Below are positions 1 to 25,148 of a stretch of 25,148 nucleotides of DNA, piece after piece. Source of the DNA: Salpingoeca rosetta (taxonomy: Eukaryota; Protista; Choanoflagellata); assembly GCA_033442325.1 (NCBI GenBank), contig JAWQFM010000010.1, positions 788,297 to 813,444 of the forward strand. Direction: 5' to 3'. Positions within the stretch are counted from its first letter, which is position 1; each line of letters opens with the position of its first letter. The translations under genes were made by a program, and so were the position numbers. Below the pieces are notes generated by a model, which was not told the DNA's origin, made no database searches, and worked only from the letters and a program-made list of their open reading frames with translations.

Positions 1-346
1 GTGTGCATGCTCGCCATGCTGGCAAATGCCATGCCTGCGTGCCATGCAGTGTTGTGAAGTGTTGTCTGTTGTGTATGCTTGCCTGCAAGCATTCATGCCA
101 TGCTTAGCATTGCTCTGCGCGCATGTATGCATGCTGCTCATTGTTTAAATTGTTTGTGTTGGTGCACTCTCTGCCCATGTCGCCTTGGCAGCTCTATTGA
201 CTGTGTGTGCACTTGTCTAGTGTTTGTTTGAGCGTGCTGCCCGAGTTGATTTGGCAGCAGCTTGTTGTGCTTGTTCATTCTCCTTGTGTTCTTGTTTGTT
301 GCGTTTGCCTACAGTAAACACACACACCACCTGTCGTGTTTCTACA
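1..346 (+). repeat. 5' LTR (3' part only)
   Basis: Aligns by hand to 4889-5234 with about 15 substitutions and 2 single-base indels. Ends ...TTTCTACA directly before the PBS. Confidence 0.92.
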
Positions 347-361
347 GATTATGAGACCCAG
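347..361 (+). promoter_or_regulatory. Primer-binding site (half-tRNA-Met type)
   Basis: GATTATGAGACCCAG abuts the LTR-terminal CA. It has the same position and form as the GGTTATGGGCCCAG internal tRNA-Met PBS of Drosophila copia. Confidence 0.8.
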
Positions 362-469
362 CCACTCCTGATCATCATCGCCACTTGTCTCACACTCGCT
401 TGTGCTTCTTCTCTCCCTTCTGCTTGTTCCCCTCTCTTGTTTCTCCATCACCTTTCTTGAGCGTGCAGT

Positions 470-3400
470 ATGTCTGACCCGTCGGACCACGTCGTTTCCA
501 CGCCAGGATTCAAGATGGACCTGCCCAAGTTCTCTGGCTCGCCCGGCACCTTTCATGCGTGGAGCATTCGCATGAAGATGGCGCTCAAGCTCCGCGGCGA
601 CGACGTCTGGGCAGCTGTGGAGGCAGGAGCATCGTCATCAGGAGGTCCAAGCTCAGCGACACGCTCAAGTGCAAGGAGACCGACAGCAGGAGATCACGCC
701 AACCTCACCGCTGCAAACCTCATCGCGTCCACGCTCTCAGGCTACCCCCTTCTCCTCTTCACCAACGGAGAAGCAGACGTCAACGCCGGCCAAGGATGGG
801 CCTGGCTCAAGGACCACTACGCTTCGCAGGANNNNNNNNNNNNNNNNNNNNNNNNNNNNNNNNNNNNNNNNNNNNNNNNNNNNNNNNNNNNNNNNNNNNN
901 NNNNNNNNNNNNNNNNNNNNNNNNNNNNNNNNNNNNNNNNNNNNNNNNNNNNNNNNNNNNNNNNNNNNNNNNNNNNNNNNNNNNNNNNNNNNNNNNNNNN
1001 NNNNNCCCGCTCACGCTTCCCTACTTTGCCAGTGGCCGCTTCCCCTCCCTCCTCGAGCTCAGCATCAGGCTGCAGCAGCTGGAGCAGCAGATGCGTGGTT
1101 CACGCACACAGCCGCAGGCAGGCGGCCTCATGGCAAGCGCACCGCCACGCAGAGGCGGAAGGCGCGGCTTCTCCAACAACAGCAACAACCACGGACGCCA
1201 GGGACGCAACAATGGCAACAGCAACGGCAACAGCAACGGCAAGGGGCGCCGCTTCCGTGGCAACTGTCACTACTGTGGCAAGTATGGACACCGTGCAGCA
1301 GAGTGTCGCAAGAAGCAACGCGACAACGGAGCAACAGGCTTCACTGCACAGACACAGCATCAACATGGTCAAGACGCAGCAACCTTCGTCGCTGCCACAG
1401 CTACTACACCCACGCAGCTGCATGACCCACTCACGTGGCTTGCAGACACGGGTGCTTCACACCACCTCACCTTCGTCAAGGACGCCTTCGTGGAGCTGAC
1501 ACCGCACCTGCAACAGCACCATCCACGCCATATCACTGCGTTTGGCGGCACACGTGTGCCCGTGCGCGGTGTTGGCTCTGTGCTGTTGCATGCACGCACG
1601 ACGAGCGGAGCCACGATGCAGATTGTGCTACAGGAGTGCCTCTACGTGCCCGAGGGCCAGGCCAACCTCATCGCCCTCGGTCGTCTGACCAGGGACAGCA
1701 GCGGCAGGCCAACGGGCCACTCGCAGCGTGATGGCGCTGATGGGCACTACGTGCGCTTCAGCCACGGAGCCGAGGTCAAGCTGAAGGAGCGCAGCAGCCT
1801 CCGATGCTGGCCCATTGTTGCTGTTGGTCCATCCACGGCACACGGTCTCACCGCCGATGCCTGCAAGCAACCACAGCAACCCGCAGCAGCTCCTGCAGCC
1901 CAGAGCAAGGTGCAGACACCATCGATGCATGAGGTGCTTGGCCACCGCAACGACAACGACGTGCAGCAGTACTGCAAGCTGATGGGCATCGACGATCGCA
2001 ACGCCATCAGCAGCAAGCAGTGCGCAACGTGTGCAGTGACCAAGAGCACTCGTCACAGCGTCAGCAAGCACGCGGAGCGCACACAGGTGCCCGGCGAGCG
2101 CATCCACGCCGACATCGTCGACTGGACCGCGGACTCACCCACGGGCAAGCGCTACAGCCTCGTCATCGTCGATGAGGGCAGCAAGCTCCTGCATGCAGTC
2201 CATCTCAACGCCAAGAAGGACGCAGTTGCCGCGTTCCAGTCTTTCCTGCGCGAGACCAAGCTCCCCATCTCGCCCACAACAACAGCACTCCAGACGGATT
2301 CCGATGCCATCTTCCTCGGAGCTGACTTCCAGGCCATCGTCAAGAAGCACCTGAAGCAGCACCAGCAGTCCCCGCCGTACACCCAGGCGCAGAACGGCAT
2401 CGTCGAGCGACAGGTGCGCACCCTCTCCGACATGGTGCGAGCCATGATCACGGGTGCAGGCCTTGACGCATCGTACTGGAGCCTCGCCTGCAACCACGCC
2501 CTCCACATCCTCAACAACATGCCTCGCCCTTCCCTCCACGGCAAGACACCGCTGCAGATTGTCACGGGCTCGCTGCCCAAGCACGTGCCGCAGCTGCACA
2601 TCTTCGGGCAGCCGGCCGTCGTCCACATCAGCACACAGCGCGGACGCCTGCAGCCCAAGGGTCGTCGAGGCATCTACGTCGGCCACAACAGCAGCAGCAA
2701 CAGCCACCTCGTCTACTTCGCAGACACAAACACCGTTGTGTCCTCCATCCACGTCCGCTTCCTTCCCTTCTCCAAGGCCGATGTCATGGATGAGGGGGAG
2801 GAGCAAGTGCAGACATCCACGACATCGTCCATGCTCCAGCTTCCCAGTGCACGTGACAGCAGCAACAGCACCACTGACGGTGAGCCACCAACGGTTCACA
2901 TCGACGAGGACCAGGACGACGATGTCGAGACAGACTTTCTGCTCACGGACTTCGACAACGACAGCAGCAGCGACAACAACGACGCCAACTACGACCCCGA
3001 CACAACAGATGCAAGCGACACCGAGGCAGGCGCGTTCACAGCAAGCAGCAGTGACGACACCAGCCTCACGGAGCCTGCAAGCATCAAGCAGGCACTTAAG
3101 AGCCAGCAACGCAAGCAGTGGACTCAGGCGTGCTTGGAGGAGATCGGAGCCATGGAGCGCAACGGCGTCATCAAGCTCATCCCACGCAGCGCCGTGCCAC
3201 GGCAGCACACGCCTCTCAAGTCACGCTTCGTCTTCAAGGTGAAGCGTGATGCGGAAGGCACGCCGACGCGCTTCAAGGCACGCTGGGTCGCCAAGGGCTT
3301 CAGCCAGCGACCGGGCATCGACTTCGACCAGACCTACGCCCCAACACCAGCAGCCAAGACCATCCTCACTGTACTCGCCGTCTCCCTGCAACGACAGCAC

Positions 3401-4693
3401 CAGCTGCACCAGCTTGACTTCAAGTCGGCTTACCTGCAGGCTGATCTCAAGGAGGAGCTGTACATGGAGCTGCCGCCGCACTTCACCGACATCGGCGACG
3501 GCGCTCAACGCTACGCGGGCAAGGTGTGCCGGCTGCTCAAGCCGCTCTACGGTCTCAAGCAAGCTGGCCGTGCATGGGCCAAGAAGCTGCACACCTTCCT
3601 CAAGACCAACGGATGGGCGCAGAGCAACGTCGACGCTTGCCTCTTCACCAAGCTCCACGACGACGGACAGCGCACATGGATCATCACGTACGTCGACGAC
3701 CTCATCATCAGCGGCAGCAGCGAGCGCCACATCCGTGCCTGCAAGCAGCAGATCAAGGAGAGCTTCGAGGCAGAGGACCTGGGCCCGCTCACCTGGTACC
3801 TGGGCCTTCACCTGACGTCACCAGCTGACGGGGTGTTGCACATTGCGCAGACACAGGCCATCAACGACATCGTCAACGACTACAACCTGGCAGCGGCAGC
3901 CAGCGTGTCCACGCCCATGCGCGTTGGCATCGACGCCTCCAGCATCAGCGAGCAGCCCGACCGACGCCTGCCTTTCCGCAACCTCGTGGGCTCGCTCCTG
4001 TACCTGGCCAACCGCACGAGACCAGACGTCAGCTTCGCGTGCGGACTGCTCTGCCGTTACATGGACCGTTACACGACGGTCCACTGGCAGGCAGCCAAGC
4101 ACGTCGTGCGGTACCTGAAGGCGACGAGCGAGCACGGCCTCCTCTTCAAGCGACGCAGCGGCACGCGCAAGGACCAGCCGCTGGACCTTGTGTGCTACAG
4201 CGATGCCAGCTTCGGCACCGACCAGCTGACGGGCCGCTCCACGACGGGCTTCACCTGCTACATCAACGGCTGTCTTGTGTCTTGGAGCAGCCGGCTGCAA
4301 CCCACGGGTGCGCTGAGCACCGCTGAGGCCGAGTACATGGCCATCTCCGCAGCAGCGCAGGACGTCGTCTTCCTGCGGCAGCTGCTCATGGACCTCGACG
4401 AGCCCGAGGCTGGAGCCACCAAGATGCTGACAGATAACCAGGCGGCCATCGCCATCGGCAACGACCACGTCACCAAGCCGCGCACGAAGCACATCCGGGT
4501 ACGCCACCACTTCGTGCGGGAGCTCATCGCCGACGGAACCATTGTGCTGCAGCACTGTCCCGGCACGCAGATGGTTGCCGACGCGCTGACCAAGGCACTG
4601 GACAAGCAGACCTTCGAGCAGCACCTGCCACGACTGGTGGGAACCTCGACGGCTGAGACGGAGCAGAGGAAGGCAGTTGAGGGGGAGTGTTGA
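470..4693 (+). CDS. Copia gag-pol polyprotein (Gag, zinc knuckle, aspartic protease, integrase, reverse transcriptase, RNase H)
   Basis: Gag N-terminus LPKFSG...FHAWSIRMK; CCHC knuckle CHYCGKYGHRAAEC; protease WLADTGASHH; integrase HHCC (HEVLGH...CATC) and D,D,E (IHADI, LQTDSD, QNGIVER); RT KARWVAKGFSQ, LYGLKQAGRAW, YVDDL; RNase H YSDASF, AEYMA, TDNQAAI, ADALTK. No stops outside the N gap. The stop TGA (4691-4693) lies inside the 3' LTR. Confidence 0.96.
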   Translation: MSDPSDHVVSTPGFKMDLPKFSGSPGTFHAWSIRMKMALKLRGDDVWAAVEAGASSSGGPSSATRSSARRPTAGDHANLTAANLIASTLSGYPLLLFTNGEADVNAGQGWAWLKDHYASQXXXXXXXXXXXXXXXXXXXXXXXXXXXXXXXXXXXXXXXXXXXXXXXXXXXXXXXXXXXPLTLPYFASGRFPSLLELSIRLQQLEQQMRGSRTQPQAGGLMASAPPRRGGRRGFSNNSNNHGRQGRNNGNSNGNSNGKGRRFRGNCHYCGKYGHRAAECRKKQRDNGATGFTAQTQHQHGQDAATFVAATATTPTQLHDPLTWLADTGASHHLTFVKDAFVELTPHLQQHHPRHITAFGGTRVPVRGVGSVLLHARTTSGATMQIVLQECLYVPEGQANLIALGRLTRDSSGRPTGHSQRDGADGHYVRFSHGAEVKLKERSSLRCWPIVAVGPSTAHGLTADACKQPQQPAAAPAAQSKVQTPSMHEVLGHRNDNDVQQYCKLMGIDDRNAISSKQCATCAVTKSTRHSVSKHAERTQVPGERIHADIVDWTADSPTGKRYSLVIVDEGSKLLHAVHLNAKKDAVAAFQSFLRETKLPISPTTTALQTDSDAIFLGADFQAIVKKHLKQHQQSPPYTQAQNGIVERQVRTLSDMVRAMITGAGLDASYWSLACNHALHILNNMPRPSLHGKTPLQIVTGSLPKHVPQLHIFGQPAVVHISTQRGRLQPKGRRGIYVGHNSSSNSHLVYFADTNTVVSSIHVRFLPFSKADVMDEGEEQVQTSTTSSMLQLPSARDSSNSTTDGEPPTVHIDEDQDDDVETDFLLTDFDNDSSSDNNDANYDPDTTDASDTEAGAFTASSSDDTSLTEPASIKQALKSQQRKQWTQACLEEIGAMERNGVIKLIPRSAVPRQHTPLKSRFVFKVKRDAEGTPTRFKARWVAKGFSQRPGIDFDQTYAPTPAAKTILTVLAVSLQRQHQLHQLDFKSAYLQADLKEELYMELPPHFTDIGDGAQRYAGKVCRLLKPLYGLKQAGRAWAKKLHTFLKTNGWAQSNVDACLFTKLHDDGQRTWIITYVDDLIISGSSERHIRACKQQIKESFEAEDLGPLTWYLGLHLTSPADGVLHIAQTQAINDIVNDYNLAAAASVSTPMRVGIDASSISEQPDRRLPFRNLVGSLLYLANRTRPDVSFACGLLCRYMDRYTTVHWQAAKHVVRYLKATSEHGLLFKRRSGTRKDQPLDLVCYSDASFGTDQLTGRSTTGFTCYINGCLVSWSSRLQPTGALSTAEAEYMAISAAAQDVVFLRQLLMDLDEPEAGATKMLTDNQAAIAIGNDHVTKPRTKHIRVRHHFVRELIADGTIVLQHCPGTQMVADALTKALDKQTFEQHLPRLVGTSTAETEQRKAVEGEC
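832..1005. other. Assembly gap (174 N) inside gag
   Basis: Run of n characters. The flanks are in the same frame given the stated gap length. Confidence 1.
4679..4687 (+). promoter_or_regulatory. Polypurine tract
   Basis: GAGGGGGAG immediately before the LTR start TGTTGA. Confidence 0.88.
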
Positions 4694-5234
4694 GAGTGAG
4701 TGAGTTTCTGTTTTGTGTTGAGTCCTTCCTAATTTGCCTTCTCATGTGGTTTTGTCTTGTTTGCCAACAACACCTGCTTTGTGGTTTTTTCCGTTGGCAA
4801 ACATCCCTTCCTCTCTGCTGGCATGCATGTGTGCCAACTGCCTCTCCTCTCCTGCTTCCCCTACACACGTGAGTTGTGTGCCATGTGTGTGTGCATGCTC
4901 GCCATGCTTGGCAAATGCCATGTGTGCGTGCCATGCAGTGTTGTGAAGTGTTGTCTGTTGTGTATGCTTGCCTGCAAGCATTCATGCCATGCCTAGCATT
5001 GCTCTGCGCGCATGTATGCATGCTGGTCGTTGTTTAGATTGTTTGTGTTCGTGCACTCTCTGCCCATGTCGGCTTGGCAGCTCTGTTGACTGTGTGTGCA
5101 CTTGTCTTGTATTCGTTTGAGCGTGCTGCCCGAGTTGATTTGGCAGCAGCTTGTTGTGCTTGTTCATTCTCCTTGTGTTCTTGTTTGTTGCGTTTGCCTA
5201 CAGTAAACACACACACACCTGCCGTGTATCAACA
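4688..5234 (+). repeat. 3' LTR, complete (547 bp)
   Basis: Starts TGTTGA after the PPT and ends TCAACA (6-bp terminal inverted repeat). Its distal 346 bp match 1-346. Confidence 0.93.
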
Positions 5235-5365
5235 TGCTGCCCGAGTTGATTTGACAGCTAGCCTGTTGTGCTTGTTCATTCTCGTTGCGTACTTGTTTGT
5301 TGCGTTTGCCTATCACACACACATGCACGCGCACGCACACAAACATCCCTTGCTCAATCTCAACA
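5235..5365 (+). mobile_element. 3' fragment of a second, related LTR
   Basis: 5235-5312 matches 5124-5200 (5 substitutions and 1 indel by hand). It then has a different tail ending TCTCAACA, the exact reverse complement of the LTR start TGTTGAGA. Confidence 0.75.
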
Positions 5366-5369
5366 GTGT

Positions 5370-5844
5370 TTATTTCGTGGAAAAAGTGCCCACCCCAAGG
5401 ATGCGTGTGGCTGCACGACAGTCGAGTGCGCCCTTGGCCACACAATTTTCCACAGCCATGTCTTTGAGGAACTTGTCGAGGTCGCCGCGTGCATCAAACC
5501 TGAAGTATTCCTGAATGAAGGTCAAGGGCACAGATGGACGATATCTGGTCTCGCCAGGCAGCGCATGTGTGGGTGCAGTGCAGAAAGCGCGTGTGAGGAG
5601 GAGAGGGAGAGAGGAGGACAAGCACAGAAGCGTCAAGAGCACACGCATGGGAAAACTGCAGGGCAGAGGAACTCACGCTTTGGCAAACGCTGCAAGCGCT
5701 CGTTTCCGGACGCGGACCATGAGCATGTCCATGAGGTAGGGCGCCATGCCGGGTGCGGTCTTTACACAAGAGGCGATAGGATCATCGGGTGGCGTAAATG
5801 AAGCGATGAGTATGGATGTCAGGTGTCTCTTCTCAAACACATTC

Positions 5845-5922
<78 letters not shown>

Positions 5923-6862
5923 GTTGGTTGGATGGGCATGGGATCGTACATCATACAGCTTGAAGAACTTGGCGTAATTGCTGCAAGAGTACGCCTTGAG
6001 GACACTGAGGGCGTGTCGAATGTTGGGGAGGTGGCGTTCATCCTCAGTGAGCTCAGCCAGTAGCGCACCAAGGTCTCGATCGCTCTGCTTGTACATGTAC
6101 TCAAGCAAGCGGTACGCAAGAAACTCTTCCCTTGAACCCTGTTGCAAGCACATGCGCATGATTGCTACGTGAGCAGAAAAACCGCACCGGCGCGTGTCTG
6201 CGGATACGCGCAAACAAGGTTGTCCTGTGTGTATCTGTATGTGTGTATGTGTGTATAGGTAGGTGTATGTGTGTATGTATGTGATGACATGTGTAGTTCG
6301 TGCTGACCTCGATGCCTTCTTTGTAGAGACGATTCAACTGGGACTGACACTGATTGAACTCCTCGTGGTCATCCTGTGGAATGAATGTGGCACGATACAG
6401 CCATGATAGGTGAGCAAGCAAGCATGAAAACCAGCCACGCATTTTCTAGATGAAAGTGTTGCACGTGCAGAGATGGTACGAACGTATTCCAAAGCGATGC
6501 GCGCGTGCGTCTCATACACTTGAACTGTGAACTTGTTGCGGATATGCTGAACCTGATGTATGAACGTGAGAGATGAGAGAGAATTAGGTTATGGGTACAA
6601 CAGAGACACCAACATTACCAACACAGAGCGGCAGCGACACCGTGTGCTTCTAAGCAAGCCACACACAAGCACGCACACACCGTGAGGTCCTGGCGAATGG
6701 CCTTGAGTTGGCTCCAAATCCACTTGTAGCCAACACCACCACGTTTGAATTTTCTGAGCGCACCAGAGCATCACGCCCCTGCATTAGCCATTGCCCTAAT
6801 GCAAGCGACACACGCACACGCACACGCACACGCACGCACACGCACACACACACACGCACACG

Positions 6863-6920
<58 letters not shown>

Positions 6921-7823
6921 TACGCTCTTCTCCAATACCCAAACGTACTGCTTGACGTGCTTGAAAGCCTCCCTGAGGACGGGTTCTGGCCTAACTGTGG
7001 ATGGATCCACCTCATCCTTGATACGAAAGTATTCTTTCTCAAGATCCATGCACGTGCCCACCACAAGCTCTGCCTTGCGTCTGGCCCGTGCTTGGTATTG
7101 CTCCTTGAGCCAGCTCGATCTCTGCATCGCATGAAGAACAAAAACACGAGGACGGCGACGAAGGTGACCAATGTCGAGTCATGTGAATTTGTTGTTGTTG
7201 TTGTTGTTGTTGTTGTTGCATAAGTGGGTGAAGGAGAGCATGCATGGGCACGTGCACACGTCAGCGGGTGGGAGCTATAGCAGAAAAATGCATGACAGTT
7301 GCCACATCAGACCTGCTGCTTGCGCTGCTTTGCGGTCCGTTTATGCTTCGCGGGAGATGCGGACTGGCCTTTCTTCTTCTTCGACTTGAGTCTGGGCGGA
7401 GTCGTGGGCACGAGAGAGAGAGAGAGAGAAAGAAGGGAGGGGGGAAGGCGTGAGGCTGGGAAAGCGCGAGATGCCGTGAAGAGTGTTGAAGCGTGGCACA
7501 TGCACACGACTAGCATGCACACTGCGCGGCTACCGTGGCCGAACATGACACACAAATATGCCATTGACATGACCCAGAGGGCTCAACAAGAGCAATTAGG
7601 TTTGAAACAAAGAGAGCATGACGTACTCGGGGATGGGCATGCTTGTCCAGTCGACGGTTGCGCCCGATGCTTTTGCTTGCTCATACTTGGACTTGAGGAT
7701 GCTCTTCATCTCCATGCGCTCCTTCTTGTTGGCACAGCTGCCGTAGCATTTCAAGCAGTACTGTTTGAATGCTTCAGACACACCGCCACCGCCACTGCTG
7801 CCACCGCTCTGCATGTGTGTGTG

Positions 7824-7892
<69 letters not shown>

Positions 7893-10031
7893 GTGCAACA
7901 TGCGGTGATTGGGCCGGCAGCATACACGGGAAAGCACAGACAGCCGTTGTGTATGTTAAGCAAAGGGATGGACTGAAAATCAGCAGGGGGGGGGAGAGGA
8001 GGGTTCGGACGCACAGGTGCGGGTGCGCACACGTGGGCAGGTACACGCACCTTTGCTTTCTTTGATGGGAGGGCGCCAGTGTCCGCGGTGATAAAGGCGC
8101 CTGATGACACCGTTGTCCCCTGCAAAGCAAGAAGAGACAACAACAGCCGTGAGCACAGGGTGAAGGGAAGTGGAGAGGGGCTGCGCACTTGCAGAACATC
8201 ATCCTCTGTTGCAGAGGATGGAGAGAGCATTGCAATGTGTGCATGAAAGCGTTGGGTCGACGTACGTGTTTGGCAAACGGGGTGGAAGGTTGGGTTTTTC
8301 TGGCTGGGGTCGTGAGGGAGAAGCGCACGCCCGCTGCCGAGTCTTTCGCTGCAGAATCGGCGTGTATGTGATGGATGTGGGAGCGAGAGCAAGAGGGCGT
8401 GTGTGTGTGCGTGTGCGTGCGTGTGAGTATGTGAGAGAGTGTGTGTGTGTGGCGCACGAATGATGACGGCGTTGTGCACAAGCAGACCTGCTGGTGCCGT
8501 TGATGTGCCTGCCGATGACATCTTCACATCCAGGAGGGTGGGGCCTGTCTTTCCGGTGGACCATGCCCAGGCCTAGAAGTGGCATTTGCCGCATGTTCCA
8601 CACAAGAGACGATTGGTATTGTGTCGCACGTGAGGAAAAGTATTTCAGTGGCGCGAATAAGGAGGTCAGCAAAAGTAGAACAAACAGCAGCAGACACAGA
8701 CACAGACACACAGATACAGTCGCGCACATAGACAGACACAGACACAGACAAACAGACAGACAGACAGACACACACACACAACACACACACACACACACGC
8801 ACAGAGACACAGACAGACACACACACACACACACAGACACACACAGACACACGTGGGTCTGTACGTTTGCATTGGTAGAGGATGAGGATGAGCGTGCAGC
8901 TGATGTATTCTGCGACGCTACGGCTGCCCAAGATGATGGCTGAGCTGATGAGGTGGATGGGGATTGTGGCGCCTGCTGCTGTTGCTGCTGGTGCGGCGGG
9001 GTGTGTGGTGGATATGTTGGTGGGTACGGGGGCTGCTGGGATGGGTACATGGAGGTAAACGAGCCTGGAGGGCCTGTGGCCATTGGTGAGGTGGGCGTGT
9101 GTGATGGCGGGGGCGGATAGTAGGACCCGTACCATCCGTGTCCGGCTGTGACTGACGATCCAGGCGGAGGAGCGGGAGGTGGCGGGTAAGCACCATATGT
9201 GCTGCCAGGATAGCCTTGCGCGTAGGGCTGCTGCGCTGAGTACTGCTGGTACGGGTGCTGCTGTTGCTCTGCAGGCTGAGCTCTGCACGCACGTGAACAT
9301 GCCATCATGCAAAGGGCAGAGCGTGTGTGTGAGTGCGATTAGGATGGCCAGAGCATGAGTGGGTGGTGTTCATGCATGTGTGCTGCATGAGGGGAGGTGG
9401 CATGGATGAATGTGTGTGCACGTTTGAAGGGACGTGTGATTGGATGGCTGCCGCCAAGGAACACGTGTTCAAGGAGCCCGGCGAAAAGAGCACACTCAAA
9501 CAAGAAGCACGCAGCTCAGTTCTTGTGCATTGGCACGTACGATGATGAGTTGCTTGTTGAAGTCTTGCTTGTCCCTGACTTTGTTGCTGGCGCTGGGCTG
9601 CCAACGCTTGTGTTCATTGCAATGGCGCTCAATGCGGACTGCGCCTGCGCCCACGCCTGCTCCTATGCATGGCAATGAGAGTATGAGTGAGTGAGTGAGT
9701 GCGTATGCGTGCGCATGTACGTGTGTGTATGTAAGCGAGTGCGTTTGTAAGTGCGCGAATGTACGTGTGTGTATGTAAGCGAGTGAGTGAGTGAGTGTGA
9801 GCGTTTGATCGAGTATGCGTTCGTGCGCGTTCCCATGATTCCCAAGCCATGCCGTGCGCGTGCCACGTTGTTCATCATTGGGAGTACCTTAGCATTTGCG
9901 GTGGTGGGCGCTGCAGTTGCCGTCGGTGCTGTCCGTTCTGGACTGACCTGCCAGCCGCCAGTCGTGGACTGCACCCACGACGACGAGGACGCTGCCTGGC
10001 CGTGCTGATGGTGGTGGTGATGGTGAGCCAT
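5370..10031 (-). CDS. LENG8: LENG8/THP3-like SAC3/GANP-domain protein, 15 exons, ~669 aa
   Basis: Hand-spliced GT-AG exons, all in frame: 10031-9888, 9662-9541, 9282-8865, 8572-8488, 8348-8266, 8119-8051, 7808-7627, 7391-7313, 7121-6949, 6753-6681, 6552-6484, 6373-6308, 6138-5950, 5759-5677, 5544-5370. Motifs: [15 protein letters not shown]...[82 protein letters not shown]8-like N-terminal [11 protein letters not shown] and VDWTSMPIP are also present. The low-complexity 5' exons are less certain. Confidence 0.9.
5847..5920. repeat. (TG)n microsatellite, LENG8-like intron
   Basis: Pure TG run seen directly. Confidence 0.97.
6807..6916. repeat. (CACACG)n/(CA)n compound microsatellite, intronic
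   Basis: Seen directly. Confidence 0.95.
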
Positions 10032-10195
10032 CCTGTCTCTCTGTGTGGTGTGGATGCGAGAGCGTTTGTGGATGTTTTGTTCTTCTTCTTCTGCTGCTGC
10101 TGACGGACGACCAAAAAAAAAAAACAACATCAACGGAGAGCAAGCAAGAAGCAAAGCAAGGACCCAACAGGCAAAGACAACGAACAAGGAGAGGC
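10032..10195. promoter_or_regulatory. Putative bidirectional promoter and 5' UTRs (LENG8-like / ICMT)
   Basis: Only 164 bp separate the divergent ATGs. Composition flips from T-rich to A-rich near 10105. Confidence 0.6.
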
Positions 10196-12889
<2,694 letters not shown>

Positions 12890-12978
12890 ACCACAACAGA
12901 CGATTTGCCGTCATACCCACAAGTTTTCCGAACTCGCTGGTGGTCAAGGGCAGAAACAACAGCCAAGGCCGCGAAGGA

Positions 12979-14142
<1,164 letters not shown>

Positions 14143-14146
<4 letters not shown>

Positions 14147-14904
14147 GCGGCGATGCTGTGCTTGAGCCTCATGCGCAGCAGCATGTTATCCGCAGTGATG
14201 TACAAGGCGTTGTCTGGCTCCGGGCTGAAGACTAGGTTGCCCGTCTTTCGACCAGTGAGCAGCAGGCCCTGCAAGTTGCCCTGCTGGTCGTACACGCGGA
14301 CGCCGCCGGGTCCCGTGGCCCAAAGCCGGCCCTCGCTGTCAATCTGCACGCGCGCGCATGTACGGATGAGTTGGTTGATATCGTTAGATGGTTCGTGGGT
14401 TGAGCACAGCACGCAAGGTTCAGTGTGACCGCTCTTGGGGTGGGTGGATATGACCTCGCCAGTTACACACATGTGCAAATTGAGGGTGTGCGCTATGACA
14501 TGTTTCATATATGACGTGAAATGATGATGCCGCCCCGTTCAAAATTAAAATGCAGAACCATCTCGACCGTCACAACCTCAACACCGGCCACTGTGCCTGC
14601 GCGTGTGCGTGTGTTTGTCTGACTTTGAGGCCGTCGGGCTTGCCAAAGTATTTCGCATATGCATCCTTGACTTCGGCAAATGTCTTGCACTTGGTGTGGC
14701 CGCTCGTATCAAGCTTGCATCGCTGCACGCGTGCATGTGTGTTGTGTGATGAACAAAGAGTTACAGCGGCGAGCACACGCGCGCACAAGCGGGCTGACAT
14801 TCGCAGAGAGAAGGCAGGCAGTTGCAGAGAGAAGGCAGGCAGATGCACGCACCCACCCAGACACAGACACAGACACACACACAGACACAGACACACACAC
14901 ACAC

Positions 14905-14959
<55 letters not shown>

Positions 14960-15952
14960 TAAAATGCGCACTCTACACACCGCCCAGAAGCCGCGGGGGC
15001 TGGCTTCGCAGTTGCTGATGACAAAGGCGTTTGTGCCGTTTGCGGCGATGCCGTTGGGGCGAGCCATCTTGGACAACATTCGCAGGCGCTTTGGCTCCTG
15101 CGGCGAACCCGAGGCAATGGCAGCCTGGGAACACACACAAACAGACAGACAAACGAACGAACAAACAAACAAACAAACAAACAAACACACATGGTGAGAA
15201 GGGTATGGGATCAATATGAATCAAGTGGGCAAATCAACGTCCCCCCTCCCCCAAACACGAGGAAGAAGAAGAAGATCAAGTGTGGCTGTACCTGCATTTG
15301 CTTGAGAGTGAGGAGGAAGACGCCATTGTAGTTGAGGTCGCGATGAGCGCTCGCCTCAAAGTTGTCTGTCTCATTCTTGAAGTTGAGTCCTATGTGACGC
15401 GCGTTTGAAATGGAATTTGCATGCGACGGTGTGAGCAGGGCAGTGGATCAGCGTGCAGGGCCACAATGACGAGATGAGGGCGCACATTAATGGAGAGGCA
15501 GACACATACATGCACACGCACACGCACACACACACACACACACATACACATACACACCGCGCAAATAAGCAAACGACCAACATGCAATGGTACCGTAAGG
15601 GGGGTCGGTGAAGATAACATCGCCGTTTGGCATGATGGTGACATCATTCGGGCTGTTGAACCGGTGGCCCTCAAAGGAGGATGCCAGAACAACGTGCTTG
15701 TCGTCTGCAAGCGTAATTCCCAGCACGCGTCGGCCATGTTCGCATCGGATCAGCCCTTCCAGCTTCTCGTGGTACACCAATCCATTCGTGCCAGGCTCAA
15801 CCATCTATGTAAGTGTGCATGCGTGTCATGTGCATGTGCGTGTGTGCATGCGAGTGTGCGATAAGCGTGTGCGTGCGCGAGCGCGCGTGTGTGTGTGTCC
15901 GTGGTTGGAGGTGTACGATACAACAAACAAACAAACAAACAAACAAACAAAC

Positions 15953-15983
<31 letters not shown>

Positions 15984-16551
15984 TTAAACAACAACAACAA
16001 CAACAACAACAACTTAAACAACAACAACAACTTAAACAACAACAACAACAACAACTTAAACAAACAACAACAACAACAACAACAACAACTTAGACAACAA
16101 CAACAACAGCAACAACAACAACTTAAACAACAACAACAACAACTTCAACAACTTAAACAACAACAACAACTTAAACAACTTAAACAACAACAAACAACAC
16201 CTGCTTGCAGTCATCGCCGTCACATCCGGCGTGTGTATCGACGTGAAAGACGCCAGCATCCCGGTCTCGGCCACCGTGTTCTGTGTAGATGTAAATGGCA
16301 TTCTCGCGCACGGCCGAAAACACGACGCCGGGCTCCAGGTTGAGGGCGTTGTTGTGTGGCAGCCAGGCGGGTCCCTCAGCCCAATCGAAGCCTTCCGCCA
16401 GCACCTCCATGCCATAGTGGGAATTCACAAACATGGCATCAAACCCGGGCTCCAACGAGATGACAGTGCCGAGGTGCGTGCGAGGCAGTATGAACGACAG
16501 CAGCGCCGTCACTGCAGCCACTGTCACCGGCAACACAATCGCAGCAGGCAT
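14143..16551 (-). CDS. SMP-30/gluconolactonase/LRE family beta-propeller lactonase, 6 exons, ~367 aa
   Basis: Exons 16551-16201, 15804-15594, 15389-15292, 15124-14981, 14722-14624, 14343-14143 splice in frame. Motifs: LAEGFDWAEGPAW, EPGTNGL, CEHGRR, FEGHRFNSPND, FTDPPYGL, PNGIA, PDGLKIDSEGRLWATGPGGV, LYITA. The N-terminus is hydrophobic. The start codon could lie further upstream. Confidence 0.92.
15920..16199. repeat. (CAAA)n/(CAA)n repeat punctuated by CTTAAA, lactonase intron 1
   Basis: Seen directly. Confidence 0.95.
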
Positions 16552-16696
16552 CCCCGTCCTCTTCTCGTCTTGCTTTGCTTGCTCTTGTCTTGAAGAAGAA
16601 CAAAAAAAATGACAACACCAAAATCGACTGAGTTCAGTATGGTACCTGAATTCAGTTCCAGCCGTTATACACCAACCAACAAGAAGCAAGCAAGCC
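16552..16696. promoter_or_regulatory. Putative bidirectional promoter (lactonase / CENP-Q-like)
   Basis: 145 bp between the divergent predicted ATGs. Contains a dyad at 16627-16656. Confidence 0.55.
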
Positions 16697-18572
<1,876 letters not shown>

Positions 18573-18919
18573 TGATGATGATGATGATGACGATGATGAC
18601 GACGACGACTCTGTTCCAAGCGCTTATCTCTCCCGTGCGTGTATTCAGCGCCTTGTGTATATGTATGTACACACGTTGTTGCGCGTGGTTTCCTTGTTAT
18701 GCACACATCACTCGGTCTTCATTGTTGTTGTGTCTTTGGTGGTGTCTTGCTGCACGAAGGTGTAATGCGAGCGCATCTGTGCATTTCACGTTTGTTCGCC
18801 TTCGCAAAGCAAACGTCCTTGTACAAAATGTATTCCAAGTGCATGGTTGCTTTCGTTGTTACATTGCCCAATTGCGTTACCATGCATGCAACAGTACACA
18901 AGTCGATTGCTTTCACAGG

Positions 18920-18925
18920 TTTATT
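18920..18925 (-). terminator. Possible poly(A) signal (AATAAA) for the giant repeat gene
   Basis: TTTATT on the + strand, ~535 nt past the stop, between two convergent genes. Confidence 0.3.
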
Positions 18926-19459
18926 GTACTTTCGTTCTTTCACAACACAAACACACACACACACACACACACAGGCAAGCAGGTGAGCAGACAGTAAAAG
19001 CAGCCGCAAACAGGCAAACAACCACACACACACACACACACTGTTGCCTACTCATGCCCCAAGGACACAGCAACAGCGCGCGTGAGGTCAGAAGGTCAAA
19101 ATGAAAGGAAACGTATTCATCAAGCAGGGGCAATAGCATATCGTGCATACACATGCAAGCGCAGGTGTAACTTCACACCATGTCACCCAGCACCATGCAA
19201 GCATGCACAGTCTATATCCACCCACACACAGTATTGCACACTCGACAAAGGGGACACTTTGCTTCACACCGGTCGGTGGCGCATTAACACAACAGCAACC
19301 GCCATTTGGAGCACCGCTGTTCGCACAACACCCAAAGAAAATCATACACACACACACACACGCACACACACACCACAACATAACACAGTCCAAACCATGA
19401 CGAAAACTTATCACCACGAGCACCATTACAACAACATCAGACAACAACAACATCAGACA

Positions 19460-22400
19460 TCATGAGCAGGCAATGATCTGGTTTCCGGCCAAGTCGCGAA
19501 CCAGCCATTCCGTGTGCACAAGGTAGCAATCGTTCTGGGACGTGCACACATCCAGTCGCTTCAGCTCATTCAAGTCGTTTGTGGTCAGGCGCATCCTCAG
19601 GACAGTGGAAGAAGGCAGCGCAAAACCAGTGCGGTCAACCGTCTCAATCCACGCGTCTCCGCCCAAGGTTTCTCCACCGCGCAAAGTAAACGTCGCCCCT
19701 GCATCCTCCACTGCGCTCTGTAGTGTCATCTCCACGGGCTCCAGGGACGATCCATCAACTGGCTCGTCAAACGAGAGCGTCACAATACCGCCGGCGTCAA
19801 CGTCAATCGTAAACTCAAGCAGCACGGGTGCAACTGTGTCTGTTCGGAAAGCATCTGCTGGCCGCGTGTCATACGTCGCCGCCCCGTTGCCAGCAACGTC
19901 CTGCACAAAGCCAGCTGCTGCAGTGAGCAGCGCCGTCGTGTTTGCAGCAAACGCCGGACTCGTCAGCAGCTTCAGCTCATTTGCATCTGCGTTCAGAATC
20001 ACCAGCGCCAAGGACTTCGTCAGCTCACCTCCCCTCAACTCGACCTCAAAGACAGCGTCGAGACGTACGCCGTCAAGACTGGTGTTGACGGGACCCAGGC
20101 GCAACCCAGCGCTAACAAGCGTGCTGGCGTTCACCACCTCGTCAAATACCAGCTGCAGACTTGCCGCACCAACCACGGCGCCGGTCTCCGGGCTCACGTA
20201 CGTGCGATCCAGTGCCAGTGAATGGGACACAATCTGAGGAGCAATGGTGTCCCTCGCGAACAATGCTGCAGGGCCAACCACGCTCCCCACCGTCGTGGGG
20301 TTTCCGACCGAATCCACAACCGCACTGGCAAGCGCAGTCACCCACGTGGTCGAGGCGCTGCTGGCAATTGGGTGAGCGTACATGAGCGCGTCCACCGTCT
20401 CCTGGCTCAGCTGCACCAAGACTTCGGTGGTGAAGGAGCCAACCACACTGGAAGCGTTGAGCGCGACACACGCGCTCGCTGGTGATGCAGTGCCCGTGCA
20501 GTTATCACCGTGTGTGTTTGCATGCACATACACCTGCCCAAGATCGACCGCCTCCGCCTCAATAGACTCGTCAAATGTCATCACGAGTTGGCGGGTCGTC
20601 AGGTCGATGCTGAACGCTTGAAGCACAGGAGGCGTTGTGTCACCCACAAAGCTCCTTGGTTCCACATACGCGGCTGCAACCACGGCAAGTCCGGCTTGGT
20701 CAGCAATGAATGCGGGGCCAAGGCTGAGCACAACTGTCGATGCGTTCGTGGCGATGCGCGCTTCCTTCATCGCATTCATCACCGCCGTGGGCAGCCTCAG
20801 AGTGACATTGGTCGAGTCCACCGTGCTCAGAACCACGGCTCCAGTGAGCTCGACGCTGGCGCTCGTTGCCGCTCCATTCTCGCGGGCAACCATCGCCTCC
20901 ACCACACTCACACTTGTCACGTTCATAATCTCGCTAAAGGACAGGTGCACAACACCAGTGTCAAATTGCAGGGCCCAAGACACCAGCTCAGGCGCCTGCC
21001 TGTCCGCGACAAAGTTGGTTGCTTGCAGCGCACTCGTCGAGGCGCGAGAGAGACCGCCATTGCCACTCAGGTCCCGGAACACGGAAGCGCCATGGGAAAT
21101 CCATGCCGTGGCGAGTGAGACATACAGCGCCTCCTCCCGCTGCAGTGCAAACTGCACATCCTGCGTGAAGTTCAAGCGCACGACGCGGCGACGCAAGGGG
21201 CCGCTGCCCACCACAAGCTGGGCCGCCAACACAACGTCGAGGCGGGCCGCACCAGCGCTCGGTGCACTTACCAGGGTGAGGGCAAAAGCGCTACCATCAG
21301 GTACCGACACGGGCTCGTCGAACGTCAGCATCAAGCCCGTGTTGAAGTCAACGTCAAAGGCGACCAGCTCGGGCTCAACGGTGTCTGACACGCGTACCTG
21401 CAGCGAAAGTGGGGTGGCTGAGGCCGCGTTGCCATTTGGCTGCAATGCCAGATCCTCAATTGCACCTTGAGCAAGCCGCACGCGCGTGGTGTTGGCTTGC
21501 GTGGAAAGGAGGTCCAGCTTCAGCGCGTTCAGCGTGGTTTGAGACAGCACAACACCGGCCGAGTGCAGCGGAAGTGCCCATCCATCCGCAGCGTCAACAA
21601 GGCGACCGCCGTCCAGGCCAATGGGACTGCTGGCCCAGCTTGCCCCAAGAATCAGCTCGACGTCTGCAATCTGCAGTGTGCTGGCGTTCACAGGTTCATC
21701 GAACACAGCAACCAACACCCCTGCGCTCAAGTCAATCCAGAACTCAACCACAGTGGGCGCGACAACGTCAGGTGTGACAGCCAGTGCCACGGTCTGCGAC
21801 TGGATGGGCACGCCAGATGCATCGGCAACAGCGCTGAACGCCACGGCTAGCGTGTGCCACGCTGCGTGCTCAAACAACATGGCCCGAAGAGCGTTCAGTT
21901 CTGTCACTGGCAGGACCAGCGAGGCAGCGAGGCTGAAGTTGGATGAGCCGGTTTGTACCGTGGCGTTCTCTAGTGAATGCAGAATACCATCACTCGACGC
22001 CATCGTCAGCAGACCAACGGCCAACGAAGGCAAGTACACGGGTTCGGAGAAGCGAAGAGACACACCACCCGTTGACATATTGATGGATGCATCCACCAGC
22101 ACTGGGGCAACCGCATCGGCGATGATGCTCAGGTTGGCAACAGCAGCTTCGTTGGTGTTCCCAAAGCTGTCGTCGACAAATGGCGTAGCCACAAGCACGC
22201 AGTCCGCCACCCCAGCCGTCGTTGTCCCGCAAAGGCCAGGATACAGACCGAGCGTGTCAAACACGTTCTTGCTCAAAGCAACAACCGCAGTGTTGTCCCT
22301 GCTGGTATCTGGCACAACAGCGCAGGAGGCCAGGTTCACTTGGGGCAGGGCAGGCTCTGGGCGTCTGGAGCTCAAGACCAGCGCGGTCGTGTTCAAGGTG

Positions 22401-25148
22401 TCATCCACAACAACATCGTCAAAGGTCAATGACAAAACCCTGGCTGTCATGTTCAACGTTGCACTGATGAGGCGGGGTGGGGTCACATCCACGTCCACAG
22501 TCACCGCCAACGACGCAGGCTGGATGGAGTTGGCCCCGGCGGCGTCAACGACAGCACCAGACCGAACTACAACACTCAGCGACGTCCCAGGGGCAAGAAC
22601 ACCGTCACTCTTCAAGGCAAGGCGGTCATTAAAGGTAAGCTGAAGCGTAATTGCACGTTGGAGGGACGCGTTGACAACAGCACCGTGCCCATCGAGTGGA
22701 ATGGAAGGACTCGTCGCATCGCCACTGCGGGTAAGTTCAAAACCGGTCACGTTCAGCGTGTGCCCGTCAACAACCTCGTTGAAGGAGAGAGTAAGCGTCT
22801 CTTCCGGGTTTGCATCAAGAAGCGCAGACAGCAGCACTGGTGGTGTAACGTCTGGAACGAATAAATCGACAGACAGCGAAGCTGGAAAAAGAGCGTTCGA
22901 ATTGGCATCACGAACAGTTGATGGCAGCGTCACCAGCACCAGTGGCATGTTGCCAGAGTAAAGCAGACGAGCAAGGTCGTCGCGCTCATCGCTGGAGAAG
23001 GTGTACGTTATCGAAGGGGTAAGAGCAAACGACGAAGGGTTGCGCACACCGTGGTTGTTAAACGACGCGTTACGCACACCGTTTTGAAGCAAGAACGATG
23101 TCGCATCAAAGGTCGATGCATTCACGGGCTCTGAGAAGGAGAGGGAGATGAGGCCTGCGCCGTCCATGCTCACGTTGAAGCTGACAAGCTCCGGCCGCAC
23201 AAAGTCGCCGTAGAACGCACCCGCACCGCTATCAGCAGCAACCGCGCGCCCAAGCGGCACCCCAGCTATCCCGTTCCCAAACATGTCCCGCACGCTTCCA
23301 CCATCAACACCCACGCGCGTCGTCGCCGCACTCACACACAGCGCAGCGTCAACCTTCACCGCCTCAAGGTCGCCGTGCCCAAGCTCAACAACAACGCTCG
23401 TCGACGCGTCGCCAGCAACGCCAACAACGCGCGTCCCCGCACGCCCAAGCCGCACAGCGTGCGCACTCGTCCCGTCGCCAGTCAGCACAAGCCCGCTCAC
23501 ATTCACGCTGCTCACCCGAACCGTCTCGCTGAAGCCAAGCCAGAGCTCCTCGCTCGTCAGGTTCAGCCGCACCGCCGTCAGCTCCGGGCGCACAACGTCA
23601 CCCGCATAGGCGCCCACGCCAAGCCCCGCTCCCACGCCAACAGCGCGCACAGCGTTGCCCACAGCTGCCATGTCAACCACAGCCCCGCGCCCAACAGCAA
23701 CATACGACGTGGCTGCGCTCGACACAAGCGGGTACAGCGCCTTGACCCTGTCCAGCTCCTCGCGCCCAAGCGCAATCACAACCACCGTGCTGTCGCCGGC
23801 ACTGACAACGGTGCTCTCGCCCTCGCGCAGGCGGTACGCAATGGCGTCTGCCGCTGTTCCGTCTGCCTTGCTCTGCAGCACCACGTGGCTCACGTTCACG
23901 CTGCTCACCAGGACCGTCTCGTCGAAGCTCAGGGTGAGGGTGCCTGCGGTCATGTTGAGGGCGGCGCTGCGCACCTGTGGCGCCACGCTGTCTGCAACAA
24001 ACGCATCCACCTGTCGAGCCGTCAGCCCGCTCACAAGCGGCACAACGGCCTGCTCATTCATGTCCCATGCCGCCGCTGCGCTCAGCACCACAAACGTTGT
24101 GCTGGCACTGCGCCCAACACCAACCCGCTTCAGCTCGTTTGCGTCGGCCTCCGCAACCTGCACCACCATCTCCGTGCCCGGATCGGCTGTCACAAGCTGC
24201 GACCCGCGCAGCGCAACAGAGGCCCCGTTTCCGTCAAACGCGCTCTGCAGGAAAATTGCGCTCACGTTCACGCTTTCCGGCGCAATGGGCTCGCTAAACA
24301 CAAGCGCAAGCTCGAGCGACGACATGTTCACACGCGCCTGCACGACCCGCGGCGCCGTTACATCGTCAACAAACTGCTCCGCCCGCAGCACGCCAGACAC
24401 GGCGTTGTCGTTGCCAGCAGCATCTTGCACTGCTCCAGCCACAAGCTGCACGAAAGTGGTGTTGACGGCTGTGGCGAGCACTCGATCAGCCTTGATGGCG
24501 TGCGCCAGGCTCACCTCAAGCCCAACAACCACCCGCTTGCTCGTGCCGTTGCTCACGACGGTCGTCTCGGCAAGCAGCTTCTCGCTCACGCCAGCGCCGC
24601 CAAGCACGCCCGCGCTTGCAAGTACGCCGCGACTGCCATTCCACGTGCCCGACCGCACAGGCTCGTCAAACACCAGATACACCTCTGCGTCATCAAGGTC
24701 AAGGCCAAACCGCATCAGCCGTGGCGCAGTCACATCTGCGCGCACCTCTGCTGCCGCTTGCCGCGTCTCACTGACCCCGTTGCCAAACGTGTCGAGCACA
24801 GCCCCACTTGCGAGCCCAATAAACGTGTTGCTGGTGCTGGTCGCCACATCGTCAGATGCCTTGAGCGCATCCACTGTCGCCTTGTCCACAGAAATAACCA
24901 CCATCTGCGTTGGCAGGGCGCTCTGAACCACCGTGCTCGCAGCGAGCTCGCCCACAGCAACACCGGCGCCAGGCACCACAGGCCCGACCGCTGCTGCAGA
25001 GGTGCTGCTCACACGCACCCGATCCAGTCGCACACTACCCGTCAGCACAGGCTCATCAAACTCGAGGGTCACCGTGGACGTGTTCATATCCAGCGTGAAT
25101 CGCTCCTGGGATGGCGCAGCGCTATCTGCCGTAAACACAGCACACCCA
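19460..25148 (-). CDS. Giant protein of tandem bacterial-Ig-like repeats (3' part; 5' end outside the window)
   Basis: The frame is open from the window edge to TGA at 19462-19460 (more than 1890 aa) with no introns or microsatellites. It has 15 units of ~125 aa, each starting D-x-x-x-P-x-(L/V)...(L/M)-x-F-(D/S)-E-(P/T)-V and ending near D-x-x-G-N, plus many N-x-S/T sequons. Confidence 0.9.
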   Translation of the reverse strand, partial: GCAVFTADSAAPSQERFTLDMNTSTVTLEFDEPVLTGSVRLDRVRVSSTSAAAVGPVVPGAGVAVGELAASTVVQSALPTQMVVISVDKATVDALKASDDVATSTSNTFIGLASGAVLDTFGNGVSETRQAAAEVRADVTAPRLMRFGLDLDDAEVYLVFDEPVRSGTWNGSRGVLASAGVLGGAGVSEKLLAETTVVSNGTSKRVVVGLEVSLAHAIKADRVLATAVNTTFVQLVAGAVQDAAGNDNAVSGVLRAEQFVDDVTAPRVVQARVNMSSLELALVFSEPIAPESVNVSAIFLQSAFDGNGASVALRGSQLVTADPGTEMVVQVAEADANELKRVGVGRSASTTFVVLSAAAAWDMNEQAVVPLVSGLTARQVDAFVADSVAPQVRSAALNMTAGTLTLSFDETVLVSSVNVSHVVLQSKADGTAADAIAYRLREGESTVVSAGDSTVVVIALGREELDRVKALYPLVSSAATSYVAVGRGAVVDMAAVGNAVRAVGVGAGLGVGAYAGDVVRPELTAVRLNLTSEELWLGFSETVRVSSVNVSGLVLTGDGTSAHAVRLGRAGTRVVGVAGDASTSVVVELGHGDLEAVKVDAALCVSAATTRVGVDGGSVRDMFGNGIAGVPLGRAVAADSGAGAFYGDFVRPELVSFNVSMDGAGLISLSFSEPVNASTFDATSFLLQNGVRNASFNNHGVRNPSSFALTPSITYTFSSDERDDLARLLYSGNMPLVLVTLPSTVRDANSNALFPASLSVDLFVPDVTPPVLLSALLDANPEETLTLSFNEVVDGHTLNVTGFELTRSGDATSPSIPLDGHGAVVNASLQRAITLQLTFNDRLALKSDGVLAPGTSLSVVVRSGAVVDAAGANSIQPASLAVTVDVDVTPPRLISATLNMTARVLSLTFDDVVVDDTLNTTALVLSSRRPEPALPQVNLASCAVVPDTSRDNTAVVALSKNVFDTLGLYPGLCGTTTAGVADCVLVATPFVDDSFGNTNEAAVANLSIIADAVAPVLVDASINMSTGGVSLRFSEPVYLPSLAVGLLTMASSDGILHSLENATVQTGSSNFSLAASLVLPVTELNALRAMLFEHAAWHTLAVAFSAVADASGVPIQSQTVALAVTPDVVAPTVVEFWIDLSAGVLVAVFDEPVNASTLQIADVELILGASWASSPIGLDGGRLVDAADGWALPLHSAGVVLSQTTLNALKLDLLSTQANTTRVRLAQGAIEDLALQPNGNAASATPLSLQVRVSDTVEPELVAFDVDFNTGLMLTFDEPVSVPDGSAFALTLVSAPSAGAARLDVVLAAQLVVGSGPLRRRVVRLNFTQDVQFALQREEALYVSLATAWISHGASVFRDLSGNGGLSRASTSALQATNFVADRQAPELVSWALQFDTGVVHLSFSEIMNVTSVSVVEAMVARENGAATSASVELTGAVVLSTVDSTNVTLRLPTAVMNAMKEARIATNASTVVLSLGPAFIADQAGLAVVAAAYVEPRSFVGDTTPPVLQAFSIDLTTRQLVMTFDESIEAEAVDLGQVYVHANTHGDNCTGTASPASACVALNASSVVGSFTTEVLVQLSQETVDALMYAHPIASSASTTWVTALASAVVDSVGNPTTVGSVVGPAALFARDTIAPQIVSHSLALDRTYVSPETGAVVGAASLQLVFDEVVNASTLVSAGLRLGPVNTSLDGVRLDAVFEVELRGGELTKSLALVILNADANELKLLTSPAFAANTTALLTAAAGFVQDVAGNGAATYDTRPADAFRTDTVAPVLLEFTIDVDAGGIVTLSFDEPVDGSSLEPVEMTLQSAVEDAGATFTLRGGETLGGDAWIETVDRTGFALPSSTVLRMRLTTNDLNELKRLDVCTSQNDCYLVHTEWLVRDLAGNQIIACS

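What the first reader, a model, noticed from the sequence alone, without database searches (positions are those of the whole stretch)
19460..25148. Giant intronless array of bacterial-adhesin-like Ig repeats: candidate undescribed extracellular filament or adhesin system
Seen: at least 15 divergent ~125-aa units, for example ADVTAPRLMRFGLDLDDAEVYLVFDEPV…VQDAAGN and GDTTPPVLQAFSIDLTTRQLVMTFDESI…VVDSVGN. Each has an internal helix-like segment (DALKA, NELKR, NALKL, NAMKE). There are abundant N-glycosylation sequons at equivalent positions (NMS, NMT, NLT, NVS, NAS) and occasional loop Cys pairs (LCG…DC, CTSQNDC). The protein ends right after the last repeat (…GNQIIACS) with no TM helix. This 5.7-kb stretch has no intron, while neighbouring genes have one every 50-400 coding bases. 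Established: D-T-T-(A/P)-P linkers with D-x-A-G-N are the signature of Ca2+-stiffened bacterial Ig-like (Big) repeats in giant bacterial adhesins. Inference: a long, rod-like, glycosylated secreted protein (or one anchored at its N-terminus) of possibly bacterial ancestry, with a role in substrate attachment, extracellular matrix, colony formation or prey capture.
Basis: partly seen in the sequence, partly recalled or inferred. Interest (0 to 1): 0.75.

Follow-up and report, generated by a model that had tools for sequence, protein, structure and literature searches.

The report
Giant secreted Ig-repeat protein, choanoflagellate
The flagged stretch is the last 15 of about 65-76 head-to-tail Ig-like repeats of a roughly 10,000-residue, apparently secreted and heavily glycosylated rod protein of the choanoflagellate Salpingoeca rosetta. 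It belongs to an unstudied family of giant genes shared with other choanoflagellates, sponges and golden-brown algae.

Summary
Window 19460-25148, minus strand, is one open frame made of exactly 15 contiguous units of 116-137 aa. It ends at a real stop with no membrane helix.

What I added:
- The frame continues beyond the window, across a 4.3-kb assembly gap, for about 28.5 kb as a single exon.
- Upstream lie five short exons with nine smaller Ig-like domains, and a first exon that reads as a signal peptide.
- AlphaFold2 models two units with pLDDT 93.7 and pTM 0.86. Each unit is a beta-sandwich with one helix. The closest solved structure is an Ig-like domain of the bacterial S-layer protein SbsC (Z about 10).
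- Pfam Big_5 is matched above threshold, but weakly.
- N-glycosylation sequons occur 2.4-2.5 times more often than expected, at fixed positions in the unit.
- The genome is S. rosetta, and it holds at least five further paralogous loci.
- All named relatives are eukaryotic: two other choanoflagellates (transcripts), two sponges and four ochrophyte species. This is therefore neither contamination nor a recent bacterial transfer.

Calcium stiffening and the biological role remain untested. My reading is a secreted structural filament of the cell coat or matrix. First readers of this scan had already flagged upstream parts of the same gene. Interest is moderate.

The parts
19463..25148 (-). 3'-terminal 5.7 kb of the giant terminal exon. 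It encodes 15 contiguous Big_5-like Ig repeat units, and the frame runs off the window's end.
   Evidence: Open frame. 15 HMM domains tile residues 8-1895. Pfam Big_5 scores 43.7 bits against a gathering score of 23.6.
24737..25126 (-). unit 1 (130 aa)
24365..24736 (-). unit 2 (124 aa); first half of the modelled pair
   Evidence: AF2 model
23993..24364 (-). unit 3 (124 aa); second half of the modelled pair
23600..23992 (-). unit 4 (131 aa)
   Evidence: non-seed unit, E 6e-26
23207..23599 (-). unit 5 (131 aa)
   Evidence: non-seed unit, E 1.6e-20
22853..23206 (-). unit 6 (118 aa), the most divergent unit
   Evidence: E 1e-10; 17% identity to the reference unit
22490..22852 (-). unit 7 (121 aa); holds the best single Pfam Big_5 stretch
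22118..22489 (-). unit 8 (124 aa), with the loop Cys pair at residues 973/983
21770..22117 (-). unit 9 (116 aa)
21386..21769 (-). unit 10 (128 aa)
   Evidence: non-seed unit, E 1e-18
21005..21385 (-). unit 11 (127 aa)
   Evidence: non-seed unit, E 1.4e-12
20642..21004 (-). unit 12 (121 aa)
20252..20641 (-). unit 13 (130 aa), with the Cys pair at residues 1550/1560
19841..20251 (-). unit 14 (137 aa), with a 13-residue insertion in the A-B hairpin
19463..19840 (-). unit 15 (126 aa), the C-terminal cap. It has a Cys pair at unit positions 86/92 and a further Cys one residue before the C-terminus.
   Evidence: It best aligns to the C-terminal unit of P0038, with all three Cys conserved.
19460..19462 (-). 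TGA stop codon, the end of the protein
   Evidence: No repeat unit lies downstream.
18920..18925 (-). AATAAA, a candidate polyadenylation signal about 535 nt after the stop, in GT-rich sequence (not verified)
   Evidence: read from the sequence
23109..25148 (-). Part of a recently duplicated module. It is 99.9% identical (2 differences in 2,040 nt) to G000:C10:829102-831141 in the same gene and ends at the assembly gap.

Best explanation
The stretch is the 3' end of one very large Salpingoeca rosetta gene, G000:C10 about 807756-841012 on the minus strand.

Predicted product, from N- to C-terminus:
- a cleavable signal peptide (exon 1);
- nine beta-sandwich domains of about 95 aa, of the macroglobulin/Big_1-like kind (exons 2-6);
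- one terminal exon of about 28.5 kb encoding about 65 detected (about 76 if the gap is sized correctly) head-to-tail SbsA/Big_5-type Ig-like domains of about 125 aa, each with one short helix;
- one carbohydrate-binding-module-like insertion in the middle of that array;
- a Cys-bearing last unit, with no membrane anchor.

Shown by the tools: the repeats, their predicted fold, the sequon enrichment, the lack of a TM segment, the paralogues and the eukaryotic relatives.

Inferred: the protein is secreted, heavily N-glycosylated at fixed loop positions, and forms a stiff rod several hundred nanometres long. The stiffness is inferred from three things. The units abut without linkers. The two-domain model has a confident fixed geometry. 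The near-invariant D1, E25, D103 and N107 should all lie at the domain pole that faces the preceding unit; this follows from strand topology, not from coordinates.

Most likely role: a structural filament of the cell coat, theca or extracellular matrix. The CBM-like insert and the C-terminal Cys would tie it to glycans or to other chains.
For: Repeats and fold:
- Repeat architecture.
- AF2 pLDDT 93.7, pTM 0.86.
- SbsC match, Z 10.1 / 9.5, rmsd 2.6-2.7 over about 100 residues, well above the next Foldseek-derived matches.
- Pfam Big_5 above the gathering score in all three sections of the exon: 43.7, 41.2 and 31.2 bits.

Secretion and glycosylation:
- Sequons: 32 against 12.7 +/- 3.2 in the window ORF, and 144 against 60 +/- 7 in the whole ORF.
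- No TM-like segment.
- Exon 1 has an M...hydrophobic...A-x-A pattern and a canonical CAG|GT donor, and its acceptor is in phase.
- The exon 6 to giant exon junction is GT-AG and in phase.

Selection and family:
- Seven of the eight substitutions between the recent internal duplicates are synonymous.
- The C-terminal cap is conserved in P0038.
- Family members with signal peptides are found as transcripts in Acanthoeca spectabilis and Codosiga hollandica.
- At least six loci and 238 candidate units occur in this genome.
- D1, P5, F23, E25 and D103 are 84-99% conserved across 1,902 units from 96 proteins.
Against: - I had no direct expression, proteomic or localisation data for this gene.
- No public protein model of it appeared among proteins of 1,040-5,457 aa.
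- A 4,282-N gap sits inside the exon, and both its flanks are near-identical copies of upstream parts. Length, unit number and continuity of frame are therefore uncertain.
- The signal peptide and the exon junctions were read by eye. I did not run a predictor or assemble a joined model.
Confidence: 0.7

Rival explanations
1. It is a filament protein of the flagellar vane or the collar glycocalyx mesh. These are fine extracellular filament systems shared by choanoflagellates and sponge choanocytes, and their composition is unknown. This would be a special case of the best explanation.
For: - The family is found in choanoflagellates and sponges.
- S. rosetta vane filaments are about 3.5 nm thick and survive proteinase K. 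Their composition is called unknown and presumed glycoprotein or carbohydrate (PMC9671500). A single glycosylated Ig-domain chain would be about that thick (my estimate).
- Foldseek lists the Chlamydomonas flagellar coat protein FMG1B among the top matches. FMG1B is also built from Ig-like units with one short helix.
Against: - The family also occurs in ochrophyte algae, which have no vane.
- There is no membrane anchor.
- One molecule would be about 0.3-0.4 micrometre long, whereas the vane extends for micrometres.
- There are no localisation data.
- The FMG1B match is a generic tandem-Ig match (TMq 0.32) with no detectable sequence relation.
Confidence: 0.1
2. It is a membrane-anchored adhesin or receptor. 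The anchor would be an uncleaved N-terminal signal anchor, a TM segment hidden in the assembly gap, or a missed 3' exon.
For: - Many giant choanoflagellate surface proteins are membrane-anchored (earlier notes of this scan, not tested by me).
- 1,427 codons are hidden in the gap.
Against: - No TM-like segment in 8,104 sequenced residues.
- Both gap flanks are copies of repeat modules, so the gap most likely holds more repeats.
- The stop is followed by stops in all frames and by an AATAAA.
- The C-terminal cap is conserved as a protein end in P0038.
- At a Kyte-Doolittle cut-off of 2.0-2.2, only a few fragmentary homologue models show a hydrophobic stretch: an N-terminal signal-like one in P0029 and P0033, and short stretches in P0004, P0033 and P0066. 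The rest show none.
Confidence: 0.1
3. It is an assembly artefact or a decaying repeat array, not a functional gene. Collapsed or misjoined near-identical repeats would create an apparent giant ORF.
For: - A gap flanked by 99-99.9% identical copies, and a third 0.95-kb copy elsewhere in the exon.
- Keeping frame across an arbitrary N run is a 1-in-3 coincidence.
Against: - 24.3 kb of sequenced DNA has no stop in frame.
- The units are diverged at 17-36% identity yet keep the fold-defining residues.
- Seven of eight substitutions between the duplicates are synonymous.
- Paralogues have open frames of 9,148 and 4,918 codons.
- Relatives are expressed in other choanoflagellates.
Confidence: 0.05
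4. It is bacterial contamination, or a recent horizontal transfer of a bacterial adhesin gene.
For: - The repeat matches the mostly bacterial Pfam family Big_5, and its best solved structure is a bacterial S-layer domain.
- The exon has no intron.
Against: - It lies on a 1.9-Mb contig.
- Its upstream exons have GT-AG introns full of the genome's CA/GT microsatellites.
- Sequons are enriched.
- There are at least six paralogous loci on four contigs, one of which is the annotated PTSG_12324.
- Every named sequence relative is eukaryotic, at 22-27% identity.
- Only 4 of 15 units reach even E <= 1 against Big_5.
Confidence: 0.02

Closest known systems
SbsA/SbsC-type Ig-like domains of Geobacillus S-layer proteins (Pfam Big_5, PF13205; PDB 2ra1, 4uj6)
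   Same: - Predicted fold: Z 10.1 and 9.5, rmsd 2.6-2.7 over about 100 of 124 residues.
- Motif pattern: D-x-x-x-P at the start, F-[DS]-E-P-V, and D-x-x-G-N.
- Pfam Big_5 scores above its gathering score.
- Tandem arrangement in an extracellular structural protein.
   Different: - This is a eukaryotic, intron-containing gene.
- It has 65-76 units rather than a handful.
- N-glycosylation sequons sit at fixed positions.
- There is no S-layer anchoring domain.
- Single units mostly fall below Pfam significance, and no PDB sequence match was found.
Giant calcium-rigidified BIg-repeat adhesins of Gram-negative bacteria (MpIBP, SiiE, LapA type; from my own knowledge)
   Same: A very long extracellular rod of about 100-aa Ig-like repeats joined head to tail, with conserved acidic residues near the domain junctions.
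   Different: - No RTX or type 1 secretion module, and no matching Pfam family for that repeat type, was found.
- A Ca2+ site was not tested.
- This protein has eukaryotic secretion and glycosylation signals.
Chlamydomonas flagellar membrane glycoprotein FMG1B (PDB 9gos; bioRxiv 10.1101/2024.09.28.615573)
   Same: A giant eukaryotic glycoprotein made of tens of low-identity Ig-like units, each with one short helix. It ranks second in Foldseek.
   Different: - FMG1B is anchored by a transmembrane segment.
- FMG1B has a perfectly conserved Cys pair in every unit. Here only 13-20% of units carry a Cys pair.
- No sequence similarity is detectable.
- The structural match is of the generic tandem-Ig kind (TMq 0.32).
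Unnamed eukaryotic family: S. rosetta PTSG_12324, Dysidea avara XP_065887295.1, Ephydatia muelleri EMCRGX_G018687-018703, Triparma and Chrysophaeum 'TNFR-Cys domain-containing' proteins
   Same: The same repeat unit fills nearly the whole protein: 9-31 units in models of 1,000-3,300 aa at 22-27% identity (6-15 in the two weakest hits), with signal peptides where the N-terminus is complete.
   Different: - The C-terminal modules differ. The sponge proteins and the S. rosetta C1 paralogue end in TIG and Calx-beta-like domains plus a conserved Cys motif.
- The algal proteins end in TNFR-Cys plus a conserved tail.
- This gene ends in a bare Cys cap and starts with nine extra small Ig-like domains.

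Membership tests
Pfam Big_5 (PF13205) / SbsA-type bacterial Ig-like domain | Score at or above the family's gathering score | tested here: met
   The whole-protein scores are 43.7, 41.2 and 31.2 bits for the three sections, against a cut-off of 23.6. The match is weak per unit: only 4 of 15 units reach E <= 1, the best at 8.4e-5.
Pfam Big_5 (PF13205) / SbsA-type bacterial Ig-like domain | Ig-like beta-sandwich fold like the solved S-layer domains | tested here: met
   The AF2 model has pLDDT 93.7. SbsC 2ra1/4uj6 residues 258-358 match at Z 10.1 / 9.5, rmsd 2.6-2.7. This is a predicted structure, not a solved one.
Calcium-rigidified BIg repeats of RTX adhesins | Ca2+ ions coordinated by conserved acidic residues at each inter-domain junction | not testable with these tools
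   D1, D/N13, E25, D103 and N107 are conserved in 1,902 units.
Calcium-rigidified BIg repeats of RTX adhesins | C-terminal RTX repeats or type 1 secretion signal, in a bacterial gene context | tested here: not met
   Pfam finds no RTX-type family. The protein ends in a Cys cap. The gene has spliceosomal introns and a eukaryotic-type signal peptide.
Cadherin repeats | Match to the cadherin domain families | tested here: not met
   No cadherin family appears in the Pfam scan at E <= 1.
FMG1B-type 'beta chunk repeat' flagellar coat proteins | Invariant Cys pair in each unit and a C-terminal membrane anchor | tested here: not met
   A Cys pair at unit positions 86/92 is present in only 13-20% of units. 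There is no TM segment. No sequence match to PDB chains was found.
Choanoflagellate-sponge-ochrophyte giant Big_5-like array family (unnamed; defined here) | A protein made almost wholly of units matching the unit profile, with D1, P5, F23, E25 and D103 conserved, and a secretory N-terminus | tested here: met
   51 and 38 significant relatives at E down to 0. 1,851 homologue units carry the same invariant positions. P0081 is a paralogue in the same genome.

The most novel reading that the evidence does not exclude
This family supplies the so far unidentified thin glycoprotein filaments of the flagellar vane and/or the collar mesh of choanoflagellates and sponge choanocytes. If so, it would be a molecular marker for the disputed homology of the two collar-flagellum systems. 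The ochrophyte members would then serve other flagellar or surface coats.
Probability: 0.08. Interest if true: 0.85.

Novelty: new variant of a known kind. Interest (0 to 1): 0.45.

Why it matters
Choanoflagellates and sponges are the key comparison for how animal cell surfaces and matrices arose. This is a multi-gene family of 4,000-10,000-residue secreted rods shared by both groups, and also by ochrophyte algae. It is built from a domain otherwise known from bacterial S-layers. Databases list its members only as hypothetical proteins, and my five literature searches aimed at it (by Pfam name and accession, organism plus domain or secretome terms, and the paralogue's locus tag) found no paper on it.

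These proteins are among the largest products of this genome, and they are obvious candidates for extracellular structures whose makeup is unknown: the vane, the theca and the rosette matrix. S. rosetta can be transfected and edited, so the question is testable.

It also shows that standard domain scans under-call this repeat: only 4 of 15 units are seen singly. The reference assembly is also unreliable inside such genes.

Tried and rejected
Bacterial genomes were therefore not scanned directly.
The source organisms of the unnamed ENA/JGI relatives stay unknown.
- Sequence searches of the PDB with the whole protein and with one- and two-unit profiles gave nothing meaningful: CopC at E 0.47, one chance hit at E 0.014, and none.
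- NCBIfam gave no hit.
- The ESM Atlas returned only unnamed short clusters at a low recognition value and was uninformative.
- Literature searches returned nothing relevant for Big_5 with choanoflagellate, S. rosetta with bacterial Ig-like, PF13205, PTSG_12324, or S. rosetta secretome/matrix proteomics.
- I did not run the 1.84-billion-protein profile search.
- I did not use the third word search.
- I could not find the public gene model of this locus, because queries are limited to 3,333 aa and so to targets of 5,833 aa or less.
Exons were searched one by one by reference.
- Rejected readings: contamination or recent transfer, cadherin, RTX adhesin, and membership of the FMG1B family. Reasons are given in the rival explanations and the membership table.
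Full report
**Observation.** The finding lies on the minus strand. Window 19463-25148 is one open frame ending in TGA at 19460-19462, and it runs off the window's end. I built an HMM from nine units delimited by the D-x-x-[AP]-P motif. It finds 15 domains that tile residues 8-1895 without linkers. The six units not used as seeds score 1e-10 to 6e-26, so the periodicity is not an artefact of how the seeds were chosen. Units are 116-137 aa long and 17-36% identical to the reference unit. D1, P5, F23 and D105 are invariant and E25 nearly so. Sequons are 2.5-fold enriched: 32 against 12.7 +/- 3.2 in shuffles. They cluster at unit positions 13, 28, 33 and 90.

**The whole gene.** The window is G000:C10:788297-813444 of a 55.4-Mb genome. 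A run of 4,282 N starts directly after the window. Beyond it the same frame stays open to C10:836354, which gives 9,532 codons including 1,428 X. The unit profile finds about 50 more units there. It also finds one insert of about 160 aa that matches Pfam HpiC1-like, a jelly-roll carbohydrate-binding-module-like fold, at 30.7 bits against a cut-off of 27.

The array starts mid-unit. A canonical donor (CCAC|GTAAGC; exon ends at 836653) and acceptor (CTTCAG|GG; exon starts at 836299) join it in phase to an upstream exon. Five upstream exons (C10:836654-840638) hold nine beta-sandwich domains of 92-104 aa. Their Pfam Big_1 hits are sub-threshold. A profile of them hits the E. coli intimin-like FdeC weakly, at E 0.018. 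One of them models at pLDDT 89.9 and resembles the macroglobulin domains of complement C3/C4 at TM 0.75-0.78.

A first exon (C10:840919-841012) begins with ATG. It encodes a short polar start, a 17-residue hydrophobic core and an A-x-A-type end, followed by a CAG|GT donor whose phase fits exon 2. I read these junctions by eye.

Downstream of the stop there are stops in all frames, GT-rich sequence and an AATAAA about 535 nt away. No further unit lies downstream. No 19-residue window in the 8,104 sequenced residues looks like a TM helix: the maximum is 1.74, in segments with a charged residue or prolines.

**Assembly caveat.** Window 23109-25148 is 99.9% identical to C10:829102-831141. The far flank of the gap (817727-818679) is 99.0% identical to 832067-833020. 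A third 0.95-kb copy lies at 821528-822478. The gap therefore sits inside a duplicated module of about 3.9 kb. In the intact copy only 925 bp separate the two matching segments, so the gap size, the unit count (65 seen, about 76 if the gap is right) and the in-frame continuity are all uncertain.

Away from the duplication edges, the copies differ by eight substitutions. Seven are synonymous third-position changes and one changes Q to L. This is a small but clear sign that the frame is under selection.

**Fold.** I aligned 43 two-unit segments of this gene and modelled units 2-3. The result was pLDDT 93.7 and pTM 0.86. Such a high pTM for a two-domain chain argues for a defined inter-domain geometry.

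Foldseek returns generic tandem Ig/FN3 chains, with the Chlamydomonas flagellar coat protein FMG1B at rank 2. Exhaustive VIA alignment puts an Ig-like domain of the S-layer protein SbsC first: 2ra1 and 4uj6, Z 10.1, rmsd 2.6-2.7, about 100 residues. It is followed by Ig-like domains of esterases (Z 8.3-8.6) and by CopC (about 6). Among Foldseek's own candidates SbsC stands alone, at 9.5 against 4.9 for the next.

Pfam Big_5 is matched above its gathering score by each third of the array, but singly by only 4 of 15 units. The repeat is thus a divergent, eukaryotic branch of the SbsA/Big_5 kind of Ig-like domain.

**Relatives.** The genome is S. rosetta. NCBI protein PTSG_12324 is 100% identical over 1,682 residues to a paralogous locus on contig C13. 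The unit profile finds 238 candidate units at six or more loci. These are this gene, C1:1851574-1876935 (a 9,148-codon frame), C16:433450-446511 (4,918 codons) and three loci on C13.

The C1 paralogue has the same small Ig-like domains upstream. It ends in IPT/TIG domains, a Calx-beta-like domain and a Cys motif. This tail recurs in the sponge Dysidea avara (XP_065887295.1) and in several unnamed proteins.

Word searches found 51 and 38 relatives at 22-27% identity, made almost wholly of the same unit. The named ones are all eukaryotic:
- the choanoflagellates Acanthoeca spectabilis and Codosiga hollandica (transcriptome models, the first with a signal peptide);
- the sponges Ephydatia muelleri (a tandem set on one 8.9-Mb contig) and Dysidea avara;
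- the ochrophytes Triparma strigata and T. retinervis, Chrysophaeum taylorii and Ochromonas/Chlorochromonas danica. In the ochrophytes the array is followed by a TNFR-type Cys-rich region and a conserved tail.

Across 1,902 units from 96 proteins, conservation is D1 95-96%, P5 97-98%, F23 84-96%, E25 92-93% and D103 94-99%. N107 is about 75%. An optional Cys pair occupies positions 86/92 in 13-20% of units. The last two units of this protein align best with the last two of P0038, including all three terminal cysteines, and that protein ends 5 residues after the last one. This supports a genuine C-terminus.

**Interpretation.** Contamination and recent bacterial transfer are excluded by four things: the introns, the paralogues on four contigs, the annotated paralogue, and the purely eukaryotic set of named sequence relatives. 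The link to bacteria is a remote, domain-level one.

The gene most likely encodes a secreted, heavily N-glycosylated rod. At roughly 4 nm per Ig-like domain (my estimate), about 85 domains would span 0.3-0.4 micrometre. From strand topology, the conserved acidic/amide set D1, E25, D103, N107 should sit at the pole of each unit that faces the previous unit. However, no coordinates or ion modelling were available, so it remains open; I would put it near 35-40%.

The mid-rod CBM-like insert and the odd C-terminal cysteine suggest attachment to glycans and covalent pairing. Both are inferences.

**Function.** I could not obtain expression or localisation data for this gene. A structural role in the cell coat, theca or matrix is the conservative reading.

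A more exciting but weakly supported possibility is the flagellar vane or collar mesh. The vane's 3.5-nm, proteinase-K-resistant filaments are of unknown composition (PMC9671500). Choanoflagellates and sponges both have a vane and both have this family. But ochrophytes have the family too, the protein has no anchor, and one molecule is too short. I give it under 10%.

**Novelty and score.** This is a divergent eukaryotic variant of a known domain and of a known design, the giant tandem-Ig extracellular rod. It belongs to a family that databases list only as hypothetical proteins, and my searches found no paper on it. First readers of this scan had already flagged upstream parts of the same gene: the internal duplications and the CBM-like insert. 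I confirmed both.

The large representative-protein search was deliberately not run.

Noticed in passing
L005:5787-6344 (-) = G000:C10:822786-823343, outside the window: An insert of about 186 aa within the repeat array matches Pfam HpiC1-like (PF22825) at 30.7 bits against a cut-off of 27. This is a jelly-roll, CBM-like fold and a possible glycan-binding site in the middle of the rod.
   Followed up: partly
window 23109-25148; G000:C10:817727-818679, 821528-822478, 829102-833020: There are recent in-frame internal duplications at 99.0-99.9% identity. Two of them flank the 4,282-N gap, so the gap is probably a collapsed or unresolved copy of a module of about 3.9 kb. Seven of eight interior differences between the copies are synonymous.
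   Followed up: yes
G000:C1:1850008-1876935 (-); L015:7005-9950, L016:1-2451: A paralogue with a 9,148-codon open frame carries the same small Ig-like domains upstream. Its C-terminal tail holds IPT/TIG domains (63 bits), a Calx-beta-like domain and a two-Cys end motif. This tail recurs in the sponge Dysidea avara and in several unnamed proteins.
   Followed up: partly
G000:C16:433450-446511; C13:87296-94812, 330170-343501, 617141-624127: Four more loci carry the same repeat. One of them (C13:330170-343501) is the annotated hypothetical protein PTSG_12324. Several have gaps or split frames.
   Followed up: partly
L014:663-4636 (-) = G000:C10:836663-840636: Nine beta-sandwich domains of 92-104 aa lie in five short exons ahead of the array. 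They are macroglobulin/Big_1-like by predicted fold. A profile of them weakly hits E. coli FdeC (E 0.018) and the Chlamydomonas gamete adhesin FUS1 (E 0.47).
   Followed up: partly
P0018, P0029, P0034, P0035, P0039, P0048 (ochrophyte and unnamed relatives): Algal family members end in a TNFR-type Cys-rich region followed by a conserved tail of about 50 aa containing an R-H-H-W-V motif. No Pfam family covers this tail.
   Followed up: no
unit profile positions 86 and 92 (for example window 19526-19546): An optional Cys pair at fixed positions just after the helix is present in 13-20% of 1,902 units across the family. It probably forms a loop-stapling disulfide.
   Followed up: partly
window 18950-19400 and introns at G000:C10:836300-841000: Long (GT)n/(CA)n microsatellites fill the 3' flank and the introns of this gene. 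They produce spurious 'CVCV/THTH' open frames.
   Followed up: no
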